Notes under the pieces: generated by a model
Databases searched by the model: none
Told to the model about the DNA's origin: nothing
Seen by the model: the letters and a program-made list of their open reading frames with translations, nothing else
IMG/VR virus record: IMGVR_UViG_3300045943_000001
Coordinates: 1 to 64,000 of that record
Source: a virus
Length of the DNA stretch: 64,000 nucleotides
Strand: one strand, 5' to 3'
Part shown: in pieces, positions 1-64,000 of the stretch
Layout of the letters: every line of letters starts with the position of its first letter
Numbering within the stretch: the first letter of the stretch is position 1
Translations under genes and position numbers: made by a program

Positions 1-1
1 C

Positions 2-727
2 ATAATTTCTACCTTAGGTGATAATGGAGAAAGTTCCAACATCGTTGACGGCGTGGAGTTGAAGGTATCTGTCAAATCAGCAGTATCGCTGTCACCTTAT
101 ATCGGCTTGTCACGCAAAACTGCAACTGTTACTTACGGTAAAATGGTTTTAGGTGCGGGCATCGATGCTGGATCAATTGACAATACTAATTCGTTCAACA
201 TACTTTATATGACACTGGTCGGTATATTGGGACCTAACCAGGAAAGAATGGATATGAACGATCTGACAACTGTGATCCAGTACGATACCGCAAATCGTGC
301 GCTGACAAATCCTTTTGTTATGTCAGAGCGACGCTCATCTTTGGGGTTCTCTGTGAATCTTCCTGGTGATGTCCGCTTTTCTCGATCTGAATCGAACATC
401 AGCATCACTAAAGGGGAAGAACTAGTCTATTCACTATTCAGTACTGATTCTAACGTTCTTAACCAACAAGTCAGCTTGGCGGCTAGCTTAGCGTTAGGTA
501 TGGCTGGTAGCATTGAACATCCTCCTCGTACCGTGGATGTCTCTATTGAATCCGCTATTCTTAACGGTATCCTCTATATCAAAGATGGGGATAAAGTTGC
601 CCATTATTTTGATGACGCCAGAACTCGCTCTTATATAAAGAGACAATCATCTGTTTTTGGTCAACCAAGCGGAACTTTAGATCCCTATACTGGTCGCGCA
701 ATGATGCCAGGATATTCGGGCTATTAA
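2..727 (+). CDS. hypothetical protein, 5' end outside window
   Basis: Frame is open from nt 2, with no stop before the listed GTG at 53. TAA at 725-727 overlaps the next ATG (TAATG). Confidence 0.7.
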   Translation: MISTLGDNGESSNIVDGVELKVSVKSAVSLSPYIGLSRKTATVTYGKMVLGAGIDAGSIDNTNSFNILYMTLVGILGPNQERMDMNDLTTVIQYDTANRALTNPFVMSERRSSLGFSVNLPGDVRFSRSESNISITKGEELVYSLFSTDSNVLNQQVSLAASLALGMAGSIEHPPRTVDVSIESAILNGILYIKDGDKVAHYFDDARTRSYIKRQSSVFGQPSGTLDPYTGRAMMPGYSGY

Positions 728-1047
728 TGGCGATACCCAAAAAGCTTAGACCTAGGGTGGAGAAGTTTATTGGTATTGTATTGACTAAAGTGGTGAACGA
801 GGAATTAGATCGGTCTTTCTTTAAAAAAGGAAAACTGGATGATAACTACACCATCGCGTTATACAGTACCGGACTTCTTCCACTCTACAATGACAACCGT
901 ATTGAGATAGGCGGAGCGATCAACGATAAGCGTATCGGTCTTTTCATTCTCAGCAGTGAGTCACTGATTAACCGTAAGGTCGATGATGAGTTAATTAAGG
1001 AACTCACCGAGGCTTTCATGAAACTTCGTATTAAGGAAATAAAATGA
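727..1047 (+). CDS. hypothetical protein (106 aa)
   Basis: ATG overlaps the upstream stop. The ORF's own stop overlaps the next ATG (ATGA), so it sits in a translationally coupled string. Confidence 0.75.
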   Translation: MAIPKKLRPRVEKFIGIVLTKVVNEELDRSFFKKGKLDDNYTIALYSTGLLPLYNDNRIEIGGAINDKRIGLFILSSESLINRKVDDELIKELTEAFMKLRIKEIK

Positions 1048-1787
1048 GCCAAATGCATTATACCCGAGAGCAGGCAATGCAACTTCAACCTGAAATTTCT
1101 GATATGGTCAGAGCGGTCATTCGTGACGGGTTGGATAAAGACAGTGGTGTGATGGGTAACAAGAAAACGTACAAGCTGGTGACCGGTAAAGAAACTGGCG
1201 AGTCCGTTGACTTCGAATTTATTTTCAAAAAGAATGCGCTGGATGTACTTATGGGAGATAATGCTCTTCCAGGTGTTCGTAATATAGAAACATATCGTCA
1301 GCGCCCTGTTGCTACGGCCACAACCTTCTTGCATGGTCGCCCTTATGCAATTACCTTTCAACAGGAAGACTTTGATCGGAATCTCGAAGAGACGATGCGG
1401 ATGTCCATTGTTGAAGAGTGCGGTAAGCACTTTCTGGAACATGTTGTTGGCGGGATGGCAGCCAGTTGGTACAATCATGGGTTGCATGATCGTATCTCGC
1501 TGTGGAATCACGAAAGCAATTTCGATGCAATCCGAGATTACACAAACGGTATGATCATGGGAAGATGGGATGAAACGGGTTATGCTGTTGATGTGTTAAT
1601 TCCCAATGACGCCGATCCGTATGAGCTTCAGGTTGTGAAACGTGATATTAGTATTAATGCTTTACCACAACACCCAAATCCGAATAACAAAAACGTTGAT
1701 ATTTGTCAGCGTTATATCGACTTGGGGATCATCTCATTAATCGCTCTCGGTTATATCGAGAAAGACTTCAGTTGGACTTTGAACTAA
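1044..1787 (+). CDS. hypothetical protein (247 aa)
   Basis: ATGA start/stop overlap with the previous ORF. Long ORF; the antisense ORFs look like shadows. Confidence 0.8.
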   Translation: MSQMHYTREQAMQLQPEISDMVRAVIRDGLDKDSGVMGNKKTYKLVTGKETGESVDFEFIFKKNALDVLMGDNALPGVRNIETYRQRPVATATTFLHGRPYAITFQQEDFDRNLEETMRMSIVEECGKHFLEHVVGGMAASWYNHGLHDRISLWNHESNFDAIRDYTNGMIMGRWDETGYAVDVLIPNDADPYELQVVKRDISINALPQHPNPNNKNVDICQRYIDLGIISLIALGYIEKDFSWTLN

Positions 1788-2107
1788 TGCAAAAAGCGTA
1801 TCTGCACTCGAGTGTCACCAATGAAACGATCACACGGTTGGTGGAAGATGCTATCACGGAAGCTGCAAATAACAACTGGGTAAAACTGGGTAGCTCCACA
1901 ACTACTCAGGTACACAGCGCAGGTATTGTGCTTAATACCAAAGTTTGGGGCTTTAATCGTGATCGTTCCAAGATCATTCTAGAAGTTAAAATCAATAATG
2001 TATCTGTTAATCTGGTCACCGTTGATAAGCGCGGTATGTCATATTACATTAGCACAAACCCGCGTTTCATTGCTGACTATAAACGTAAAGTAGGTATCGT
2101 CGCGTGA
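1787..2107 (+). CDS. hypothetical protein (106 aa)
   Basis: First ATG (MQKAYLH...) overlaps the upstream TAA (TAATG). The track start at 1703 is a non-ATG codon inside the previous gene. Confidence 0.7.
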   Translation: MQKAYLHSSVTNETITRLVEDAITEAANNNWVKLGSSTTTQVHSAGIVLNTKVWGFNRDRSKIILEVKINNVSVNLVTVDKRGMSYYISTNPRFIADYKRKVGIVA

Positions 2108-2158
2108 CTAAAAAGCTGAGATCAGCTCGCCATTCCGAAAAACTAAGAAGGGGCTGGC

Positions 2159-2452
2159 ATGTTGTCAGTCCCGTGTTTCGGAATATTTATTATGGCTCGT
2201 ACTCGTGCTTACCGTCGTTATAAACTTGCACTGAAGAAAAGAAACTGTAGTCGCTATTATGCGGCAGGTTATTCTCTCTATGAAAATGGTCATACTTTTA
2301 GAATCGGGCCACAAACCGATAAGAAAGCTATTGGTAAAGTAGCTGCTGCACCTAAAAGCTGTGACGGGTGGTGTTGTAATAAACCACGCAAAAATCATGG
2401 GGAACTCTTTTCTGATGTGCGTAACAAACAACGTTATGCTGATCAAGAGTAA
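2159..2452 (+). CDS. small basic Cys-rich protein (97 aa)
   Basis: aagaagggg RBS lies about 7 nt before the ATG. The sequence is Arg/Lys-rich and contains CDGWCCNKPRK. No family recognised. Confidence 0.55.
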   Translation: MLSVPCFGIFIMARTRAYRRYKLALKKRNCSRYYAAGYSLYENGHTFRIGPQTDKKAIGKVAAAPKSCDGWCCNKPRKNHGELFSDVRNKQRYADQE

Positions 2453-2463
2453 GTGAGGTTATT

Positions 2464-2910
2464 ATGCAGAGATTGCAATTTGCTGTTAGTAAAGGTACAT
2501 TAGTAATTGATGATCTGGAGAATGGCGGGTCTCTGCATATTTCCTTTAAGTTTTTCGGTAAGCCGGAGCTTCATCCGGCTTTTGAAGCTTGGAATGATTT
2601 AGAGACTGCTCTTAATTCCGGTGAACTCAATTTGCGTTTATTCGGGTATAACACTATACTTGAATCTAAAGGGTTTTCTTTGAAGGGTGAAGTGACGTTA
2701 AGTTCATGTCATCTCTATGACCCCTCTATTGAAAATGGTCGTCTACATTTACTGTCGTTTAAACCACGCTGTAAGATCAGAAATTCTACCCTTGCATTTA
2801 TGGGTATCACCCAGTTTGGTATGGTATCGTTCGATGAATGTAATTACGATGCATTACCAAAGAGAGTTTCATATAACCACTTTTCTTATTACCGTAATCA
2901 ACCTGTATAG
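2464..2910 (+). CDS. hypothetical protein (148 aa), weak paralogue of 3448-3948
   Basis: gtgagg RBS. Shares the pattern NDL..(N/D)xG(E/R)L(N/T)L(R/T)L(F/I)G...L(K/E)G(E/H)V with the ORF at 3448. Confidence 0.7.
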   Translation: MQRLQFAVSKGTLVIDDLENGGSLHISFKFFGKPELHPAFEAWNDLETALNSGELNLRLFGYNTILESKGFSLKGEVTLSSCHLYDPSIENGRLHLLSFKPRCKIRNSTLAFMGITQFGMVSFDECNYDALPKRVSYNHFSYYRNQPV

Positions 2911-2918
2911 GGGCAATA

Positions 2919-3371
2919 ATGCTGAATTTACAACAACGTATCAACATTCTGTTTGAAAACGAGCAGGATCAGAAAGACCTTCCTGAACAGTCTTTTAATG
3001 TTCGCCGTAATGCCATCAGTGCGGTATTGAAACTGAACATCGGTGAAAGTTCAGCGATGGGTATGGAGGGTCTGGAAGAAGAGAATTTTAAACTGAGTTC
3101 TCTTCATAAAGAGCTGGGTATCAGTCAGACTGTTGATTTACTTCAGATCAATCGTCCTATTGTTGTTCGTCTCACAATGATCCCGAAAGGTGGTGACATG
3201 TACAGCTTGAAGATGAGTTTGTATCTGTCTGAGCATCAGCCAAGCTACATGGTTGAACATCACGTGGTTGATTGTACAGTTGAATCGGTAGAAGAGAAAC
3301 GCCTCTACAAACGTGTAGAACGGATGCTGACTGAGTTACATCGCATCGCTGCACCTGTTATTGCTGGCTGA
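2919..3371 (+). CDS. hypothetical protein (150 aa)
   Basis: ATG preceded by agggg. Followed by the hairpin terminator at 3392-3421. Confidence 0.7.
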   Translation: MLNLQQRINILFENEQDQKDLPEQSFNVRRNAISAVLKLNIGESSAMGMEGLEEENFKLSSLHKELGISQTVDLLQINRPIVVRLTMIPKGGDMYSLKMSLYLSEHQPSYMVEHHVVDCTVESVEEKRLYKRVERMLTELHRIAAPVIAG

Positions 3372-3391
3372 TCGATACCAAACTTTAAACT

Positions 3392-3421
3392 GTAACCCTC
3401 CGTAACTGGAGGGTTACTTTT
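3392..3421 (+). terminator. intrinsic terminator hairpin
   Basis: Stem gtaaccctcc / ggagggttac, 6-nt loop, then TTTT. Confidence 0.75.
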
Positions 3422-3447
3422 ATCTACTTACTTTAGAGAATATCACC

Positions 3448-3948
3448 ATGACAGCTACTTACACTACCAAACTCGAAAACAATCAACTGATCGTTGAACG
3501 TGATGACGGTCTGGCTACACTGCGCATCATTAACCGTTTGTCTGAATCGTACATCGATAACATGGACGACAATACACTGAACCCTCTGGTTGAATACGCC
3601 AACGATCTTCAGTCCAGCATTGATAACGGTCGTCTTACCCTTACTTTAATCGGTAAAGACAACGTTATTACTTTCCCTGATGATGAGCGCCCTATCCTCG
3701 AAGGTCACGTATACCTGAACAACGTTCAACTAAACAATCCGTTCTTAAAGAACTGTAAGTTGACTGATGTCAATATTCCTAACAGTGAAGATCTGACCAT
3801 GCATTTCTGTAAGATCAATGGTCTCTTTATGGAAACACATGAAGTCATCCATATGGTCTGTTGCTACATCGATGACAAGCACGGATTGGAAGACACCAAG
3901 TCCCCGCTGCGTTACCTGATGAACAAGCATCCAGAACCTCGCTGCTAA
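3448..3948 (+). CDS. hypothetical protein (166 aa)
   Basis: ORF bracketed by hairpin terminators at 3392 and 3961. Weak similarity to 2464-2910. Confidence 0.7.
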   Translation: MTATYTTKLENNQLIVERDDGLATLRIINRLSESYIDNMDDNTLNPLVEYANDLQSSIDNGRLTLTLIGKDNVITFPDDERPILEGHVYLNNVQLNNPFLKNCKLTDVNIPNSEDLTMHFCKINGLFMETHEVIHMVCCYIDDKHGLEDTKSPLRYLMNKHPEPRC

Positions 3949-3960
3949 TCCACATTCCAC

Positions 3961-3983
3961 AGGGAGTCATTGACTCCCTTTAT
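3961..3983 (+). terminator. intrinsic terminator hairpin (short)
   Basis: Stem agggagt / actccct, 5-nt loop, then TTTAT. Confidence 0.5.
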
Positions 3984-4000
3984 CTGGAGAACAAAAAAAA

Positions 4001-5839
4001 ATGAAACTCGAAGATACCAAGCGTCATATCGTTGAAGTTGTTGTTAACTGCCCGTTGATCACTGACTTTTCTGAATACAACGGCGATAAGTATTCAGATT
4101 GTGAATCACTGATAAAAGATATCATGTCAAATTTTGACACTGTCGACACTGGACACCTTCAAGGTGAAGATAGAGATATTACTTATACGGTTGAAGCCGT
4201 TAACGTCGAATTCACCCGAGGTATCGAAAATGTTCGAGGTCACTACCTGATCGATATCTGGAAAGAAGCCTATAAGAAATTTAAAGCGCACGAGATCAAG
4301 AGTCTCGGTCGTGTTATCGAGAAAACTATTACCAAGCTCAATGATAAAAAGGTGTTAACCGTAATGGCAGATACGATGAAAAGTATGCATGGCCGGAAAA
4401 AAGAACATACCGAAGAGAAAGAACGTTACGTTCACTTTATGGGGACCGAACATCTTACTCAACCTTCCTATGGTTTTGAGAGTAAGGTTGGTCGTCTCTC
4501 TCAAGAAGTTTTTTACATTAATCAGCTGGTTCATAGTGTTCGGTTACCAAGCACTGACATCGTTAAAACCAAGGCCCTAATTAAAGCTATTATCCATCGT
4601 TCACCTGAACAGCGTGAATTAATTAACTCTACCATTCAAGCGCCCGCGTCTTTCTTTGAATCGATTGATGCCGTTGATGCTCGCAAACGCGGAATGATGA
4701 TCGATGAAGCATTGGATGAAATGCTCGGTACCGATCCAGCAGAAATTAATCTGAATGAACTCGCTTCTTCTCATAACGTGTCAGAAGCTGAACAACAACC
4801 TACACATGTGGATCCAGAAATGAAAGAACTGTTAGTTGAAATACTTGCAACCCTTAAACAACTGCAACCCAAAGATAATGTTGTCGAAACTAAGGTTCAA
4901 CTTAGTGGTGGTGAGAGTCTGAATCTTCGCACCCCAACCGAAGATAATATTCGCGCATTCATCAAGACATTTGGTGCCAAGTCTAAATCAGAAGAACCTA
5001 ATCAGGAAACTCGTCCTGTCCTTAAATACGAATTACCAGAAGGAGCTCGTAAGGAACTCGTTATCTCAGGAGATCCTGAAGATCCATTGATTAAAGATAT
5101 CATCAAGTTATTCCAAGATAGTGCACTCGATGTTAAGGTGAATAAGAAAGAATCTCCTAAATTAGAGGATTCTGAATTTTCAGCTGAGAACATTATCCGT
5201 GGTTATGGGTTATACTCTCCCTATGCGGGTAAGTCAGGACAAGAGTGTAAGGATACAACGTGCCCAGTCCACGGCGAGAATATCCTACCACAACGTCAAC
5301 CACATCCTTTTGATTATATCATAGGGATTGATCCAGGTAACAAGAAAGGCGACGTTCATCATGTTCATATCCTCAAAGGTCGAGGAGAAGATGGAGAGAA
5401 TCCTATCTACAAACTTAAAGGTCAAGAAATAGATTTCTCTGGTCATCGTGGTTTCGCTCGTCCTCCAAGATCTACGCTAGAGCAAATCTTCGGTTCTGAA
5501 TTTGCACGCGTTTCTAACGTTTCTGATGAACCACAACCAACAGCTACTGAAATTGAAACGACTACTCATGTTGTTATCAACCAGAGTTTCATCATTTATG
5601 ACGTGAAAGGTGAATTCTTCTGTGAATACAAAATGAACTGGAATTCCGAGATGACCAATTTTAGATTTACTCACGATAAACCGGATTCTCCTAAAGGTCG
5701 TCGTTTCTATCCAATTCGTGACCTTAGCAAAAAGATGACCGAAGACGAAGCACTCAAGCAATTCCAATCATTGCGTCGTGCTGTTCTGGTCAACGGACCT
5801 CATAAACCGAGACCAAGTTCACTTACCCCTAACTGGTAA
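4001..5839 (+). CDS. hypothetical protein (612 aa)
   Basis: Long ORF with a ggaga upstream and a strong terminator at 5846-5889. No motif recognised. Confidence 0.8.
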   Translation: MKLEDTKRHIVEVVVNCPLITDFSEYNGDKYSDCESLIKDIMSNFDTVDTGHLQGEDRDITYTVEAVNVEFTRGIENVRGHYLIDIWKEAYKKFKAHEIKSLGRVIEKTITKLNDKKVLTVMADTMKSMHGRKKEHTEEKERYVHFMGTEHLTQPSYGFESKVGRLSQEVFYINQLVHSVRLPSTDIVKTKALIKAIIHRSPEQRELINSTIQAPASFFESIDAVDARKRGMMIDEALDEMLGTDPAEINLNELASSHNVSEAEQQPTHVDPEMKELLVEILATLKQLQPKDNVVETKVQLSGGESLNLRTPTEDNIRAFIKTFGAKSKSEEPNQETRPVLKYELPEGARKELVISGDPEDPLIKDIIKLFQDSALDVKVNKKESPKLEDSEFSAENIIRGYGLYSPYAGKSGQECKDTTCPVHGENILPQRQPHPFDYIIGIDPGNKKGDVHHVHILKGRGEDGENPIYKLKGQEIDFSGHRGFARPPRSTLEQIFGSEFARVSNVSDEPQPTATEIETTTHVVINQSFIIYDVKGEFFCEYKMNWNSEMTNFRFTHDKPDSPKGRRFYPIRDLSKKMTEDEALKQFQSLRRAVLVNGPHKPRPSSLTPNW

Positions 5840-5845
5840 TCTATT

Positions 5846-5889
5846 CCTCTACTACCCAATTGGGTAGTAGAGGTTTATTCATTTTTTTT
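5846..5889 (+). terminator. intrinsic terminator hairpin with T8 run
   Basis: Stem cctctactaccc / gggtagtagagg, loop aatt, then tttattcaTTTTTTTT. Confidence 0.8.
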
Positions 5890-5896
5890 GTTCTTT

Positions 5897-5924
5897 ATAA
5901 TATGTGTAGCATACAACTACACAT
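5897..5924 (+). promoter_or_regulatory. variant promoter-like box plus 5'-UTR hairpin
   Basis: tataatatgtgtagc overlaps an 8-bp hairpin atgtgtag / ctacacat (5902-5924), 25 nt before the depolymerase ATG. Confidence 0.3.
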
Positions 5925-5948
5925 AACCTACAAACCCAGGAGTTTAGA

Positions 5949-7730
5949 ATGACCACTAATACCACGATAACCTTAGCATCGTCATTTAGTGAATTGCGAA
6001 CAACCAAACCCACAGTAGAGGGACAGTTAATTACTCTACAAGGCTGGAATGCTGGCACCTATGTAGGAGGGGGTCAGTTCGTTGGACACCTTGTTACACA
6101 AGGTCAGTCACAGAAAGCCGATGATGGGGGTGTTGTTGCAGCAGGGAGAGGTTACTATTGGGAACGTGTTGTAAACGACCCATCAAAGTTAACTATCGTT
6201 GACTTCGGTGCAATCGCTGATGGTAAAACAGATATTGCCGTTGCTGCTACTGCTATGCACAAGTGGTCTTTAGCCAATAGTCGAGGAGTGGGAATCCAGC
6301 TACCTTCGGGTCGCCTGTTCCTGTCAAAACTTGCCTTGTTGACGGAGTCTAACTTTTTCCGCATGTCAGGAGCCCCAACTACGTTCGGGTATTTTGCTAG
6401 TACTACTATTGTTACCGATACGGGTCCGGTAGATGCAACGGGTAAACCATTAGAAGAATTCTTAATTGATGTCAAACACCGCTGGGTAGAAATAACCAAT
6501 ATTGTCTTTGAGGGTGTTAGTACTACTGCTAACCCAAATAAGAAAGGGATCTTCCGTAATAATGTCATCGGTGGACAATATTTCAGAGGGAGCTGTTTAC
6601 GCTTCGTTAGAATCGGTGGAACATGTTTCAGTCTGATTGATACCCTAGACAGCAAGATCGACCAATGGTACACGAGCGATACGACGGGAGATATTGTCGT
6701 AGGTACGTGGTCTGGCCGTCAAGCAGGTTCTTGGGATCACTCAACAGCGTTGGAGTTGAGCAACTTTAATGTCCAGGGAAGCAAGCTGGGTAAAGTATTC
6801 GATCTTCAGCGTTGTACTCAAGCTTTAATCCGTAATGGCTGGATTGAACACAGTGATAACCCCGGTACGCTTTGTGGTGGACACTGGAGAATTGATAACC
6901 TCAGTATGGAAGATTGTGCTACCAAACTGAAAGCGTCTTGTGCTCAATTGACAGAGGTCAATAAAAACCATCACGGTGATTATTCCGGCATTGATTATAC
7001 CCGCGATGATTCCGATCAATGGTTGAGTGAGTGGGAACGCGGTCGTGTGGACATCAATCCATGGGGTGTCTATATTGATCGTTCATTAGAACCCGGTACA
7101 TTGATGTCGCGAAACAAGCTCATCAATATGACCGGTGCATCTAACTGGTTCCAGTTGGGGACATTCTGTTTACCCGAAGAAGGCGACAGTTTAGATATCA
7201 ACATGGTGGGTTGTGGAAATATTCTTTCTACGGGTGCCCGTCTTGATGATATCGATGGTGTAAGGCAAGGTGGGGGTAATACACTTATTCGCATTCATCT
7301 TCTTCAGAAAGGGAATGTGGGCGCAACACTTCAGCCGGTAGGTTCAAGTCCAGTCAGTGCCGCCAAGTTTGTAAAAGTTGGTGCGGGTAAACTCGTGGTG
7401 TACGTACAAATGAAAGCGTTCACCAAGAATGTTATTCCGATGGTCACTGCTACATCAAAAACTCGGTACGAGGCTGGAGTATCCTATTACTTCACACCAG
7501 ACATCAAAGCAATTAGCGAAGATGATCTGAAGAAAGTAGAGGGTATTACTGATATTCTTGAACAATGGTCAATTGGTCATAATGCCGGTATCGGAGCCAC
7601 CAACGATGGTAACCTGATTCTCAGAGGTAAAATTGTTGATGGTCATTTGGCCGTTCAAGTCAATCTGGGAACAGATGACAAACCTAACGTGCAAACGCGT
7701 TATTTGCAATTGAAGTCTGATACTAAATAA
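5949..7730 (+). CDS. pectate-lyase-superfamily beta-helix protein (depolymerase / tailspike-like)
   Basis: aggag RBS. LTIVDFGAIADGKTDIAVAATAM matches the (V/I)xDFGAxGDGxTD opening of Pectate_lyase_3-type phage depolymerases, preceded by GYYWERV. Has its own terminator. Confidence 0.6.
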   Translation: MTTNTTITLASSFSELRTTKPTVEGQLITLQGWNAGTYVGGGQFVGHLVTQGQSQKADDGGVVAAGRGYYWERVVNDPSKLTIVDFGAIADGKTDIAVAATAMHKWSLANSRGVGIQLPSGRLFLSKLALLTESNFFRMSGAPTTFGYFASTTIVTDTGPVDATGKPLEEFLIDVKHRWVEITNIVFEGVSTTANPNKKGIFRNNVIGGQYFRGSCLRFVRIGGTCFSLIDTLDSKIDQWYTSDTTGDIVVGTWSGRQAGSWDHSTALELSNFNVQGSKLGKVFDLQRCTQALIRNGWIEHSDNPGTLCGGHWRIDNLSMEDCATKLKASCAQLTEVNKNHHGDYSGIDYTRDDSDQWLSEWERGRVDINPWGVYIDRSLEPGTLMSRNKLINMTGASNWFQLGTFCLPEEGDSLDINMVGCGNILSTGARLDDIDGVRQGGGNTLIRIHLLQKGNVGATLQPVGSSPVSAAKFVKVGAGKLVVYVQMKAFTKNVIPMVTATSKTRYEAGVSYYFTPDIKAISEDDLKKVEGITDILEQWSIGHNAGIGATNDGNLILRGKIVDGHLAVQVNLGTDDKPNVQTRYLQLKSDTK

Positions 7731-7739
7731 CAGTAAACT

Positions 7740-7766
7740 GAGAACAGGGGAGATTCCCCTGTTCTC
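7740..7766 (+). terminator. terminator hairpin
   Basis: Stem gagaacagggg / cccctgttctc, 5-nt loop. Weak U tract. Confidence 0.6.
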
Positions 7767-7796
7767 ATTATGCTTCGCTAAAATAATTTCAAACAA

Positions 7797-7814
7797 ATAT
7801 TATCATCTTGTACA
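7797..7814 (+). promoter_or_regulatory. candidate phage promoter box
   Basis: ATATTATC-atct-TGTACA, 41 nt upstream of ATG 7838 and just after terminator 7740. Confidence 0.4.
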
Positions 7815-7837
7815 TCAGTGTAAAAGGTTTTTCTAAT

Positions 7838-8299
7838 ATGGATAATCGACGTGCAATAACCAAGGTAATGATTTATGCAGTGATCTCAGATATACTGCAA
7901 TGGATTCAAAGTGACGGGTATTACAATGTACAACTTCAACGTGGTTTTGAAAGAAAAGATATGAATCATTTCTTTATTATCGTAAATGAATTAGAACAAC
8001 TGCGGAATACTGAAAACATATTGCACCACTTTCAGGTCGCTGCTTTTGGGAATCCAGATCGTTACCCCATTGATATACTTGAATTGGTTTATCGAAATGA
8101 AGATGAAATGCGCCGAGGTGGAATATTTATTAGAATTCGCGGAGGTGAGATTCCCATCTTCATTAATCCAAACGTATTAACGTTGGATGACGCTGCGATT
8201 AATGCATTGGTGGACATGATCGTTGATTCCAATGAGCAGCTTATTAATCTGATTGAAAAGTCAGGGGGAATACATGCAGCTAAAAGACCTCGTAAGTGA
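7838..8299 (+). CDS. hypothetical protein (153 aa)
   Basis: First ATG (MDNRRAI...). The track's TTG start at 7808 lies inside the promoter-like box at 7797-7814. Confidence 0.65.
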   Translation: MDNRRAITKVMIYAVISDILQWIQSDGYYNVQLQRGFERKDMNHFFIIVNELEQLRNTENILHHFQVAAFGNPDRYPIDILELVYRNEDEMRRGGIFIRIRGGEIPIFINPNVLTLDDAAINALVDMIVDSNEQLINLIEKSGGIHAAKRPRK

Positions 8300-8648
8300 A
8301 ATACTTACCGATGCGGCTTTTCGTAATACACCAAAGCCTTATCGAAATGTCTATTTCATTAAGGTCTTAAATCCAGGCGATCGAAAAAGCTTATTTGTTA
8401 GTTTTCGCTATAAGTCATCCAAGAACGAAGTCTTCGTTTGTTATGTGGAAATCGACTTAGAACGACCCGAGAAGAACGTGTCCTATGGTATCAGTTTCCT
8501 GAAACCCCGAGAACGCGAATCTATCACTTTCTTTAAACGACGTGAACATATCGTCTATAAAGATATCACCGATATTCTCAGGACTAAGGTTATTCCTGCG
8601 TTCGTTGAGAAACTCCAGAAAGTAGAGGACATGTATGTCAACCACTAG
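8274..8648 (+). CDS. hypothetical protein (124 aa)
   Basis: ATG (MQLKDLV...) preceded by the aggggga RBS. 26-nt overlap with the upstream gene. Confidence 0.65.
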   Translation: MQLKDLVSEILTDAAFRNTPKPYRNVYFIKVLNPGDRKSLFVSFRYKSSKNEVFVCYVEIDLERPEKNVSYGISFLKPRERESITFFKRREHIVYKDITDILRTKVIPAFVEKLQKVEDMYVNH

Positions 8649-9030
8649 CGCCGTTATGCAATACGCCGAAAACAAACTCCGGTCTATTTGCAGAGACAGT
8701 CAAGGTAAACCGATTCCTAACTGGTACAACATTGAGGATATGCAGGGTTTTGCAATCCGTCTTACTGAAGCAGAGTTAAACCTCACTCTGTCTGTGGTAG
8801 TTTATCCAGTCGATGAAGCAGGACCCGGTAATTTCTTGGTTCGATTACAAGCAACCTTTACTGGTAAACCTGTTATTCAACATGGGTTTGAATTCATGCC
8901 CGCCCCATTGGGCATTGGTGTTCAACTCGATCAAGCGATGTACGCAGAAACCGAACAAGAATTAATGGACGGTATTCTGGAATGGATCCATGATGAAACA
9001 GAAAACATCCTGTGTCAGATACTGGAATAA
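8635..9030 (+). CDS. hypothetical protein (131 aa)
   Basis: ATG preceded by gagga. Overlaps the upstream stop by 14 nt. Confidence 0.7.
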   Translation: MSTTSAVMQYAENKLRSICRDSQGKPIPNWYNIEDMQGFAIRLTEAELNLTLSVVVYPVDEAGPGNFLVRLQATFTGKPVIQHGFEFMPAPLGIGVQLDQAMYAETEQELMDGILEWIHDETENILCQILE

Positions 9031-9163
9031 GCTCTGTAATCAATTCTGAGCGTTTTATTTAAGTAATACTGATCGTTCTATTATATAGACGATTAAATGG
9101 CGTAGAGAATGATTGGAGCTCTATGCTGACTGATGAAGCACTTTAACCTTTAAAGGAAAAGCA

Positions 9164-10114
9164 ATGAAACAGTTTAACATCTATGCAGTTGGCGGTACCG
9201 CAATCAAAATTACTAACCGTTACTTGAAAGACAACAAGAACGGTAAGCATATTGAAAACATTGTGGGCTTTGATAGCTCTGATGCCGATGCCGCAGCTGA
9301 TGGACTGTATCCATTAGAGCGCCTGGAAGGTGCAAGTGGCTCTGGTGGCTTTCGTCACACCCACAAAGAAAAATGGGGTGATTTCTCCAAAGCCATGTTG
9401 GCCAAATACGCACCCAACAAAACCAACATCGTGATCTTCTCAACCGGTGGCGGTACCGGTGCATCTCTGGGTCCATGGATTGTCCGTCGTATGCTGGAAC
9501 GTAAAATCCCAGTACTGGCTATCGTTGTAGGTGATAGCTCGAGCTTCAACGAACAGTCTAACACCATCGAAACCCTGGGTTCACTGTATAACCAAACTAG
9601 CCTGGGTCATCCGGTAATCTTCTCTTACCTGGAAAACAAATCTGACACCACGCACGGTGAAATCAATGCCATGGCTTGTGCCCGTATTGATAACGCCATC
9701 ATGATGTTCAGTCTGGAAAACGACAGTATCGATGAACAAGACATCAAAAACTTCTTCTACTATACCGACATCGTTTCCGCTGATCCAATCATGTCACAGT
9801 TGACCTTCCTGACTGATCAGGACGTGGGTGAGTACAAGTCTAAACCAGTGGCGGCAATCAGCTTGTTCGCTGATCCAGACAAAGTACGTTCCCCATTCCA
9901 GGACATGCTGTATCGTAAAGCAGGCGTGTTCGGTCCATCATTCCATGGGATCAATACCGGTATCCACGCAGTACTGGATCACGGCGATACCCTGGAAGGT
10001 CTGAAACGCATGATCAACGACAAGCAAGTCAAAACTGATGAACTGGCTGGTCGTTTCTCAAATCGCGGTGCTAACCCATTCGGGAACGCCAGCGGCGATG
10101 ATGGTATGATGTAA
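9164..10114 (+). CDS. phuZ: tubulin/FtsZ-family GTPase, PhuZ-like
   Basis: IYAVGGTAIK near the N terminus. STGGGTGAS at nt 9446-9466 matches the tubulin signature loop. 316 aa with an acidic C-terminal tail, host-optimal codons, aaagga RBS, and a terminator at 10123-10146. Confidence 0.85.
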   Translation: MKQFNIYAVGGTAIKITNRYLKDNKNGKHIENIVGFDSSDADAAADGLYPLERLEGASGSGGFRHTHKEKWGDFSKAMLAKYAPNKTNIVIFSTGGGTGASLGPWIVRRMLERKIPVLAIVVGDSSSFNEQSNTIETLGSLYNQTSLGHPVIFSYLENKSDTTHGEINAMACARIDNAIMMFSLENDSIDEQDIKNFFYYTDIVSADPIMSQLTFLTDQDVGEYKSKPVAAISLFADPDKVRSPFQDMLYRKAGVFGPSFHGINTGIHAVLDHGDTLEGLKRMINDKQVKTDELAGRFSNRGANPFGNASGDDGMM

Positions 10115-10122
10115 TAAAGGAG

Positions 10123-10146
10123 GCCCTGGGAATTCCCAGGGCTTTT
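10123..10146 (+). terminator. intrinsic terminator after phuZ
   Basis: Stem gccctggg / cccagggc, loop aatt, then TTTT. Confidence 0.75.
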
Positions 10147-10152
10147 GCCCCC

Positions 10153-10428
10153 ATGAAAATTTTGTTTAATCTTGTAGATTTACGAATGGCATTGAATGTG
10201 GTTTCCGAGAACGATATTGGATTAGCGCATTCTATTCTGGCAAAGATTTGTCAGGAACATGGCTTTCCAGTTCAAGGTTTCTATGATTCAAACATCTCTT
10301 TCGATCATGCTTATCTGTACGAAACTATCAAGAATTATGTCGACCCATTATTGGTCGGCGTATACGTTACTGACTGTGCTGTTCTTGCCAGTATAGGTAG
10401 CCTTAAATTCCAACTCCACATCCATTAG
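10153..10428 (+). CDS. hypothetical protein (91 aa)
   Basis: ORF starts right after the phuZ terminator. No clear RBS. Confidence 0.5.
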   Translation: MKILFNLVDLRMALNVVSENDIGLAHSILAKICQEHGFPVQGFYDSNISFDHAYLYETIKNYVDPLLVGVYVTDCAVLASIGSLKFQLHIH

Positions 10429-10435
10429 AGATACC

Positions 10436-10915
10436 ATGTACAACATAGAAAGTCGACTCCTTAAAACAGAGATAGGGATCTTACTTTTATCCTCGGTCAC
10501 GGAAGATACTCCCGTTGAAGAAAAGATCGCGTACTACTATCCCCTCGTTCTCGACATGTTGGTCAACATTCTGAACAATAAAAAGTGTACAGAAGAGGCC
10601 ATCCTGGAAGAGATCAAAAAGTATTATGACGACCCTGGTCTTCAGTTGTTTTATGAATTGTTGTATGCCGAAGTCAGGACAATCAAAAAGCAGTTTATCC
10701 TGGCCGGCTTTGACAGTCGTTTGAAGTATAAATTACTTGAGCGCGCTATTCCACGTTCAACAATTAAACTTCATTCTATTTGCATGGACCTGGAATCCAC
10801 CGTAGATTCCATGATTGCCGACCCCGTTAACTTATCGGATATTGCTGATGTCAACGACGCCGTTATCGACAACCCAAGTATCGCCCAGCTCGAAGCATAC
10901 TTCGATCAACGGTAG
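10436..10915 (+). CDS. hypothetical acidic protein (159 aa), possibly the 5' part of a frameshifted or fused gene
   Basis: The C-terminal residues look protein-like up to the CGG-TAG stop. The +1 frame continues as the next ORF (see findings). Confidence 0.65.
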   Translation: MYNIESRLLKTEIGILLLSSVTEDTPVEEKIAYYYPLVLDMLVNILNNKKCTEEAILEEIKKYYDDPGLQLFYELLYAEVRTIKKQFILAGFDSRLKYKLLERAIPRSTIKLHSICMDLESTVDSMIADPVNLSDIADVNDAVIDNPSIAQLEAYFDQR

Positions 10916-11477
10916 AATCGAGTTCTTTTCTTTTGACCGTATTATTGACGAGTATCTCGAGACAAAGCAACATCTATCACATCGCCTGATTAATCTTTCT
11001 GACGGACCCAATCTGATCTGGGGAATGCGGGAATGGTTACTTCGTCAGGTGCCGTGCTTTGAAATTGTGGGTGGTTACATTCGTTATCCAGAAATGACAT
11101 TCTGGTATGACAAAGAAGCATTAGTAGAAGAGTTTGATGATCTTTTATTATTGTTTAAGGACTACCTGGTATTACAAAAAGGAATCGACCTTAACAGTAA
11201 GTACAAACTTACGCGTTATATCGATAACATGAACTTCATCTTGTATGAGGTCAAGCCCGGCGTATCCGAAGAACCCACTGGACTTGGATACACCTTTAGT
11301 GAACAATTTTTCAGTGGACTCTGGCCAGAGTTGGAAAAAGAATTTACCAAGTTTGAAAAAACCTTACAAGAAAAGTACGGGCATCAAATCGATGTCGAAG
11401 AACTTTTCAATAAACTATGCTGGGACGGTAACGGATTGGCATGGGAAGCAATAAAGGTCGTTAAAATTGAGGAGTGA
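10848..11477 (+). CDS. hypothetical protein, start uncertain
   Basis: No NTG start lies between the upstream stop (10915) and M at 11025, yet 10916-11024 reads as coding. The only ATG is at 10848, inside the previous gene, with no RBS. Confidence 0.55.
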   Translation: MSTTPLSTTQVSPSSKHTSINGRIEFFSFDRIIDEYLETKQHLSHRLINLSDGPNLIWGMREWLLRQVPCFEIVGGYIRYPEMTFWYDKEALVEEFDDLLLLFKDYLVLQKGIDLNSKYKLTRYIDNMNFILYEVKPGVSEEPTGLGYTFSEQFFSGLWPELEKEFTKFEKTLQEKYGHQIDVEELFNKLCWDGNGLAWEAIKVVKIEE

Positions 11478-11479
11478 GG

Positions 11480-11782
11480 ATGAAGTTGCACAGTTGCAAC
11501 ATTTTTCCTATTCTCCGTGTAGCTACACGCTATCAGCTGGATTCTGAGAAACTGTTTAGTATCATTTTGGATTTCCTCTCGCATCGTCGGGAGGAAATCC
11601 TTAATACTCAGCTGTCCAGATGGTTCAGTCCATTCGACGGTGATATTAAAAGAGAACTCAAACCTATTTTATATGTGCTGATAAGTGAATTGAACTATAC
11701 GGATAATGTGGAAAGTTTCTATATTAAGAATAACCGTTTTTATATAAAGGACCAAGATGATGGACATGATGAACGAGGATGA
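11480..11782 (+). CDS. hypothetical protein (100 aa)
   Basis: ATG preceded by gaggagtgagg. Confidence 0.65.
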   Translation: MKLHSCNIFPILRVATRYQLDSEKLFSIILDFLSHRREEILNTQLSRWFSPFDGDIKRELKPILYVLISELNYTDNVESFYIKNNRFYIKDQDDGHDERG

Positions 11783-12101
11783 TCCCTTTTACATGCCGCC
11801 TGATTTAATACCAGATGCTCGATTCAGTTGGTCATTAGGATATCCCGGTGTTCCATTTACCGCCGTGCTTAATAGTGTAATATTATTACTCGACACTTAT
11901 AATGTCCAACACGACGCGATTTTGGATCCGGCTGCTGATATGGCAATTACCACTGGCAATGAAGCCATTGACGAGCGATATATGAATGATTGGATCCGGC
12001 TGAAGATGTTCCTGGATGGACTGAACCGTGAATACGGATACATCCGTTGTATTATCCAGGGAACTGGCATCGGCTTACACATGACATTTGAGTGCAGGTA
12101 A
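11757..12101 (+). CDS. hypothetical protein (114 aa)
   Basis: ATG preceded by aagga. 26-nt overlap with the upstream ORF. Confidence 0.65.
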   Translation: MMDMMNEDDPFYMPPDLIPDARFSWSLGYPGVPFTAVLNSVILLLDTYNVQHDAILDPAADMAITTGNEAIDERYMNDWIRLKMFLDGLNREYGYIRCIIQGTGIGLHMTFECR

Positions 12102-12104
12102 CAC

Positions 12105-12728
12105 ATGTACATAAAAGCAAACAACTTTGATTACGACGGTCTGTTAAGAGGAATCGTAACACACCTTGATTTCCAGGACACACCGCTTGGAGATGACGAT
12201 GTTGCAAGAGTATTTAAGAACTTCGCAACAGCGTATAAGGGAGTGAGAGCAGCCCAAGGATTGGAAGAATGGCAAGAAGCCATCGTAATTGAATTCTTGT
12301 CGGGTATTCAATTGACTGCCCATGATTTTGGTAATACATTGTCTGAAGTTCTTGACAACCTTGTTGATATCTTAACGGGTGAGGACGACGGCAAACTTTG
12401 GTGTTATGTGGAGCCATTTATGGACCGCATTGAACTCGATTATATCGCAGACGTCACTCTTACACTCAGCGGTGAGTTCGTTCTTAAAGACGACATCACT
12501 ATGATGCCGGATGTGTTTGCTAACTTCTTAAAAGAATGGACAGAGAAACACCTGTCCAACCAGCTCGAAGGTGTTAACGGGTTCTTGTTTGATAATATCA
12601 ATATGAACATCTTACCTCGTGAATATATGAAAGATATCAACATTCTGGATATTCCGGGAGCAAAAGTAAAGTATGGGGATACTTTGATAACGTTCCCACT
12701 TATTTTGCTCGAGGTCCATAACCGATGA
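12105..12728 (+). CDS. hypothetical protein (207 aa)
   Basis: ATG 3 nt after the upstream stop. Acidic protein. Confidence 0.75.
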   Translation: MYIKANNFDYDGLLRGIVTHLDFQDTPLGDDDVARVFKNFATAYKGVRAAQGLEEWQEAIVIEFLSGIQLTAHDFGNTLSEVLDNLVDILTGEDDGKLWCYVEPFMDRIELDYIADVTLTLSGEFVLKDDITMMPDVFANFLKEWTEKHLSNQLEGVNGFLFDNINMNILPREYMKDINILDIPGAKVKYGDTLITFPLILLEVHNR

Positions 12729-13147
12729 CCGATATCAAACTTATCAAGAAAGATGACATCATCAATTTTGATATGATCACACCGGGTATCTATGGGGATC
12801 AATATAAAGCAGCACTGGTGTCCAGTATTGCGCCATACAGTCTCGCTCGATTGATTGATCCCTCCATTGACGCTAAACACGCTAACTTTTATCCGTTCTT
12901 TAAAGATAAAGTGGATAACGTTGATAAGCCCGATATCTATAACTATTTCGTTCTTCAGCTGGATAAGACCAAATCTGACTTTATCGTGATTGGATTTCCC
13001 TGGATTAATACAGATTCACTGACTACGATCAGCAGTCGTGCAGCAACACTGATTATCCAGAACTTCCAAGAGTGGCAACGCGCACCTTTGATCGATTTCA
13101 TGAACAGCTTGAATGTGGGTTATACGTTTAAGATCGATGATCAATAA
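12725..13147 (+). CDS. hypothetical protein (140 aa)
   Basis: ATGA overlap with the upstream gene. Confidence 0.75.
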   Translation: MTDIKLIKKDDIINFDMITPGIYGDQYKAALVSSIAPYSLARLIDPSIDAKHANFYPFFKDKVDNVDKPDIYNYFVLQLDKTKSDFIVIGFPWINTDSLTTISSRAATLIIQNFQEWQRAPLIDFMNSLNVGYTFKIDDQ

Positions 13148-13149
13148 AA

Positions 13150-13157
13150 ATATTATC
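13150..13157 (+). promoter_or_regulatory. candidate promoter half-box
   Basis: ATATTATC immediately after the stop of 12725-13147. Confidence 0.3.
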
Positions 13158-13160
13158 CTA

Positions 13161-13192
13161 TTACTGGGCCTACCATTTGGTAGGTCTGGTAA
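13161..13192 (+). terminator. hairpin (terminator-like)
   Basis: 14-bp stem ttactgggcctacc / ggtaggtctggtaa (3 G-U pairs), loop attt. No clean U tract. Sits between two promoter-like boxes. Confidence 0.45.
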
Positions 13193-13195
13193 TAT

Positions 13196-13209
13196 GTATT
13201 ACCTATAAT
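13196..13209 (+). promoter_or_regulatory. candidate promoter box
   Basis: gTATTACCTATAAT, 27 nt before the polymerase C-half ATG. ACCTATAAT recurs at 17488 and 27273. Confidence 0.35.
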
Positions 13210-13235
13210 TTTTTTCTCTTAATGAGGGAATCGAG

Positions 13236-15314
13236 ATGTCTGGAGTAGGTCCATTTCTCTCAGAGGAATACAGCAGCGACCGCAATATCTTGAAACATGC
13301 CATTAATCAACATGCATCGTTTCTAGCGAAGACTCGCGGTGAAGATGAATCTGAGATCCGAGCCAATCTAATCAAATTTTTTAAAGAGAAGAAAGACCAG
13401 TTCAGATCTCGCCGTGCTAAGGTGATTATTAAGAACAAAATCGGTGATCGTGAGTTACACGTTATCCCTTTCTCCTCTGTGCTGAAACACGTACAAGAAA
13501 AGAATTACCACTTCTCTCCTTCTATGGTTGCTTATACCAACTCAGAGGAAGAAGAATGTATTAACTCCGTTGGTACTCGTCTGTTCATTGACAACCGTAA
13601 CTATTATAAAGGGCTGCGTAAGAAAGCGCACAAAGCCGGTGATAATGAACTCTACGATAAGTACCATGAATTACAGAACGCCTTTAAGATCTTTAACAAC
13701 GCTCAGTCAGGTGCTATGTCATCCGAAGGGACACCGATCAATAACAAGACCGGCCATACCTCGCTAACATCTACCTGTCGTTGCCTGACATCGACAGCGA
13801 ACTTGATTAACGAACAGTTCATTGCAGGTAACCGTTTCTACAATACCCCCGAGAATACGTTACAGTCGATTATGGCACGTATCCAGGTCACAGACTTGAA
13901 GAAGTTGGAAAACGTAATGGAGAAATACAAACTCCATTATCCAACTGTCGAAGAAGTCATGGAACGAGTACGGTACTGTTCAAGTCGTTATTGGGATTCT
14001 GCCAAGTATATGGCGATCATTGAGAACTTCTTAAAAGAAGTATCAAGCTTGCACTTAGCATCCATCCTTTATACCCTTGATCTGGTATCGCTGTTTAATC
14101 ACAACAAAGAAACAATCTCTACTTTCTTTGACGAGTTTGCGGCATCAAGCCCACCTGAACCTGGTAAAGAAGCCAAAGATTACTTAGCACCGGATAATGA
14201 TGATAAGTATGTCCTAGCTGTATCCAAATTACCACGCAGTGCTTCTCACTTGGATATTGTTGCGCTTAATCAACATCATGATTATGTCGAGAAGAAATAT
14301 GCCGACTTAATGAATGTGTTCTTTAAGTCTCTGATTCCACCGTCTGGTTTGTTTGACGTTACTTCTTCTATTCGCGATTGTGTATTGACTTCAGATACCG
14401 ACTCCTCTATCTACACCGTGGATGAGATGATCGAAGCCTATACCAGTGATCGCGATAAAGGCATTAAACTGAATGCGGTATTAACTTACTTCATTCGCAT
14501 GATCTCTGTTGATCAACATCAACAGTTGTCGGCTAACCTGAACGTTAGTAAACGTAACCTTCGTATGCTTGGTATGAAGAACGAATACTACTTCGGAGCC
14601 TATGTTACAACGCTGATGTCTAAACACTATTATGCCAGTCAGCAAATGGTTGAAGGTGTTATGAACGAACATCCTGAAATGGAAATTAAAGGTGTCCATC
14701 TTAAATCTTCGAAGATTGCCAAGAACATTAAAGACTTTGCACAAAAGTTGATGGTGGATACCTTGGAAGCAATTGAACATAAGAAGAAGTTAGACGCACC
14801 AGAAATCCTGAAAGGTATTGCCGACCTGGAACGCACCATTGTTAACGACATTAACACCGGCGATTGGAAATGGTTATCGCGCCAAGGTGTGAAAGGGAAG
14901 TCATCATACAGCAATCCTAATGGTTCCGTATACTTCTATCATGAAATGTGGGAGAATGTGTTCGCTGATAAATACGGTCCTGCTCCTGAGCTTCCGTATG
15001 TGGGCGTGAAGATGTCTGTAGACTTAGGTTCAAAAACCAAGCTTAAGAATTGGATTGAAGGGATTCAAGACGAGGACATTAAAGCGAAGTTAGCAAAACA
15101 CTTTGAATCAACAGGTCGTAGCGATCTGGGTAATATTGTGATCCCAATGGAGCGCCTGCAATATATCCAAGGTATTCCAGAAGAGATCAAACAAGCGGTG
15201 GATTATCGTACTGTAATTAAACAGAACCTGAAATGTGTTTATGAGGTCTTGAACTCAACAGGTCTGTACTTTATGAACGATTCCATTACCCGCTTGGTTA
15301 GTGACGAGCATTAA
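13236..15314 (+). CDS. family-B DNA polymerase, C-terminal half (motifs B and C)
   Basis: KIFNNAQSGAM resembles motif B (Kx3NSxYG). VLTSDTDSSIY is motif C, with DTDS at 14394-14405. A Lys-rich KGVHLKSSK stretch lies downstream. gaggga RBS. No exonuclease motifs in this ORF. Confidence 0.8.
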   Translation: MSGVGPFLSEEYSSDRNILKHAINQHASFLAKTRGEDESEIRANLIKFFKEKKDQFRSRRAKVIIKNKIGDRELHVIPFSSVLKHVQEKNYHFSPSMVAYTNSEEEECINSVGTRLFIDNRNYYKGLRKKAHKAGDNELYDKYHELQNAFKIFNNAQSGAMSSEGTPINNKTGHTSLTSTCRCLTSTANLINEQFIAGNRFYNTPENTLQSIMARIQVTDLKKLENVMEKYKLHYPTVEEVMERVRYCSSRYWDSAKYMAIIENFLKEVSSLHLASILYTLDLVSLFNHNKETISTFFDEFAASSPPEPGKEAKDYLAPDNDDKYVLAVSKLPRSASHLDIVALNQHHDYVEKKYADLMNVFFKSLIPPSGLFDVTSSIRDCVLTSDTDSSIYTVDEMIEAYTSDRDKGIKLNAVLTYFIRMISVDQHQQLSANLNVSKRNLRMLGMKNEYYFGAYVTTLMSKHYYASQQMVEGVMNEHPEMEIKGVHLKSSKIAKNIKDFAQKLMVDTLEAIEHKKKLDAPEILKGIADLERTIVNDINTGDWKWLSRQGVKGKSSYSNPNGSVYFYHEMWENVFADKYGPAPELPYVGVKMSVDLGSKTKLKNWIEGIQDEDIKAKLAKHFESTGRSDLGNIVIPMERLQYIQGIPEEIKQAVDYRTVIKQNLKCVYEVLNSTGLYFMNDSITRLVSDEH

Positions 15315-15327
15315 TAGTATCGAGTGA

Positions 15328-15344
15328 GGGCGGGAGTACCGCCC
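15328..15344 (+). terminator. short GC hairpin
   Basis: Stem gggcgg / ccgccc, 5-nt loop. No U tract. Confidence 0.3.
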
Positions 15345-15388
15345 ATGACTCTTCCGTAGTGATAAACCCAATAAGCGAGGAGCTTATA

Positions 15389-16180
15389 ATGAAAGAGAAA
15401 GAAGGTTACGTGACCATCCCCACTGAGTGGAAATTTCCCTCTATATTAGCAAGTGTCAATATCGATCCAACCAGATATTCTCATCTGTTGATTTACCAGG
15501 ATTATTGTCAGATCGTTGTAGGGCATGTGACATCTCCGTCATTAGATAAATCAGATGCCGCAACAATATTGAAAGAGCTCAAAGGACTTGTCTCATCGTT
15601 CGGATCGACGAAATCTAGACTGTCCGCAGTTAAGTATACACCAACAACGATTAAAGTAGGGCAGTGCGTACTATTAGGTCAGCCAGGTCACGACGGCCTT
15701 ATCAGGGCATTGGAACTATATGTCACCGATGGACCTTATCCCAAGAATATTCCCCACACTAACAAAATTGGCGCCGGATCAGAAATTATAGTCAAGGAAA
15801 GGGTAGGTGAGGCTAGTCTCCACTCATGGTGGGATTTTAAACGTTATAGTTTTGGATCTTCATTAGCATTAACTATCTATGGACCTTATGAAATATTTTC
15901 ATTTGGATTCAGTGACAAAACGACCATCGATAAGTTATCTGAGGCTGTTAAATGCCTGATTAAAACAGACACCAAAGAAATAAAAATAGACACTAAGTCT
16001 GAAGGGACCGATGACGTTAACCTGCGTGTGTTTAAACAGTTGGTCTGTGGTGAACCCGCTGTTTGTATTTCTACTGATATGATTATGGGTAACCAGCGCT
16101 CCCTAATCTTTATTGGGAAGGAATCAGGAACTCGATTCTTAGAGTTCTTGAAAAAAGCCAAAAGGCTGATTGAAAAATAA
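15389..16180 (+). CDS. hypothetical protein (263 aa)
   Basis: ATG (MKEKEGY...) preceded by gaggag. The track's GTG at 15359 has no RBS. Confidence 0.7.
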   Translation: MKEKEGYVTIPTEWKFPSILASVNIDPTRYSHLLIYQDYCQIVVGHVTSPSLDKSDAATILKELKGLVSSFGSTKSRLSAVKYTPTTIKVGQCVLLGQPGHDGLIRALELYVTDGPYPKNIPHTNKIGAGSEIIVKERVGEASLHSWWDFKRYSFGSSLALTIYGPYEIFSFGFSDKTTIDKLSEAVKCLIKTDTKEIKIDTKSEGTDDVNLRVFKQLVCGEPAVCISTDMIMGNQRSLIFIGKESGTRFLEFLKKAKRLIEK

Positions 16181-16203
16181 ACAATTTTATGTAAAACAAT
16201 TGA

Positions 16204-16233
16204 GAACTCTACCTGGATATCCAGGTAGAGTTC
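16204..16233. terminator. bidirectional terminator between convergent genes
   Basis: Stem gaactctacctgga / tccaggtagagttc, a near-perfect 30-nt palindrome. Confidence 0.7.
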
Positions 16234-16242
16234 AACGTTGTG

Positions 16243-17340
16243 TTATGGTTTTATGTCTTTGACAAGCGTCCAAATATCGATAAAGTGTTTCTTCCACACT
16301 GACATAGGGATTTGATTAATTTGGCTTTGTAATTGCACTTTACTGAAGTACATCGCCAGCTGTGCTTTCATCTGTCCATCCACAGAGCCTAGCAGGTTGT
16401 TATAACGAATGTACTTCTCTACCATACCCAATGAGGCCAGTGACCACACCCAACTCATCTGAACGAAGTACAGACTCTTATAGGCGTCAGGGAAGACAAG
16501 CTTGTTCATATGGACGTTCATGTTGACACGTTTATTGATCTGAACAAATTCCGTGAATGATTGCATCGGGTTTGTCTGCATCCAACGATCTTTATAATCA
16601 GTATACTCGGTAAGCTGAGTATAGTAGTTCTCCAGACTAAAACTTCCCTTAGAGATATCGATCAAAGATGTATTGCCATTAAGGTAATTAAAATTCACCA
16701 ACTCGTTGTGGTAAATATAACAATTCATTAATGGAAAGTTAGCAATATACCCGTGTGGTGAATTACCCCAATCTCCTCCGCGTTGTAGCCAGCGGTAGAA
16801 TCCGATAATCAACGCATAGACGTCCACATTGACAATTGTAAAAATAGAACTGTCTGCTTTGTAGGATTGCGTGTTGATCAAATCCATGATATCCCACCGC
16901 TGAACTGTGTCTGTGGTATAAATGGGATATAAAGGAACAAGTTCATCTAAAGGAATACTGAAGTATGCATTTATTTGTGATGGACTGGGACTGCCAAATG
17001 GAACAACCAACAACGTGTTATGATTGGACTCTGGGTAGATGGCTTCGATGTGATTCTCTCCTTTACTGTATAAAGAAGTTAAATCAACAAGACTTGCAAT
17101 CTGCTGTGAGCGAGAATGAATCTCTTCAACCAGATACTCGTTGGTCCATTCTGGATTAACAGAGAAAGACTGTAAAAACTGTACCAGTGGATTCTGGTTA
17201 GGAACGGTGCGATTCCCTAGATTGATATAGTTAAAGAAACGATCATCATTTCTTGCCATTATTCTTTCTAGGTTCACCAGTCCAGGGTACGCTTTGATTG
17301 CGTAGTTCAACCCATTAGGTTGAAGCTTTAAATAAGACAT
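16243..17340 (-). CDS. hypothetical protein (365 aa)
   Basis: Lone minus-strand gene. gagg RBS 9 nt before the ATG. Shares the bidirectional hairpin at 16204-16233 with the upstream plus-strand gene. Confidence 0.8.
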   Translation of the reverse strand: MSYLKLQPNGLNYAIKAYPGLVNLERIMARNDDRFFNYINLGNRTVPNQNPLVQFLQSFSVNPEWTNEYLVEEIHSRSQQIASLVDLTSLYSKGENHIEAIYPESNHNTLLVVPFGSPSPSQINAYFSIPLDELVPLYPIYTTDTVQRWDIMDLINTQSYKADSSIFTIVNVDVYALIIGFYRWLQRGGDWGNSPHGYIANFPLMNCYIYHNELVNFNYLNGNTSLIDISKGSFSLENYYTQLTEYTDYKDRWMQTNPMQSFTEFVQINKRVNMNVHMNKLVFPDAYKSLYFVQMSWVWSLASLGMVEKYIRYNNLLGSVDGQMKAQLAMYFSKVQLQSQINQIPMSVWKKHFIDIWTLVKDIKP

Positions 17341-17363
17341 TCGATAAACCTCATGGATTGCTC

Positions 17364-17377
17364 CGTAATTAATTACG
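17364..17377. promoter_or_regulatory. perfect 14-nt palindrome (possible operator)
   Basis: CGTAATTAATTACG, 24 nt from the ATG of the divergent minus-strand gene. Confidence 0.3.
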
Positions 17378-17387
17378 TAACATTTCT

Positions 17388-17400
17388 ATATTATGTAAAC
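17388..17400 (+). promoter_or_regulatory. candidate promoter box
   Basis: ATATTATGTAAAC. Confidence 0.3.
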
Positions 17401-17483
17401 TAATTCTTAAGGCATGTCCTTAAGGATACACGGGAGTCGTAAGTTTATTTTTTAAGTATACATACGATTTACTGTGAAAAAAT

Positions 17484-17496
17484 GTGTACCTATAAT
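17484..17496 (+). promoter_or_regulatory. candidate promoter box
   Basis: GTGTACCTATAAT; compare gTGTATAACCTATAAT at 27266-27281. Confidence 0.35.
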
Positions 17497-17507
17497 TTTA
17501 CAAGTCT

Positions 17508-17524
17508 ATATTATTATAGTGCAT
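17508..17524 (+). promoter_or_regulatory. candidate promoter box
   Basis: ATATTATTatagTGCATAG. Confidence 0.3.
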
Positions 17525-17564
17525 AGAAGACAAGATGTCATTTCATCTTTCTCCCACCATGTAA

Positions 17565-17576
17565 ATTAACGTTAAT
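17565..17576. promoter_or_regulatory. perfect 12-nt palindrome (possible operator or UTR element)
   Basis: ATTAACGTTAAT, 33 nt before the chimallin ATG. Confidence 0.25.
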
Positions 17577-17608
17577 CTATATCACGTAGTTCAATAAAGG
17601 AATTCATT

Positions 17609-19522
17609 ATGCTCGACCAACGTAACTCTTCTGACAACAACAACTCTGGTTCAAACAACTCAGGTAATAAATCAAACATGTCAAACAACCCGTTACTCGC
17701 CCTGCTGGGCACGCAGAACCTGATCTCCTCTACTAACCAGATCGCTGAAGTCAATGAAGTGATGAAAAACCTGGAAGAGACGATCGAGTCCCTGAACAAA
17801 AACACCGCGACTGATACCCAGAAACTGACTCTGCCAAAAGAAGTGCGCACCATCACTTCTGATATCTCTCCAAACCTGCCAGGTCTGACTCTGCACACCG
17901 TCATCGGTGCAACAGTCTACGTTATGCCAGTACTGTTCTACAAAGTAGGCATCACTGAAGTGACCGAATCGATCCACCTGCAAAACGAAGCTGCGGCGCG
18001 CGCAATCGCTAAACCTGCTTCTGGCTTCATGGATGCAGAACTGATTGAGAAAGTGAAAACTCAGTTCAGCTACGTTGATGGCAAACAGGTGAGCAAAGTG
18101 ATCATCCTGGCTCCGATCGTTCGTAACCTGGAACCGTACATCAAAAATCAGTTCTCTCCTGATGACATGATCGTGCAGGTACGCAACAGCATCCTGAAAG
18201 AGTGGTCAACCTCTCTGTGGAACATCGCTTCTCTGGAAGCAGCCAAAGAAGGTATCGAATTCCCGAACCCGTTCAAAGACGGTAAACTGTTCGGTAAAGA
18301 TGATGCGGCTGTGGCACGTATCGAACCAGTTAACAAACTGATCATCGACGGCGTACCAACTCCGTATAACCTGGCGGCTAAGATCTCTACCACCAACAAA
18401 AACAACACCCAGACCTCAAGCAGCACCCAGAGCCGTTCTGTTGCAACTGCACACATGACTGTTACTCTGGAAGCAATGTCTCAGAGCCAGTTCATGCAGA
18501 AGCGTGCACAACAGCCTGGTAACGTTGTAGGTCCACTGGTTCCCGTTGTTTCTACTGGTCTGACTGTTCCTGGCGAAACCCTGAACAACAACAGCTCTCT
18601 GCTGACAGCACTGCTGGGTCTGTACGCATCAATCGGTGCGAACAACATCAACTATCTGTCTGAAGCGTTCCGTGGCAAAGAAGTGGGTCACCGTGGTAAC
18701 ATCGGTAACTTCAACCACTATCTGAACCAGATGCTGGGTGCGAACTTCGGTACTGCGCAATACATCACTGACAAAAACATCACCAATGCCCAAACTGTTA
18801 ACCAGTGGCTGAGCACCTACATCGCTCCGCAAGCTGTTTACGTTCTGGACCTGTCGACGTTTACTCACGATGTTGCGAACTCCGATTTCTGGTGGTCACT
18901 GGCTGCTAAGCCTTCTGGTTCTACCTATCATCGCACACTGGTAACTCTGCTGGATGCGTTGTCTAAAGGTGAATTCAGCAAGCTGGCTCAGGCTAACGCT
19001 GCGAAAGGTCAAGCACGTAACCTGCGTACCGAATGGGCTCCAGGTGACGCTATCCTGAAAACCACCAACATCATCCTGCCGGCAGGTATCGCGATGGCTA
19101 AAGATGGTAAGTGGTTTGACCTGGCTGAAGTTGACGGCATGTTCCTGCGTCAGGATCAGTACTACGGTCAGAACGAACCAGCGATCAATGAGTATCAAGC
19201 TCTGGTCAACGGTTCTATGGGTGGCGATAACATCCGCGTTCGTCAGTACAACATCTATAACCGTTTGATGCAGCTGTTTGGCGCAAACGTAATTCTGGAT
19301 GGTTGGAACCGTCGCTTCATCTGGGAAAACAGCTTCTTCGCAACCTTCGCACAAGCAATGGCTGCGGCTGGTACTCTGTCTCTGTCTGGTTCTAATACTG
19401 CGACCATGTGGAGCATGAACACCGGTAACGATTACCTGAACTATGCTATTACTGCTCAGCTGACTCAGTCTGTACAGGCTGCTGGCTTCGGTGGCTTTAA
19501 CGGCACGTTCTCTCAGTACTAA
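17609..19522 (+). CDS. chmA: phage nuclear shell protein (chimallin) candidate
   Basis: 637 aa, in the size range of known chimallins. Disordered Asn/Ser-rich N terminus. Extreme host-optimal codon bias. Long AT-rich upstream region with multiple promoter-like boxes. Directly followed by the beta-prime N-terminal RNAP gene, as I recall for phiKZ gp54/gp55. Confidence 0.7.
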   Translation: MLDQRNSSDNNNSGSNNSGNKSNMSNNPLLALLGTQNLISSTNQIAEVNEVMKNLEETIESLNKNTATDTQKLTLPKEVRTITSDISPNLPGLTLHTVIGATVYVMPVLFYKVGITEVTESIHLQNEAAARAIAKPASGFMDAELIEKVKTQFSYVDGKQVSKVIILAPIVRNLEPYIKNQFSPDDMIVQVRNSILKEWSTSLWNIASLEAAKEGIEFPNPFKDGKLFGKDDAAVARIEPVNKLIIDGVPTPYNLAAKISTTNKNNTQTSSSTQSRSVATAHMTVTLEAMSQSQFMQKRAQQPGNVVGPLVPVVSTGLTVPGETLNNNSSLLTALLGLYASIGANNINYLSEAFRGKEVGHRGNIGNFNHYLNQMLGANFGTAQYITDKNITNAQTVNQWLSTYIAPQAVYVLDLSTFTHDVANSDFWWSLAAKPSGSTYHRTLVTLLDALSKGEFSKLAQANAAKGQARNLRTEWAPGDAILKTTNIILPAGIAMAKDGKWFDLAEVDGMFLRQDQYYGQNEPAINEYQALVNGSMGGDNIRVRQYNIYNRLMQLFGANVILDGWNRRFIWENSFFATFAQAMAAAGTLSLSGSNTATMWSMNTGNDYLNYAITAQLTQSVQAAGFGGFNGTFSQY

Positions 19523-19555
19523 TTGGTACTACCAGTTCGGTAATTAAATGAAATG

Positions 19556-19590
19556 CAAGGATAGCGGGCTTGTTCCGCTATCCTTGTTTT
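19556..19590 (+). terminator. intrinsic terminator after the chimallin candidate
   Basis: Stem caaggatagcgg / ccgctatccttg, 7-nt loop, then TTTT. Confidence 0.8.
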
Positions 19591-19609
19591 ACTTAGGGGT
19601 TTATTTTTT

Positions 19610-21202
19610 ATGTCAAACACGATGGCGGACATTCTAAATAAGTATGCTGATGAACACATGGTTCCAAGCGTATTATTTAAAAGTATTATTGAGGCAAGTG
19701 GTGTTACACCGCGGGAAGATGATCCTCAGTTCTACACTCCCCTGTATCCAGATTTTGAAGACTTTGATATCAAACATGATTTATCGATTACTCCACCGAT
19801 TTATCTGAATGACTTTGACTTCAATATCGAAGAACATCGCGAAGCTATTACTGAGTTACTTCGTACTGAGTACGAAGGTAATAACTTTGATACCGTCGCA
19901 AGCTGTAACTGTAAAAAGTATCGCAGCAATATTTATATTGGTTCTGGCTTTACGTGTGATAACTGTGGTAGCGAAGTTGTTAAACCATTGGGTCAGCGTA
20001 TTGAAACCAAAGTGTGGTTGAGAACACCGGCGTATGTGTCAGGTTTCATTAACCCTGCAATGTGGGCGATCTTCTTCAGTAAGTTGAATACCAAATCACC
20101 AAAGGTTAATTTGGTTGAATATTGGATCAACCCTACTGTGCGAGAAGAGAAACGTTTTCGTGATCCTAACAACAATGCATTTAAGATCGCGGCTAAGATT
20201 GAAAGCTTCCGTGCAACTCTGGGTATTCAGTTTGGCTATAATAGCTTTATTGATAACCTGGATCTGATTGTGATGTCTGCCATTGAGCAGGATATTAGCA
20301 AAGTACTCGATTTGACGGAGAAGGATCGTGAAGACTTTGCGGCGTTCTGGAGAGAGTTCAAGACAAAGGCCGTCTTTAGCTATCTACCACTACCAAACAA
20401 AATTACCACTGTAGTAGAATCAGATCAACGTGACCGCTATGTGAATAAAGAGCAAACCGATCTGGATAAGATCTATTTCACATTGGCTGACACGTATACC
20501 ATCGACGATGTACGTGCGTCAGAAAACGAAGACCTCATGGGTAAAAACATGAAGCCTTTGGTTGATGCATTGATGGAAGTACAGAAGAACATTTTGTTCG
20601 GTAAGAAGGGCATGATTCGATATCATGCAGGCGCGGGTAAACTCCCAATGACCGGTCGTTCTATTATCACCGGTGAATCTGGCGTGTGTCGTTCTGACAC
20701 CATTGTGTTACCGTGGTTGTATGGTTTGACGTGTCTGGACAAACATCTGACTAACTGGTTATATCGTAAAGGATATACTCCACTGAAGGTTAAGGACATC
20801 ATCAAAACAGCGAATAACTATCGTCATCCGCTGATCGAAGAGTTCTATACCTGGATTGAAACCAACCGCTTTGCTATGGCAACCGCTGGCCGAAATCCGT
20901 CTATCCAGTATTTATCAGCTCGTGCATTCTTCGTTGAGTTCTCTCGAGATCTCGATGACAAATCTATCCGTATTCCTATCACCACTGTTAAAGAATATGG
21001 TGCGGACTTTGACGGCGATGCAATGTATGTGATCTTCATTCCGGACATGATGTCTAAGATTGAAGCATATAGTAGCTGGGGACACCATCAGATGTTAGAC
21101 CCAAACAAACTTTTCATGGTAAGTCGTTTCGGTACGCACACCAAGACCAACCTGTTGAACATTAACTCGTTGTTATTGAGCGAACCAATCGAAGAGGAAT
21201 AA
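19610..21202 (+). CDS. multisubunit RNAP beta-prime, N-terminal fragment (likely the non-virion RNAP)
   Basis: CxC-x14-CxxC Zn ribbon at 19904-19966. EYGADFDGDAMYV contains the catalytic (N)ADFDGD motif at 21005-21019. Confidence 0.85.
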   Translation: MSNTMADILNKYADEHMVPSVLFKSIIEASGVTPREDDPQFYTPLYPDFEDFDIKHDLSITPPIYLNDFDFNIEEHREAITELLRTEYEGNNFDTVASCNCKKYRSNIYIGSGFTCDNCGSEVVKPLGQRIETKVWLRTPAYVSGFINPAMWAIFFSKLNTKSPKVNLVEYWINPTVREEKRFRDPNNNAFKIAAKIESFRATLGIQFGYNSFIDNLDLIVMSAIEQDISKVLDLTEKDREDFAAFWREFKTKAVFSYLPLPNKITTVVESDQRDRYVNKEQTDLDKIYFTLADTYTIDDVRASENEDLMGKNMKPLVDALMEVQKNILFGKKGMIRYHAGAGKLPMTGRSIITGESGVCRSDTIVLPWLYGLTCLDKHLTNWLYRKGYTPLKVKDIIKTANNYRHPLIEEFYTWIETNRFAMATAGRNPSIQYLSARAFFVEFSRDLDDKSIRIPITTVKEYGADFDGDAMYVIFIPDMMSKIEAYSSWGHHQMLDPNKLFMVSRFGTHTKTNLLNINSLLLSEPIEEE

Positions 21203-21204
21203 TT

Positions 21205-21867
21205 TTGAACGTAACCGCTGCCTTTATGAGAGCAACCAGTGGATCGATGACTGATGACAGCGCCGCCGTATTTGATAACTATATGGCCTCGATGTATCAG
21301 AAATATGACAATCTCACTGGTTGGCTTGGAGATACTCTCAATACCGTAAAAGACGCCCACAAGAGTTTTATGAATAGCCGTATGTGGGAATTCAGTAATC
21401 GTGTAAACGGAAAGGACGGTCAGTATGTAGGACGGTTTGAAATTGGCTATCTCTCTGAAGTCGAGTATCAGCAACAAGCTACTGGCTTTATGCGAGATTA
21501 TATCATGGCCAACCCACTGATGATGGAACTCTATCAACAAGACCGTGTATCAGGTTATGATGGTGATTTTCATGCAGCGTGTAATGGAATAGGGCGTGAG
21601 AACTATTTCTATAATCGTTCTATCGATGGCAAGGTGATTTACGATAAAGAAGAGAAATCTCTGAATCGTACCATGTTTACCAGTTCTCGAGATGACTTGA
21701 CTCACCTCACTTTCTCTGAACGTGTAGACATCCATCGTACCTGGCAAGCAACCAATCTTCATCTGGCTAAGAATCTGTTTGACCCAACTTCGGTAACAAA
21801 CGAAAAGATTCTATCATTGGAAGAAGTGGAACAGCGCCGTAAAGATCAGGAAGAGTCAGAAGAATAA
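21205..21867 (+). CDS. hypothetical protein (220 aa)
   Basis: TTG start 7 nt after gaggaa (alternative ATG at 21226). Terminator at 21875. Confidence 0.7.
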   Translation: MNVTAAFMRATSGSMTDDSAAVFDNYMASMYQKYDNLTGWLGDTLNTVKDAHKSFMNSRMWEFSNRVNGKDGQYVGRFEIGYLSEVEYQQQATGFMRDYIMANPLMMELYQQDRVSGYDGDFHAACNGIGRENYFYNRSIDGKVIYDKEEKSLNRTMFTSSRDDLTHLTFSERVDIHRTWQATNLHLAKNLFDPTSVTNEKILSLEEVEQRRKDQEESEE

Positions 21868-21874
21868 TCGAAGT

Positions 21875-21923
21875 GTAACCAGGGGATTCCCCTGGTTACC
21901 TTTTCTTCTTTATTTTTTTTTTG
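21875..21923 (+). terminator. intrinsic terminator with long T run
   Basis: Stem gtaaccagggg / cccctggttac, loop att, then cttttcttctttaTTTTTTTTTT. Confidence 0.8.
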
Positions 21924-21932
21924 GAGAAAATA

Positions 21933-22121
21933 ATGAAAAGTGTTATTAAAGGTCGCTCGCAAATTGCCGGGACAATTTCTATTAATAGAAAACGCATGGA
22001 CACCGCATTGGCTCAAGAACATATCCAAGTTCCATCTGGATTGACGCACGAAGAAAAACGAGAGTACATCCTCAAACACTCAGGAAAAAATAATGCCGAC
22101 GATACATCAGGACGAAAATAG
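21933..22121 (+). CDS. small hypothetical protein (62 aa)
   Basis: ATG preceded by ggagaaaataATG, just after the terminator and T-run. Confidence 0.5.
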   Translation: MKSVIKGRSQIAGTISINRKRMDTALAQEHIQVPSGLTHEEKREYILKHSGKNNADDTSGRK

Positions 22122-22815
22122 TCGTATCAGAACGGTGTCAATGGACCCTAATCAATACAAGGTCTATGACAAAGATGATAAGCGTATCGCCAAGGTTGAT
22201 TTTAATACCAATGGTTTGACTGAGGAACATCTTCTCTTAATTCTTAAAGATCGCTTTAAGAATGGAAAAGATCCGATAGGAAGTCACATAAGAGATTGTT
22301 TGGATGCTGCTCTCTTTGCTGTGAGTGCAGGAAAAATTAAAAGGGCTTCAAAACTTATGTCAAACCACGGTTATGCTGAATTGCATGTCGATTTAGCCAG
22401 CGGTACAAAACTGTATAAAGACATCGTGCCAGCATGCGAAGGGATCGAAGTTATTCCGGTTAATAAACTGCATGCGACCATCATGTACGATGAAAGAAAT
22501 CCTGACATTGTTCCTTCACTGTCTAACAAGGTCTACAAGGGCCAGATTGTGGATGTACAGATGTTGGGTAAGGTTGGTTCCAAATGGCGGTCTTGTGCCC
22601 TCATATTGGAATCAGCAGCTGTGACTGAGCGACACAAAGAACTGGTCAAGGAAGGATTTAAACATTCTTACGATGACCTCTTGCTCCACGTTTCCCTGGT
22701 ATACGGTACTGATTCAGAGATTGCTTTCCCCATCATTAAGCAACTCTTTGATGAAAAGAAACTACCAGAGTCCATTACCTTATGCGCAGAGACTTGGGAC
22801 AGTATTAAAGACTGA
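22093..22815 (+). CDS. two-domain protein with C-terminal 2H-phosphoesterase-like signature
   Basis: Two hydrophobic-flanked H-x-T/S motifs 72 residues apart: LHATIMY (22471-) and LHVSLVY (22687-). This is the hallmark of LigT / 2',5'- or cyclic-nucleotide phosphodiesterases. Confidence 0.6.
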   Translation: MPTIHQDENSRIRTVSMDPNQYKVYDKDDKRIAKVDFNTNGLTEEHLLLILKDRFKNGKDPIGSHIRDCLDAALFAVSAGKIKRASKLMSNHGYAELHVDLASGTKLYKDIVPACEGIEVIPVNKLHATIMYDERNPDIVPSLSNKVYKGQIVDVQMLGKVGSKWRSCALILESAAVTERHKELVKEGFKHSYDDLLLHVSLVYGTDSEIAFPIIKQLFDEKKLPESITLCAETWDSIKD

Positions 22816-22845
22816 CCTAAATCAATCTGCATTCGGTTTCAGACC

Positions 22846-22853
22846 TATATTAC
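22846..22853 (+). promoter_or_regulatory. candidate promoter box
   Basis: TATATTAC in the intergenic region, 54 nt before the small membrane ORF. Confidence 0.3.
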
Positions 22854-22906
22854 CTAAGTGATAAACCTAAACAGTTTAAACTTATTTAATATAGAGAGAG
22901 GCGATT

Positions 22907-23071
22907 ATGTTTAATTTCTTTAGTCCAGAAACTCAAGATGGTGTTGCTCTTGTCGCTGCTTTCATGGGTGGAGTTGCAGTAATGGTATTTGGTTATGCCG
23001 GGATTCGCGCAATCATGGGTGCCATTAAAGTACTGATTACTCCATCTCATCAGATGGCCAAGCGCAACTAA
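22907..23071 (+). CDS. small single-pass membrane protein (54 aa), absent from the ORF track
   Basis: MFNFFSPETQDGVALVAAFMGGVAVMVFGYAGIRAIMGAIKVLITPSHQMAKRN. gagagagg RBS. Promoter-like TATATTAC at 22846. Strong terminator at 23078-23112. Confidence 0.5.
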   Translation: MFNFFSPETQDGVALVAAFMGGVAVMVFGYAGIRAIMGAIKVLITPSHQMAKRN

Positions 23072-23077
23072 GATAAA

Positions 23078-23112
23078 CAGGATCTCCCTTAATTGGGAGA
23101 TCCTGGATCTTT
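23078..23112 (+). terminator. intrinsic terminator after the small membrane ORF
   Basis: Stem caggatctccc / gggagatcctg, loop ttaatt, then gatcttt. A T10 run follows at 23122-23131. Confidence 0.7.
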
Positions 23113-23172
23113 ATGCATTTATTTTTTTTTTGTTTTTATCTTTTGATTGTCCCGTATATTTGGAGAAAAGAA

Positions 23173-23592
23173 ATGCCTAAAGGTGTTGTGGGAACAATGG
23201 ACACTGTAGGTTGGGTTCAAGAACCTACAGTTAAAATTGATCGAGCGATTGCTTATTGGTTTGCTAACCGTATTGACCAGTGCATCATTCTTCGTGATGT
23301 CCACTCTTATCAATATGTGGTAGCGAATCATCAAGATGATAAAAAAGGTGAAGGATTATTTCTTGACGATATAAAACAAAACCTCAACGAGTATATGTTG
23401 CAAATTTTTGACTCCGTCTCAATAGACGCTTATGCTAAACGAGCTAACCCGGAAGACAAAATGTTTACTCTGGTGCTTTCTGGTGTGGTGACGCAAGATG
23501 GTAAAACTTACGATCTGGCCCAAGCTGTCTATGTGGAAGGCGGTTCTTATAAACTCATTGATAACGCAAGAGAACTGAACAATGGCAACTGA
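23173..23592 (+). CDS. hypothetical protein (139 aa)
   Basis: ATG (MPKGVVG...) preceded by tggagaaaag. The longer track start lies in the poly-T / terminator region. Confidence 0.7.
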   Translation: MPKGVVGTMDTVGWVQEPTVKIDRAIAYWFANRIDQCIILRDVHSYQYVVANHQDDKKGEGLFLDDIKQNLNEYMLQIFDSVSIDAYAKRANPEDKMFTLVLSGVVTQDGKTYDLAQAVYVEGGSYKLIDNARELNNGN

Positions 23593-24373
23593 AAAACAAT
23601 TTGATCAAATCGATCAGGTTAAACACGGAAAACTAATGGACTTCCTAACCGAGATCCGCTCTATTGATATCGCCGGTAAACGAATTATTCAGTTACCGGA
23701 TGGGGAGTTCGCCGAACACGTATTAATGGAAGAAGACTACTTTGTTGAAAACTGGTTGACAGGGTTCGCCATTGGTTTTGTGAATGGCAAGAACTATTTC
23801 AACCAAGACGGTTGGTATCAGATTACCGACGGATATACCAAAGGTGTTATTGTCTTAAACGCCAACAAAGAGCCTGTGGTGGTGATTCGCAAGTTCATTG
23901 ATATGGACATGAGTATAAATAACCAGAGTTATCTGGAGTATTACGTGCGTACCATGGGCGCCAACGCTAAGTTCAATCCGAACAAAGCAGAGGTTGATGC
24001 CACTCTAAATGAACTGACCAATATCGTCCAGAAGCTGACTGAACAGAATCCTGAATACGATACCTTGACCATGATGGTACCCTGGGAGTACTATCTGAGC
24101 AAAGGGGTTAACCCAACAGTTCTGAAACAAGTTATCTATATTCGCGATAGCTTCTCCTATAAAGGTGTTCCGCTGTCAGAAGACGAAGAACTCCTGAAAC
24201 AGGTCGAAGACATTCTGAAAAGGAATGCTGAGAAGAAGCCGGTTACCGTTGCTGAAAAGAATCTCATCGGTGAAATCACTGGAAACACATTTATTTTCCA
24301 CGACGGTAGTAATGTAGTAGAAACCAAAACTTCTTCCGATTCCGAAAAAGAATTCGACCCGTTATCCGACTAA
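23582..24373 (+). CDS. hypothetical protein (263 aa)
   Basis: ATG overlaps the upstream gene end by 11 nt. Confidence 0.75.
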   Translation: MATEKQFDQIDQVKHGKLMDFLTEIRSIDIAGKRIIQLPDGEFAEHVLMEEDYFVENWLTGFAIGFVNGKNYFNQDGWYQITDGYTKGVIVLNANKEPVVVIRKFIDMDMSINNQSYLEYYVRTMGANAKFNPNKAEVDATLNELTNIVQKLTEQNPEYDTLTMMVPWEYYLSKGVNPTVLKQVIYIRDSFSYKGVPLSEDEELLKQVEDILKRNAEKKPVTVAEKNLIGEITGNTFIFHDGSNVVETKTSSDSEKEFDPLSD

Positions 24374-24397
24374 TGTATATCGGGTGTAAGGACTAAT

Positions 24398-25534
24398 ATG
24401 AAAAAGCTGTTTAAAGCGGTGTTAACCACAGATCACCACACCATACACCCGAATACCCCAACTCGGCACATTTTGAATAACCTGGACACGTTCTATTATA
24501 AAGAAACAAATCTGGCTGAAATTGACTTCAATGTGCTGAACGGTGATTTCTTCCACGACTTGGCTCCAGCCAATGATCCTAACATGATGCTCTGTCATCG
24601 TTGGATTAAGAAACATCTGCAAATCTGTCATGATAATAAAGTTCATGTCAGAGTCCTGGAAGGGACCTCCTCCCATGATTGGGGGCAACCAGAGTGCTTT
24701 GATATCTTAAAGCCAAAGGACAGCCCTTATATCAAGTATATTAATACCTTGAGTATTGAGTACATTCCAGAATTAAAGATCCATTGCATGTATGTGCCTG
24801 ATAACTTCGGACATACGTCAACGGACATTATTTATGACAATGCCTTGAAGTTACTTGGTGAGTGGAAATTAAGTCAGGTTGATTTTATCTTTCTACACGG
24901 TGGGTTTGATTACCAGCTCCCTCCAATTGCCAACAAGAAAGGGGCGTTGTACGATTCTGTTAAATGGAGTGCGCTGGCAAAACACGCAATCTTCAGCGGA
25001 CATATCCATAAGCCTTCTACGCGATACAACATCTATTGTGCAGGTTCTTTTGACCGTACAGCATTTGGTGAAATGCACCCAAAAGGCGCATATCGTTTTG
25101 AGTTTAACGAAACGGAATTCAAAGCAGAGTTCTGGGAGAATAAGAACGCGCTGATCTATGATAAGATCCTTATCAATAAAGATATGGATATGAAACAGGT
25201 CGCCAAGGAACTGAACAACTATTTATCTAAAGTCCCACCAAAGAACACCCACATTCGTTTAGTGGGTGGATTGTCTTCGGTGACCACGCCCTTGATTAAT
25301 GATTTTAAAGAACAATACCCGCAGTACTCGTTTGATCTTGAAAATATTAAAGAGGACAACATCGAGATTGATGATACATTGTACATTCCTGAAATGTATA
25401 ACGGTGTAGCATTGACCCATGGAAACCTTAAGGATAGTTTGTTTAACTTTATGGAATCCACTCTACAACAGAATGATGATATTGATCGTTCTCTGTTAGA
25501 GGAATTACTCGACGAGGTCATGAATGGCAGTTGA
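24398..25534 (+). CDS. Mre11/SbcD-like calcineurin-fold phosphoesterase (nuclease)
   Basis: Ordered metallophosphatase motifs: TTDHH (DxH), NGDFFHD (GDxxD/H), LEGTSSHD (GNHD-like), FLHGG, SGHIHKPS (GHxH). Confidence 0.75.
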   Translation: MKKLFKAVLTTDHHTIHPNTPTRHILNNLDTFYYKETNLAEIDFNVLNGDFFHDLAPANDPNMMLCHRWIKKHLQICHDNKVHVRVLEGTSSHDWGQPECFDILKPKDSPYIKYINTLSIEYIPELKIHCMYVPDNFGHTSTDIIYDNALKLLGEWKLSQVDFIFLHGGFDYQLPPIANKKGALYDSVKWSALAKHAIFSGHIHKPSTRYNIYCAGSFDRTAFGEMHPKGAYRFEFNETEFKAEFWENKNALIYDKILINKDMDMKQVAKELNNYLSKVPPKNTHIRLVGGLSSVTTPLINDFKEQYPQYSFDLENIKEDNIEIDDTLYIPEMYNGVALTHGNLKDSLFNFMESTLQQNDDIDRSLLEELLDEVMNGS

Positions 25535-26321
25535 AAGGACAAAAGGTACGGTACCCATAAGTGTGGGTACTGCTTTGGCGTTGGAGGCACTAACCAGTGT
25601 TCCGATGTACCGTTTTAATTCCTTTCTCATCAACTTAAGAACGATTGTACGTAACGCTAGACAAGCTTATGACCAATACGTCCCATCCTCTTCTGAGCTT
25701 TACCAAGCGTGCAAAGAAGACATCATTGGGTTGGCCGAATTCATTGCGGGAATGAAACTGAAGACGGATCTAGACATCAAGTTCTATTATCCTACGTATC
25801 GGCGATTACCCACTCTGTTCCCCTTGGCCAAGATTAAGAATGTAGAGAAAGACGGAACCGATAAGCAGAAAGAGATCGCCCAACTTGATAATGGAGTGAT
25901 CGATAAACTGCTACCTGAGTTCGGTAAGAACATCAACAAAGTTGATAGTGTAATTCCTGAATTTGCAGGACAAGCATTGATTCTCACCAGTCATCCCGTT
26001 GATTTGGTCACGACGAATTCTTATGCGCGTCTTAACTTGCTTGAGTCCCACACTGGAGCAATAAAGAATTACACACAGTTCTATACTAAGCTCACGGGTT
26101 CAGATAAATTTACCAATATCCCCATGAATAAATTAACTATTCAAATATTTGGGGATAACTCGATTAACTTCTATTCTCAGTCAATCGCTGTAAAGAATGA
26201 AGTCAAGCAACTTGCGGATGTAGCACATTGGAGCACGGCTTCTACTCCGCAAATGGTTGCACGTTCTATCCGGTCTCTGAACAACAGTCCAGAGAAAGAA
26301 ATCCTATTGAAAATGATTTAA
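25524..26321 (+). CDS. hypothetical protein (265 aa)
   Basis: Overlaps the nuclease gene end by 11 nt. No Walker motif, so it is not an obvious Rad50/SbcC. Confidence 0.7.
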   Translation: MAVERTKGTVPISVGTALALEALTSVPMYRFNSFLINLRTIVRNARQAYDQYVPSSSELYQACKEDIIGLAEFIAGMKLKTDLDIKFYYPTYRRLPTLFPLAKIKNVEKDGTDKQKEIAQLDNGVIDKLLPEFGKNINKVDSVIPEFAGQALILTSHPVDLVTTNSYARLNLLESHTGAIKNYTQFYTKLTGSDKFTNIPMNKLTIQIFGDNSINFYSQSIAVKNEVKQLADVAHWSTASTPQMVARSIRSLNNSPEKEILLKMI

Positions 26322-26337
26322 TAAAAGGAATACCGTT

Positions 26338-27120
26338 ATGTCTTTCCCTCAAGATCAGATCCAGCGTCGTCCGCAGACCATGTTCAACGACTTCCGTTAT
26401 CCGATGCCCACTTCGGATAAGCCAGTTGAAGGTGCCAAATATCCAGCACGCTGGACTTGGGAATGTGGCTTGAATGGTAACATCTATTTCAAAGTCAATG
26501 ACGGCGTTTGGGGTCAACAAGACAAGAACGCAAAAAGTAAAGAAGTTGAACTGTCTGTATTCGACCGCGGCGCTCTGTTTGGTTTGATTGAAGAAGCGAT
26601 TCGTAATCCTGACTTTACCAAATCTCAGTACCTGGTCAAGAAAACAACCTTCGGTCAGGGCGGTCGCATGAACGACCATCCATCCATCTTGGCGACCTTT
26701 ACGATCATTCGTGATGCCGAAGGTTGTATCAAAGTGGGGTACACCAAAGGCACCTATAAAGTGATGTTCCCGTTCACTTCTCCGTATGACTCAGTGATTT
26801 TGATGGCGGGTCCTGGTGGTGGCGAACCGGTTGAAAATCGTGGCCTGATGTCGCGCGTCTACGCTAAAGCATTTATCGATTTCTCCAGAGTTAAACTGGA
26901 CGATTACGAATTCACTAACTTCAAACCTCGTGAGAAGAAAGGTGAAGGTAATAACAGTGGTGGCGGCCGCGGGGGAAACAACTGGGGTGGAAACAGCAAC
27001 TCAGGCGGCAACCAGGGCGGCGGTTCAAACTGGAACGGAAATGGTGGTGGTAACTCAGGTGGCGGTCAGCAGACTCGTCAAACCTCTACCCCTGACTTCG
27101 ACGACGACATTGATTTTTAA
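26338..27120 (+). CDS. ssDNA-binding-like protein with Gly/Asn-rich linker and acidic SSB-type tip
   Basis: The C terminus is a G/N low-complexity stretch (26941-27066) ending PDFDDDIDF (27094-27117). I recall E. coli SSB ending ...DFDDDIPF. aaagga RBS, biased codons, terminator at 27134. Confidence 0.6.
   Translation: MSFPQDQIQRRPQTMFNDFRYPMPTSDKPVEGAKYPARWTWECGLNGNIYFKVNDGVWGQQDKNAKSKEVELSVFDRGALFGLIEEAIRNPDFTKSQYLVKKTTFGQGGRMNDHPSILATFTIIRDAEGCIKVGYTKGTYKVMFPFTSPYDSVILMAGPGGGEPVENRGLMSRVYAKAFIDFSRVKLDDYEFTNFKPREKKGEGNNSGGGRGGNNWGGNSNSGGNQGGGSNWNGNGGGNSGGGQQTRQTSTPDFDDDIDF
26941..27066 (+). repeat. coding low-complexity Gly/Asn tract
   Basis: GEGNNSGGGRGGNNWGGNSNSGGNQGGGSNWNGNGGGNSGGG, built from GGN/AAC-rich DNA. 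Confidence 0.85.
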
Positions 27121-27133
27121 TACGTAACACTCT

Positions 27134-27163
27134 TAGAGAGCATTCCTCGCGGAATGCTCTCTA
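27134..27163 (+). terminator. hairpin after the SSB-like gene
   Basis: 13-bp stem tagagagcattcc / ggaatgctctcta, loop tcgc. No adjacent U tract. Confidence 0.55.
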
Positions 27164-27254
27164 GCTACTATGCTGTCTTTTATTAAAAACACGGGCTTCA
27201 ATTAATAGGTCACTCAAAGTCTTCTTTTATATACGCCTAAATAATCTTGAACAG

Positions 27255-27281
27255 ATATTATCGGAGTGTATAACCTATAAT
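27255..27281 (+). promoter_or_regulatory. candidate phage promoter (fullest version of the box)
   Basis: ATATTATC-ggag-TGTATAACCTATAAT, 45 nt before ATG 27300 and downstream of hairpin 27134. Confidence 0.45.
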
Positions 27282-27299
27282 AGTTATTGGAGATGAACT

Positions 27300-28931
27300 A
27301 TGCAATACCTTACTCGTATGTCGGGTAAAAAGAATATCGACGCCATTAAGGTTATCCATAATGGTGAAGAGTTAGTCTTCAATGGTAGCCAAAAGGTAAA
27401 CGGTGGTGATGCCAACCAAGAACTCTTTGAGTATCTAAACGAATTCTTTCTCGGTTGTTCTCAGGACAGATTAGATAAACTTTGGTCTCTGATGAAGGAC
27501 GCCAAACGTATTCTGTCGCCAGGGTATTTTGACGAACCTGAAACTGAAGAACTGCTGGAACTTCGTAAATATAATCAGGACTATAAGTTCCTGACACGTA
27601 AACTCGAAGATGTCATAAATGAGATGTATCGGGAATTTAAACCCAATGACATCGTTTATGGTGCGACGGTTACTGGCAGAACGAATCCACCGAAAGATCT
27701 GATGGCTATGTCTCAGCTGGGAGATTATCCAGAAGAAACTACCATTGACCCACGTAAGTATGTTGAACTTGTCAAGTTAGCATTTGCTACTCAACTCTGT
27801 TTTCCTGTGGTTAATCAGCTTCTTGATCATGTATCAATCATGGCGGGTAAAGACAGCAAAGATGCTGTAGCGGGTGAATATCTGATCTCTAAGATCAAAC
27901 CGTTAACAGAGATGACTGGTTGGACAATTCTGGATACATATGTTCGTGCATCATGTTTGCGTCAAGAATCGCGTCGTAATACCATTGCGGTGACAAGCGA
28001 TGTTAAAGCCATCAATAGCATCGTTTATAAAGGTTTGTTCAACAAACTGTGTCTGACCTTCCTGCCGAGTAAGATTAACGGTAAGAACTTATCTAAGGAA
28101 TTAAACTCCTTAGTGGAAGGTGAACTGCGTGGAACATCTGACGTCAAATTCAAAACGTATAATGATCCGAAACCTGGTTCCGATGATCAATCCATTCCAG
28201 AAAGTTATCGTATCACTCAGGCAGTAAATGGTACAGATGAATTGGCGCAAGCCGAATATTTCACCTTTGATCTGTACATTGAGTCTGAAGGACTTGATGA
28301 TTTTGGTGAACCCACAACGATCTGGTTGAAGAAGAACAAAGACTTCTTCTATTATCAGTGTTTGGGCTTTGGGATTAAGAATCAGAAGTTAGCCGAGAAA
28401 CTCTTTAACACACTTCCTCGTGTATGGAACTTTCGTTTGACCATGATTCACCTGAAACTACTTCAGTTAACTTTCCAAAATGACATCAACTATAACTTGT
28501 ATCCGGCATTGAAATATGACCAGTTAATGGCAGCGATTTGTCTGGCACAAGTGAAGTTGTTTGAGATGGGCTACGAACACTTAGCACAGCTGTGTTCGAT
28601 TATCCGTAATCCAAGTTATCCAACAGTGTTCCTGGATGATGACTTTAAACTCAATACCAAAGATCGCGATACACTGGTTGAGATGTGCGACATTTATGTT
28701 GGGCAATCGACATCCAGTACAGATAACATCCTGGTTAAAGCAGCAACCGATTTACTGGATGAATTAAGTACCTCAGGCTGGGATTCTACAATTGAACCTG
28801 GTCTACTCGGTAATCCTGATTTTGTTGCGGTGATGTCAACGGGACAATTGTACCAAGTTGATCTTACACCTGCGATCAAACGCGAGCTTATCGATCTTAT
28901 TAAACAGTCAAATACTTTAGAGGCAGAATAA
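27300..28931 (+). CDS. hypothetical protein (543 aa)
   Basis: ggaga RBS and a promoter-like box at 27255-27281. First gene of a coupled three-gene block. Confidence 0.85.
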   Translation: MQYLTRMSGKKNIDAIKVIHNGEELVFNGSQKVNGGDANQELFEYLNEFFLGCSQDRLDKLWSLMKDAKRILSPGYFDEPETEELLELRKYNQDYKFLTRKLEDVINEMYREFKPNDIVYGATVTGRTNPPKDLMAMSQLGDYPEETTIDPRKYVELVKLAFATQLCFPVVNQLLDHVSIMAGKDSKDAVAGEYLISKIKPLTEMTGWTILDTYVRASCLRQESRRNTIAVTSDVKAINSIVYKGLFNKLCLTFLPSKINGKNLSKELNSLVEGELRGTSDVKFKTYNDPKPGSDDQSIPESYRITQAVNGTDELAQAEYFTFDLYIESEGLDDFGEPTTIWLKKNKDFFYYQCLGFGIKNQKLAEKLFNTLPRVWNFRLTMIHLKLLQLTFQNDINYNLYPALKYDQLMAAICLAQVKLFEMGYEHLAQLCSIIRNPSYPTVFLDDDFKLNTKDRDTLVEMCDIYVGQSTSSTDNILVKAATDLLDELSTSGWDSTIEPGLLGNPDFVAVMSTGQLYQVDLTPAIKRELIDLIKQSNTLEAE

Positions 28932-28933
28932 TT

Positions 28934-30472
28934 ATGAGCGGCATCGAATTAGTATCAGCAAAAGCTGGCATGACCAACTACTATCATAATCAAGTGGTTC
29001 GTAACCAAGCGATGGATATTCCGACGCAGTTGATTGATGAGTTAACGTATGAAAATCATGCCGGCGGTGTTAAGGGTTCGACGCTGTTACATGCGGCAGT
29101 CATGTCTGGTAAACTGAATGCACAGGCGGCAGGCATGGCGAGTATTCAAGGCGGCTGGAACGAATCCAAAGGTCTGATGCTCCTTAAGTTTGTGACACAA
29201 AACTCACCGGTTCTGGTTGAGTACATGGAAGTACTGGGTTATGTTTCTAACAATGCCGCGCAGGGAGCGCTGACTTTGGATGCGGTATTCCATCCAGTAA
29301 TGTCTTGGCGCACCAAAGAAACACTAACCGCGAACATGGGTGATATCGCTAACCCAACCAGTATTCAACGTCAAATCGGTAATCGTACTGACTACATGTT
29401 CAATGACGGTTCTTCGGCTGATAATCTGGTAACCATACGTCCTTCTGATGTTATTGAATACGGCCTGGAATCAGCTAGCCGCGGTGATATCTTAAACCGT
29501 ATGGAAGATGAGGGGATGGACGGATTCCATCCAGTGGTAAATCCAGCGAGTGCCTCGATTGGTCGGTCAGGTATTATCACATCTAAACGTGCTAACACCA
29601 ACCCAAGCAGTTGGGCCAAAGATATCTTGCAAGCAGGTGTGAATTATCAGGCGAGTACCATGATGACCGGCAACATGGATATCGGTGTCACGGAAAATGC
29701 ATTTGACGGGATGTTTGGTGAATTGAACAATCTGAGTTATCAGGCCCAACAGAATGAGCCTCAGGTTTTGAAAGATCCATTCTTCCGTGAGATGATGCAG
29801 CAGTTAGGCGTCATGCAAACTCGTGGTTTCACCGGTTACAGCATCGGTGATCTTGAACTGGCTTTCCCTAACATTAATGACGTGTTGGACTTGACTTATA
29901 TGGATGCAAGTCAGTTCGATCTGGCCGACTTCACCCAGAACACTCAGCAGTTCGGTACTTCTCAGTTTGCTGAGATTATCGCATCTGAGTTAGAAGCCAA
30001 CATGTTGGATCTGATGTTACAAGCCGGTTTGAATGGTATTTCATTCCGTGGTTCAAACTGTGATAAACTCGATGGTGATGGCGGTTTGGATAATATTGTT
30101 ATCCTGCCATATGCACCTGCATCTCTCCAGGAGGATGACTATCAGTTAGGTCAGCGTTGCGATAAGTTTGTTCGTAACTTGACCAGTCAAATCTTCACCC
30201 GCCTGAATGGCTTAACCATCAACCAGATGACACCTGTTCGCTTTAACGTTACAGCAGAACTCTTCGGCACTACCACAATCGATCTCCAGATCGTTACCGA
30301 AGATACACTGACAATGGGATTCTCCGCGGAAGACACCAATGCACCTGTTGGTATTGTACGTGCCTTCCCAACCTTTGCGATCAACGCGACCAGTCCAATC
30401 CTGGGTACCAGTGAATCTGCACAAGAAGCCGGTTCTAACTTCTTCACCAACATTGAGAGCTATTTCGGATGA
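28934..30472 (+). CDS. hypothetical protein (512 aa)
   Basis: ATG 2 nt after the upstream stop, with gaggcag upstream. Confidence 0.85.
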   Translation: MSGIELVSAKAGMTNYYHNQVVRNQAMDIPTQLIDELTYENHAGGVKGSTLLHAAVMSGKLNAQAAGMASIQGGWNESKGLMLLKFVTQNSPVLVEYMEVLGYVSNNAAQGALTLDAVFHPVMSWRTKETLTANMGDIANPTSIQRQIGNRTDYMFNDGSSADNLVTIRPSDVIEYGLESASRGDILNRMEDEGMDGFHPVVNPASASIGRSGIITSKRANTNPSSWAKDILQAGVNYQASTMMTGNMDIGVTENAFDGMFGELNNLSYQAQQNEPQVLKDPFFREMMQQLGVMQTRGFTGYSIGDLELAFPNINDVLDLTYMDASQFDLADFTQNTQQFGTSQFAEIIASELEANMLDLMLQAGLNGISFRGSNCDKLDGDGGLDNIVILPYAPASLQEDDYQLGQRCDKFVRNLTSQIFTRLNGLTINQMTPVRFNVTAELFGTTTIDLQIVTEDTLTMGFSAEDTNAPVGIVRAFPTFAINATSPILGTSESAQEAGSNFFTNIESYFG

Positions 30473-31938
30473 ACAAATTAAATAAAATCTATGAAGCAAT
30501 GCTGAAGTCTTTCGGTTGCAAGTTTACCGAAGACTACGCAGTTGTACTGAACATGTCCGGCGTTGACGTACCCGTTAAAGTAGATCATAAACAAATGTAT
30601 CTACCAACCTCTGAAAACCTGAACGGCGTAACTATCGGTAAAGTGTTCTTCCATCCGGCATGCGAATCTATCATGTCGAAAGAAACCGAAGTGTTCAAAG
30701 TCATCCGTAAACTGACTGCGGCTAAAATCTATTCCGTGTTCCAACCAATTTTCGACGTCATCTTAAATGTGGCGGCTAAGAAATCGGGTAAAACACTGAG
30801 CGGCAAAATGCTGGAGCAGATGGAGCCGTTTAAAGCAGTGACAAAAACGGTCAAGCAAGAAGTGTACGACGTAATCAAAACCATTTCTATCGACATCGAA
30901 GATCAAGGTATTGATTCTCGTCTGATTAACTTCTCGTTGATCAAAGGTGGGAAAACTGATAATGATGAAACAGCGTACTATACAGCTACGCCGAGTTTCC
31001 CGTTCTATACTGAACTGTATCGCGTGGTGAGTCAGCACGATCACTTGAAACCATCTGAACGCGTGACGTTTAATGGTCAGAACGTAACTATGCAGGCATT
31101 GAACGTTGTTATTGCCCTGTTCGAGCTGGCGCTACCCTCATGTGTGGATCCAAGCCGTAAGAAGTATTCGTCTACGTCTCCAGATGCGGCTCGACTGATT
31201 GCATACCTGCACTCGTATGCTCTGGTCGCCTCTGACTTGAATGCACTGATCGGTAAATTCCGCAAAGAGTTTGATGCTATCGGTATTTACGGGATTGACT
31301 TGGATTGGATTTCTGACCTGGATGAAATTGGTGAGCTGAAATCTCTGATTCCGGCTATGGATTATAATAACTATAATCTGACCTCTAGTCCGGACACTGC
31401 CAACTCTGTCAACACCAACCGTATCAGTAGCTTCAATCCGGCAGCGGGTTTGTTTAGCATGGGTGGTGGCAATAACAATCATGTAACACATCAGACAAAT
31501 ACCCCGCCGGCAGCACCTAAAGCACCTGATGCACTACCAGGTGAACATTATCTGGGCGCCGAGTATTCACAGAACAATGGTATCTATGAATACAAGTATC
31601 AGCAACAAAACGGTATGATCCGCGTTAAACGTCTGGCTGAAGATGGTCGTTTTATTTCCGAAGACTTCCAATATCCTCAGAATAACGGTAATGTTGGTAT
31701 GCCAATGAACATGAACCCAATGATGATGAATCCCATGATGATGAACCAGATGATGATGGCTAATGCCAACTTGGTTCCACTCGTCGGGATGAACCAGGGC
31801 GGCAACGGTTCATTTGTTATGGATCCGTATTCTCGTCAACCAGTCATGTCCAACGGTTTGGTAACCAATAACGGTTTGAGTCAATCTGCATTCCCGCAAG
31901 ATAATGGAATGTATAACGGCGTAAACAACGGATACTAA
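30469..31938 (+). CDS. hypothetical protein (489 aa) with N/G/Q/M-rich low-complexity C-terminal third
   Basis: ATGA overlap. The tail contains NMNPMMMNPMMMNQMMM, encoded by a 3 x 15-nt repeat. Confidence 0.85.
   Translation: MNKLNKIYEAMLKSFGCKFTEDYAVVLNMSGVDVPVKVDHKQMYLPTSENLNGVTIGKVFFHPACESIMSKETEVFKVIRKLTAAKIYSVFQPIFDVILNVAAKKSGKTLSGKMLEQMEPFKAVTKTVKQEVYDVIKTISIDIEDQGIDSRLINFSLIKGGKTDNDETAYYTATPSFPFYTELYRVVSQHDHLKPSERVTFNGQNVTMQALNVVIALFELALPSCVDPSRKKYSSTSPDAARLIAYLHSYALVASDLNALIGKFRKEFDAIGIYGIDLDWISDLDEIGELKSLIPAMDYNNYNLTSSPDTANSVNTNRISSFNPAAGLFSMGGGNNNHVTHQTNTPPAAPKAPDALPGEHYLGAEYSQNNGIYEYKYQQQNGMIRVKRLAEDGRFISEDFQYPQNNGNVGMPMNMNPMMMNPMMMNQMMMANANLVPLVGMNQGGNGSFVMDPYSRQPVMSNGLVTNNGLSQSAFPQDNGMYNGVNNGY
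31714..31758 (+). repeat. 3 x 15-nt in-frame tandem repeat
   Basis: aacccaatgatgatg / aatcccatgatgatg / aaccagatgatgatg, encoding NPMMM-NPMMM-NQMMM. Confidence 0.9.
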
Positions 31939-31960
31939 TCAGTAAATAGAAAGTAAATAA

Positions 31961-31988
31961 CTACTCCCTACGATATCGTAGGGAGTAG
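31961..31988. terminator. bidirectional terminator between convergent genes
   Basis: Stem ctactccctacga / tcgtagggagtag. Confidence 0.7.
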
Positions 31989-32004
31989 CTTACTGTTTAA
32001 TTTT

Positions 32005-32349
32005 TTATTGTCTTACTGTGCGGGTACTTTGTATCAACATATCAATCTGTTCGGACGTAACGGTATAAATACCTTTTAGATGACTAAAGTCTTGGTTAGG
32101 ATTCTCAATACCATTAATAAAGGAAATTGTCCAGATCAGCTCCTCAGGTATTGCAGTCATCCCGCTTGTACTGGTTCTTAACTGGCGCAAGAATTTATGG
32201 AAGTTGTATCGATACGCAAATTTAATACCCGATTCAATAAATGGGGTAAAGGATGCGTTCTCTAATAAAACCTCTTTACAGGAACGTATAATGACTTTGT
32301 ATTCATCGGTGTAGTAAAGATCATCTCCACCGGTATAAGGAAGAGGCAT
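32005..32349 (-). CDS. hypothetical protein (114 aa)
   Basis: Lone minus-strand gene with a ggag RBS. Shares the bidirectional hairpin at 31961-31988. Confidence 0.7.
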   Translation of the reverse strand: MPLPYTGGDDLYYTDEYKVIIRSCKEVLLENASFTPFIESGIKFAYRYNFHKFLRQLRTSTSGMTAIPEELIWTISFINGIENPNQDFSHLKGIYTVTSEQIDMLIQSTRTVRQ

Positions 32350-32391
32350 TTTGAATCTCCAATAATTTTCTTGCTAAAGATAATCAAGCAG

Positions 32392-32411
32392 ATATTATCT
32401 TTATGTATAAT
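32392..32411 (+). promoter_or_regulatory. candidate phage promoter
   Basis: ATATTATC-ttta-TGTATAAT, 40 nt before the RNAP beta ATG. It overlaps the 9-bp inverted repeat aaagataat / attatcttt (32376-32402). Confidence 0.45.
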
Positions 32412-32431
32412 GAAAAGAGGTATTACGCAAC

Positions 32432-34531
32432 ATGGATCAGCACAATCAGATAAAACCGAATACGGCCGGCGTCGCTATCGGAATGAACACAAACAGGGCA
32501 ACCAACTCCCCTTCTCGTTTGTATATGCTCGGGAAGAACCAGGGTAAGGCTGCTGTAATCCACGGTACAACCAATCGTAAATATATTTCCGGTGACGAAC
32601 AGGAATATGCGAAAGGTGCTCGTAAAGTAGAAACCAATTCGGATGTAGAGGTCGAAGAGATCCTCTTTGTTCGTAATATCCTTAACGATAAGGAACCCAA
32701 CCAGTGGGGCTCTCACTTCATCATTGTCAAGGATCTGGAAACCGGTCTTTATGACGTCATTGAGATGGCTAAGTTCCACACTCAAAATATGGATCTTGGG
32801 TTCGAGTATCAGTACGATAAAGATCTATTACGATCTGTGGAGAAAGGTGCCCGGTTTCGTAAAGGAACTGTATTTGGAACTTCTGCACGTATCACTGAAA
32901 GTAACGAATGGGTCCCGGGTGTGGAAACCAAAGTTGCGGCGATGTCTCACGTTTATACCGAAGAGGACGCAGTAGTCATCTTTGAACATTATGCCAAGAA
33001 GATCGGTGTAACATTTAAACGCAGTCACGACTTCCAGTGGGATGAAGATGAGTATATTCCATTGAACCTCTATGGAACAATTGATAATCCTCAACCATTT
33101 CCATTATCGGGTGAAGCTGTTCGTGCAGACGGCATCGTCATGGGCTTTCGGCGTAAAGATGCAGACACCGCTATGGCGGCATTGACCAAATCAGCATTGA
33201 TGAGACCGGATCCTATTTATGACGTATTGTATCACGTAACCAGTCCTAACTGTGTTGTTGCTGATATCGAAGTTACCACGGAGCGTTATAAGAACGTTTC
33301 TAATAACAAACGTGCCGAGAAACGCAGTCAACCTCATACTGTCATTCTGGAACGTATCGAAGAAGCCCAGAACGATTTCGCTAACTCTATTGTGAAATGG
33401 TTCAAAGAAAAACAACGCATCTATAAAGACAAGAAGGTTCCGATTTCTCGTGCGCTGTGGAATCTGATCTGCTTTGAAGGCATGGGTGGGATTACGCGTG
33501 ACTTCAGTACACCAACCAGTCAAGGTCGGTATAATAAAGTTAAACGCAAAACCGGTAATATCCAGTTGAAAGACTGGCGTGTAAAGATCCATTTGCGTGA
33601 AGACGTGGAAGGTAAGACACGCTTTAAGAATACCGGTATGGACGGTAACAAATCGATTATCATGAAAGTCCTGCCATCTTACATGGCGCCAGTGGATGAT
33701 CATGGTAATGTGGCTGACATGATCGTGGGTAACACCCCTGGTTATCGTCGCCAGATTTATAACTCGTTCATGGAACTGGACATCAACTTCATCAATATCC
33801 ATCTGTATCCGAAGATCGTGGAAGCTTATAATAACAAAGACTATGCAACAGCATGGGACATTGCTTATAAGTTCTATGAGACGGCCTCTCCAGAACACGG
33901 TGCCATTATGGACACCTTTACTGAAGAGATGCGGATGAAACACTTACAATGGATCATGGCAGACGAGAACGAGTTTGCCGCGGTGGGTAATAACACCAAT
34001 GACCTGCAAGGTGTAAAGATCATTGAGCGATTTGTTGATCGGTATCCTGATATCCAACCTACACCTGTTACATTCGTTAACCCGTGGGGTGAAAAGAAAC
34101 GCAGTCGTCACCCAATCGTTATCAGTAGTGTGTATTACATTATGTTGGATAAGTTTGGTGATGATATCTCCTGCCAGTCTACTCCGAAGCTGAACATCTT
34201 TGGGCTACCAACTTCTTTGTCTAAGCATGAACGTGCACGTGATTTCTATCGTGCTACGCTGAACCGAAATGTGGGTGAAACCGAAGGTCGTCTGTTTATC
34301 AATCAGAAAGGTGGTGCAGCAGCAACGCGAATGTTGGCCTGGGCAAACTCCGCTGAACTGTTAGAAGCTTCGGTCGAACGTTTGATCCGTGCAGAAAACC
34401 CTTTCCTGATTCCGGAGTTGATCAAACCGGGTGAAGAGAGAAAGAACCACTCCCTTCAGGTAATTGATAACATGTTCTCTGATTTTGGCTTAGTATTAAG
34501 GAAAGAGCGTGAAAACGATAAAGTTACGTGA
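32432..34531 (+). CDS. multisubunit RNAP beta subunit, C-terminal fragment
   Basis: GKTRFKNTGMDGNKSIIMKVLP..APVDDHGNVADMIVGNTPG aligns with the beta motif GDKxAGRHGNKGVxSKIxP...DGTPVDIVLNPLG (GMDGNKS at 33635-33655). Downstream, YYIMLDKFGDD..NVGETEGRLF resembles YxxKLxHxVDDK..FGEME. Confidence 0.85.
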   Translation: MDQHNQIKPNTAGVAIGMNTNRATNSPSRLYMLGKNQGKAAVIHGTTNRKYISGDEQEYAKGARKVETNSDVEVEEILFVRNILNDKEPNQWGSHFIIVKDLETGLYDVIEMAKFHTQNMDLGFEYQYDKDLLRSVEKGARFRKGTVFGTSARITESNEWVPGVETKVAAMSHVYTEEDAVVIFEHYAKKIGVTFKRSHDFQWDEDEYIPLNLYGTIDNPQPFPLSGEAVRADGIVMGFRRKDADTAMAALTKSALMRPDPIYDVLYHVTSPNCVVADIEVTTERYKNVSNNKRAEKRSQPHTVILERIEEAQNDFANSIVKWFKEKQRIYKDKKVPISRALWNLICFEGMGGITRDFSTPTSQGRYNKVKRKTGNIQLKDWRVKIHLREDVEGKTRFKNTGMDGNKSIIMKVLPSYMAPVDDHGNVADMIVGNTPGYRRQIYNSFMELDINFINIHLYPKIVEAYNNKDYATAWDIAYKFYETASPEHGAIMDTFTEEMRMKHLQWIMADENEFAAVGNNTNDLQGVKIIERFVDRYPDIQPTPVTFVNPWGEKKRSRHPIVISSVYYIMLDKFGDDISCQSTPKLNIFGLPTSLSKHERARDFYRATLNRNVGETEGRLFINQKGGAAATRMLAWANSAELLEASVERLIRAENPFLIPELIKPGEERKNHSLQVIDNMFSDFGLVLRKERENDKVT

Positions 34532-36530
34532 GTTTGCAAACCTGTCCTGTATGTCCATGTTGCAGTTTACGGAACGCCGTATCAGAATCGAAGTGATCGA
34601 TGATGTTGGTGAGAAACAAATCACCGATACCTGGATGCTAGGGTTATCCTGGTTCAGTCTGATTGTCCATCGTCATTATAATGACGAGCCGTATCACATT
34701 GACGAGCTGGCGCTGTTGAAAGAGAAAGACGGACGCCAGTCCTTTATCGATGACGATACGTTGAAGAAGCCAATTGATAACTTCTTAAAGCGCCTGATGC
34801 CGAAGTATGATGATCCGGTGTTCTATGATTTTATCAAGCAGTTGATCTTTACCTGGCATAACCAATGTCATAACTATCTGGCGATCAAAGGTGAGACAGG
34901 TGTGGTATCTGCACGTGCTGTCGATATCGTCCACATCTATCGCCATCCCAAGATCAAAGACCTGCGTGAACGTGTACACAGTCGTAAAACCAATATGGCT
35001 GACGCACACAAAGAGTTCGAGCAGATTATGATGACAGAGCACGACCTGGATAAGTTGGTCTTTACTCTGTTGTATCGTACTCGATCGGTAAACTCCACAC
35101 AGTCTTTCCAGTTAATCGTTTCTCGTGGTGACGTGTTTGACTTAAACAACGTTATTCTACCGAATACGATTATGACCAGTTATGGTGACGGGATTACCAA
35201 CCTGGCGGATTCCCTGGGTGACTCCAAAGGCGCGGGTTTCTCTCTGATCAGTAACGGTTCTGCACTTCAGGACTCCGAGTGGTTCCATAAAAAGATCCAC
35301 AACGTATCTCAAGTTGTGCAGAGCATTCGTTATCAAACTGATTGTGGTTCAACCACAGGTCCGGTACTCAAGATCATCAGTACGGAGTTTAAGAAGTCGT
35401 TAGTGGGGCGTTGGACAATCAATGATGATGGATCTAACACCTTACTGACTTATGACGAAATCAAGAAGTTGGAAACAGGGGAAACGATTCGTATCCGTGA
35501 CGTGGCCTGGTGTAATACCTCGCATAACGGCAAACCTTGTTCCAAGTGTTTCGGTAAAATGGAATCGGCTATTCCGTATAACCCATTTACAAAGAAAGCC
35601 GGTGTTCCAGGTCTGTTCTATGGTTCGACGTTCGCTGAACCTATTGGTCAGTCGATCCTGAAAACTAAACACCGTATCGGTTCTGCAACCTCTGTTGGGT
35701 TTAAAGTGGAGCGTGCTGACTTACCGTATATCACCACCGATGAAACCGGTGACTTCATTTATTTCCATAAAGATATCCTGAATGACGTTTCTGATCCTTA
35801 TATTATCTTGGACAAAGAAACTCAGCAGGACTTCTCTGACTTCCAATTCATGGACAGCATAGAAGATTTAGATGCGACTCGTTTTCGTACTTATGAAGCG
35901 ATTAAACTTAAAGTCAGCATTGTTAACCCAATGTTCGATGATAAGAAAGCAACTTACTTCCCCGTACTGACCACTACGATTGCATCTCGTGATGCCAGAA
36001 TGACTAAAACGTTCATTCAGTATCTGTTGAGTAAACCAATGGAAGAAGAAGGTCGTAACTTTAAGATTTCGTTGAAAGACTATAATTTTAAAGAGCCGGC
36101 ATTTGAACTTCCTCAGGTTAACGAAGATTTGGATGCATATCGTAAACGTGTTGAGAACTTCCTAAAATTCCCGCATGTCAATAATCGCTGGGATGTGAAG
36201 GTGACACCAGAACTCCATGGTGAGACACTGATCGCATTCTGGAAGGTAGTTGATGAGAAGTATAAGGAAGCAAACTCCATCATGCACTCCATCTTCTTAT
36301 GGGCGTGTATGGCACGTAATCCAGAGAACCTGGACTTTGGTATTCCTGTGGGTCAAGAAGAGCGTAACTTCATTAGCCTACATACTGCGGTACTGAACCG
36401 TGGTCTCGGTAATACCTTGCTGTATGGTTGGCAGGCAAGTGCTTTGCTCGGTCATCCAAACAACATGCGTATCAAAAACCGTCAGGGCGGTGCACTGGAA
36501 GCGTTCATGCATCCAATCGCTCGCGATTAA
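34509..36530 (+). CDS. multisubunit RNAP beta-prime, C-terminal fragment (bridge helix to trigger loop and beyond)
   Basis: GTG start after aaggaaagag. ..YQTDCGST.., then CSKCFG (like CxxCYG), then STFAEPIGQSILKTKHRIGSA (like SIGEPGTQLTMRTFHIGG, the trigger loop). Confidence 0.85.
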   Translation: MKTIKLREFANLSCMSMLQFTERRIRIEVIDDVGEKQITDTWMLGLSWFSLIVHRHYNDEPYHIDELALLKEKDGRQSFIDDDTLKKPIDNFLKRLMPKYDDPVFYDFIKQLIFTWHNQCHNYLAIKGETGVVSARAVDIVHIYRHPKIKDLRERVHSRKTNMADAHKEFEQIMMTEHDLDKLVFTLLYRTRSVNSTQSFQLIVSRGDVFDLNNVILPNTIMTSYGDGITNLADSLGDSKGAGFSLISNGSALQDSEWFHKKIHNVSQVVQSIRYQTDCGSTTGPVLKIISTEFKKSLVGRWTINDDGSNTLLTYDEIKKLETGETIRIRDVAWCNTSHNGKPCSKCFGKMESAIPYNPFTKKAGVPGLFYGSTFAEPIGQSILKTKHRIGSATSVGFKVERADLPYITTDETGDFIYFHKDILNDVSDPYIILDKETQQDFSDFQFMDSIEDLDATRFRTYEAIKLKVSIVNPMFDDKKATYFPVLTTTIASRDARMTKTFIQYLLSKPMEEEGRNFKISLKDYNFKEPAFELPQVNEDLDAYRKRVENFLKFPHVNNRWDVKVTPELHGETLIAFWKVVDEKYKEANSIMHSIFLWACMARNPENLDFGIPVGQEERNFISLHTAVLNRGLGNTLLYGWQASALLGHPNNMRIKNRQGGALEAFMHPIARD

Positions 36531-36544
36531 TTAAACGGACAAGG

Positions 36545-36754
36545 ATGTCCATCATTAGGGTAACTGTCATGGAATATAAATTCGATGATCTGTTGAAAAC
36601 GATACACGAAACTCAGTGCTGCATAAAGGGTAAGTGGGTTCCATGTCGTCCAAAAGACAATAAAGGTTGGCCGGGATTTAAAATACGCGTGCGGTCAGCA
36701 TGGCGTGTTCTAACCGGAAAGTCTGATGCCTTTACTTGGCCAGGTGGACAGTAA
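36545..36754 (+). CDS. small Cys/Trp-rich protein (69 aa)
   Basis: ATG preceded by aagga. The track's longer start lies inside the RNAP gene. Stop overlaps the next ATG (TAATG). Confidence 0.55.
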   Translation: MSIIRVTVMEYKFDDLLKTIHETQCCIKGKWVPCRPKDNKGWPGFKIRVRSAWRVLTGKSDAFTWPGGQ

Positions 36755-36987
36755 TGAAAACAATCGTATCATTAGCTGAAATAGAACCCGGTGACCTGAT
36801 TGAAGTGTCGTCTGATTCTGGCGGGATTGAAAGTGCACCATTTACCCGCGAAGTGGTTAAATCAAATTCCTCTTCTTTATCGATTACGGATGGCGATGAA
36901 ACTTGGTCGATTGAACCTTCTATGGAAAACTATGACAAAACCGTGGAAATGAAATCGGGTAATTTCTGTCATATTTTTCATAAGTAG
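36754..36987 (+). CDS. small acidic protein (77 aa), paralogue of 37317-37562
   Basis: LAEIEPGDLIEVSSDSGGIESAPFTREVV versus ILEIKPGQLVEVKSKAGGIQQAPFVTTVA in the paralogue. Confidence 0.65.
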   Translation: MKTIVSLAEIEPGDLIEVSSDSGGIESAPFTREVVKSNSSSLSITDGDETWSIEPSMENYDKTVEMKSGNFCHIFHK

Positions 36988-37003
36988 TTTTTAAGGAAAC
37001 GTA

Positions 37004-37336
37004 ATGCGCATTACTTCTACCCCAGGAGAAATCCTGAAAGAAGAATATATGGTTCCACACAAGCTCTCCAGTAATAAACTGGCCAAGCTTTTGGATGTGT
37101 CGGAATCTGCACTGAGTCGTTTGATTAGCGGTAAGGCATCATTAGGCACAGAGATGGCTTTACGGTTAGGTAAGGTGTTCGGAACCACTCCGATGTTTTG
37201 GATCAATCTGCAAACAACCTTTGACATTTCAGAGGCACGCGCAGATAAGGTTCTACAGGCAGAAATTGATAAATTGAAGCCCTTCTTTAAACCTTCCATT
37301 ACTGAAAATCGCACAGATGCTCAAATCGATTCTTGA
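37004..37336 (+). CDS. higA: HigA/VapI-family HTH antitoxin-like protein (XRE-type)
   Basis: TPGEILKEEYMVPHKLSSNKLAKLLDVSESALSRLISGKASLGTEMALRLGKVFGTTPMFWINLQTTFD follows the HigA consensus HPGEIL-EE-L-P-GLS-LA-LGVS-IS-I-NGKR-IT-MALRL-FG-S-WLNLQ-YDL. aagga RBS. Confidence 0.85.
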   Translation: MRITSTPGEILKEEYMVPHKLSSNKLAKLLDVSESALSRLISGKASLGTEMALRLGKVFGTTPMFWINLQTTFDISEARADKVLQAEIDKLKPFFKPSITENRTDAQIDS

Positions 37337-37562
37337 GATTAAACCTGGTCAGTTGGTTGAAGTCAAATCTAAAGCCGGTGGGATTCAGCAGGCTCCTTTT
37401 GTTACAACCGTAGCCACGGTCACCGAAGAGGGTTTTACATCAACGGATGATCTCTATGCTGGATACGTCTTTCCGTTAAACATGGATCACTACATCGGGA
37501 CAATCGATGTCGCACCCATGACAGGGAAAGCAGGATTCACCATGCAAGTATTCTCACAATAA
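37317..37562 (+). CDS. small protein (81 aa), paralogue of 36754-36987
   Basis: Overlaps the higA-like gene end by 20 nt. Terminator at 37567. Confidence 0.65.
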   Translation: MLKSILEIKPGQLVEVKSKAGGIQQAPFVTTVATVTEEGFTSTDDLYAGYVFPLNMDHYIGTIDVAPMTGKAGFTMQVFSQ

Positions 37563-37566
37563 ACCT

Positions 37567-37602
37567 ACCTACTTCCTGTAAAAGGGAAGTAGGTATTTAT
37601 TC
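37567..37602 (+). terminator. intrinsic terminator
   Basis: Stem acctacttcc / ggaagtaggt, 8-nt loop, then atttattctt. Confidence 0.65.
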
Positions 37603-37628
37603 TTATAAGGCTAATTAATCTAAAACAT

Positions 37629-37646
37629 ATATTATCATTGTGTAAC
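37629..37646 (+). promoter_or_regulatory. candidate phage promoter
   Basis: ATATTATC-at-TGTGTAAC, 36 nt before ATG 37665 and downstream of terminator 37567. Confidence 0.45.
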
Positions 37647-37664
37647 CACCCACTGGATTTTTAT

Positions 37665-38018
37665 ATGAGTAAGAAATACGCCCATTACTGTGGCATAGGG
37701 GAAACCTATCCACTGCCTGTATCGGGAGATAAAATTATCTCTGCCGGTATTAAATCAATTGGATTAGATAGTGGAGAGGTTGTTGCATTTCCCGACAACC
37801 GTAAATTTGTTCCCTCATTTGATCAATCTAAATCTGATTATATCTTGATCGCTGCTTGGGCAAGTGACGATGTAGAAGAGGAAGAAAAGATTACTCTGAG
37901 AGGGACAATCAACTTACAGGCTAAACATGTAACATTTACCGGCAAAGGTTATAAGCATGTTGAGGTCGAATATATCGTGAAGGAAGATAATTTATGGGAA
38001 TCCCTCGCCATAAACTGA
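37665..38018 (+). CDS. tandem-paralogue family member 1 (117 aa)
   Basis: ATG (MSKKYAH...) lies 36 nt after the promoter-like box at 37629. Shared core: AFPDNRKFVPSFDQSKSDYILI..W.S....I..INL....V.F.GKGY. Confidence 0.7.
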   Translation: MSKKYAHYCGIGETYPLPVSGDKIISAGIKSIGLDSGEVVAFPDNRKFVPSFDQSKSDYILIAAWASDDVEEEEKITLRGTINLQAKHVTFTGKGYKHVEVEYIVKEDNLWESLAIN

Positions 38019-38392
38019 TGGGTAAACCCGATGGGGTCTATTACGTTACGCGTAAGAAGCCATTCACCATCCCTGACAAGTTAGATGAGAATTGTCTCTT
38101 TGTACTCGTATCGGGTTCCTTAGTTGCTTACGACGGACCTGAGTTTACCTGTGCGGTATTCCCAGAGAAAGAGTTTGTTCCGTCGTTTGATAAAGCGAAA
38201 GAAAAGACCACCCTCATTAATATGTGGGCGAGTCGCAATCCTGCTGAAGATGCTAAGATCAAGATCACAGCAGAAATTAATCTTGAAACGGGTGAAGTGA
38301 AAGTTGACGGCACCGGTTATCAGTTTGTTGTTATTCACATGTACCGTTTAAATAAGGAAAGTAAAGATGTCAATAAAACTTCAGCATGTTGA
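37994..38392 (+). CDS. tandem-paralogue family member 2 (132 aa)
   Basis: aaggaag RBS. Core: VFPEKEFVPSFDKAKEKTTLINMWAS..KIKITAEINLETGEVKVDGTGY. Confidence 0.7.
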   Translation: MGIPRHKLMGKPDGVYYVTRKKPFTIPDKLDENCLFVLVSGSLVAYDGPEFTCAVFPEKEFVPSFDKAKEKTTLINMWASRNPAEDAKIKITAEINLETGEVKVDGTGYQFVVIHMYRLNKESKDVNKTSAC

Positions 38393-38819
38393 TCTGGTAT
38401 TGGGTGCACCTACCGAAGCCACAATCGTTAAGTTACCATCATCTATGGTGAATAAGGCGTTTGACTTCTTTTTGACCGAGATCAAAAATGGTGATGACGT
38501 TATTGTCGAGTTCGACAAGCCAAAACAAATGGTACCGACATTTGACAAATCGAAATCTGATTCTATTCTGATACTGCAATATAGTAATGCAGAAGAGCAA
38601 ATCCCTGCTACAATCGCAGTGATACTTGAATTGGATCTCAACGAAGGGGTCGTTAAAATGACCGGTCACGGCTTCACTCAGGCGACTCTGTCTGTAGAGA
38701 TCGAAGAATTTCCAACCACCGGACAAATAGAATCTATGCACGCCGAAGACGTTAAAGCTAACGAAGCTAATAACGTTGAGGACGCCTATGACGCTTCTGG
38801 TGAAGACCTGGGAAAGTAA
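38367..38819 (+). CDS. tandem-paralogue family member 3 (150 aa) with acidic C-terminal extension
   Basis: aaggaaag RBS. Core: FDKPKQMVPTFDKSKSDSILILQYS..LDLNEGVVKMTGHGF. Confidence 0.7.
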   Translation: MSIKLQHVDLVLGAPTEATIVKLPSSMVNKAFDFFLTEIKNGDDVIVEFDKPKQMVPTFDKSKSDSILILQYSNAEEQIPATIAVILELDLNEGVVKMTGHGFTQATLSVEIEEFPTTGQIESMHAEDVKANEANNVEDAYDASGEDLGK

Positions 38820-38876
38820 ACCCCCAACCCAAACATATATTCCCCCTGAGGGTATCTCATTAATAGGTTAATTTTA

Positions 38877-39038
38877 ATGCATAACGATATCGAAAAGAAA
38901 GAGAAGATTGAAAAGCTGATCGACGCATGGTTAGAGGTTCTCCCTAATTCTGTCAGAAGCGGGTATGGCTGGCAAGAGGAAGATATCAAAACTGCCATGA
39001 GAAAAAAGGCTTATGACCTGTACGGTATCAGTTCGTAA
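38877..39038 (+). CDS. possible small protein (53 aa), absent from the ORF track
   Basis: MHNDIEKKEKIEKLIDAWLEVLPNSVRSGYGWQEEDIKTAMRKKAYDLYGISS. No clear RBS. An ATATATTC box lies 42 nt upstream and a small hairpin (39046-39065) lies downstream. Confidence 0.35.
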   Translation: MHNDIEKKEKIEKLIDAWLEVLPNSVRSGYGWQEEDIKTAMRKKAYDLYGISS

Positions 39039-39130
39039 GTAATTAAAGGGAAAAGGATTTCCCTTAAAAGGAATTAGCATTTAAAAGTACTGGAGTCCAA
39101 ATCAGGTAGCTAAGTATCCTTTGGACGCCC

Positions 39131-39155
39131 ATATTCCCTGGGTTTCAGTATAAAA
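39131..39155 (+). promoter_or_regulatory. weak variant promoter-like box
   Basis: ATATTCC-n9-AGTATAAAA, 37 nt before the helicase ATG. Confidence 0.2.
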
Positions 39156-39167
39156 GAGGTTTGTCAG

Positions 39168-40712
39168 ATGCGTCGAACGCTGGTCGTATATAAAGCGAAT
39201 TCTTATGTTCGCTTGACTGACTTTAAACCTGAACTTGTTAAGCAAGTGCTCATTCCTTTTTGTAAAAGACACTTTTATCGAGTTCAGAAAACTCCTGTAC
39301 CTGGTGGCGGACCTAATGCCTTCAAGTGGGAAGTCAGTCATGTATTCGCTCGGTTCAACACTGATAAAACCGAGCTAAGGTTCAACGTAGAAAAACTACC
39401 TGAACTGATTGAAATGATGCGAGCTAATGGTTATGCCGAAAACAGGATACTCATTAAAGATGAAGCTGTTATTCCAGGCATGTCCGCTAGCATCAAGTTA
39501 AAGAATCCCGATATCAAACCCCGTAACGAATTGCAGGAAGATTACATTGAGTTTATGACCGGCCCCACACCTGTGGTAGTGAACAATGCCACAACCGGGT
39601 TTGGTAAAAGCTTTATGGCGATCTATACCGCGTATCTATTACAGAAGCGCACACTGATTACGGTGTTGCCCCGTTATGTGGATATCTGGGTTAAAACCAT
39701 CGCCGAGTTTCTGGATGTGCATCCCACAGACATTTTAATTGTTGACAAACATTCTGTTGAGGAGACACATAGGGCAATGAAAGAGGGATTAATCAATCCT
39801 TCCTTTATTATCTTGCCACTAACAAAGATCGATGTTTATTTAAAACGCATGAAAGAGGATCCCTCACTACCTTGTCTGGATGAAGTCTATCGAGACTTAG
39901 GTTGTGGGTACCGTATTATCGATGAAGCACATGAATCGATCTATTCGGTATATATGTCGTTAATGTTCGGTAATCACGCCAAAACCGCAGCGCTCTCAGC
40001 GACTCTTCAGGGCGATGATGACTTCATTAATGGTATCTATAATCAGATCTTCCCCGCTAAGTCTTATCTGCGACCACCTGAATACACCAAGTACATTCAC
40101 GTCATTGCGTATACGCATCGCATGGATGTCATGAAGTATCGAATTAACACCAAAGGGTTTGGTGGGTATTCTCATGTGAAGTTTGAACAAGCAATCATGA
40201 AGAATAAATATGTCTTTGAACAATACTACCTAATGTTGGCAGAGGCGTTTAAAGTCTACTATTTCGATACGTACCGTGAAGGTCAGAAAGCGATGTGGTT
40301 CTTTGCCACGATTGAGATGTGTGAAATGTTCCTGGAACGATTGAAGCTCGATCATCCTGATCTTGATGCGATTGTGTTTACTGGGGAACAGAGCAAGAAG
40401 AAGGAAACGAAAACCGCTTATCGTGAACACCAGGTTGTTGTAACGACACCAGGGTCTTGTGGTACCGGTAAGGACATTCCTAAGCTCTATGTGGTGTTTA
40501 GCCCTATTGCTGTGAGTTCATCTCAGCGTAATGACCAGATGGTTGGACGTACCCGTCCAATTGATAAATGGTGGCCTGATCTTGATCCTATCTTTGTTTA
40601 CTTTGTATGTCCGGATATTCCTAAGCAAGTGGATTACCACAGGAAGCGCAAAATAATCTTTGATAAGAAAATGAAACAGTTCACGTTGATAGACAGCGGT
40701 TCACGTATTTAA
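39168..40712 (+). CDS. SF2 DEAH-box helicase
   Basis: Walker A ATTGFGKS (39588-39611), DEAH (39921-39932), SAT motif (LSATLQG), and motif VI QMVGRTRP. agagg RBS. Confidence 0.85.
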   Translation: MRRTLVVYKANSYVRLTDFKPELVKQVLIPFCKRHFYRVQKTPVPGGGPNAFKWEVSHVFARFNTDKTELRFNVEKLPELIEMMRANGYAENRILIKDEAVIPGMSASIKLKNPDIKPRNELQEDYIEFMTGPTPVVVNNATTGFGKSFMAIYTAYLLQKRTLITVLPRYVDIWVKTIAEFLDVHPTDILIVDKHSVEETHRAMKEGLINPSFIILPLTKIDVYLKRMKEDPSLPCLDEVYRDLGCGYRIIDEAHESIYSVYMSLMFGNHAKTAALSATLQGDDDFINGIYNQIFPAKSYLRPPEYTKYIHVIAYTHRMDVMKYRINTKGFGGYSHVKFEQAIMKNKYVFEQYYLMLAEAFKVYYFDTYREGQKAMWFFATIEMCEMFLERLKLDHPDLDAIVFTGEQSKKKETKTAYREHQVVVTTPGSCGTGKDIPKLYVVFSPIAVSSSQRNDQMVGRTRPIDKWWPDLDPIFVYFVCPDIPKQVDYHRKRKIIFDKKMKQFTLIDSGSRI

Positions 40713-40719
40713 TAACTAG

Positions 40720-40753
40720 ACTCTGGGGACTTTGGTCCCTGGGGTTCTTGTTT
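40720..40753 (+). terminator. intrinsic terminator after the helicase
   Basis: Stem ctctggggac / gtccctgggg (with G-U pairs), loop tttg, then ttcttgttt. Confidence 0.55.
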
Positions 40754-41182
40754 ATGGCGGTGGTGATGCAGAAGCTTGAGTTAGTGTCATTTAATATTGG
40801 TGTTCCAGGCGTCAGTGATCCAAGAGTACTGGAAGCATTGGGTTACGGTGTAAGCATTATGATAGAGCAGTATAAACTTCTTGCTCTGCCTTTTGATGAT
40901 GTCACCATGCAGGAACACGCAAGGTTGACCATTGGCGATCATCTCTGTGAGTTGGTACACCATGATGAATTTGGTCAGGATCCTTTCTCTCAAGTATATG
41001 ACAGCGTAGTCGATCAGTTAGAGATTATCCTTGCCACATATTGGTTAGAAATGGAGGAATTTACGGAACGGGTTGATAATATCTCAGATATCTTGGTCTT
41101 CTGGTATCCTGGACTTATCCGCTTGTGTGTAAACGAGAACCCTATCAATGTCAATGGAAATAGTGAGCTATACTTATCGTAA
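40754..41182 (+). CDS. hypothetical protein (142 aa)
   Basis: First ATG after the terminator at 40720-40753. The exact start is uncertain (TTG 40748, ATG 40754 or ATG 40766). Confidence 0.65.
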   Translation: MAVVMQKLELVSFNIGVPGVSDPRVLEALGYGVSIMIEQYKLLALPFDDVTMQEHARLTIGDHLCELVHHDEFGQDPFSQVYDSVVDQLEIILATYWLEMEEFTERVDNISDILVFWYPGLIRLCVNENPINVNGNSELYLS

Positions 41183-41528
41183 CGTCGATATACATACGGC
41201 TCCCCATACACATCGTATGCATCTCGATGAACTGATTGTTTATATCATGGCTGAGAAACTTATGTTGGGTATGTCAGCCGAGTGTGAACTGAACGGAGTC
41301 CTGTTACAGTATCTCCATTCAACGTTAGATATATTAGATAAGCCAAACGTGGACATCATCTATTCTGAGATAAGAAGGCGAGTGGAAGAGTTATCGGTGA
41401 ACCCGGTATATCAGTCTTTGCTCACCAGTGGAGAATTCTATCTTAAATATGATTACCACGTCAGTAAACAATTTACAAGAATCCAACTCTATGTAGACCC
41501 GAGTGAATCAAACCTAACACTCTGGTAA
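41148..41528 (+). CDS. hypothetical protein (126 aa)
   Basis: ATG with a 35-nt overlap with the upstream ORF. Confidence 0.6.
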   Translation: MSMEIVSYTYRNVDIHTAPHTHRMHLDELIVYIMAEKLMLGMSAECELNGVLLQYLHSTLDILDKPNVDIIYSEIRRRVEELSVNPVYQSLLTSGEFYLKYDYHVSKQFTRIQLYVDPSESNLTLW

Positions 41529-41556
41529 CACACCAAACTTATTTATGGAGATAGTC

Positions 41557-42093
41557 ATGTTAAGTAAATCAACTAATACCATTATCCCTGAACAGGCTGT
41601 AAGTTACAAGTTCAAAGTACGTGACTTTGCCGATCTGTTCGAAGGTCTGAACCCAGAACAGATTCATGTTGCTCTGGAAGGCGCGCTGAACATTGCGTTT
41701 GGTCGTCCATCTTTGTCAACAGTTATTGACAAAGCAGAAGTGGATCAAGAACTTCAGACCGAAGAAGAAGATCAGATTGATCATGAGACCTTGATCACTT
41801 CTAACACGATTTTCGCTCTGGCTGCTCACGCCAATACAGATGAAGATTTCGGGACATCTATTGAACCTGAAGATCCACTTTACCAGCAAATGGAAGAAAC
41901 CTTCCAGGCGATTGTTGATCGTTTTACTCAGGAACTGGCCGTAGACGAATTCAACCAGGACATCGTCACCCTGCACGGCGAGATGGAATACTTCACTCGT
42001 ATCGAGTTGTTCACCTACTTCTACGATACCAAGAGCGAAGTTCTGTCAGTTACTATTATCTCAACACCAGACTCTGTATCTGAAGCAGCATAA
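41557..42093 (+). CDS. highly acidic protein (178 aa)
   Basis: ATG (MLSKSTN...) lies 8 nt after ggaga. Biased codons. Strong terminator at 42099-42136. Confidence 0.7.
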   Translation: MLSKSTNTIIPEQAVSYKFKVRDFADLFEGLNPEQIHVALEGALNIAFGRPSLSTVIDKAEVDQELQTEEEDQIDHETLITSNTIFALAAHANTDEDFGTSIEPEDPLYQQMEETFQAIVDRFTQELAVDEFNQDIVTLHGEMEYFTRIELFTYFYDTKSEVLSVTIISTPDSVSEAA

Positions 42094-42098
42094 TTAAT

Positions 42099-42136
42099 AA
42101 CCTACCTTACCATCTTGGGTAAGGTAGGTTTATTTA
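42099..42136 (+). terminator. intrinsic terminator
   Basis: 13-bp stem aacctaccttacc / ggtaaggtaggtt, loop atcttg, then tattt. Confidence 0.75.
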
Positions 42137-42178
42137 ACCGTTTTGTTTTTATCTCCCACCACACTAAAGGAGCAGTAC

Positions 42179-42772
42179 ATGTCTGTTATCGTACATGAAA
42201 AGAAAACCCTGGCGAGTCTTCCTACGTTCACCGACTTTCCTGATTTTACTGATCATCCTAATGTCGCTGATCTCGCTGAAAAGTCATCCGCAGTTGGTAT
42301 GGATTTAGAAGATGTAAAGACCTTTATGGAAAGCTACATACGCGGTGAGCTCGTTCACAATCCTAAACTGGAAATTTGGGCACCACTGAAGTATTACTGG
42401 ACCAACGGTGTTACACTGACAACCGATACGGTTATGGTATCAATCAAAGGCGCCTTAGCTTACGAGGTTGATGGTGATCTTCATATCAACTACGGTGAAT
42501 CTGCTGATGGCGGTCCTCAGGTTTCCCTCAGTATTCTGGGTAACCAACATACCCTGCAAGTTGCGCGCGCAGTGGCTTCAACTTTCTTGTCGTTGCCAGA
42601 TATCTACAAAGGTATCGAACCTGCCGAACTGCAAGTTATTCATCTGGATGGTCAGTCACATCAATGCCATTTGTTGAACCTGGAATGGAAATTGAATAAA
42701 CCAGAAGCCGAAGCAGACGTAATTGAGAAAACAGTAAAACTTCTCAATACTGATCTTCCAACTGAAGAGTGA
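42179..42772 (+). CDS. HNH homing-endonuclease-like protein (NUMOD4-like N terminus plus HNH_3-like motif)
   Basis: aaaggag RBS. EIWAPLKYYWTNGV...VMVSIKGAL resembles NUMOD4. VIHLDGQSHQCHLLNLEW (42641-42688) resembles HxDGxxxNNxxxNLEW, but the Asn positions are substituted. Confidence 0.55.
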   Translation: MSVIVHEKKTLASLPTFTDFPDFTDHPNVADLAEKSSAVGMDLEDVKTFMESYIRGELVHNPKLEIWAPLKYYWTNGVTLTTDTVMVSIKGALAYEVDGDLHINYGESADGGPQVSLSILGNQHTLQVARAVASTFLSLPDIYKGIEPAELQVIHLDGQSHQCHLLNLEWKLNKPEAEADVIEKTVKLLNTDLPTEE

Positions 42773-42779
42773 TGTAGAA

Positions 42780-43262
42780 ATGTCCATAGCCAACTATACC
42801 AACCCTACATTCTCGGAAAAGTCTTTCCGAGAACTACTCAAAGACATGGGACAGCATAGTAAACATTTCTTTGGTACTGACAGAAAGAAACTTATACATG
42901 CATTTAAAAATATGGTCTATCATAGTTACTTTGGTAGAAACATATTTGATCAATCACCCCTATATGCATATGGGCAAGTGACTTTTAAACGAAGTGTGCT
43001 TCCTAATCCAATCACTTCTGGCGAATGGATAGAACAATATCGCATCAAGGCAGAATACCTTCCTATTTTGGATGCGGTATGTATACCACTTAAACCTAAT
43101 ATCGAACGTGATATTATTGATGCCCGGATAGTCATTTCGGCTCCCACGTATGGTCCGGTACAACATGCTATTCAAATTAAGATGAGTAACTCGCGATATT
43201 GGGGAACTTTTTATTGTAGTCCGGCCACAGTAAGAGATGCCATTAAATCTCTTTTACTTTAG
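42780..43262 (+). CDS. hypothetical protein (160 aa)
   Basis: ATG 8 nt after the upstream stop. Terminator at 43283. Confidence 0.65.
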   Translation: MSIANYTNPTFSEKSFRELLKDMGQHSKHFFGTDRKKLIHAFKNMVYHSYFGRNIFDQSPLYAYGQVTFKRSVLPNPITSGEWIEQYRIKAEYLPILDAVCIPLKPNIERDIIDARIVISAPTYGPVQHAIQIKMSNSRYWGTFYCSPATVRDAIKSLLL

Positions 43263-43282
43263 TCCCTTTAAATAAATTAACG

Positions 43283-43325
43283 CCTACTCTTCCGAAAGGA
43301 AGAGTAGGATTATTTGTTTTTTTTT
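43283..43325 (+). terminator. intrinsic terminator with long T run
   Basis: Stem cctactcttcc / ggaagagtagg, GAAA tetraloop, then attatttgTTTTTTTTT. Confidence 0.85.
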
Positions 43326-43401
43326 ATCTTAAAGAAACCGAAGTGAGTATCCTTATTGTAAGATTTTATGACTTAAACTTTTAATTTATTAAGGTAAACT
43401 C

Positions 43402-44175
43402 ATGAGTTACTCAGATATTGAACATTTTAGTAATATGATCTCCGGGTGTGAAAATATCAATGCAGGTGATTACAAATCAGGTAATTCCGTCTATGTTTTA
43501 TCGGTACTGAAGCTACATGCTAATGATGCAGGCATTTATGCAGGACAGGAAGGTTTCCTGGATGTAGTTAAGAAAGGCACCTCTAATATAAAGGAATGGA
43601 TCACCAAGTTAATTAATGCTATCCTTGATTTTGTTATTAAGGGCCGTAAACAACTGAGAGAAGCAGAAGAATATAGCGCAAAGTTACAAAAAGAAGCCGA
43701 AGAATCAGAGCGCCAAATTAATAACGAATTTGCTAACTATAAGCAAATATCCGATACTAGGAACCATAGGTTATCAATAGAAGGGTCCATCTTCAGCGAA
43801 GATATAGAAAAAATGATAAATTTTATTTTAGATTATAATTCTAAAATAATGGACGAACTAGAGAAAGCGGGAGTGGAAAATCTTCCCAATCTCACCAAAA
43901 CAATAAATAGCCTACAAAAGGCATTGCGTATCTCAAAAGAGGGAGATATCAGTAAAACTTTGTCGTCTCTAAGAGATGCGTCTGTTGATACATTTGGAGA
44001 TCTTGAAATTATAACCAAGATACTCAAATCACTCTCTATTGACAGTCCGAATACAGGTAAATCAGCAAAGATCCTTTCCGGAGTCTCAGAAAAATATGCA
44101 TCACTTTCTATCAAAATAGGAAATTTGGCCGATAAAATAAGTGAACATAAGGCATCAATTTGGGATGCTCAATAA
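43402..44175 (+). CDS. paralogous-family protein A (257 aa), possible processed head/internal protein
   Basis: The N-terminal 50 aa closely match 49885-50532 and end in AGQE (E50 at 43549-43551), followed by GFLDxVKKG. The rest is Lys/Glu-rich and helical-looking. Confidence 0.8.
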   Translation: MSYSDIEHFSNMISGCENINAGDYKSGNSVYVLSVLKLHANDAGIYAGQEGFLDVVKKGTSNIKEWITKLINAILDFVIKGRKQLREAEEYSAKLQKEAEESERQINNEFANYKQISDTRNHRLSIEGSIFSEDIEKMINFILDYNSKIMDELEKAGVENLPNLTKTINSLQKALRISKEGDISKTLSSLRDASVDTFGDLEIITKILKSLSIDSPNTGKSAKILSGVSEKYASLSIKIGNLADKISEHKASIWDAQ

Positions 44176-44186
44176 AATAAGATTAA

Positions 44187-44215
44187 CTCTACTCTCCCAA
44201 TTTGGGAGAGTAGAG
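44187..44215. terminator. bidirectional terminator between convergent genes
   Basis: Stem ctctactctcccaa / ttgggagagtagag. Confidence 0.7.
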
Positions 44216-44223
44216 TATCTTTG

Positions 44224-45534
44224 TTATCTTAAAATTTGCTCTAAAGTCATGGTAATGGTTTTCAGCTGAGAAACGTGCATCGCCTTCATCCTGGTTAACA
44301 TGAACTGAGTAAAGATGTAAACTGTCTCAGCGGATACACGCGTTTCAATAGCGCCCAATTTATTACCGGCACAGGTCTTACACAGGTTATCTTCGGGCTG
44401 TTGACAAAACTGAGGAACGCGCATGTTTACAACTTTACCGATTAAGTCTGTATCACCTTTGTTAATAACCACCGGAGCGCCATCAACCAGATGGAATCCA
44501 CCCACCCAACCTTTGAAGTTATGCTTGGTGAGTTTTACTGACTCAGTACGCGGTGAACCACAATCCTGACCACCGATCATAATACGGTTGGTTAGAAGAA
44601 TCGCTACCTTAACTTCTGCTCCACCTTCACCGGTTGCATTACCACGGTCAAAGGAGGCAGAGATTGCGGTGTTGATGTATTCCGGATAATGGTCTTTGTC
44701 CCAACCTTCGTTGAGTGACTTCCTGAGAAGCTGGTACTTACCTGTATTAAAATCAGGAACCATATCAAAGATGATAAACATCTTCTTACGGGCGTTATCA
44801 ATAAACTTACCATTAATAAAGAAGTCTGCCGAAGGTCCCGCATATTGGATTTTGGCATCGAGTGCAATAACTTCATCAATAGCCAAAGCGACGGCAGTAG
44901 GGTCATCAAGCTTACCATTATCTTCCAGTTCCTTTAAGAGTTTATCACGTAAAGCAATAACCTCTGGATGAACGGTCAGAACATCAATAGAAGACGCTTT
45001 AACAAAGACGTTGTTCATGCCCTCTAAGTAATCCAATTGCTTGGTTACTTTCAGGCAATCATCTACTGACGCTTTACCTTCAGGAACAGGATTTCCCGGC
45101 GTTGGGTTATCAACCATCAAGCTATCAATGACACCCATGATAGTGCCGCCACTGATGCGACCGTTGATATAACTGGTTCGAGTTCCAAAGGACTCATACA
45201 TCACAACAATGTTAGTTAAGAGAATACCAATAGTGGTTTCAGTTTTCTCTTTAACAAAATCGAGCACATCCAGTTCAACAGTAATCGGGTCGTTCTTATA
45301 GAAGAGAGGACGATCAAAGTTATCATGGCCTTCAATAACCACTCTCTCTTTATTCTCATTGATAAAGTAGAGTTCCTTCTTCTCTTTGTCACGGAATACG
45401 GCGTAAGGAGCCTCACTCAACTTCTTGTTGTTGTTTGGAGTATCATGCACCAAACTGAAGACAGAAAGGAGAAAGGTCTTTTTGGTGTATGCCCGATTCT
45501 TCAATGCAAGAAACAGGAAATCAAGCTTATGCAT
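44224..45534 (-). CDS. second RNAP beta-prime fragment (region F to trigger loop), likely from the other (virion?) RNAP
   Basis: SASFDRGNATGEGGAEVKVAILLTNRIMIGGQDCGS resembles [26 protein letters not shown]..DCG. It also has CKTCAG and IFTQFMLTRMKAMH (trigger-loop-like). This is the same region as in 34509-36530 but a different sequence. Confidence 0.75.
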   Translation of the reverse strand: MHKLDFLFLALKNRAYTKKTFLLSVFSLVHDTPNNNKKLSEAPYAVFRDKEKKELYFINENKERVVIEGHDNFDRPLFYKNDPITVELDVLDFVKEKTETTIGILLTNIVVMYESFGTRTSYINGRISGGTIMGVIDSLMVDNPTPGNPVPEGKASVDDCLKVTKQLDYLEGMNNVFVKASSIDVLTVHPEVIALRDKLLKELEDNGKLDDPTAVALAIDEVIALDAKIQYAGPSADFFINGKFIDNARKKMFIIFDMVPDFNTGKYQLLRKSLNEGWDKDHYPEYINTAISASFDRGNATGEGGAEVKVAILLTNRIMIGGQDCGSPRTESVKLTKHNFKGWVGGFHLVDGAPVVINKGDTDLIGKVVNMRVPQFCQQPEDNLCKTCAGNKLGAIETRVSAETVYIFTQFMLTRMKAMHVSQLKTITMTLEQILR

Positions 45535-46402
45535 TTAACTTCACCTTCTTCATGATGGCCATTGCTTTATAAGCTTCTTCAATGGTAGTTGTTTGACTTT
45601 CGACTAAAGAACTGAACTGTCCTTCAATCTGAGAATCGGTCAATGAAGAAATCAACATCAATGACAAGACATTGGTCAAATACTTATAGGGGTCTGTCAC
45701 GAGATTATTGGCAAGTTCACTCATGAAGACCTTTAAATAACCATCTACAGGTTGTCCTAAGCCACCACCATCGATGATGTGCTGTCCGCCACAGGTTCCA
45801 CCTAAGAACATTTTGTTGGCTTTGATGCGGTCTCTGATGGTGTGGTCGACATAAGTCGTATCATCCTCATCAATGATGTTCAGCCCAATCAAGATACCAC
45901 GCAGGGTATTAGCAGAAACCTCTTTTATGAAATAGATCATATTACCCATTTCATATTGAGGCTGAGTGATTTCCACTATTTTAATGAATCGGTCTTTACA
46001 GTCTTGTTCTTCATCATTGAGGATTTCAACCAGACCCAACAGGTCAGTTAATCCATCAAATAGATAGATAGTATCTAACACACTTTTCAGCTCAGATAAA
46101 CTGTTCATTTCGATATAGTCTTTATCGATATAAATTCCCATCATCTGTAACGCATCGATGATTGTGTTAATAAACAGAAGTCTGACGTGTGCGATTAATT
46201 CTGACGTATCCAGTGATTCATCAATGAACAACTGGGTAAGGGTATTATCAATAAAACTTTCCGGAAATGAGATCGCAATTAAATTATACGACTCATTGAA
46301 TAATGTAGCATGGTGAGGGGCTCTGACAATAAAGTCTTCCCACATCTCGCCCAAATTTTCCACACCCAGATCCACATTAGTGAGATCGATCATTTCTGAC
46401 AT
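45527..46402 (-). CDS. hypothetical acidic protein (291 aa)
   Basis: Upstream partner of the beta-prime fragment in a two-gene minus-strand operon. 8-nt overlap. Confidence 0.75.
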   Translation of the reverse strand: MSEMIDLTNVDLGVENLGEMWEDFIVRAPHHATLFNESYNLIAISFPESFIDNTLTQLFIDESLDTSELIAHVRLLFINTIIDALQMMGIYIDKDYIEMNSLSELKSVLDTIYLFDGLTDLLGLVEILNDEEQDCKDRFIKIVEITQPQYEMGNMIYFIKEVSANTLRGILIGLNIIDEDDTTYVDHTIRDRIKANKMFLGGTCGGQHIIDGGGLGQPVDGYLKVFMSELANNLVTDPYKYLTNVLSLMLISSLTDSQIEGQFSSLVESQTTTIEEAYKAMAIMKKVKLNA

Positions 46403-46436
46403 AGTTATTACCCATAATCTTTTTAGGAGTCATAAG

Positions 46437-47144
46437 ATGACCAAAGCAAAGAGTTCGCAAGCTCGCGCCAGCAAACGTAATGCCCGTGCTAAGGCCAAGA
46501 AAATTTCTGCCAATAAAGCGCGTACCGCACCCAGTGAATTACGTAAAAAGAACTTCCGCAGTTTATTAAGCGGTGATCGTTTAGAGTTTGATCAAGTGTT
46601 GGGTAATGTGGTGCGTGACATCAACCACCGCAAACAAACCGAAGCAACCTTTGAATCGATCCAAGACGTACTTGCTGGGTTGAAGCAGAATACCACCGAA
46701 GTATTCAAGCTCTACTCTTATATCACTCTGCTCAATGCTCTGATTAAAGAAAAACTTATCAACTTCACGTTGGTAGTTGATCTGAAAGCTATCTCTATCG
46801 ATTTGATTAGTATCGATAAGCGTATCCAGACCATGGCTAAACTTGTAGATGCTGATGAAGAAGAAGCGGTACTGACCGAAGCTCTCGATATCAGTAATAC
46901 ACTTCAAAACTACGCAGAAGAACTTTTTGCGGAAGTTTCTCGCAGTGAGACACACGCGCTGGTTATTGAAGAGTATATCTCTCGTTTAGCCGATGAGATT
47001 ACAGGTGTTGATGATGTCAACCAACGGCGCTACCAAGTTCTCGAGCGGATCGCCTATATCTATCTCGGAGAAGTTAAAGAAGAGATTGATCGTCAGAATA
47101 ATACTGCTCCTGCAACTGAAACTGCGGAAGCAGTTACAGAATAA
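46437..47144 (+). CDS. hypothetical protein (235 aa) with strongly basic N terminus
   Basis: ATG after aggag. The N terminus TKAKSSQARASKRNARAKAKKISANKAR is followed by an acidic helical region. Confidence 0.75.
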   Translation: MTKAKSSQARASKRNARAKAKKISANKARTAPSELRKKNFRSLLSGDRLEFDQVLGNVVRDINHRKQTEATFESIQDVLAGLKQNTTEVFKLYSYITLLNALIKEKLINFTLVVDLKAISIDLISIDKRIQTMAKLVDADEEEAVLTEALDISNTLQNYAEELFAEVSRSETHALVIEEYISRLADEITGVDDVNQRRYQVLERIAYIYLGEVKEEIDRQNNTAPATETAEAVTE

Positions 47145-47170
47145 CCCTTCTTGTCCACAGGAAATTGATA

Positions 47171-48814
47171 ATGTCCGAAGAAAAGTCCGATATTGAAAAA
47201 GGGATTGAAAAAGAAGCTGCATTACAAGTATTGCGCGCAGCCGTTATTAAAGAGCACGATGGTAGTTTTGATGGTACCGTCCTCCCGATCTTTGTAGGCG
47301 CAGTGGGTGAAGTTCACCATGCAATTTACAAGACGGCAGCAACTTACACCGCGCTGCGTAATGCAATCCAGGAAGAGCGCAAAGATAAACCTGACCGTCC
47401 AGCAGAAGGGCGCGATACAAAAGCACTGAAAGTCGCTTACGATGAGCTGGTAGCAGAGAACTTCCCAGAAATGGACGAAGATGAACTGACCGGCATGTTG
47501 ATCAACTATATGTCCTTTATTTATAAAGGTGTTGATCGCCTCTTGATGCGTGATGAAAACCGAGACATCGTTTTACAGGGTAATCTCTCTAACACGGTTC
47601 CAGGTAAAACACCAACCAGTCAGCGTATTGGTAGCATCAGTTCAGTCGTCCCGAGCAATGATAAGTCATTGCCTGTCCGGGACCGTATGCGCCGTAACTT
47701 ACGCGGAGGTAAAGGTGAACCTGAGACCTTTAACATCATCCTGCGTAATTCATTAATATTGTTGCGTGTTGAGATTCCTCTTCCGAGCGACCTGATCCGA
47801 CTGATGAACACTATCGCCACTCGTCTTCAAGATTATGGCGAACGTTTTAACATCACCGCACTTCACCTTGAACGTGCAGGTATTTCTGAAATCCTGGTTG
47901 ACTTTATCTTGGATCGAGTGAAATACCACAGCGTGAAAGACGTGGCTGACCATTATGAACTGAAACGTTACATTCTGGTTAACGACATTAATCCATTGGT
48001 GATGACTCTGTTATCTACCACTGCGCCGAAAGGTGTGGCGTACCGTGTTTACTGCACAGCAAATAAATGCGCGCACACAGAGGTTCAGATCGTCGACCCC
48101 ACAACAATGTTACTTCATGTTGAAGAGGATATGACCGAGGAACGTCGCACTATTCTTCATGAAATCACGAACAAAGCCCGTAAGCTGTCTCGCGAAGAGT
48201 TGAAAAAATATCAACCGGTTTATAAAGATCCAGAAGGTAAGGCTCTGGACCTGACGATACCAATTAGTGACTTCGGTCGTTATATTATTCAGGTTCCTTA
48301 TCTGGATGATTACTTTGATACATTTCATGCCATAAGTAATCGGATCAACCCTGAGCTTCGTCAGCTGGCCATTGACTTCCCAAGTGCAAAGCAGTTTAAG
48401 GAGAAACGTGCGGAATTCATGTCAGGTATTCGTGGTAGTGAATACCTTCAGTGGATTGGGGCGATGGAGATTGATCCTGAGCCAGGTAAAGAAGGGGAAA
48501 TTGAAGTCATTACTCGTGAAGAAGATCCACGCGGATTTGAACAAGGTCTGTTGGATAACTTCGGTGAAGATGAACAGCTATATATGGATGTCTTACAGAA
48601 GCTGATCAAATTCATTCCTCGAATGACTTTCAGTTACGTGGGGATCCCTAACGACGCATGTGGTTTCTGTAAGAAGAAAGCAGATGGTATCGATGACGAA
48701 CTGATCAAAGGCTTCACGCCTATTGACCCGATCATGAATTTTTTCGACCGTACCCGAATGATGATTGGTTCAAGGGAGAACGTAGCGAGTACTATCGAGG
48801 AAAATCTTTTCTAG
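47171..48814 (+). CDS. hypothetical protein (547 aa)
   Basis: ATG (MSEEKSD...) after agga. No motif recognised. Confidence 0.8.
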   Translation: MSEEKSDIEKGIEKEAALQVLRAAVIKEHDGSFDGTVLPIFVGAVGEVHHAIYKTAATYTALRNAIQEERKDKPDRPAEGRDTKALKVAYDELVAENFPEMDEDELTGMLINYMSFIYKGVDRLLMRDENRDIVLQGNLSNTVPGKTPTSQRIGSISSVVPSNDKSLPVRDRMRRNLRGGKGEPETFNIILRNSLILLRVEIPLPSDLIRLMNTIATRLQDYGERFNITALHLERAGISEILVDFILDRVKYHSVKDVADHYELKRYILVNDINPLVMTLLSTTAPKGVAYRVYCTANKCAHTEVQIVDPTTMLLHVEEDMTEERRTILHEITNKARKLSREELKKYQPVYKDPEGKALDLTIPISDFGRYIIQVPYLDDYFDTFHAISNRINPELRQLAIDFPSAKQFKEKRAEFMSGIRGSEYLQWIGAMEIDPEPGKEGEIEVITREEDPRGFEQGLLDNFGEDEQLYMDVLQKLIKFIPRMTFSYVGIPNDACGFCKKKADGIDDELIKGFTPIDPIMNFFDRTRMMIGSRENVASTIEENLF

Positions 48815-48840
48815 TAGATGAGAGGGAGTTACATCAACCA

Positions 48841-49263
48841 TTGGTTGATCAAGCATTGGAGTTGTTTGTTAAACACGCCAACGCGAAAGACTCCCTCACT
48901 CGCGCTATCATCAACCGGAAGATTGCTATGGTTATGCGGGGGTGGGTTGGGATCAATGATCCAGGTATCAATCAACTCAAGTATAACCATCAGCGAAGAG
49001 ATCTATTCCATCTCTGGTCTGCAAAGAGTTTTGGGCACACCTTCGGGATGCGGGAATACAGTAAACTCATGTCCATTAAAGAATATATGGAAATGCCAAT
49101 TGACATCATTGATGATCTTTTGGAAGGATATGGACGTGGAACTGAGGAATTAGCTAAATCTCGTGCTGCTGCCGCTAAGAAGGCAGCTGATGAGGCGAAG
49201 CGTGGTTCCTTGAGTGAATCAGAACTGGCGGCAATGGCTGCCGCTCAACGAGGAGATAAATGA
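48841..49263 (+). CDS. hypothetical protein (140 aa), TTG start
   Basis: gagggag lies about 13 nt upstream of the TTG. The sequence is protein-like, whereas the competing 48818 frame is Trp/Cys-rich and implausible. Confidence 0.6.
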   Translation: MVDQALELFVKHANAKDSLTRAIINRKIAMVMRGWVGINDPGINQLKYNHQRRDLFHLWSAKSFGHTFGMREYSKLMSIKEYMEMPIDIIDDLLEGYGRGTEELAKSRAAAAKKAADEAKRGSLSESELAAMAAAQRGDK

Positions 49264-49796
49264 TGGGCGATAATTTCACCCCACCAAAGATCGAAAAACG
49301 CGATAACGCGGTTCAGTTACAGGCAGATGCTGAACAACAGAATACGCAGCAAAATGAAAAGCGCACTGTTGAAGGCCCTGTTGATATCTATAAAAATGGC
49401 ATCGATGAAATCGTTCTGTTCCTGAAAGGCGAAATGGCTGCTGGTACATTGGACGAACGTCGTACCATGCAGAAGAGCATTATTCAGAACTGTAACGACA
49501 TGCTGGAACTGGATTATGCGCAGTGTAAAGAAGTATTGGATTACTTCCTGATCACTGTGGGTGAAAATCCCAATGTGTTCGAATGGTCAAACGTCTTGAA
49601 GCCGTTGAACGCCATTGAAGGTAAAATGAGTGCATCAGATATCACTCGCTACAAGCGTTTTATTCTGTTCATCTCGCTGCTGTCTGAACATGCTCGTACT
49701 CGTACGACCTTTACTCAGATGTTTGACATGACTAAATTTGAGTCAATGTTCCCAGAGAAAGCACGTCAAAATCTTCACACTTACGTGTTCCGTTAA
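49260..49796 (+). CDS. hypothetical protein (178 aa)
   Basis: ATGA overlap. Terminator at 49809. Confidence 0.75.
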   Translation: MMGDNFTPPKIEKRDNAVQLQADAEQQNTQQNEKRTVEGPVDIYKNGIDEIVLFLKGEMAAGTLDERRTMQKSIIQNCNDMLELDYAQCKEVLDYFLITVGENPNVFEWSNVLKPLNAIEGKMSASDITRYKRFILFISLLSEHARTRTTFTQMFDMTKFESMFPEKARQNLHTYVFR

Positions 49797-49808
49797 TATG
49801 TGAATATC

Positions 49809-49838
49809 CCTACCTTATCCTTCACGGGATAAGGTAGG
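49809..49838 (+). terminator. terminator hairpin
   Basis: Stem cctaccttatcc / ggataaggtagg, 6-nt loop. A T9 run lies 16 nt downstream (49855-49863). Confidence 0.65.
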
Positions 49839-49884
49839 ATACTTTGCATTATTCTTTTTTTTTCTTACCTTCAAGGAACGTCCC

Positions 49885-50532
49885 ATGAGCTTTTCAGATG
49901 TAGAACATTTTGATCTACTGGTTACAGGTTGCGAAGCAATCAGTGCCGGTGATCGTACCTCCAGCGATGCACGTTATGCATTCGCAGTATTAAAGTTACA
50001 AGCAGTTGATTTCGGAGCTCATGCAGGACAGGAGGGTTTCCTTGATCAAGTTAAGAAGGGCGCCTCCAATACCATGGAATTTGTGAAGAAACTGTTTGAA
50101 GCTATTAAGAAATGGTTCGCTGAGGTTTTTAAAACCAGCCGCGGTAAATTCAAGTCTTTCTTCTCAGGTAATGATGAAGAGAAAGAAAAGAAACTACAGG
50201 CCATTCGTGCAACGCTGATCACCAAAGTTGAAGCTGTCAAAAGCGGAGCCACTGGTACGCCAGAGGGTGTGGACAGCAAAGAAGTTATTGCCAAAGGTGA
50301 TAAGCTGATTGCTGCACTGAAAGAAGGTGTTCCGGCAGGTGTAGCATTGGGCATGGATGATTTCCTGACAGCTATCGATCGTCTCGAAAAGAAATTCGTC
50401 AGTTATGTAGGAAGCAAAACGCCTAAGGGAACCGAACCACATGCCGAGTATAACAAAGCAGTGCAAGCGTTCAAAAAGTTCTCTACGCCGGTTAACGCTA
50501 TGACTGTCTATATCGATAGTCTGAACAAATAA
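49885..50532 (+). CDS. paralogous-family protein B (215 aa), possible processed head/internal protein
   Basis: MSFSDVEHFDLLVTGCEAISAGD...VLKLQAVDFGAHAGQE/GFLDQVKKG parallels 43402-44175. E50 at 50032-50034. Confidence 0.8.
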   Translation: MSFSDVEHFDLLVTGCEAISAGDRTSSDARYAFAVLKLQAVDFGAHAGQEGFLDQVKKGASNTMEFVKKLFEAIKKWFAEVFKTSRGKFKSFFSGNDEEKEKKLQAIRATLITKVEAVKSGATGTPEGVDSKEVIAKGDKLIAALKEGVPAGVALGMDDFLTAIDRLEKKFVSYVGSKTPKGTEPHAEYNKAVQAFKKFSTPVNAMTVYIDSLNK

Positions 50533-50538
50533 CATAAT

Positions 50539-50566
50539 CTCCTACTTACCCAAGGGTAAGTAGGAG
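50539..50566. terminator. bidirectional terminator between convergent genes
   Basis: Stem ctcctacttaccc / gggtaagtaggag. Confidence 0.7.
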
Positions 50567-50572
50567 TATGCT

Positions 50573-52462
50573 TTATGCGGCTTTCTTTAAATCTTCTTTG
50601 GCTTCTTTTAAGAAGGGAATTACAGACTCTTCATAGAAAGAGTTAATGTCCGTTAACTGTGGTATGCCATAAATAGTGTTACACAGTGTCACTGCATTTG
50701 CAATTGGACTTGATGCATAGTTCACACCTAAACGACGGAACTCGATACGATCCAATCCTTCTACCTCACAGACTTCTAACTTGGTAGTCTTATTCGACAC
50801 ATTCAACGAAACAGTGATATGAGGATAAGCACCGGTTACATCGATGTCATCTGTGTCTCCACGTCCACGAGAGCGCCATGAAGGAAGTCCGGCATAGATT
50901 GCCTTACCTTTGTCTTCATTAAGCTCAGCGTGTAACAGAGCGATCCAATCACGCAAGTCGGGTTTAATGTCTTTCCAGACATCCTCTTTCTTACGACCAA
51001 CCGTCCCCCAAACATAACCGTGCTCTAAGGCAATAAACGACAGTTTGTCAGAGATCATAGAAGGCTGAGACTGATAAGACTTCAATTCAGACGATGTGAC
51101 CAGAGAAGGTAACGACAGAGAGTAGTCATTTGTTTTACGGTTCAGATCTTCAATAACCCAGTTATCTCGGATGTTGTACATGACATATTCATAAGGGTAA
51201 TTACGTACCATGAATTTATGCCATTCCGCCGAACCTGCTTGCAAGTGATCTGCTTCTGGAATATAGAGCTTACCTTCAACCCCTTCAGCAATTGCGGTAT
51301 TCTGCAATGAGTAAGATTCCTTCTTACCGCCAGGTGCACGTTTGATTGCATAGAACGACATCCCATCAAACCACTGCCAGTTAGCAGGAGCCTGTACTAC
51401 AGGGAAACGTTCTTGCGGTTCCAATGGGGTTTGTGATCCATCTACTTTGGTCTTAAACTCACGACCTGGGAAATAGAAGTAATCTTGATAAGCCGGTGGG
51501 ATACTTGGATCACTGTAAGTTGCCGCCAAGTCATACCCTTCATTAATGAGAGCTTCTTGATTTCGTTCCATATCAAAGTTAGCATTCCAGCTAACAATGA
51601 AGTCCATCCCACAACGATGCCAGTATTGGATATTCTCATAAACAACTTGACCAGGAGTGTTAACCAGATTCCAATCGATCTTCTCTACATTGTGAAGCTT
51701 CATGTAATCAGCCAGGTGTATAGCTGCACATTCATTAAGCTTACGCAGAATGATCTTGTCATCTTTCTGATCTTCAATAGGGAAATAAGAACGGATGCCT
51801 GCCCAGAATGCATGACTACCATGTGTGGTAGAAGCCATATTAACTGGACCAAACCCACCATCGTCCAAGATATAGGTCTCAACGTCATAGGCCGCCACAC
51901 CAAAAGCTTCCTGAGGTTGGTAGTCGGGATACTTCTTATAGTAACGCTCTTTATAAACAACCGGTACTGTTTCCTGACAACCAAAGACATATGGGTTGTT
52001 CTTGAGATCGGTTAACTTAGCATTACGATCAGGCCGACCAAAAAGAATCTTGCTGATGTTTAATGCTAACCGTGACTCATTGGAGCTAAACTTGTCACAT
52101 TTGTTTGCTTCGATGTAATCACGTTTATCTTTAAAGCCCTGGTATTTCTTCTTAACAATATGGAAATCACGTTTAAAGTTTTCAATTTGTGCGAGTTTGT
52201 GGGTACGTGTTCCATCTTCGTGAACATTCGTAATTTTCGCAACTAAGAGATCATTATCTCGATTAACTTTATTGTAGGAAAGGTATGCGTGTTTGCACAC
52301 ACGTCCAACAATAGGACTTTCATTTTTAGTAACCATCTTGTTCCCGAATGTTATGACGTCGCAAGTTAAATTTTCTACATAATTTAACCCACCCTTTTTA
52401 TTTACTCCGGAGTACCATCTATGCTCGGTATCGAATTCCTGAACCGACCCAACGAATTGCAA
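50573..52462 (-). CDS. family-B DNA polymerase, N-terminal half (3'-5' exonuclease plus motif A)
   Basis: Exo I AAYDVETY (DVE at 51878-51886), Exo II NANFDM, Exo III YNIRD, and motif A DIDVTGAYP (50822-50842) near the C terminus. Start uncertain: TTG 52462 or ATG 52336. Confidence 0.8.
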   Translation of the reverse strand: MQFVGSVQEFDTEHRWYSGVNKKGGLNYVENLTCDVITFGNKMVTKNESPIVGRVCKHAYLSYNKVNRDNDLLVAKITNVHEDGTRTHKLAQIENFKRDFHIVKKKYQGFKDKRDYIEANKCDKFSSNESRLALNISKILFGRPDRNAKLTDLKNNPYVFGCQETVPVVYKERYYKKYPDYQPQEAFGVAAYDVETYILDDGGFGPVNMASTTHGSHAFWAGIRSYFPIEDQKDDKIILRKLNECAAIHLADYMKLHNVEKIDWNLVNTPGQVVYENIQYWHRCGMDFIVSWNANFDMERNQEALINEGYDLAATYSDPSIPPAYQDYFYFPGREFKTKVDGSQTPLEPQERFPVVQAPANWQWFDGMSFYAIKRAPGGKKESYSLQNTAIAEGVEGKLYIPEADHLQAGSAEWHKFMVRNYPYEYVMYNIRDNWVIEDLNRKTNDYSLSLPSLVTSSELKSYQSQPSMISDKLSFIALEHGYVWGTVGRKKEDVWKDIKPDLRDWIALLHAELNEDKGKAIYAGLPSWRSRGRGDTDDIDVTGAYPHITVSLNVSNKTTKLEVCEVEGLDRIEFRRLGVNYASSPIANAVTLCNTIYGIPQLTDINSFYEESVIPFLKEAKEDLKKAA

Positions 52463-52480
52463 GTCGGTGGGTTAGAGTTT

Positions 52481-53752
52481 ATGGATTATCAAAAGGGAGA
52501 TCTCTATCAAGATCTCCTGAAGTTACTCACCACTGTCATTCAAGAAGAACGCAACGGTTGGGTGTTTAAACGTAATGAAGGTAATAATGCAGAAGAATTA
52601 GAACAGATTATTATGCATCATACCGGCATTAATATTGAACTCAGTTCGGATCCAACGCCAAATGCCGCGGTGGATGCAGGTTTCATTAACCCCGGTAATG
52701 TTCTCAACGTTAAAAACATTGAAGGTTTCCTTTCAGCCAGGCAGTCAAGTTTGGGTCAGACATTTAAACGTCTTAAGACCGATGTGTTAAAAGGTTGGGT
52801 AGATACTTCAACAGGTAAGATCGGCGGAGACTTTAGTAAAGTCAAATTCACTCTTTACTTAAATGACTTTATTTCGTTTTTCATTAACCATAAATTCTTA
52901 CAGCGTTATAAAGTCACTATGGCAGAAGCTCTGGCAGCCGTCATTCTCCATGAGTGTGGTCATGTCTTCACCGGCTTTATGCATTGTTACCGTAGTGTGG
53001 TTGATCCTATCATTTCAACCTCAGCGATCAAAATGATTGTAGAAGGTAAGCTGTACGGCAAAGAACGTGTTGATGTGGTTAAAGAAGCTTTTAAAATTCT
53101 GGAAGTGGGACAGCAGGTAAAGGAAGAAGATATTGCTGATTTCACGGGTGACGAGTTCGTCATCTATTTTAATAAAGCCGTCTCTACCCGTGATGTACGC
53201 CGTACACTTTCTCTTGGTACTCAGGATCGTTCATCCGAGATTTATGCTGACCTTTATGCCGCTCGTATGGGTTGCCCTAAGGTTATGATAGCTGCACTGG
53301 TCGCACTTCCTACCATGGGTCCTGTGTACGCTATCATGGCGTTACAGTCATTAACCTTAACGATTATAGCTGCTGCATGTTGGCAACCTGTTCTGGTCGC
53401 CCTTGCTGGGATGAACACGGCTTTCATGATCATTGTTTGTCTTCAGAGTTTCCTGACTCCTGGTGATGTTTATGATACTCCTTACCGGCGTGTGAAAACA
53501 ATTCTTCGTGATTATATCGTTCGTATTAATAACATGAAGAGCATTGATCCAAAAACTAAGGTCACTATGCTGGCTGAAGCCAAGGAAATGGAAAAGATCG
53601 TAACAGATACAAAACCATTCCTGGAAGGTACTTGGGTTGCACGTACAGTTTCTTACATTGCCAGCGGAAGCGATTTCCGTCCACAGGAATTTGAACACTA
53701 CACCGACGAACTGATCGGTCATACCTTATCACTTTATAAAGACGCAATTTAA
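52481..53752 (+). CDS. membrane-anchored HExxH zinc metalloprotease-like protein
   Basis: AVILHECGHVF (HECGH at 52949-52963). The C-terminal region has 2-3 hydrophobic spans (about 53276-53465). Start is ATG 52481 or 52421; the latter would overlap the polymerase gene on the opposite strand. Confidence 0.65.
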   Translation: MDYQKGDLYQDLLKLLTTVIQEERNGWVFKRNEGNNAEELEQIIMHHTGINIELSSDPTPNAAVDAGFINPGNVLNVKNIEGFLSARQSSLGQTFKRLKTDVLKGWVDTSTGKIGGDFSKVKFTLYLNDFISFFINHKFLQRYKVTMAEALAAVILHECGHVFTGFMHCYRSVVDPIISTSAIKMIVEGKLYGKERVDVVKEAFKILEVGQQVKEEDIADFTGDEFVIYFNKAVSTRDVRRTLSLGTQDRSSEIYADLYAARMGCPKVMIAALVALPTMGPVYAIMALQSLTLTIIAAACWQPVLVALAGMNTAFMIIVCLQSFLTPGDVYDTPYRRVKTILRDYIVRINNMKSIDPKTKVTMLAEAKEMEKIVTDTKPFLEGTWVARTVSYIASGSDFRPQEFEHYTDELIGHTLSLYKDAI

Positions 53753-53761
53753 GGAAGTATC

Positions 53762-54196
53762 ATGAGTCATTTAGCTCACATTGTAAAACTTAAACAAGAC
53801 CTTCTCGGTCTGGGTGTGACCAGTCCTGAGGTTCAAGATGGTATTGCCCAGACTGCCTATTCTAAGGCGCTGTTAAATGTTACTGGTTCGGTAGAAATGG
53901 ATGATGACACCCGTTTCAAATTCTGTCGCTGGATTCTGTCTTATTGGAACAACACTACCCCTAATAAAGGTAACTTGATTGTTTCTCAGGTGGCAGACTT
54001 CTATCGCAACCTGAAACAGGTCTTTAACAAGACCATCACAGGCGATGTAGTTATCCTACCTATCGTTGCAACGGTAGAAGCTGCGGGTGAGGTGAAGTAC
54101 ACCGAACTGGAAAGTTACGAAGCTGTTGTACAGAGCCTGATTGATGAAGCCCGCCATAAGCTTCCTCAGTTTAAAGAAACCAATCAAATCGCCTAA
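53762..54196 (+). CDS. hypothetical protein (144 aa)
   Basis: aaggaag RBS. Confidence 0.8.
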   Translation: MSHLAHIVKLKQDLLGLGVTSPEVQDGIAQTAYSKALLNVTGSVEMDDDTRFKFCRWILSYWNNTTPNKGNLIVSQVADFYRNLKQVFNKTITGDVVILPIVATVEAAGEVKYTELESYEAVVQSLIDEARHKLPQFKETNQIA

Positions 54197-54208
54197 TAGG
54201 GAGTCATC

Positions 54209-55783
54209 ATGTCTGATACAGTTGAAAAGACTGATGACGATTCCGTTGAGTTAAGCACCGTGCTGCAACTCAGTCCACATTCTCCTACCGATAAAACATC
54301 AACGGTGAAAAGAGAAGACGGACAGGAACTCATCTCTCTGGACGAAACTTATGAAGTTACCGGTCAAGAAGCCTTAGGTGTTCTGGCGGCTAACTGTCGT
54401 GAGTATCTGAATAACAAACGTTTACACCCTTCAGCGTTCTCTGTGTTACGAGTCAGCGGATGCGAGGGTATGATGCCACTGTATGACCGCATGAACGCGG
54501 TTCGGGGCGGTGAATCATTTCTGGATAAGCTTAAGCAAGGTTTCCTGGTTATCATTAAAGCAGCGAAGAAATTCCTGTTGGCAGTGATCGATTGGATCGT
54601 GATGCGTATTCGCACTCTGCTGGGTTTTGAAAAGACCGAGAAAGAGTTAGCCATTGTTGCTGAGCACAGCGAAGATGTGAAGCGTGAGTTGGTATCGTTA
54701 CTGAATTCACTGATTGGTGCAGATAAAGTCGAACTGAGTATTTCTGAAATGTTCGAAGCACTGCCGGATGAAGTTACTCAGCGCGACGCATTTAGCATTA
54801 TCTATAACCGCAACAAGTCCACTATCGATCAAATTGATACCTTGGCAATCCTCCAGACTAAACTGGAAGAAGTTGAGACGACCATTAAGAATGCCGGACA
54901 TAATGCACGTCAGTCTCGTGGTCGATATCAGCAAGCGGTAGCCAAACTGCGTAAAGCATGGGAAGACAAAGAAACATTTAGCAATGCTGATGTAATTGAA
55001 TTCCGTGCCATGCTGGATAATGAAGTTGGTGTGATCTTGAATCCTGATCCGATTCGTAAGCAATTGTCCAAGCTGGTCGATGAAGCTTATGACATCGACT
55101 TGGGTTCAGTAGGTGCCGATAAAGCGTTCAAACAAAATCTGTCTTCATACAAAGACGTACTGGAGAAAAGTATTCCGATACGTGTGACACCAGGTGAGTA
55201 TGAGCGCGTGAAGAAAGTCGGTGAACGCATGGGTGCTATTATGTTGAAAGCCACTGCACCGTTTGACCCGGCGACATTGAACTTCTTAAAAGATGTGATC
55301 GAAGTGAAAGACGCCGAGTTGATTGAATCGATTGATGCAGCATTTGACAAAGTAGGTGTCTTAAAGATGACTTACACGTCTTATTGCTCAACAATCAATG
55401 AATACACCTGGGCGTTGAATCAGCTGATCACGGTAAGTGGAAACATTCGCCGTAGCATCGCGGGCATTGTTAACTGGTCGGTAAAAGTAGATAAGTTGAT
55501 GTTGACCTATCTGTCCAAAGATCTGAAAACGATCATCAACACCGAACAAGAATTGCTGAATGAAACAGGTAACCAAATTACAGCAATTTATGACAACGCG
55601 GGCAACCGTATCGACTCAACGTCGAACATCAATTACGACGAGTTGTATCTGGCCAAACATCCGTACGTCGGTTCAGTACTTATGACCTACCGTGCTAAGA
55701 CTGGTGATTTACGTAAGAACTTTAAAATCATCGAACGTATTAACAGCGGTCTCAAAGCCATGGGCGTTCAAAGCAGGATTTAA
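54209..55783 (+). CDS. hypothetical protein (524 aa), distant relative of the 43402/49885 family
   Basis: agggag RBS. RGGE/SFLDKLKQGFLVIIKAAKKFL resembles AGQE/GFLDxVKKG...K.L of the paralogues. Confidence 0.8.
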   Translation: MSDTVEKTDDDSVELSTVLQLSPHSPTDKTSTVKREDGQELISLDETYEVTGQEALGVLAANCREYLNNKRLHPSAFSVLRVSGCEGMMPLYDRMNAVRGGESFLDKLKQGFLVIIKAAKKFLLAVIDWIVMRIRTLLGFEKTEKELAIVAEHSEDVKRELVSLLNSLIGADKVELSISEMFEALPDEVTQRDAFSIIYNRNKSTIDQIDTLAILQTKLEEVETTIKNAGHNARQSRGRYQQAVAKLRKAWEDKETFSNADVIEFRAMLDNEVGVILNPDPIRKQLSKLVDEAYDIDLGSVGADKAFKQNLSSYKDVLEKSIPIRVTPGEYERVKKVGERMGAIMLKATAPFDPATLNFLKDVIEVKDAELIESIDAAFDKVGVLKMTYTSYCSTINEYTWALNQLITVSGNIRRSIAGIVNWSVKVDKLMLTYLSKDLKTIINTEQELLNETGNQITAIYDNAGNRIDSTSNINYDELYLAKHPYVGSVLMTYRAKTGDLRKNFKIIERINSGLKAMGVQSRI

Positions 55784-55788
55784 TCGTT

Positions 55789-56433
55789 ATGCAAAAAGAA
55801 GAAATCTTTGCCGTACTGGATCGCCTGATTATTGACCAGGACAAATACAACAAGTTTAGTGAATACGTAAACACATTCACAAACGAACCACGTTGTAAGA
55901 AAGGTTGTCTGGCTTTCATTGAGGAGGTATTTAATCTTCCTCAGATCGCTGGTCGGGATCAATTGGCGATTCAGCTGGTATCAAGCAAGACAATGAAGAA
56001 TGCGGATGATACGCGTTTCTTTATTAACAATCACCAGATCACTACAGGGTATGAGAAAGCACTCCAGGAAGCCAGAAACTCATTATTGAAGTTGATGGGT
56101 GATTACGCACTGGATACTTCGCGTCGTTTAGATGAAACAACACTGATGGACAAGTCAGAACGTCAAGTCTTTCTGCGCCGCGCTATCGCTCGTCTTATGA
56201 CCGTGTTTGACAGTCGTCAACAAGTAGCGATCAAAACAGAACAATGGTCAGAGATCGAACCTTATACCTGGATTGACTATCTATCGACCGATCTTGAATC
56301 GTTGATCGCTTCTTTTTGTAGTGGCGATATGGCTACAGCTAATTTTATTTATAGTTGTAGTCTCGATTCTGATCGTAACTTAGAGTCAATGCGTTCGTTC
56401 GTGGAATATCTGGATACGTTTACTGAGTTCTAA
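55789..56433 (+). CDS. hypothetical protein (214 aa)
   Basis: ATG 5 nt after the upstream stop. Bidirectional terminator at 56446. Confidence 0.75.
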   Translation: MQKEEIFAVLDRLIIDQDKYNKFSEYVNTFTNEPRCKKGCLAFIEEVFNLPQIAGRDQLAIQLVSSKTMKNADDTRFFINNHQITTGYEKALQEARNSLLKLMGDYALDTSRRLDETTLMDKSERQVFLRRAIARLMTVFDSRQQVAIKTEQWSEIEPYTWIDYLSTDLESLIASFCSGDMATANFIYSCSLDSDRNLESMRSFVEYLDTFTEF

Positions 56434-56445
56434 ACAAACATAATT

Positions 56446-56475
56446 CCTCTACCTCTCCTTTGGGAGAGGTAGAGG
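56446..56475. terminator. bidirectional terminator between convergent genes
   Basis: Stem cctctacctctcc / ggagaggtagagg, loop tttg. Confidence 0.7.
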
Positions 56476-56489
56476 GTTATGCATGCTTA

Positions 56490-59462
56490 TTACATAGATT
56501 CTGGCAAGTGACGTTTAAACTGGATTTCGATAGCTTCCTTGATAGTCAGGAATTTATCAGCCGTCTGTTCAATGTTCTTCGCCACACTGAAACCGTTAGT
56601 GGTATCCACATTGGTAATAGCGTCGATCTCATATCCACCGGCGGAAACCGTCAAATGAATATCGATAATCTCTGAACCACCATTATCTTTCAGTGCAGAA
56701 ACAATACCACTATGAGAGACCGTATCTTTCAATAGCATATTGTTAATCACTGTGTGCGTGGAAGTATTCAGGTTATCTTTCAGGTTCTGGTTACGCATCC
56801 CGTTTTGGGTTAACATGTAAACGACACTGAAGGTAAGATCGTTCTTAAGTGTGCGTTCAATCATCTCGTTTACGATGGTTCGAGTATAACCCATTGTTGA
56901 GCGAGGTTTGAATACCAGTTTGGTTTCATCCAACACTATCGTGTTGAAATTATCCAATTGAGCGACAACTTGATCCACAAAGAAAGCCTCAGTACTTTCC
57001 ATGTAATCGGTATCGTACTGATCCTGAGAAAGAATGTAAGAAAAGTCAAAACCAATGAAGTCCCAATAATACTTCATCTTTCTCGGTTCTAATAGAACAG
57101 GTTGGTTCTGATCATCAAACACCGTTTGACCTTTCAGGAAGCGCCAGACAGGATTCCCACTTGAATCCATAACTTGCGTGCCTGCACTGTGTTCAATAAC
57201 TGGCAATCCATCGACTAACACTAACTTACGGATTGTGGTGCCGTCAGGACCTGTGACAGTTTGATATTGATACACATCCTTTTCGTACAACTCAGGAACA
57301 TCAGCCTCATACTTCTTATACTGAGCATCTCCCACCATTGGACGAATACGAGTATACAGCGATCCCATGTTGCGTCCAAACTGTACAACGTAATCTGTTT
57401 CAATAATAGAGATGTTAGTACCAGAGAACAATGTCTGGTCAACTTTCATGTCCGAAGCAGAGGTCAGAGTTAATCCCGAACCACCTAATGTAAAGATAAA
57501 GGTAGCCGTTGTTTGAAGATCAACAAAGCTCGTACTGGCAGGTTGCCCGAACTGATTAAATCCAGTTACACCAATCAAATCAGCATCAGTGATATCAAAC
57601 TTACTTGGAATGTCAAAGACAAAGCGACGTTCTTTATCCTCGGTAACACCGGCAAGTTTAGCTCGCATGGTAATCGGGGATGCTACCCCTGATGGTGTAA
57701 AGGACAATTGAAGACCAACGACATCATTACTGAGTTTCTGGTATGCATCGGTTGAGCTGGTTTGGATGGTGATTCGATATCCATCATCAGTGTGTTCAAT
57801 ACCAATGTTCCCCACACTAACCTGAAGCCCCAATGACGCATTCTCAAACCGGAAGGTCTGGTAACGAATAGTTGGATGATTCAGACGGTAGATACGAGTA
57901 ACCGCTCGATTCTTAGTGGTGTCGAACACATAAGCAAACGGCGTATACACCATTGTCCGTTTTGCCATGGTATCGATTTTGTTCTGGTTAGTTGAGTCTT
58001 TCAATGTTTGATATTGACTCTTTGGAACCAGGAACGGAGTCTGTTGCGTTATATCAATCACAGAACGCTGTGGTAACGTTACACGCAATCCATTATCCAA
58101 TCCCCAACCAGAAGCAATCAACTCTTCCAGGCTCGTCAGAATTGAGGCTACGTTCACACCCATGGCCGAGTTAAAGCTCGCAACCGAACTGTCGGTGTAC
58201 AATTTAGAAGCTTGTACCGGCAAGTTCTTGGTTACGCGATAGAGACGATCTGTAATCATGTCAATAGACTTCACAGAAGAATACCCGTTAGTTAACAGGA
58301 ACTGTGAGATGTCATTGTTACTGATCGGAATCAAACGTTGGCGATGTCCATAAATCAACATATCCTTTAACGCCTGGAATTCCATCGCTGACTGACCACC
58401 TGTAATCGGATCCAACACGTCAACTAATAATGTATTAACGGTCGCAAGTGGTTTCTCGAATTGATTCAATGAACCGTTGTCATTTCCGTAATCGTAGAAC
58501 GCGTACTTAAAGTACTGGTTTGTTAATGTCGACAAATCACGGTACATCTCACCTTTCGTGGTGTAGACCAGAATAGTGATACGTGCAGAAGTGATTAATC
58601 CGTTCTGCGTATAGACGGGTGGAACCGACACCTCAAACGTTGTATCGGTCTTCAGATCCACAACCAGCGTGGCTTGGTTAGGGTCGTAGTTTTCATTATT
58701 ATAGATGACTGCCATCTCAGAACGGCGTGTGCTTCCATCCGGTGTAATAAATGCACGTACAGCATAGATGTCATCAGAATACGTAATGACATCTTTAAAA
58801 CCTGCTGTGCCGTTAATCGGTTTATTTGGATACGCAGTGATTTCGAGTTGACGGACTGGCAGATGGATTGCCAGATACCGTAACCGGTCAATATCCAAGT
58901 AAGTCACATCAGGGGTATTCGTCGACAGTGGATTCAGTTTAGACTGACGGGTGCTATCATAAACCACTTCGTAGCCACCGTGATCCATTACACGAATCTC
59001 GACAGGGTTTTCTAGCAGGAAAGGAATTCCTGCAATATCAAATTGGGTATCCGGCGGAATGACCAACTTACGATAACTGTTCTCCAGTGTTCCGCTGGTC
59101 TCGGTGTATCGAATAGCGATCTCGTCCAATGTTTCCTCAGCAATGATGAAACGAATGGTTGTTCCACTGGGTGTTCCGTAAACGCCATACCAATCTTCGT
59201 CACTCATGGTTTTAGACAAGTCACCGATGTTACGTGCATGAACACGGAACTGACTTGCTTCTGCATCACCCAAGCGAGAAATAAAGCCGTATTGCGTACC
59301 GGTTACCAGATCAACCATAAACGCAAAAGGATGATCACTGGAGTTCAGTGTACCCTGCTGTGCATTAAAGGTCGATTCGATATTATTAAAGATAGTGGCA
59401 ATTACGCGGCTAGGGTTATTCGATATTCGGTTTAATTCATCAAAGGTCATGCTGCTACTCAT
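56490..59462 (-). CDS. large hypothetical protein (990 aa), probably virion structural
   Basis: Longest ORF in the window, coupled (ATGA) to the upstream minus-strand gene. The Ser/Thr/Asn-rich, beta-looking composition fits a structural protein. No motif recognised. Confidence 0.8.
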   Translation of the reverse strand: MSSSMTFDELNRISNNPSRVIATIFNNIESTFNAQQGTLNSSDHPFAFMVDLVTGTQYGFISRLGDAEASQFRVHARNIGDLSKTMSDEDWYGVYGTPSGTTIRFIIAEETLDEIAIRYTETSGTLENSYRKLVIPPDTQFDIAGIPFLLENPVEIRVMDHGGYEVVYDSTRQSKLNPLSTNTPDVTYLDIDRLRYLAIHLPVRQLEITAYPNKPINGTAGFKDVITYSDDIYAVRAFITPDGSTRRSEMAVIYNNENYDPNQATLVVDLKTDTTFEVSVPPVYTQNGLITSARITILVYTTKGEMYRDLSTLTNQYFKYAFYDYGNDNGSLNQFEKPLATVNTLLVDVLDPITGGQSAMEFQALKDMLIYGHRQRLIPISNNDISQFLLTNGYSSVKSIDMITDRLYRVTKNLPVQASKLYTDSSVASFNSAMGVNVASILTSLEELIASGWGLDNGLRVTLPQRSVIDITQQTPFLVPKSQYQTLKDSTNQNKIDTMAKRTMVYTPFAYVFDTTKNRAVTRIYRLNHPTIRYQTFRFENASLGLQVSVGNIGIEHTDDGYRITIQTSSTDAYQKLSNDVVGLQLSFTPSGVASPITMRAKLAGVTEDKERRFVFDIPSKFDITDADLIGVTGFNQFGQPASTSFVDLQTTATFIFTLGGSGLTLTSASDMKVDQTLFSGTNISIIETDYVVQFGRNMGSLYTRIRPMVGDAQYKKYEADVPELYEKDVYQYQTVTGPDGTTIRKLVLVDGLPVIEHSAGTQVMDSSGNPVWRFLKGQTVFDDQNQPVLLEPRKMKYYWDFIGFDFSYILSQDQYDTDYMESTEAFFVDQVVAQLDNFNTIVLDETKLVFKPRSTMGYTRTIVNEMIERTLKNDLTFSVVYMLTQNGMRNQNLKDNLNTSTHTVINNMLLKDTVSHSGIVSALKDNGGSEIIDIHLTVSAGGYEIDAITNVDTTNGFSVAKNIEQTADKFLTIKEAIEIQFKRHLPESM

Positions 59463-60511
59463 TTAGGAACCCACCATGTTAACTTAATTCCACTGCGTTT
59501 TTCTTCACGTCGTGGTAGTAATAAAGGATATGCTCCGCCACTGTAAGCAATGTACTCCTGGGAACTTAATTCACGGAAGTAGTTGTTACGTCTATCAGGA
59601 GCAAGGTTCGGGTTATAAAGAAAACTGTGTTCATTGAACGACTGGATCAATCCAAACTCATCTTGGCGTTGCCCTACAGAAGCAAACTGAATAGTAAAGT
59701 CATCCTGACCTTCACCACGTAAAGTGTTCTGAGTGGTATCGATAGAAGCGATTGCGCCAGCTGGATACGTCGTTGGGATAGATTGAACCGTGGCGAAAAT
59801 ATGTTCTAAGAACATTGCGTCTTTGTTCATGATCAAGTGATAGATACGGCAATCGTAATCAACACGGTTACCCATCAAGTACCAATCACGCGGGGTGACT
59901 TGACGATCCCCAGAAACTACTTCTGAAATATAGTCTTCCCAGTACTGGAACAGTGCTTGGATAACAGAAGGTTTTGGGTTGTAATAAGTTTGGTTGATGG
60001 TGAACGATCCATTCTCTTCAAGCTTACTGGCCACACGTTGGTAAACTTGGCTGCGTAATCCCGGTTCAGATGTTTCAATAGAAAGTTGAAGATCACTGAA
60101 TCCAGTAGAGGTTTTAATGAAGGTAGTAAGAGGAACGATAAACGGCATACGGTTATCTAAAATCTTGCCGGCGTTAGCTGCCGCCCAGCGTTCATCTAAC
60201 ATCCCTCTTATATATGCTCCGATACTGTTCTGTCCGGCACCATACAAGCTCACGAGCTTCTCAGAGCGAGTGATATTATCATCTGTGAGATTCAGTTGAG
60301 GTCTGGTAACAAACGGCAATCCTATGGTGTTATCGGATAACGGCATCATTGCCGGTCCCTGACCTAGAATCTTTAACCCTCTTAAAGAGTTAATTAAAGG
60401 CGATGAATATCCAGGAGAAATCCCTTCTAATAGAGACGCATCGAAAATTTCCTCTCTATTTGGAAGGTTCTCCCCTGAATAATTTGTAAAATCATTTTCA
60501 TTTGAACTCAT
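59459..60511 (-). CDS. hypothetical protein (350 aa), probably virion structural
   Basis: First gene of a two-gene minus-strand operon. Confidence 0.8.
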   Translation of the reverse strand: MSSNENDFTNYSGENLPNREEIFDASLLEGISPGYSSPLINSLRGLKILGQGPAMMPLSDNTIGLPFVTRPQLNLTDDNITRSEKLVSLYGAGQNSIGAYIRGMLDERWAAANAGKILDNRMPFIVPLTTFIKTSTGFSDLQLSIETSEPGLRSQVYQRVASKLEENGSFTINQTYYNPKPSVIQALFQYWEDYISEVVSGDRQVTPRDWYLMGNRVDYDCRIYHLIMNKDAMFLEHIFATVQSIPTTYPAGAIASIDTTQNTLRGEGQDDFTIQFASVGQRQDEFGLIQSFNEHSFLYNPNLAPDRRNNYFRELSSQEYIAYSGGAYPLLLPRREEKRSGIKLTWWVPK

Positions 60512-60535
60512 AAATAAACCTTAATGGAGTACGTA

Positions 60536-61609
60536 ATGATTCCTCAAGCTCTTTCTTTAGGAGCTACGCTGCTTCAGCTAGCTACTAACTTCGGTGCTAA
60601 CAAGAAAGGTGTGGAAACGGCTGGTAAAATCATTGATGGCGCAGCGGCGACATACAATGTTCTACAGACTGGTAACGTTGCCAAGTCTGCATCCAAAACT
60701 CTGATCTCGCCTTTAGTTGCTATTGAAGATACCCTTCTGCATCAGGACTACATGAATGACCTGATGACTGTTATCAACCTTCGCGACATTAATGATGTCC
60801 TGGCTCACTTTGCTCTGCAAGGTAGCGTAAATGGTATCAAAGTCACTGACCTGATTGACGGTATCCAACCACGCCGTGCAGGCTTCATGTCACTGGCAGG
60901 CGCAGAAGCATTTGGTCAACCGGCTACCGCCAAGAAAGTTCAGCAGAACGTTGTGACTGTCAACGGTAAACAGGTTGCTGATCTTCAGGATTATAAACCT
61001 CTGGCAATCGGTCGTACTGTTGACGCATCTGTTACCATCGATGGGATTACCCAGACATTTCCTCTGACTTTCCGTCAGACACCTGTACCGGTAACTTCAA
61101 ACGATCTTCAAAGGATCTTCGAAGCTGCCCGGCCGCAGGATGGTTGGTTAGCTCGTATCATGATGGCGAAGACAGGTGAGATCACCTCTCCTGAATTACT
61201 GACTGGCGAAGACGAGATCAAACGCGAATTCCAGATTCGTAAAAACGATCTGTCCGGTTACTATAATGAAGCAACCGACCGTGCTAGTAAAAATACCATG
61301 GCTGCATTGCGCACCGGTATTGTCAGCATGAACTCCCAGGCCAACACCATTATTCTGTCTGCTGAGACCGCTCGCAATATCGAGCTGGAGCTGGGTGTAC
61401 GTTTCGATGGTAGTGGCATTAACAAAATTCGTAAAGCGGTGCTGGCTAATACTATCGTTGTTGTTAACGATGCATTGGGTCTGTTCACTTTCTATTACGC
61501 TGGCAACAACATGCCCGAAGAATGGACTCAGCGTCAGATCACCGTGAATGCTAAGAAAGACACGTCGATGGATCTGGCTTCTCTGGCTAAACTGTTTGGT
61601 GGACGTTAA
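60536..61609 (+). CDS. hypothetical protein (357 aa)
   Basis: ATG (MIPQALS...) lies 9 nt after ggag. The alternative ATG at 60524 is only 12 nt from the divergent gene. Confidence 0.8.
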   Translation: MIPQALSLGATLLQLATNFGANKKGVETAGKIIDGAAATYNVLQTGNVAKSASKTLISPLVAIEDTLLHQDYMNDLMTVINLRDINDVLAHFALQGSVNGIKVTDLIDGIQPRRAGFMSLAGAEAFGQPATAKKVQQNVVTVNGKQVADLQDYKPLAIGRTVDASVTIDGITQTFPLTFRQTPVPVTSNDLQRIFEAARPQDGWLARIMMAKTGEITSPELLTGEDEIKREFQIRKNDLSGYYNEATDRASKNTMAALRTGIVSMNSQANTIILSAETARNIELELGVRFDGSGINKIRKAVLANTIVVVNDALGLFTFYYAGNNMPEEWTQRQITVNAKKDTSMDLASLAKLFGGR

Positions 61610-61612
61610 TTC

Positions 61613-62485
61613 ATGATCATTATTAGTGACACTCCAAAAACCGATGTGATTGTTTCCATCGATAAAGAACTCGTTTACCTTCGTGGTCTGAGCGATACCA
61701 TCAGCCTGCTGCGCGATAGCTCCGATAACATGAGTGCCGTTGAAGTCTATGTTCAACGTAACGCCGTGTTGAAAGGGATTGAAAACGATATCCGTAAGTC
61801 CATCGACTCTCGCAGCACTCTGGTCGGTTCTATGGATTTCGCTATCAAGCAACTGCTTGCTTGGGTACCCAAACTCAAAGAACGTATCATCCGCGGTAAA
61901 ACTGAAACGTTTGATACTGAAACCATTACCTTTAAAGAAAAAGGTATTCTGGATTCAATTGCTGCGATCAACTTCTTTAACCGTTATGCGGGCATCGTGT
62001 TAGATATCGTTCTGACCGAAGCGAATAAAGAAGTGAACATGAACACGTTCCTGACCAAGGTCGATCTCGCTCTTTTTAATAATACTCCGAAATACTTCTC
62101 TAATCTGGTCGTGAAATTCTCGCAGTCTACCAAGACGCTGGAAACCATGATCGACGATCTGACTGATGAGCCGTATGACGCACAGTCTGAAGAAGTCCTG
62201 GCTGCCACAGTAGGTGACAAGGCAGTTACAGTTCAACGTAACCTTGCTCCTCATCAGTTGAACCCACTGTACTGGTGGAGACGTCAACGTATGAAGAAAG
62301 ATATCAAAGTCATCATTGATTCCAATGCGGATATCGACATGTTGGCAATGAAAATCGCTCGCCTGAACAACCGTCGCACCGGTGCTGAAGATCCAGGTCT
62401 GGAACGTCAGATCGAAATCTATCAGGATGAGATCATTAAGAAACAGGGCAAGATCGCCCAAATCGAGGCGCGCTATGGCAACTGA
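61613..62485 (+). CDS. hypothetical protein (290 aa)
   Basis: ATG 3 nt after the upstream stop. Confidence 0.8.
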   Translation: MIIISDTPKTDVIVSIDKELVYLRGLSDTISLLRDSSDNMSAVEVYVQRNAVLKGIENDIRKSIDSRSTLVGSMDFAIKQLLAWVPKLKERIIRGKTETFDTETITFKEKGILDSIAAINFFNRYAGIVLDIVLTEANKEVNMNTFLTKVDLALFNNTPKYFSNLVVKFSQSTKTLETMIDDLTDEPYDAQSEEVLAATVGDKAVTVQRNLAPHQLNPLYWWRRQRMKKDIKVIIDSNADIDMLAMKIARLNNRRTGAEDPGLERQIEIYQDEIIKKQGKIAQIEARYGN

Positions 62486-63005
62486 GTTTAAGTATCTTAA
62501 ATTCGGTTTAGTCCCTGCAAATTTCGACAATGGAATCCTGGAGAATAATGAACGGATCATTAATTCGTTCTTGAATGGCTGGGGTTCTTTCCAACTGATG
62601 AGTGATGCGCAAGCACATGCTGAGATCTTCGGTATCACACGTCGTTACATTGGTGCCAACTTCCGTAACTGGTTGATTGTCAATTTCCGTAACGGTGGTG
62701 GTGCTCGTAAAGAGTTGTCTCGCAAAATCGTTGGTTATATTGCAGGCCGATTCTCAGGTGCGGTTGTTATCAACCAACTGAAGATTGACTTTAACCGAAT
62801 TCAGAACATGAGTATTAAAGGCGAACCTATGTCTTTATCACTCATCTATGATGCACACCAGAATGGTCGGGTAGAGTATAAAGTAGAAGATGTGGATTTC
62901 TCGATTATCGAAGATCGTCACTTCTTTGACTTCATGGCTCTTATCGGTCCTGAGCTTGCAGCGAAATTCTGTTTAAGCATGGACGGTATCTACTATGACA
63001 AGTAA
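62475..63005 (+). CDS. hypothetical protein (176 aa)
   Basis: ATG (MATEFKY...) overlaps the upstream stop (ATGGCAACTGA). The longer track start is a non-ATG codon inside the previous gene. Confidence 0.7.
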   Translation: MATEFKYLKFGLVPANFDNGILENNERIINSFLNGWGSFQLMSDAQAHAEIFGITRRYIGANFRNWLIVNFRNGGGARKELSRKIVGYIAGRFSGAVVINQLKIDFNRIQNMSIKGEPMSLSLIYDAHQNGRVEYKVEDVDFSIIEDRHFFDFMALIGPELAAKFCLSMDGIYYDK

Positions 63006-64000
63006 CTTAGTGGGTGATCTGAAAGCAGCAGCTGTTAATCCCGCGTCTGTTCAGAGTGTCCCTAAGCTTACTGAAGAAGCACGTGATGCGATTGATAACT
63101 TTCGCATCAACCTCAAAGTCCGTGAAGAACTTCAAGCCGCATTAAGCAAAGTTGAAGACAACGAAGATTTTGAGATTACGCCAGACATGGCTAGCTCGGT
63201 GGACACGTTAGTTTCCCAGAATCCCAATCTCCGGGTTTCTAACGGATCGACCACTGTGGCAGGTAATGAAGCTTTCGGAATTAACATTACCCCGAAAGAA
63301 TGGCGTACGACGCGTGCTGTGGTCCTGCGTGAGATGTTGGGGGAGACCTACAAGAACATCAAGCGCTGGGCCAACCAGTTGGTGGAAAACTTCCACCGTA
63401 GCTGGGTTGAATTGACTACCTCAACTGAAGTCCTGGAAACTCGTCTGGAAGCGTTAGATGCTTTACTAGATGTAATCGGACAGGTCAGAGAGGGATGTAC
63501 CGAGGTAGAGCTGAATGAGCTAATTACTCGGTCTCTTTCTAAAGGTGGTCGATTCCTGAATGGTGACACGGCAAAACAACTGCAAGGTGAAGTTAACTAT
63601 ATATTCTCTTGCTTGCGTGTTTGGGAGATGGAGCAGACTCGTTATAAGAACTCGGTGATTCGTTACTTTGGTAACGAGAAGAACACCGACATTCTTGATA
63701 TTGAACGCCAGATTCCCAAGCTGTTTAATCAGCGATCCAAGCTGGTCGATGACGAAGGCGGCATGTTAGTAGCGCGTCAGACATTCCCGATGCTGGATGG
63801 CGTAATGTTTCAGGGTATCTCTCTGGACCAACGTTGGGTGAAAGACAACATCATTGTCCCCACTGACAACACCCTTTATGCTGACAGTCTGTCGATGACG
63901 GGTTATCATGTTATCAAAGATGGAAGCGAACGCTCTGGGAAAGTTTCAATGAAGATCCTTTCATTGACACAGATCTATGTTATTCGTGACATTATTCAAT
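62995..64000 (+). CDS. hypothetical protein, 3' end outside window (absent from the ORF track)
   Basis: ATG at 62995 overlaps the upstream stop (ATGACAAGTAA). The frame stays open for 335 codons to the window edge (MTSNLVGDLKAAAVNP...). Confidence 0.7.
   Translation, partial: MTSNLVGDLKAAAVNPASVQSVPKLTEEARDAIDNFRINLKVREELQAALSKVEDNEDFEITPDMASSVDTLVSQNPNLRVSNGSTTVAGNEAFGINITPKEWRTTRAVVLREMLGETYKNIKRWANQLVENFHRSWVELTTSTEVLETRLEALDALLDVIGQVREGCTEVELNELITRSLSKGGRFLNGDTAKQLQGEVNYIFSCLRVWEMEQTRYKNSVIRYFGNEKNTDILDIERQIPKLFNQRSKLVDDEGGMLVARQTFPMLDGVMFQGISLDQRWVKDNIIVPTDNTLYADSLSMTGYHVIKDGSERSGKVSMKILSLTQIYVIRDIIQ

Follow-up and report, generated by a model that had tools for sequence, protein, structure and literature searches.

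Identification of the gene

Chimallin is the protein by which some giant phages build a nucleus-like shell around their own DNA. Within the 64-kb stretch of viral DNA analyzed here (hereafter the window), a preliminary description had proposed one open reading frame (ORF) as a candidate chimallin gene, which raises the question of whether its product belongs to this family and could play the same role (features are collected in Table 1). The analysis indicates that the product of the ORF is very probably the chimallin (ChmA/PhuN) orthologue of an AH04-related jumbo phage that had not been deposited before and that belongs to the OBP/AH04-type nucleus-forming branch.

Table 1. Annotated features of the chimallin locus, with positions in the window
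Feature	Position	Strand	Details
PhuZ tubulin gene	9164..10114	+	phrog_4733 'tubulin PhuZ', E 8.2e-80
Virion structural protein gene, phiKZ gp52 position	16243..17340	-	divergently transcribed; phrog_14481, E 6.6e-92
Conserved AT-rich leader/promoter region	17380..17608	+	common to the chimallin gene and the divergent virion-protein gene
Hairpin	17406-17424		within leader region; compensatory changes in 6 stem pairs
Conserved block ACGGGAGTCGTA	17430-17441		leader region
Conserved block CATACGAT	17461-17468		leader region
Early-promoter-like motif TATATTAT-TATAGT-G (TATATTAT-N6-G)	17507..17521	+	predicted transcription start G17521, 88-nt leader
Palindrome TTAACGTTAA	17566-17575		leader region
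Ribosome-binding site AAGGAA	17597-17602		leader region
chmA-like gene	17609..19522	+	encodes chimallin, the major shell protein of the phage nucleus; ATG start, 637 aa and a stop codon
Disordered polar N-tail	17609..17686	+	residues 1-26, rich in Asn, Ser, Gly
Candidate N-terminal docking segment (NTS-like) NPLLALLGTQNLISSTNQ	17687..17740	+	residues 27-44, conserved in alignment
N-terminal alpha/beta domain	17741..18259	+	residues about 45-217, boundaries approximate, pLDDT 75-95
C-terminal GNAT-like domain without acetyltransferase motifs	18260..19393	+	residues about 218-595
Flexible C-terminal tail	19394..19519	+	residues 596-637; MWxM..NDYLN (CTS1-like) and GFNGxFSQY (CTS2-like)
Intrinsic-terminator-like hairpin and T-rich tail	19555..19595	+	3' of the chimallin gene
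RNA polymerase beta-prime N-terminal subunit gene, phiKZ gp55 orthologue	19610..21202	+	phrog_2987, E 1e-142

Close orthologues are annotated in RefSeq as 'nuclear shell protein', by homology only. These are Erwinia phage AH04 gp64 (YP_010667818.1; 87% amino-acid identity) and the proteins of Kosakonia phage Kc263, Pseudomonas phage OBP, Edwardsiella phage pEt-SU, and Klebsiella phage N1M2, which are 61-71% identical. The AH04 protein is likewise 637 aa long, and its start codon is the same. The original argument from ORF size holds. In these AH04-type relatives the flanking genes, start, conserved upstream region, terminator position, and codon bias are all as here, whereas the sequence of the N-tail differs. 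OBP has been listed among chimallin-encoding phages (PMC10299810). The present gene very probably adds an ordinary new member to a family for which close relatives already have annotations. In a 25-kb stretch, 75% aligns with AH04, at approximately 79% nucleotide identity. The phage represents a new relative of AH04 at species level.

The ORF protein matches the PHROG 4795 profile ('nuclear shell protein') with an E value of 2.5e-113, residues 35-621 aligning with profile positions 66-651 of 677, and phiKZ gp54 falls in the same PHROG (E 1e-230). Additionally, a precomputed Pfam tag, PF25677 (Chimallin_Phikzvirus), is present on an identical protein. A Pfam-A scan and NCBIfam gave no match for the ORF; two homologues tagged PF25677 were also unmatched in the Pfam-A scan, and the scanned copy of Pfam therefore probably lacks that model. 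A single-sequence phmmer search of the PDB sequences returned chance-level matches only (E of about 0.5). A profile of the clade, searched against the same sequences, retrieved phiPA3 PhuN (E 1.3e-7) and 201phi2-1 chimallin (E 0.085), both collinearly; against the single gp54 sequence, the profile gave merely an E value of 2e-4 and 47% probability. Although pairwise BLASTP against phiKZ gp54 was not significant, profile-profile alignment with phiKZ-type chimallins (hhalign; 201phi2-1, phiKZ, PhiPA3, Goslar, RAY, Noxifer, and Eowyn) was, with 99% probability and an E value of 7.9e-18 over 438 collinear columns. The protein thus shares with the solved chimallins a PHROG, a Pfam family, and collinear profile homology.

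Predicted structure and terminal segments

An AlphaFold (AF2) model built from a 28-sequence alignment, a predicted rather than experimental structure, has a pTM of 0.79 and a core pLDDT of about 80-93. When this model was compared with the PDB using Foldseek, ranks 1-9 were all chimallins (7sqq/7sqr/7sqs, 7sqt/7squ/7sqv, 8fne, and 8igg, from 201phi2-1 (gp105), Goslar, and phiPA3 (gp53, PhuN)), with E values of 4.5e-21 to 9.4e-19 and TM scores of 0.70-0.78. The alignments are full-length (about 570-600 columns), but identity is just 14-17%. The model thus matches the published chimallin protomer fold, and matches in BFVD were exclusively to proteins of known nucleus-forming phages. The proposed chimallin assignment is supported by similarity to chimallins at three levels (PHROG profile, profile-profile alignment, and fold); searches of Pfam, PHROGs, PDB, and BFVD gave no match to capsid proteins or any other structural family.

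The chimallin protomer has a two-domain fold, with an N-terminal alpha/beta domain and a GNAT-like C-terminal domain (PMC9365700). In the hhalign alignment, residues 133-212 of the ORF protein correspond to residues 154-223 of 201phi2-1 chimallin (N-terminal domain), and residues 212-596 correspond to residues 223-582 (C-terminal domain, which spans residues 229-581 in 201phi2-1; PMC9365700). The C-terminal domain of chimallin is similar to AtaT toxins in its GNAT-like fold (PMC9365700), which, together with Foldseek matches to Rtt109 and KacT ranked after the chimallins, could be taken to point to enzymatic activity, as a GNAT acetyltransferase or in a toxin-like manner, in place of a structural role. 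However, Rtt109, the first non-chimallin at rank 10, and KacT have E values of 0.28 and 1.2, respectively, and TM scores below 0.25. The AtaT active-site residues are reportedly missing from chimallin (PMC9365700), and a Pfam scan of the ORF protein extended to E values of 10 found no acetyltransferase family. The acetyl-CoA motif [QR]xxGx[GA], a weak, motif-level test, is absent from the C-terminal domain; it occurs only once in the protein, within the disordered tail at residue 623. Relative to the GNAT toxins AtaT and KacT, the present protein shows a distant fold resemblance in its C-terminal domain, but it is roughly fourfold larger, carries an additional N-terminal domain, lacks an antitoxin partner as well as the acetyl-CoA motif, and reaches no significant sequence or structure score. 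An enzymatic function is therefore extremely improbable. The model instead predicts a two-domain chimallin fold, and the GNAT-like C-terminal domain is probably catalytically dead.

Both ends of the protein are predicted to be flexible. The pLDDT is below 50 over residues 1-41 and about 30 over the N-tail (MLDQRNSSDNNNSGSNNSGNKSNMSN), 73% of which consists of N, S, G, T, or Q; composition and low pLDDT thus bear out the Asn/Ser-rich disordered N terminus noted previously. Among homologues, the composition and length of this tail are kept, whereas its sequence is variable. By position, it may correspond to the N tail of 201phi2-1 chimallin (residues 1-47), which is dispensable (PMC9365700). The adjoining segment has low pLDDT in the monomer model, just ahead of the confident core, and contains two residues (L29 and L32) that are nearly invariant among homologues. 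From its position, outside the hhalign-aligned range, it may be the NTS equivalent. At the other end, residues 598-637 have a pLDDT below 50, yet both tail segments are conserved, with W601, N607, and L610 nearly or fully invariant among homologues. Residues 597-613 align with 201phi2-1 residues 583-601 in hhalign, overlapping CTS1 (residues 590-611; PMC9365700). This tail architecture is consistent with the 201phi2-1 domain map, and the combination of a disordered N tail with conserved terminal segments is common to the solved chimallins. By analogy, the conserved tail segments may dock onto neighboring protomers.

Gene neighborhood

The order of genes at the locus (a divergent DNA polymerase gene, the minus-strand virion protein gene, the chimallin ORF, and the beta-prime N-terminal gene) is that of phiKZ gp50-gp55. 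The virion structural protein gene has the same position and strand in AH04, Kc263, OBP, pEt-SU, N1M2, and phiKZ. Downstream, the proposed identity of the next gene as an RNA polymerase beta-prime N-terminal fragment is confirmed by its phrog_2987 match, by an ADFDGD motif in the translation, and by a BLASTP match to phiKZ gp55 (E 2e-30); a Pfam match to RNA_pol_Rpb1_2 is weak (E 8.1e-05; 23.4 bits, just under the 25.3-bit cut-off). For the Noxifer orthologue, the annotation reads non-virion RNAP beta-prime. The gp54/gp55 arrangement to which the preliminary description had pointed is found in the phiKZ record, and the same adjacency occurs in Goslar, RAY, Noxifer, Eowyn, and PhiPA3. A non-virion RNAP beta-prime gene lies next downstream of the solved chimallins as it does here. 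Similarly, the reported presence of PhuZ 7.5 kb upstream is correct: the PhuZ gene ends 7495 nt before the chimallin gene, and in addition to phrog_4733 its product matches Pfam TubZ_C_2 above cut-off (E 7.6e-07), with the Tubulin GTPase domain sub-threshold (E 4.8e-06; 27.4 bits versus a 33-bit cut-off). The window thus contains the conserved gp52-gp54-gp55 neighborhood of chimalliviruses, whose genomes carry split multisubunit RNAP genes, together with PhuZ, which is optional for the group.

These data bear on whether the protein could have the chimallin fold and yet play another part in this clade, for example as a minor shell component or scaffold alongside another main shell protein. The low identity to the studied chimallins (14-17%) and the lack of a BLASTP match to gp54 are compatible with such divergence. 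Additionally, the tblastn matches listed for the present protein and for phiKZ gp54 have no record in common, which suggests that the OBP/AH04-type proteins form a separate sequence supergroup, and a non-systematic literature search found no shell imaging for phages of this type. However, this is the sole chimallin-like gene in the window, and relatives have one tblastn-matched place per genome. The gene also occupies the gp54-orthologous position, flanked by the gp52-like virion gene on one side and by the gp55 orthologue on the other, the match is full-length and includes the tail architecture, and the expression signals described below are as expected for a major, abundant component. A different role is therefore very unlikely.

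Codon usage, upstream region, and terminator

Among the 64 ORFs in the window, the chimallin gene has the most extreme codon bias: CTG accounts for 91% of Leu codons, CGY for 100% of Arg, and GGY for 100% of Gly, while AAC reaches 90% and ATC 92%. Its GC content is 0.50 versus 0.43 for the window. The bias is common to the orthologues, and the second strongest in the window is that of the PhuZ gene. The codon usage had been described as the most extreme and as host-optimal; the extremity stands across the 64 ORFs compared, whereas 'host-optimal' was an inference. The host is probably an Erwinia- or Pantoea-like enterobacterium. Antisense ORFs inside the gene were unsupported and were regarded as shadow frames arising from its strong codon bias.

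The upstream gap (17341..17608) is exactly 268 nt long and has a GC content of 0.29, in agreement with the AT-rich region described. The several promoter-like boxes reported within it, in contrast, do not stand up as sigma-70 sites: such sites are no commoner between 16000 and 21500 than expected by chance (9 found versus 10.9 +/- 3.6 in shuffled sequence). The best plus-strand example (17468-17496) is conserved merely in part among relatives and was rejected. Judged from its sequence, the conserved upstream element is instead a jumbo-phage early-promoter-like motif. It sits in a block, AAGTCTATATTATTA, that is invariant across six phages from five genera. In extended form (TATATYAY-N5-TG), it lies upstream of the chimallin gene at each of the 13 loci examined, which include those of phiKZ, 201phi2-1, PhiPA3, Goslar, RAY, Noxifer, and Eowyn, and it occurs three times in the window versus 0.45 expected, each time intergenic and on the plus strand. 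Specificity is seen only for this extended pattern, including the downstream TG. The 9-mer CTATATTAT, with one mismatch allowed, shows no enrichment across the window (22 matches versus 17.8 expected), and TATATTA alone has merely four plus-strand intergenic sites; both were set aside. The motif is similar to the consensus for the virion RNAP of AR9, AAATATATATTAT-(6N)-G (PMC5312081), and an early-promoter motif is present where the primary start site of PHIKZ054 lies (PMC8244752). Such a motif also lies upstream of the solved-chimallin genes, but there TATATTAC ends in C, whereas TATATTAT here ends in T, and the leader here is approximately 20 nt longer. The motif at 17507-17521 may therefore function as a promoter. 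ChmA has been described as highly abundant and its gene as one of the earliest to be transcribed (PMC13282480); with codon bias and the early-promoter-like motif as proxies, very early and very abundant expression would be expected of the present gene.

The surrounding leader region is 90% identical to that of AH04, and mean column identity across five genera is 73%, with long invariant blocks. In addition to the elements in Table 1, an inverted repeat (GTCGTA/TACGA(T)) is found within this roughly 230-nt leader. The conserved leader blocks are unique within the window; since the blocks other than the promoter-like motif are absent elsewhere in it, they do not represent a general promoter motif. 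No Rfam family matched the leader or the gene. A leader peptide encoded by a short ORF (ATGTCATTTCATCTTTCTCCCACCATGTAA; 17536-17565) was considered and rejected because the frame is lost in AH04 through a 1-nt insertion in the alignment.

The gene also has its own strong terminator, as had been proposed. The hairpin (19555..19587) has a 14-bp stem with 7 G-C pairs, followed by the T-rich TTTTACTT, and a comparable hairpin and T run lie between the chimallin and beta-prime genes in 10 relatives (AH04, Kc263, OBP, pEt-SU, N1M2, phiKZ, Goslar, RAY, Noxifer, and Eowyn). Major capsid genes typically combine strong codon bias with a private terminator as well, and the adjoining minus-strand gene encodes a virion structural protein, such that the high-expression signals could in principle reflect abundance in the particle. 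However, the fold matches chimallin only, Pfam, PHROGs, PDB, and BFVD gave no match to a capsid or virion family or to an HK97-like or other virion-protein fold, and the conserved upstream motif is like the early, not the late, promoter class. That the protein is a virion or capsid component is thus scarcely credible.

Proposed role and relationship to known systems

If the chimallin of this phage behaves as its homologues do, transcription of its gene would probably start very early, from a promoter specific to the phage and of the type read by the injected virion RNA polymerase, and, because of the codon bias, host ribosomes would probably translate it at a very high rate. From the structures of 201phi2-1 and Goslar chimallins, the protein would be expected to self-assemble into a flexible, tetramer-based lattice in which the N-terminal segment and the two C-terminal segments reach to neighboring protomers, and which would enclose the replicating phage DNA and exclude host nucleases. 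PhuZ would position the compartment, and the adjacent non-virion RNA polymerase genes would act inside it. By analogy, shell formation by the present protein is likely.

From the chimallin gene, the window can be assigned to a nucleus-forming jumbo phage (Chimalliviridae-type). Two multisubunit RNA polymerases, the PhuZ spindle, and protein import factors are therefore expected in the rest of the genome, and resistance to DNA-targeting defenses is likewise expected. A more far-reaching reading, prompted by the low identity to every solved chimallin and the absence of a BLAST link, is that OBP/AH04-type chimallins are a separate supergroup whose shell differs from the phiKZ/201phi2-1/Goslar lattice in tail docking, pore size, or import and, jointly, that the leader, with its covarying hairpin, inverted repeat, and palindrome, is an early/middle expression switch; this combination is considered rather unlikely. 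The present view of the phage nucleus is unchanged by the finding, whose value lies in annotation and comparison: a residue-level domain map is now given for a chimallin branch without a solved structure, and TATATYAY-N5-TG, as a candidate early-promoter motif, could help to find early genes in uncharacterized relatives. The exact protein sequence is otherwise known from just one Logan assembly contig.

Relationship to chimallins

The gene that a preliminary description had put forward as encoding a chimallin (ChmA/PhuN, the phage-nucleus shell protein) is present as an open reading frame (ORF) of the size and position described there (see table). In a PHROGs search its product had a single match, phrog_4795 'nuclear shell protein', which was full-length (E 2.5e-113), and phiKZ gp54 matched the same family (E 1e-230). 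Of the homologues retrieved from a large protein collection, among them an identical protein in a Logan assembly, 54/54 carry the precomputed Pfam tag PF25677, which is named Chimallin_Phikzvirus in the contig look-up. Pfam and NCBIfam scans of the ORF run here gave no match; however, the Pfam-A copy used also failed to report PF25677 for two tagged homologues (P0045 and P0054) and is probably without that model, and thus the negative scan is not evidence against family membership. Among collected phage genomes, the closest relative is gp64 of Erwinia phage AH04 (87% amino-acid identity), followed at 61-71% by proteins of Kosakonia phage Kc263, Pseudomonas phage OBP, Edwardsiella phage pEt-SU, and Klebsiella phage N1M2. 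The orthologues of these five phages bear the RefSeq label 'nuclear shell protein', and OBP is counted among chimallin-encoding phages in a core-genome study of nucleus-forming phages (PMC10299810).

Experimentally characterised chimallins are distant. The single ORF had no match in a phmmer search of PDB sequences, and a BLASTP comparison with phiKZ gp54 was not significant. A profile of 28 sequences from its own clade (the OBP/AH04 branch) reached phiPA3 PhuN (E 1.3e-7) and, C terminus against C terminus, 201phi2-1 chimallin (E 0.085). Profile-profile alignment (hhalign) of the clade with seven phiKZ-type chimallins (201phi2-1 gp105, phiKZ gp54, PhiPA3 gp53, and those of Goslar, RAY, Noxifer, and Eowyn) gave a probability of 99.0% (E 7.9e-18) over 438 collinear columns, with query residues 133-613 corresponding to 201phi2-1 154-601. 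The clade alignment also served to build an AlphaFold2 model (pTM 0.79, core pLDDT about 80-93), in which residues 1-41 and 598-637 are disordered. When the model was compared with the PDB using Foldseek, ranks 1-9 were all chimallin entries (7sqq/r/s, 7sqt/u/v, 8fne, 8igg; E 4.5e-21 to 9.4e-19, TM 0.70-0.78, about 570-600 aligned columns) at 14-17% identity, and rank 10 had an E-value of 0.28. Among predicted viral structures, the significant matches, bar one 285-residue fragment, were ~590-690 residues long and belong to jumbo phages that form a nucleus (Aeromonas D3, Vibrio pTD1, Noxifer, Eowyn, RP12, RSF1, and Stratton); none was capsid-like. Neither of the outcomes named beforehand as refuting the assignment, an absence of detectable similarity to chimallins or a clear similarity to a capsid or other structural family, was therefore observed, and a virion protein, to which no similarity was found, is excluded as the product. 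By these several independent lines of prediction and comparison the ORF belongs to the chimallin family, and we regard it as almost certainly a chimallin orthologue.

Features of the candidate chimallin locus and segments of its product
Feature	Position	Strand	Evidence or remarks
PhuZ tubulin gene	9164..10114	+	phrog_4733 E 8e-80; Pfam TubZ_C_2
Conserved non-coding region	17380-17608		mean column identity 73% across five phage genera
Hairpin	17406-17424		compensatory stem changes in OBP, pEt-SU, N1M2
Invariant block ACGGGAGTCGTA	17430-17441		five-genus alignment
Invariant block CATACGAT	17461-17468		five-genus alignment
Proposed early promoter	17507-17521		putative start near G17521
Invariant palindrome TTAACGTTAA	17566-17575		five-genus alignment
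Chimallin ORF	17609..19522	+	ATG start, 637 residues
Terminator-like hairpin	19555..19587		14-bp stem, 7 G-C pairs, then TTTTACTT
RNA polymerase beta-prime N-terminal piece	19610..21202		phrog_2987 E 1e-142; ADFDGD present
Acb1-like ORF	22093-22815	+	240 aa; Pfam PF23474
Candidate early promoter	22846-22860	+	intergenic, after Acb1-like ORF
Candidate early promoter	37628-37642	+	intergenic, 37 nt before ORF 37665..38018
Variable polar N-tail	residues 1-26		composition, low pLDDT
NTS-like segment, conserved NPLLALLGTQNLISSTNQ	residues 27-44		position and conservation only
N-terminal alpha/beta domain	residues about 45-217		model, Foldseek, hhalign
GNAT-like C-terminal domain	residues about 218-595		hhalign register
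CTS1-like segment, conserved MWxM..NDYLN	residues about 597-620		aligned to 201phi2-1 583-601
CTS2-like segment, conserved GFNGxFSQY	residues about 626-637		conservation

Domain organisation

The domain map combines the hhalign register, the AlphaFold2 model, the conservation pattern, and the published map of 201phi2-1 chimallin, which comprises an N tail (1-47), NTS (48-61), NTD (62-228), GNAT-like CTD (229-581), CTS1 (590-611), and CTS2 (622-631) (PMC9365700). The N terminus is polar, as had been noted, with N/S/G/T/Q making up 73% of residues 1-26. By analogy with 201phi2-1, the terminal segments would dock onto neighbouring protomers. Pfam and motif scans of the C-terminal domain found no acetyltransferase family or acetyl-CoA motif, in agreement with the reported lack of the AtaT active site in chimallin (PMC9365700), and thus, despite the GNAT-like fold, an active acetyltransferase is excluded at the motif and profile level.

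Gene neighbourhood

As in AH04 and phiKZ gp50-gp55, a DNA polymerase gene (Pfam divDNApol, E 2e-260) is followed by a hypothetical gene, a minus-strand gene for a virion structural protein, the chimallin ORF, and the beta-prime N-terminal gene. The last of these has a sub-threshold match to Pfam RNA_pol_Rpb1_2 and is directly homologous to phiKZ gp55 (E 2e-30), which bears out the suggested phiKZ gp54/gp55 arrangement. The adjacency of chimallin and beta-prime genes, in this order, is common to Goslar, RAY, Noxifer, Eowyn, and PhiPA3. The PhuZ gene, which had been placed 7.5 kb upstream, ends 7495 nt before the chimallin ORF. A chimallin-fold protein with a non-shell role is unlikely, given that the window holds one chimallin-like gene in orthologous synteny and that conservation is full-length, tails included.

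The beta-prime N-terminal gene is uninterrupted (530 aa, ADFDGD included). In contrast, phiKZ gp55 ends at 420 aa, and next to it come the HNH endonuclease gp56 and gp56.1 (61 aa), the three genes spanning nucleotides 7924-10762 of the fetched phiKZ locus (L003). The match of gp56.1 to the same RNAP PHROG covers the final 48 positions of that family; an endonuclease insertion thus appears to be present in phiKZ and absent from the window phage. Further downstream, residues 120-207 of the Acb1-like ORF match the anti-CBASS protein Acb1 (E 1.8e-11; 44.4 bits, cut-off 27), and its AH04 orthologue is annotated as a phosphoesterase. The ORF may give this nucleus-forming phage an anti-defence function based on the degradation of cyclic nucleotides.

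Expression signals

Among 64 long ORFs of the window, the chimallin ORF (GC 0.50) is a clear outlier in codon usage and ranks first, as had been claimed (CTG 91% of Leu, CGY 100%, GGY 100%, AAC 90%, ATC 92%). The same bias, judged against neighbouring genes, is seen in the chimallin genes of AH04, Kc263, OBP, pEt-SU, and N1M2, and phiKZ gp54 shares it in part. This fits the early, abundant expression of ChmA, which is reported to be among the first genes transcribed (PMC13282480). PhuZ is second in bias (CTG 76%, CGY 100%, GGY 90%, AAC 85%, ATC 78%), which suggests that it is also highly expressed.

The AT-rich upstream region is exactly 268 nt long, up to the divergent upstream gene (GC 0.29 vs 0.43 for the window). 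Although its length and composition are as first described, the promoter-like boxes did not hold up as sigma-70 sites, which are not enriched relative to shuffled sequence (9 seen, 10.9 +/- 3.6 expected). Instead, the region is 90% identical to that of AH04 and contains long invariant blocks across five genera. The best of these, AAGTCTATATTATTA..GTG, has close counterparts 5' of phiKZ-type chimallin genes (for example, CAAGTCTATATTACGTATGTG in RAY and TTTATATTACTAAATTG in phiKZ, about 77-82 nt before the ATG), and a derived pattern, TATATYAY-N5-TG, lies shortly before the chimallin gene in 13/13 fetched loci. This motif resembles the early consensus of the AR9 virion RNAP, AAATATATATTAT-(6N)-G, in which the G is the start (PMC5312081). 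It is also in line with what is generally described for early promoters of jumbo phages, namely an AT-rich motif of ~10 nt around position -10 (PMC7598289). In phiKZ, the primary start of PHIKZ054 has the early-promoter motif, and a secondary start has a middle-promoter motif (PMC8244752). On the strength of this conservation and analogy, we propose an early virion-RNAP-type promoter upstream of the chimallin ORF.

The stricter TATATTAY-N5-TG occurs 3 times in the window (0.45 expected), each time plus-strand and intergenic. The two other matches are candidate early promoters, and the one after the Acb1-like ORF has an AH04 match at the equivalent position (17399-17413 of the fetched locus, L001). 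The conserved leader blocks recur nowhere else in the window, and an Rfam search of the region matched no family; they may serve either of the two flanking genes, for chimallin or for the divergent virion protein.

The gene has its own terminator, as described, and a hairpin with a T run lies 3' of the chimallin gene in 10/10 relatives examined. The phiKZ gp54-gp55 spacer (L003 7530-7923) is 394 nt long, compared with 84-105 nt in other phages, and has a predicted folding energy of -127 kcal/mol, a value without a shuffle control.

Proposed function and relatedness

Functional steps can be projected from work on 201phi2-1 and Goslar chimallin (PMC9365700). By that analogy, the gene would be transcribed early by the injected polymerase and its mRNA translated very efficiently; the protein would self-assemble via its N- and C-terminal segments, forming a flexible lattice that keeps the phage DNA inside and host nucleases outside, and PhuZ would position the compartment. 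Transfer of the mechanism in all its details to the divergent OBP/AH04 branch is probable, if somewhat less so than orthology itself. Among the matches listed by tblastn, no record was common to the window protein and phiKZ gp54, and a recent survey recognises three chimallin clades (PMC12625630); the branch is therefore far from solved structures, and there is some, if modest, scope for its lattice to differ in detail.

To a specialist, the assignment is an expected result. Searched exhaustively with a profile, 1.84 billion cluster representatives yielded only 41 relatives, 34 of them below E 1e-30; the family is small and phage-restricted. The window phage is absent from the deposited phage collection, and AH04, its nearest relative, matches it at about 79% nucleotide identity along 75% of a 25-kb stretch. 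On this basis, the window phage is a new relative of AH04 at species level, with a chimallin of an already known family. Two weak matches look odd, one to a protein of 891 aa that is matched in 13 stretches and one to a protein of 5929 aa (P0083 and P0090). Two homologues (the P0043/P0032 pair) are filed under cellular organisms, a 444-aa fragment under the fungus Astraeus odoratus and a full-length protein on a 267-kb contig under Salmonella enterica serovar Saintpaul; both probably stem from phage DNA included in assemblies of cellular organisms.

Follow-up and report, generated by a model that had tools for sequence, protein, structure and literature searches.

Nucleus-forming jumbo phages keep their DNA out of reach of restriction enzymes and of DNA-targeting CRISPR; cytoplasmic defences that use nucleotide signals, namely CBASS, Thoeris, and type III CRISPR, can still act on them. 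A 64,000-nt stretch of an IMG/VR virus record (IMGVR_UViG_3300045943_000001, positions 1 to 64,000; hereafter the window) comes from a phage of this kind: it encodes chimallin (17609..19522; phrog_4795, E = 2.5e-113) and, next to it, an RNA polymerase beta' subunit with DFDGD (19610..21202). Further along, on the + strand, is a complete ORF of 240 aa plus stop (22093..22815), and the question raised by this locus is what its product does. A first reading of the DNA (the original prediction) proposed a 2H phosphoesterase akin to Acb1 behind an N-terminal domain of unrecognised type, perhaps directed at nucleotide immune signals.

The gene product is probably a two-domain anti-defence protein, composed of a phosphodiesterase of the Acb1 (anti-CBASS 1) type and a repurposed domain derived from Tad1 (Thoeris anti-defence 1), an immune-signal sponge for gcADPR and cyclic oligonucleotides. 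The enzyme family is already known, and an orthologue (AH04_67) is already catalogued; what is new is the joining of sponge and nuclease. Within the limited literature searched, there is no described Tad1-Acb1 fusion, nor any description of a natural sponge-derived domain fused to a signal-degrading nuclease. According to a 2026 review (PMC13282480), the Tad1 of phiKZ is the only anti-defence protein so far described in jumbo phages.

Reading frame and domain boundary

Translation of the ORF verified both motifs on which the original prediction was built, LHATIMY (His127, nt 22471) and LHVSLVY (His199, nt 22687), as well as the spacing of 72 residues between the two histidines. A start at M1 is preferred to the JGI call at M17 (P0001, 224 aa), because every full-length homologue conserves residues 1-16, because these form the first beta-strands of the AlphaFold2 model, and because AGGA is found 9 nt upstream. 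The full-length homologues make up 18 clusters of 238-245 aa, with Pfam Acb1 (PF23474) in every one.

The domain sizes first suggested, ~110 and ~120 aa, have to be revised. The boundary is at ~88/89, which gives an N-terminal domain of ~88 aa (aa 1-88; 22093..22356, +) with four beta-strands and two helices, classed as reduced Tad1-like by HMM, fold, and homologues, and a 2H domain of ~152 aa (aa 89-240; 22357..22812, +), classed as Acb1-family by Pfam, hhalign, and Foldseek. The AlphaFold2 model (mean pLDDT 85.3) likewise has two domains, with a low-confidence linker at residues 87-90. Both domains are under purifying selection: dN/dS is 0.09-0.25 for the N-terminal and 0.07-0.11 for the C-terminal domain, values that are rough since dS is near saturation.

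The first residue of the C-terminal domain is Met89, invariant across fused and unfused forms, at which the stand-alone homologues have their start codon. The gene might therefore specify two products, the 240-aa fusion and a free 152-aa Acb1 begun internally at Met89; this would be compatible with the main explanation, and is conceivable if rather doubtful. The coincidence with the stand-alone start is exact, all fused homologues down to 52% identity keep the residue although a fusion needs no Met there, and AAGG lies 11-12 nt 5' of it in five lineages. The AAGG is, however, dictated by conserved K-K/R-V/A codons, its spacing is longer than optimal, and Met89 may be retained for structural reasons.

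The C-terminal domain

By sequence comparison, the C-terminal domain of the proposed two-domain protein belongs to the Acb1 family. Pfam Acb1 matches residues ~89-240 at E = 1.8e-11 (44.4 bits, against a gathering cutoff of 27) and was the sole match in a Pfam scan at E<=10, in which LigT/2_5_RNA_ligase did not appear; PHROG 755 matches at E = 2e-20. Identity to T4 and FBB1 Acb1 is only 24-25%; hhalign nonetheless aligns them with a probability of 96% (E = 3.4e-9), with both catalytic His-x-Thr/Ser motifs in register. A search of PDB sequences with the family profile finds FBB1 Acb1 at E = 3.8e-5, again with HxT and HxS on the catalytic motifs. When the AlphaFold model was searched against the PDB by Foldseek, the top ranks were taken by Acb1-type phosphodiesterases: 9q2y/9q2g (E = 6e-8, TM up to 0.71) and 7t26/7t27 (E = 9e-6). 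The best 32 PDB matches are all 2H proteins (Acb1-type PDEs, plant CPDase, Usb1, LigT, CNPase, ASCC1, and a poxvirus cGAMP PDE), of which LigT, Usb1, and CPDase come at E values of 1e-3 or worse, LigT at E>=1.3e-2. BFVD matches that UniProt names Acb1 reach a TM of 0.94. The proposal of a 2H phosphoesterase of the Acb1 kind is thus supported by Pfam, hhalign, the Foldseek ranking, and BFVD alike.

The first motif, His127-Ala-Thr129 (22471..22479, +), aligns to H44-x-T46 of Acb1; the second, His199-Val-Ser201 (22687..22695, +), aligns to H113-x-T115 of T4 Acb1 (H114 and T116 in FBB1 numbering). H127, T129, H199, and S201 are family-invariant, in 22 homologues with identities down to 51%, and in the AlphaFold2 model each motif starts a predicted strand (residues 127-133 and 199-204). 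The two histidines would face each other over the active-site cleft, as the alignment of the model to Acb1 structures indirectly suggests. This invariance and the Pfam and PHROG 755 scores argue that the motif pair is not a product of chance. The second motif is HxS and not the HxT of Acb1, but Ser201, at position four of the tetrad, is a conservative replacement of the Acb1 Thr and is invariant in the subfamily.

Roles have been assigned to several Acb1 residues (H44/T46 and H113/T115 in catalysis, F107 in base stacking, W147 in the lid; PMC9117128). In the window family Y94, W165, and W235 are invariant and Y193 is nearly so (Phe in two sequences). The aromatic Y193, 6 residues before the second His, aligns with F107 of T4 Acb1 by hhalign; W235, a Trp near the C-terminus, aligns with W147 in the MAFFT alignment only. 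W235 is part of the C-terminal ETWDSIKD, in a segment arranged otherwise than in Acb1, and residues 237-240 have pLDDT below 50. Y94 is probably Acb1 Y12, by strand position and outside the hhalign alignment. The position of the base-stacking W74 is occupied by Gly159 according to hhalign, with the invariant W165 six residues later, and an equivalent of the adenine contact E141 is not securely placed in the alignment. In general, then, the domain resembles Acb1 (T4 gp57B; Acb1 of Erwinia phage FBB1, 7T26/7T27) in fold, motif register, and size (~150 aa), but Acb1 is a single-domain monomer, whereas the window enzyme adds an 88-aa N-terminal Tad1-like domain.

The best PDB structural match is 2H PDE-9 of Burkholderia phage BCSR5 (9Q2G/9Q2Y; E = 5.7e-8, TM 0.71), which is placed together with T4 Acb1 in the broad-spectrum "structural group 3" (Doherty et al., 2025, 10.1101/2025.08.21.671373). 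Identity to PDE-9 is 15-16%. PDE-9 has an N-terminal lid, whereas in the window protein the 2H N-terminus is joined to another domain, and it is the Trp-containing C-terminus that seems to resemble the lid of Acb1.

By analogy with T4 and FBB1 Acb1, His127/Thr129 and His199/Ser201 would form an acid-base tetrad that cleaves the 3'-5' bonds of host cyclic di- and trinucleotide signals independently of metal. These signals would come from CBASS and possibly from type III CRISPR, and their linear cleavage products would no longer switch on effectors. The most likely role for the whole protein, on the same analogy, would be that of a phosphodiesterase acting on cyclic oligonucleotides in the cytoplasm, with its Tad1-derived domain repurposed as an accessory. 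The substrate range of viral 2H PDEs varies by structural group, two groups having cleaved 0/18 messengers (Doherty et al., 10.1101/2025.08.21.671373), so activity on CBASS signals cannot be read off the fold.

The enzyme could also be tuned to signals outside the classical CBASS set, whether the cA3/cA4/cA6 of type III CRISPR or some undescribed one, or could have been narrowed to avoid decoys, for example the 2'3'-c-di-AMP of Panoptes. Nucleus-forming phages are still exposed to RNA-targeting, cOA-signalling type III CRISPR (PMC13282480), the specificity of viral 2H PDEs varies strongly (PDE-9 itself discriminates against 2'3'-c-di-AMP), and the W74 position and lid region differ from T4 Acb1. 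Such tuning seems somewhat unlikely even so; T4 Acb1 already cleaves cA3 (PMC9117128), which makes it a refinement of the Acb1 assignment and not a true alternative to it.

The N-terminal domain

Besides its Acb1-type enzyme, the proposed anti-defence protein includes the domain that the original prediction had left unrecognised. It could be identified through its free-standing homologues as a reduced Tad1 domain, in two steps: from the window domain to a profile of the free-standing homologues, and from this profile to characterised Tad1 proteins. Searched directly, the 88-aa domain had no match in Pfam or PHROG, and a single-sequence PDB search gave just weak Acb1 matches (E ~0.2) and spurious AlkB2 matches. 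An HMM built from free-standing jumbo-phage homologues only, with the window sequence left out, scores 38.8 bits on the domain and 50 and 47 bits on CmTad1 and CbTad1 fragments; the family profile, searched against PDB sequences, finds CmTad1 (E = 1.3e-11), CbTad1 (3.9e-11), and phiKZ gp184 (Tad1; 2.9e-10). When P0048, a free-standing homologue, was modelled and compared with the PDB by Foldseek, each of the 20 best matches was a Tad1 (27% identity, TM ~0.71-0.72). In the AlphaFold2 model of the window domain the order of elements, four strands and then two helices, matches the antiparallel beta-sheet followed by two helices of Tad1 (CbTad1 7UAV, CmTad1 8KBB, phiKZ gp184 8Y6V). Judged by these sequence and model comparisons, the N-terminal domain is Tad1-derived. 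Its wider family is large: the Tad1-profile search matched 3,671 representative clusters, some distant ones carrying Pfam Acb2_Tad1_hairpin. The label "ABC transporter ATPase" on one free-standing member (N1M2_39) was traced to the deposited name of CbTad1 7UAV and does not point to an ATPase.

The core fold of Tad1 is retained, as are the NGLT/R54/C69 motifs. Compared with the free-standing forms, the domain has deletions of 9 aa in the beta4-alpha1 loop and 5 aa in the F82 region, and it has no C-terminal lid (116-122 in CbTad1). When the CbTad1 pocket (F82, N92, R109, R113) is mapped onto it, N92 and R109 fall on glycines (G63 and G80), and only the equivalent of R113 (R84) is kept. The cyclic-trinucleotide residues R88/T95 of CmTad1 correspond to P61/D68, and the CmTad1 hexamer interface (Q98, E99, M102, W103, K106) is not conserved, W103 for example being replaced by A76; neither set is conserved in the free-standing jumbo-phage family either. 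The losses of pocket, loop, and lid speak against classical sponging. Decay to a remnant was also considered, and ruled out by the dN/dS of the domain (0.09-0.25), rough as this value is with dS near saturation.

Having lost most canonical ligand-pocket elements, the Tad1-derived domain would most likely be no classical sponge but an accessory module for the enzyme, contributing to oligomerisation, stability, or substrate capture. The analysis shows the family of each domain, the relation between fused and split forms, the eroded pocket, and purifying selection on the two domains; enzymatic activity, substrate range, expression timing, and the role of this domain are inferred, the last being the weakest step of the explanation.

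A dual action, in which the Tad1-like domain still sponges gcADPR, cyclic dinucleotides, or another signal while the enzyme degrades cyclic oligonucleotides, would fit the purifying selection on the domain, its retained core fold and motifs, the wide differences in ligand spectrum among Tad1 homologues, and the preservation of the CbTad1 pocket residues N92, R109, and R113 in the free-standing jumbo-phage relatives. Natural fusions directed at two signalling systems are also documented: Tad2-Acb4, Tad2-Sequestin, and Sequestin-Acb4 each place two anti-nucleotide-signalling modules in one phage protein (10.1101/2025.07.12.664507). Those are sponge-sponge combinations, however, with both parts apparently intact, whereas the window protein combines an eroded sponge-derived domain with a hydrolytic enzyme. 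With the beta4-alpha1 loop, F82 region, and lid gone, glycine at two of the three pocket positions that are left (G63, G80), and neither R88/T95 nor the interface residue W103 conserved, dual action is unlikely.

It is quite improbable that the two domains form a functional sponge-to-enzyme device, in which the remodelled Tad1 domain multimerises the phosphodiesterase or hands over captured cyclic oligonucleotides, or has lost decoy or gcADPR binding. In the last case the phage would escape sponge-sensing host systems such as Panoptes. Taken with the conserved overlapping small ORF described below and the possible Met89 start, such a device would give several anti-signalling products from one compact cassette.

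Fused and split forms in jumbo phages

The preferred explanation, an Acb1-type enzyme with a repurposed accessory domain, can be set beside the arrangement of the same two modules elsewhere. Adjacent separate genes for Tad1-like and Acb1-like proteins are found in OBP (OBP_060/061), N1M2 (N1M2_39/40), Yubaba (02250/02260), and AerS_266, where the pair is annotated as Anti-Thoeris and Anti-CBASS. The fused state is found in the window, Erwinia phage AH04, Kosakonia phage Kc263, and 18 metagenomic clusters. As in the window, the split pairs come after the chimallin, RNAP beta', and phrog_3254 genes, in identical gene order, and the Acb1 domains are 51-57% identical. Unlike the window gene, they specify two polypeptides, with a full-sized Tad1-like protein (107-192 aa) in which the lid and the counterparts of N92, R109, and R113 are still present. 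A single reading frame runs through both genes in OBP, N1M2, and Yubaba, interrupted only by stop codon(s); readthrough in split-gene phages was considered, and in OBP a pair of in-frame stops makes it unlikely.

The fusion probably arose from such an adjacent gene pair, by an event in which the Tad1 C-terminal lid and stop codon were lost and the Acb1 start codon was kept as Met89. HMM searches of all six frames of the 64-kb window revealed no second Tad1-like or Acb1-like gene. Independent Tad1-Acb1 fusions were not found: the long proteins recovered by an exhaustive Tad1-profile search are without an Acb1 domain.

The Erwinia phage AH04 protein gp67 ("phosphoesterase," QZA70550.1) is an orthologue, 84% identical, sharing both the two-domain architecture and the synteny. 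It is among 75 phage 2H PDEs surveyed by Doherty et al. (10.1101/2025.08.21.671373), in whose published tables it is not purified and is assigned no extra domain. With phiKZ gp184 the window protein has in common the context of a nucleus-forming jumbo phage, but in gp184 Tad1 forms the C-terminal part of a protein that is packaged in the capsid and injected, whereas in the window protein the Tad1-like domain is N-terminal to an enzyme.

Among chimallin-encoding phages, a whole group has an Acb1-type enzyme that is either the neighbor of a Tad1 homologue or fused to one, always placed directly 3' of the genes for the nuclear shell and RNA polymerase. With its split, fused, and Acb1-only states, this one locus is a comparative series on the fate of an enzyme-attached sponge domain. 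Re-annotation is due for the records that at present read "RNA ligase," "ABC transporter ATPase," "phosphoesterase," or "hypothetical protein."

Neighborhood of the gene

The original prediction had drawn on the absence of RNA-repair neighbors, and no kinase or ligase gene is indeed nearby; fusion to a domain derived from an immune-signal sponge is the stronger argument. That the 2H domain works in RNA repair or on RNA ends instead of on immune messengers, acting as a 2',3'-cyclic phosphodiesterase or LigT-like 2'-5' ligase, is very unlikely: PHROG 755 and many GenBank records do say "RNA ligase," the label "RNA 2',3'-cyclic phosphodiesterase" also occurs, and LigT, CPDase, and Usb1 are present lower in the Foldseek list, but "RNA ligase" is what T4 57B, the Acb1 of that phage, was historically called (PMC9117128), Pfam finds only Acb1, LigT-type structures have E>=1e-2 against 6e-8 for the Acb1-type, kinase and ligase neighbors are missing, and the gene is repeatedly next to, or fused with, a Tad1 homologue.

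Immediately upstream of the Tad1-Acb1 gene is a small ORF of 62 aa (21933..22121, +), which shares 29 nt with it in the +1 frame. It has GGAG 8 nt upstream, shows a dN/dS of ~0.3, and is a homologue of the extension at the N-terminus of free-standing Tad1-like proteins. The same overlapping layout is found in two relatives that have diverged, one of which was assembled in at least 24 contigs; the small ORF is missing from AH04 and from a further relative, L006. Deleting one A from the A6 run at 22084-22089 would join the small ORF in frame, and a 1-nt assembly error was accordingly considered, but it can be rejected since the two diverged relatives have the +1-frame overlap without any A-run. 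A -1 slippery site (A AAA AAT) was rejected as the joining element because the slip enters the wrong frame, and nothing was found in support of a programmed +1 frameshift at the overlap.

The cassette is preceded by a terminator-like element, a G+C-rich hairpin and then a T-run (21875..21899, +), which is conserved in AH04, L004, and L007. Downstream is a 54-aa hydrophobic ORF (22907..23071, +) whose position is conserved and which may belong to the unit; AH04, OBP, N1M2, Yubaba, and Survivor likewise have an equivalent small gene 3' of the one for the Acb1-like protein, annotated "membrane protein" in Survivor. A palindromic hairpin, assigned to neither strand (23078..23105), closes the cassette.

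The fusion protein and its source phage

The ORF at 22093..22815 (+) encodes a 240 aa protein in which a domain derived from the Thoeris anti-defence 1 sponge Tad1 (residues 1-88) is joined to a member of the anti-CBASS 1 nuclease (Acb1) family (residues 89-240). Modeled with AlphaFold2 from 22 homologues (mean pLDDT 85.3), the protein has two domains, and residues 87-90 between them form a linker of low confidence. Among 5.8 billion proteins searched there were 32 homologues, half of them (16) full-length at 224-245 aa, and 16 of ~150 aa that start exactly at Met89. The JGI gene call for an identical protein in the public record begins at Met17 (224 aa), but residues 1-16 (window 22093-22140) are kept in all full-length homologues and AGGA precedes Met1; for these reasons, and from the structural model, Met1 is favored as the better start.

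Upstream are genes for a chimallin/nuclear-shell protein (17609..19522, +; phrog_4795, E=2.5e-113) and a split RNA polymerase beta'-like subunit that carries the catalytic motif DFDGD (19610..21202, +), which together indicate a Chimalliviridae-type jumbo phage. Of the sequenced phages, Erwinia phage AH04 (Meadowvirus) is the closest, with 81% nucleotide identity; its gp67, annotated as a phosphoesterase, shares 84% identity with the window protein. Given these neighbors and the nearness to AH04, the window belongs to a nucleus-forming jumbo phage. An SbcD-like nuclease is encoded further downstream in the window.

The Acb1-family domain

The original prediction was of a 2H phosphoesterase of the Acb1 kind, from a pair of H-x-T/S motifs. 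These are where it placed them, with His127 (nt 22471) in LHATIMY and His199 (nt 22687) in LHVSLVY, 72 residues apart, and are not a chance occurrence, since residues 120-207 match the Pfam Acb1 family PF23474 (E=1.8e-11; 44.4 bits, cutoff 27) and residues 87-238 match PHROG 755 (E=2e-20). PF23474 is found in 32/32 homologues. The catalytic tetrad (H127, T129, H199, S201) is intact, and invariant in 22 homologues with identities down to 51%.

Structural comparison gives the same assignment. The best PDB matches to the model by Foldseek are Acb1-type enzymes: a Burkholderia phage BCSR5 phosphodiesterase (9Q2Y/9Q2G; E=5.7e-8, TM 0.71) and FBB1 Acb1 (7T26/7T27; E=8.8e-6). Other 2H enzymes, namely plant CPDase, Usb1, LigT and CNPase, rank after these at E≥2e-3. 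Among BFVD models, jumbo-phage proteins named Acb1 by UniProt match with TM up to 0.94, and among PDB sequences the family profile matches FBB1 Acb1 (E=3.8e-5). Alignment to T4-type Acb1 with hhalign (probability 96%, E=3.4e-9) pairs H127/T129 with H44/T46, and H199/S201 with the second HxT. With Pfam, hhalign, Foldseek, BFVD and PDB-profile evidence all in agreement on family membership, that part of the prediction is borne out.

Acb1 is defined by its HxT tetrad, the stacking residues Y12, W74, F107 and W147, E141, and a C-terminal lid (Hobbs et al., PMC9117128). F107 is aligned to Y193 of the window protein by hhalign and W147 to W235 by MAFFT, while invariant Y94 lies in the first strand, as does Y12. 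The W74 position is occupied by Gly159, with an invariant W165 six residues further on, and E141 has no secure counterpart in the alignment. Identity to T4 and FBB1 Acb1 is 24-25%. This puts the domain within the Acb1 family, in a distinct jumbo-phage subfamily. The “RNA ligase” label carried by Acb1-like genes goes back to what T4 57B used to be called and is misleading.

The Tad1-derived domain

The N-terminal domain had been called unrecognised, and residues 1-88 scanned alone indeed have no match in Pfam or PHROGs, but it can be identified as Tad1-derived through free-standing homologues. Its profile recovers free-standing proteins of 107-192 aa without any Pfam domain, and the window domain scores 38.8 bits against a profile built without the window sequence. 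In an exhaustive HMMER search 3,671 representative clusters match the Tad1-like profile, 633 of them at E≤1e-10; some distant ones touch Pfam Acb2_Tad1_hairpin. For the free-standing homologue P0048 (AlphaFold2 core pLDDT about 90), all of the top 20 PDB matches are Tad1, among them CmTad1 (8KBB/8KBC/8KBD; E=3.9e-7, TM 0.71, 27% identity) and CbTad1 (7UAV/7UAW/8SMD); the next match has E=0.06. In sequence searches the family profile detects CmTad1 (E=1.3e-11), CbTad1 (3.9e-11) and phiKZ gp184 (2.9e-10), a Tad1 that is packaged in the capsid and injected.

The gp184 match is at the C-terminus (PDB 8Y6V chain I), and several proteins of 250-300 aa, including P0069, P0079 and P0114 from the profile search, have two Tad1-like stretches, or tandem Tad1 domains; Tad1 has therefore been joined to other modules in several ways. 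For Tad1-like genes of jumbo phages, the label “ABC transporter ATPase” is misleading; N1M2_39 (3848-4273 of the N1M2 locus, L003) carries it because CbTad1 (7UAV) was deposited under that name.

Tad1 binds gcADPR and cyclic dinucleotides in a pocket (CbTad1 F82, N92, R109, R113) over which the beta4-alpha1 loop and a C-terminal lid (116-122) close, has a cyclic-trinucleotide site (CmTad1 R88, T95), and forms hexamers through Q98, E99, M102, W103 and K106 (Li et al., 10.1101/2023.11.15.567273). When these residues were placed on the jumbo-phage proteins via HMM alignments, the free-standing family was found to retain N92, R109 and R113, with R88 and T95 absent. The window domain has lost far more: the beta4-alpha1 loop (9 aa), the F82 region (5 aa) and the lid are deleted, glycines (Gly63 and Gly80) stand where N92 and R109 would be, and R84 (= R113) is the sole pocket residue left. 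As it lacks the defining ligand-binding features, it is termed Tad1-derived here, not a Tad1 sponge.

Split and fused loci

The corresponding locus, downstream of the chimallin, RNA polymerase beta' and phrog_3254 genes, exists in three states: Acb1 only (Pantoea phage Survivor); Tad1-like and Acb1-like as two genes (OBP, N1M2, Yubaba, AerS_266); and fused (the window, AH04, Kc263 and 18 metagenomic clusters). The halves of the window protein are encoded by adjacent separate genes in Pseudomonas phage OBP (OBP_060/061) and Klebsiella phage N1M2 (39/40). The split genes share a frame, with one or two stop codons between them (L002 3896-4792, OBP; L003 3848-4741, N1M2; L012 2369-3292, Serratia phage Yubaba), so that a single point change or small deletion would be enough to interconvert split and fused forms. 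What is missing from the fused forms is exactly the Tad1 tail. Taken with the shared frame, this suggests deletion of the lid and stop codon as the simplest path to fusion.

The Acb1 assignment of jumbo-phage homologues is already in Pfam and UniProt. The AH04 orthologue (AH04_67) is among 75 tabulated phage 2H phosphodiesterases, where it was neither purified nor given an extra domain (10.1101/2025.08.21.671373). An adjacent pair labeled “Anti-Thoeris” and “Anti-CBASS nuclease” already appears in GenBank, at least in the record of Aeromonas phage AerS_266. Sponge-sponge fusions have been published (10.1101/2025.07.12.664507); no description of a Tad1-Acb1 or any sponge-nuclease fusion was found in the literature searched.

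Possible functions

The CBASS/type III CRISPR class of defense still reaches nucleus-forming phages (PMC13282480). On the likeliest reading, the fusion protein would remain in the cytoplasm, where host cyclase signals are made, and by analogy with Acb1 would hydrolyze adenosine-containing cyclic di- and trinucleotides, disarming the effectors of CBASS and possibly those of type III CRISPR. The Tad1-derived domain would aid the enzyme, through oligomerization, stability or substrate capture, and would not be an independent sponge.

Two products could conceivably be made from the one ORF. Met89 (22357-22359), once the start codon of Acb1, is present without exception in the fused proteins, and AAGG stands 11-12 nt upstream of it in five lineages; an internal start there, possible but somewhat unlikely, would give a free 152-aa enzyme besides the fusion. 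A shift in the substrate spectrum of the 2H domain is also unlikely. Specificity varies by structural group among viral 2H enzymes, some of which cleaved 0/18 messengers (Doherty et al., 10.1101/2025.08.21.671373), and the sequence of the domain does not tell which substrates it takes. Dual action, with the N-terminal domain still a working sponge beside the enzyme, is doubtful given its eroded pocket. The domain is not decaying, however: both domains are under purifying selection, with pairwise dN/dS of 0.09-0.25 for it and 0.07-0.11 for the enzyme domain (rough values, dS being close to saturation). A role on RNA ends or in RNA repair is very improbable, as no LigT model is matched, LigT structures rank far lower, no RNA-repair neighbors were found, and the Acb1-like gene is repeatedly linked to Tad1.

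Surrounding ORFs and hairpins

Between an upstream hairpin and the fusion gene is a 62-aa ORF (21933..22121, +) with a GGAG ribosome-binding site; its last 29 nt, in the +1 frame, overlap the start of the fusion gene. A homopolymer error as the source of the overlap is rejected, since the same layout (23 nt) recurs without the A-run in the loci of two diverged relatives (L004 and L007), one of which was assembled in no fewer than 24 contigs. The encoded peptide, with the conserved core RMxxALAxxxxxxPxGLTxExxRxxIL and a dN/dS of about 0.3, is homologous to an N-terminal extension that is in-frame on many free-standing Tad1-like proteins and tandem in some. A programmed +1 frameshift is conceivable but improbable. 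The ORF is absent from the AH04 locus and that of another relative (L006).

Directly 3' of the fusion gene is a strongly hydrophobic 54-aa ORF (22907-23071, +; MFNFFSPETQDGVALVAAFMGGVAVMVFGYAGIRAIMGAIKVL...), and its place is taken by small genes in AH04, OBP, N1M2, Yubaba and Survivor, the last annotated as a membrane protein. Two G+C-rich hairpins with 11-bp stems enclose the two small ORFs and the fusion gene: one on the 5' side (21875-21899), followed by a long T-run and kept in AH04, L004 and L007, and a palindromic one on the 3' side (23078-23105). From their placement, they may delimit a separate transcription unit. Further downstream, a 260 aa phrog_3284 protein (26338-27120, +) with a long Gly/Asn-rich C-terminal tail (GGGRGGNNWGGNSNSGGNQGGGSNWNGNGGGNSGGG) is conserved in position among related jumbo phages.

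Follow-up and report, generated by a model that had tools for sequence, protein, structure and literature searches.

An orphan HigA-family antitoxin homologue in the polymerase operon of a nucleus-forming jumbo phage and its possible role in counter-defence

Introduction

Why would a phage keep an antitoxin gene with no toxin beside it? The question is raised by a 110-aa open reading frame (ORF) within the first 64,000 nucleotides of IMG/VR record IMGVR_UViG_3300045943_000001, the stretch of viral DNA that was analysed as a whole and is referred to below as the 64-kb window. A preliminary description, made from the letters alone, read this ORF as an antitoxin of the HigA/COG3093 type in a jumbo phage and proposed two roles for it: a decoy that neutralises host toxins, or an XRE-type regulator of the flanking accessory genes. 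Here, we consider the identity of the protein, its missing partner, its genomic setting and the conservation of its two functional faces, and compare it with known antitoxin systems. The ORF and its ribosome-binding signal are as follows.

36993..36998, + strand: Shine-Dalgarno-like box AAGGAA, 5 nt 5' of the HigA-like ATG (from the sequence)
37004..37336, + strand: HigA-family helix-turn-helix (HTH) antitoxin homologue, 110 aa, without cognate toxin (profiles and AlphaFold model)

Results

Assignment of the 110-aa protein to the HigA family

The ORF is intact and begins with ATG, and the peptide quoted in the preliminary description corresponds to residues 6-74 of its product. The protein matches the NCBIfam equivalog model TIGR02607 antidote_HigA ('HigA family addiction module antitoxin') with a score of 90.5 bits (E 4.6e-26; cut-off 47.7), and residues 1-80 of the protein align with model positions 1-80 of 81. 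Pfam returned the generic HTH_3 domain alone, at 34.7 bits. The profile matches assign the protein to the HigA family and uphold the original HigA/COG3093-type assignment. PHROG 1381, 'plasmid antitoxin with HTH domain', was also matched (E 5e-23), and a PADLOC search with the protein gave no significant match. In PHROGs, the category given to PHROG 1381 genes is 'moron, auxiliary metabolic gene and host takeover'. The sequence matches in the PDB are 100% HigA-type, comprising YbaQ (2eby), VapI (3trb), PaHigA (7csv), GraA (6f8s), E. coli CFT073 HigA and Proteus HigA (4mcx).

An AlphaFold model calculated from 21 homologues has a mean pLDDT of 81.9, with residues 7-94 as the confident span. Helices are predicted at residues 7-16, 23-30, 34-41 (the HTH recognition helix), 49-59, 63-80 and 82-94, and the model displays the fold of the HigA family, an all-helical XRE-HTH domain followed by a long C-terminal dimerisation helix. 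The C-terminal tail of ~15 extra residues, of which 100-110 are predicted to be disordered, is specific to the phage clade and absent from cellular HigA. On superimposition of the predicted structure onto PDB entries with Foldseek, the best 41 matches were HigA, GraA, VapI or YbaQ antitoxins without exception, characterised by TM-scores of 0.73-0.88 (normalised to target length). Generic XRE proteins ranked below these 41 matches, with E-values at least sixfold weaker. At the level of sequence and predicted fold, we regard the product of 37004-37336 as confirmed to be a genuine HigA-family (TIGR02607/COG3093) antitoxin homologue.

Absence of a partner toxin

Among the 80 best bacterial loci, 65 (at least 81%) carry a HigB-like segment directly upstream of the HigA relative on the same strand. 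The closest non-phage homologue (P0011, 50% identity) immediately follows a PF05015 toxin gene, as does a second one at 45% identity (P0013). We built a HigB profile from 55 PF05015-type ORFs located upstream of bacterial HigA relatives; all of the upstream ORFs sampled for a Pfam check (10 of 10) matched PF05015, with 59-146 bits, and positive controls for the profile scored 94-128 bits. The profile found nothing in a six-frame translation of the entire 64-kb window, where the best E-value was 1.7, and nothing in 15 related phage loci (93.6 kb). Family searches of the neighbours of the HigA-like gene likewise returned zero toxin matches in Pfam, NCBIfam or PADLOC. The claim that no RelE/HigB-like toxin lies adjacent to the gene can thus be extended, since the HigB profile came back empty across the 64-kb window. 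The HigA-like gene is confirmed as an orphan, without a HigB/RelE-like toxin in the 64-kb window or in the 15 phage loci. Compared with a type II HigB-HigA module, the adjacent PF05015 gene is absent (64-kb window), and so is the autoregulated promoter with a palindromic operator.

Homologous HigAs also occur on 858 plasmid records, 40 of them from Pantoea. The sole plasmid example that was inspected, from a small enterobacterial plasmid, pairs its HigA with a HigB-like toxin in divergent orientation, 337 nt apart. The best cellular and plasmid relatives of the phage protein reach 48-51% identity at most and are taxonomically scattered, which does not support a recent capture from the host.

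The source phage

The same HigA-like protein, identical in sequence, is encoded on a 270,936-bp metagenomic contig. The window shares ~85% nucleotide identity with Erwinia phage AH04 (262 kb), in which gp81 is the syntenic orthologue of the HigA-like gene (70% identity). Two further features of the window bear on the type of phage.

17609..19522, + strand: chimallin-type nuclear shell protein, 637 aa (phrog_4795, E 2.5e-113)
32432..36530, + strand: two overlapping phage multisubunit RNA polymerase (RNAP) genes (699 aa and 673 aa; phiKZ gp71-74-like non-virion block), which head the operon

The presence of a chimallin gene implies that the phage makes a phage nucleus, and its relative OBP is among the chimallin-encoding phages (PMC10299810). 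Relatives of the two RNAP genes include PhiPA3 gp065, which is annotated as 'similar to gp071', pointing to the phiKZ gp71-74 non-virion polymerase block. The size of the contig with the identical protein, the identity to AH04, the split RNAP subunits and chimallin all bear out the earlier designation as a jumbo phage. Judging from these genes, the source is a nucleus-forming jumbo phage of the OBP/AH04-like kind, and from knowledge of the related group we infer a strictly lytic lifestyle.

The operon and its control elements

The HigA-like gene belongs to a single + strand unit bounded by strong hairpins at 31961-31988 and 37566-37595. The unit contains, in order, the 699-aa and 673-aa RNAP genes, the 61-aa gene, the 77-aa gene, the HigA-like gene and the 81-aa gene. 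In addition to the features given above, it comprises the following.

32371..32402, + strand: promoter-like site over a perfect 9-bp inverted repeat, AAAGATAAT-N9-ATTATCTTT (repeat at 32376-32402), upstream of the operon
36569..36754, + strand: 61-aa basic ORF, pI 9.6, phrog_21988, the conserved upstream neighbour
36754..36987, + strand: 77-aa acidic ORF, pI 4.45, phrog_32154, an extra paralogue of the 81-aa gene
37317..37562, + strand: 81-aa acidic ORF, pI 4.75, phrog_32154, a conserved gene of the OBP group
37566..37595, + strand: hairpin terminator, a 12-bp stem followed by a T-run, just past the 81-aa gene at the operon end

Only 16 nt separate the HigA-like gene from the preceding gene, too short a gap for a separate promoter, and neither a promoter-like site nor a palindrome lies within it. 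AH04 has an identical inverted repeat at its operon promoter; the repeat is also conserved in Kc263 and OBP, and partly in Survivor. At this locus, OBP, Kc263 and Survivor all lack the HigA-like gene. The repeat at 32376-32402 was therefore rejected as a HigA operator, being conserved in OBP and Kc263 where no HigA-like gene is present at the locus. The core motif of the repeat shows no enrichment in the window, with 28 matches for 21 expected. Its distribution indicates that the repeat is a general element of the operon, not a HigA-specific operator.

The proposal of an XRE-type regulator of the flanking accessory genes fares poorly in this setting: the gene has no promoter or palindrome of its own, the sole strong repeat is conserved without HigA, and the 81-aa gene stays in place regardless. 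The same evidence weighs on a wider form of the idea, according to which toxin binding is a vestige and the protein works as a DNA-binding regulator of the XRE type, its dimeric HTH sitting on a palindrome either in phage DNA, which would need import into the nucleus, or in cytoplasmic host DNA, and so modulating transcription. Beyond the missing promoter and nearby palindrome, and a promoter repeat that relatives without the gene at the locus also have, the sister phages OBP, Kc263 and Survivor dispense with the gene and keep an operon that is otherwise the same. Furthermore, a regulator of phage genes would require selective import, because the chimallin shell encloses the phage DNA. The observations in favour of a regulator concern the protein itself and are taken up with the two faces below.

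Flanking genes and synteny

The 77-aa ORF had been described as acidic, with a paralogue downstream, and as sitting where a higB would be. The first part is correct, the 77-aa and 81-aa proteins having pI values of 4.45 and 4.75, belonging to phrog_32154 alike, and sharing 32% identity (E 2e-11). The second part does not hold up on comparison with related phages. The slot just upstream of the HigA-like gene is empty in AH04 and in the related loci L005 and L006, and is occupied by an unrelated 148-aa ORF in L007-L009; among the compared loci, the 77-aa paralogue is found in this slot only in the present window. Since the content of the slot varies between empty, 77-aa and 148-aa, the location of the 77-aa ORF at a 'higB position' is a coincidence. 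The 77-aa and 81-aa proteins show no match to toxin or defence families and no signal with the HigB profile. A role of the 77-aa ORF as HigB was rejected for the lack of a HigB-profile signal and its absence from the closest relatives. The possibility that the 148-aa insert of L007-L009 is a tandem fusion of the 77-aa paralogue was also rejected, as the sequences are unrelated.

In OBP, Kc263 and Pantoea phage Survivor the gene order is RNAP, ~61-aa gene, ~81-aa gene, with nothing between the latter two. The AH04-like clade has the HigA-like gene positioned between them. By gene order, the HigA-like gene has been inserted into a conserved pair formed by the 61-aa and 81-aa genes. The Shewanella phage SXP01 carries, in the same slot, a 394-aa protein with a HigA-like N-terminus.

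The first 20 nt of the 81-aa ORF lie within the HigA-like gene, and this overlap with its 3' end is kept in L005-L009. Such a conserved overlap, in conjunction with two flanking ORFs from a family of unknown function, might be expected of a novel two-gene phage module, in which a HigA-like antitoxin or regulator is coupled to the overlapping 81-aa gene or to its 77-aa paralogue as a toxin-antitoxin or effector-regulator pair. We consider such a module highly improbable. In OBP, Kc263 and Survivor the 81-aa gene directly follows the 61-aa gene and is retained with no HigA-like neighbour, and the 77-aa copy is missing in AH04, L005 and L006, the closest relatives, which argues that neither ORF is a partner of HigA. 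The encoded proteins are acidic (pI 4.5-4.8) and lack toxin or defence family matches as well as HigB-profile signal, and the 81-aa gene has evolved more slowly than, and independently of, the HigA-like gene. An AlphaFold model of the 81-aa family, made from 7 sequences, reached a pLDDT of only 59.

Very little probability also attaches to an Aca-like repressor that autoregulates a small anti-defence operon with the 77-aa and 81-aa acidic proteins as effectors. The HTH gene is indeed flanked by small acidic proteins, the accessory genes that separate the RNAP genes from the helicase gene form a variable zone, and three Aca families and AcrIIA1 resemble antitoxins of the HigA2/GraA type (PMC9410906). 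However, the small genes lie inside the RNAP operon, with no dedicated strong promoter bearing an inverted-repeat operator, the 81-aa gene has no HTH neighbour in OBP, Kc263 or Survivor, and a canonical HigA match at 90.5 bits is unlike the short HTH (60-70 aa) of the Aca type.

Toxin-binding and DNA-binding faces

The crystal structure of GraT-GraA defines toxin contacts of GraA at R7, E13, E18, D64, T66 and N72, and a hydrophobic toxin pocket formed by I9, I14, F19, M23, L63, F69 and L73 (PMC6393540). Published DNA contacts are P39, N42 and R46 in GraA, and S26, R32, T40, D43, R49 and S52 in PaHigA. GraA residues map onto the phage protein without gaps and with an offset of four residues, in agreement with the residues that the publications name. 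At nine of the 11 alignable GraA toxin-contact positions, the phage residue is identical or conservative (E9, I10, E14, Y15, F59, T62, F65, N68 and L69). These nine positions are near-invariant in the 10-member phage clade and coincide with the signature motifs of the family; some of the retained 'toxin-contact' residues may be structural.

Mean pairwise identity within the phage clade is 0.77 for the toxin face, 0.57 for the DNA face and 0.66 elsewhere, contrasts that are not significant (P 0.09 and 0.13). HigB-paired bacterial HigAs display the same ordering, with 0.67, 0.38 and 0.49, respectively. Since the contrasts are not significant and mirror those of the bacterial HigAs, face conservation does not separate the two roles. 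The recognition helix (S38, R39, G43 and K44) is as conserved in the phage clade as the toxin face, and a pure DNA-binding role is thus equally compatible with these data. The 'LSRL..GK' motif of this helix is shared by plasmid HigAs and by the DNA-binding HigA from E. coli CFT073. We considered a loss of DNA binding, as positions 36 and 45 are usually Arg in bacteria and not in the phage clade, and rejected it because 'SRL..GK' occurs in bona fide CFT073 and plasmid HigAs. Taken as a whole, the phage protein has the appearance of a complete HigA in which the toxin and DNA faces are both intact.

The DNA-binding face is where the regulator explanation draws its strength. The HTH_3 domain is intact, its recognition helix is conserved across the clade and is of a type shared with DNA-binding HigAs from E. 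coli CFT073 and plasmids, and every characterised HigA-family protein is an operator-binding repressor (PMC6987408, PMC6393540). YbaQ has been kept as a conserved regulator without its toxin, and several database records label homologues of the phage protein as transcriptional regulators. A vestigial toxin face is difficult to reconcile with E9, E14, T62 and N68, toxin-contact residues that are still invariant or nearly so. Considered together with the operon data, we judge a purely regulatory protein to be rather unlikely, though it is the chief competitor of the reading favoured below and a good deal more plausible than the two-gene and Aca-like alternatives.

Selection and divergence at the locus

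Among five clade members, the dN/dS of the HigA-like gene is at most ~0.22, the values being rough as synonymous sites are saturated. By this measure the gene is functional and clearly under purifying selection. All pairwise comparisons also show it to be the part of the operon with the lowest conservation, its nucleotide identity being 56-80% as opposed to 80-96% over most of the polymerase gene. For the pair L006 and L007, dN is 0.31 in the HigA-like gene and 0.012 in the neighbouring 81-aa gene. This pattern of divergence fits allele replacement or rapid turnover, which is common for conflict genes and not diagnostic of them.

Discussion

A candidate cytoplasmic counter-defence

We tentatively favour, at slightly below an even chance, a role of the orphan antitoxin in cytoplasmic counter-defence against mRNA-cleaving toxins of the HigB type, based on the sequence features above and on analogy with known phage systems. 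HigB-type toxins cut mRNA on the ribosome and would therefore operate in the cytoplasm, the single compartment left unprotected by the phage nucleus. According to this proposal, the OBP/AH04-like nucleus-forming lineage would have acquired the antitoxin gene and left the toxin out, and the phage HigA would be translated in the cytoplasm together with the phage's own polymerase subunits. As infection shuts down host gene expression, short-lived host antitoxins of the HigA type would run out, and HigB-type toxins (PF05015, RelE-fold) from host chromosomes, plasmids or prophages would be freed to cleave phage mRNAs on ribosomes. A dimer of the phage HigA could then serve as a replacement antitoxin, binding the freed toxins via its acidic alpha1/alpha5 face, and its intact HTH may in addition repress toxin operons on cytoplasmic host DNA. 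Neutralisation of the toxins would avert abortive infection.

The retained toxin-contact residues, the pairing with HigB in the nearest relatives and the nucleus-forming lifestyle strengthen this decoy-antitoxin reading. Further support comes from the equivalog match, the purifying selection, the divergence of the locus and the recurrence of toxin-less homologues in many lytic phages. Candidate target toxins appear to be abundant in Enterobacterales, the likely host order, given the 858 plasmid records with homologous HigAs, 40 of them from Pantoea. In its general form, the proposal is that nucleus-forming jumbo phages combine a DNA-protecting shell with a captured cytoplasmic type II HTH antitoxin, which neutralises HigB toxins or silences their operons; this generalisation we advance with some reserve, as an idea that is rather more doubtful than probable. 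Allele turnover at the locus would then reflect the tracking of diverse host HigB toxins.

Several points count against a decoy. Type II antitoxins are usually specific for their cognate toxin (PMC11825919), and the GraA/HigA interface is poorly conserved across systems (PMC6393540). The closest cellular and plasmid HigAs are only 48-51% identical to the phage protein, so that no target toxin can be named. E. coli YbaQ is an orphan HigA that has persisted for reasons unrelated to a toxin. Our literature search found no functional study of any phage HigA homologue.

Implications

To our knowledge, a type II HTH antitoxin homologue with stoichiometric toxin binding has not been demonstrated in any lytic phage. 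If the counter-defence reading is true, this would be the first lytic phage to counter host defence with a homologue of a stoichiometric, DNA-binding antitoxin of type II, and the orphan-antitoxin strategy, so far demonstrated for enzymatic DarG-like proteins alone, would extend to the commonest class of toxin-antitoxin systems. It would also implicate HigBA-type modules as real barriers against jumbo phages, reveal how a nucleus-forming phage protects its exposed mRNA, and aid the choice or engineering of therapeutic jumbo phages for higBA-rich hosts. Should the protein be no more than a regulator, the finding amounts to routine annotation.

Comparison with known systems

The phage protein falls under the same curated family model as the type II HigA antitoxins P. 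putida GraA, P. aeruginosa HigA (PA4674), Proteus/Rts1 HigA, Coxiella VapI and E. coli CFT073 HigA. It shares with them a helical XRE domain that is fully folded, a long dimerisation helix and an intact HTH, and the 'PGE..EE[FY]' and 'FW.NLQ' signatures, which form the toxin-binding face in GraA. Unlike these antitoxins, its gene has no nearby HigB gene and no autoregulated promoter or operator, and lies inside the polymerase operon of a lytic phage; the protein differs from them in its C-terminal extension of ~15 residues and in having no more than 51% identity to any cellular member. Among solved structures, the best sequence match is E. coli YbaQ (PDB 2eby, E 1.7e-17), which superimposes on the phage model with 45% identity in the structural alignment and an rmsd of 0.8 Å. 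In B2/F strains this HigA-type antitoxin has higB-1 under its control, and in K-12 it is present as an orphan. YbaQ is chromosomal and was orphaned by loss of the toxin in situ, whereas a virus acquired, or retained, the phage gene by itself.

Toxin-less HigA homologues are annotated in 172 phage records, including AH04 gp81, RAY, Ea35-70, PCH45, Miami gp155, FBKp24 gp216, phiR1-37 g308/g309 and ICP1 higA, from phages that are large and strictly lytic. Outside the AH04 clade, these homologues occupy other places in the genome, and identity is only 38-52%. The HigA-like part is contained in larger annotated ORFs in SXP01 (394 aa) and FBKp24 (240 aa), and phiR1-37 has a tandem duplicate. As homologues are already annotated in AH04, RAY, PCH45, ICP1 and phiR1-37, the novelty of the gene is modest. 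The Aca repressors are short HTH proteins encoded at the end of a small acr operon, which repress their own inverted-repeat promoter; the HigA-like gene lies inside the RNAP operon and has no local promoter or inverted repeat.

A HigB-type toxin is known to execute abortive infection in the HigBAC system (PMC11980606), and several lytic phages are known to counter defences based on toxin-antitoxin systems. T4 Dmd neutralises RnlA and LsoA (PMC7354431). AdfN, a NADAR protein of T4-like phages that acts against DarTG, has been called the first lytic-phage antitoxin homologue for counter-defence (PMC11825919), and AdfM, a macrodomain protein in chimalliviruses, is an orphan antitoxin homologue directed against DarTG (PMC13309987). 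Together with AdfB of ICP1, these proteins represent stand-alone antitoxins, homologues or mimics, by which a lytic phage neutralises host defence based on toxin-antitoxin systems. There are differences in mechanism and origin. AdfN and AdfM act enzymatically, by reversing DNA ADP-ribosylation (type IV logic), unlike a stoichiometric HTH antitoxin, and Dmd and AdfB, unlike the phage HigA, are not homologous to the cognate antitoxins. In its genetic profile, the phage HigA fits the AdfN/AdfM/Dmd type, being an antitoxin-family protein of a chimallin phage with no toxin in the 64-kb window, and AdfM establishes that chimalliviruses use an orphan-antitoxin strategy.

Promoter and small-protein genes of the RNA polymerase operon

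The promoter-like site 5' of the RNAP operon, which comprises two phage RNA polymerase subunit genes, a 61-aa gene, a 77-aa ORF, the HigA-like gene and an 81-aa gene, is overlapped by a perfect 9-bp inverted repeat, AAAGATAAT-N9-ATTATCTTT (window 32376-32402; also at 627-653 in comparison locus L001). Its core, GCAGATATTATCT, is unchanged across the related phages AH04, Kc263, OBP and Survivor. Since similar boxes ('A.ATATTATC') lie 40-50 nt 5' of two further starts, at window 27300 and 37665, the repeat and the boxes may together define a putative phage promoter class.

Two families of small proteins are encoded in the operon:
36569-36754, 61-aa basic protein, Cys- and Trp-rich (phrog_21988)
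36754-36987 and 37317-37562, acidic small proteins (phrog_32154)

The 61-aa protein is kept throughout the OBP group, as is one phrog_32154 copy directly 3' of its gene; the window carries a second, duplicate copy. The AlphaFold model of phrog_32154 is of low confidence (pLDDT 59) and consists for the most part of beta-strand.

Variation around the HigA-like gene

In loci L007-L009, the slot just upstream of the HigA-like gene holds an insert:
L007 3580-4026, unrelated 148-aa protein

The motif AWRVLTGK.DA is C-terminal in the 61-aa protein and N-terminal in this insert protein, and its presence in both suggests a possible recombination scar at the slot. Between L006 and L007 (locus 4001-4333), which are otherwise very alike, the HigA-like alleles are just ~60-64% identical in DNA. 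This divergence, despite 81-aa proteins that are 98.8% identical, points to a probable cassette-like allele exchange at the HigA-like gene.

Immediately 3' of the operon terminator lie three overlapping tandem paralogues (28-43% identity), for which no family match was found:
37665-38018, paralogue 1, 117 aa
37994-38392, paralogue 2, 132 aa
38367-38819, paralogue 3, 150 aa

The set differs in copy number and identity among related phages, which marks the stretch that separates the RNAP genes from the helicase gene as a variable accessory zone.

Shell and tail proteins

Elsewhere in the window are encoded:
17609-19522, chimallin-type nuclear shell protein (phrog_4795, E 2.5e-113)
5949-7730, tail protein of EPS-depolymerase type (phrog_4250, E 2e-198)

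The type of the tail protein hints at a host that is capsulated or produces EPS, for example Erwinia or Pantoea.

HigA-like domains in other phages

HigA-like domains are also encoded in other phages, among them:
L099 1587-2303, tandem HigA-like HTH genes g308-g309, Yersinia phage phiR1-37
L002 2572-3294, annotated 240-aa ORF, Klebsiella phage FBKp24
L017 1267-2451, 394-aa protein, Shewanella phage SXP01

Beside g308-g309 of phiR1-37, a lytic jumbo phage, a toxin was neither annotated nor detected. The domain is C-terminal in the FBKp24 ORF and N-terminal in the SXP01 protein, and the segments outside it have no Pfam match in either. Because an internal Met directly precedes the domain, the FBKp24 ORF could be a start-codon mis-call. 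The SXP01 gene occupies the same genomic slot as the HigA-like gene of the window.
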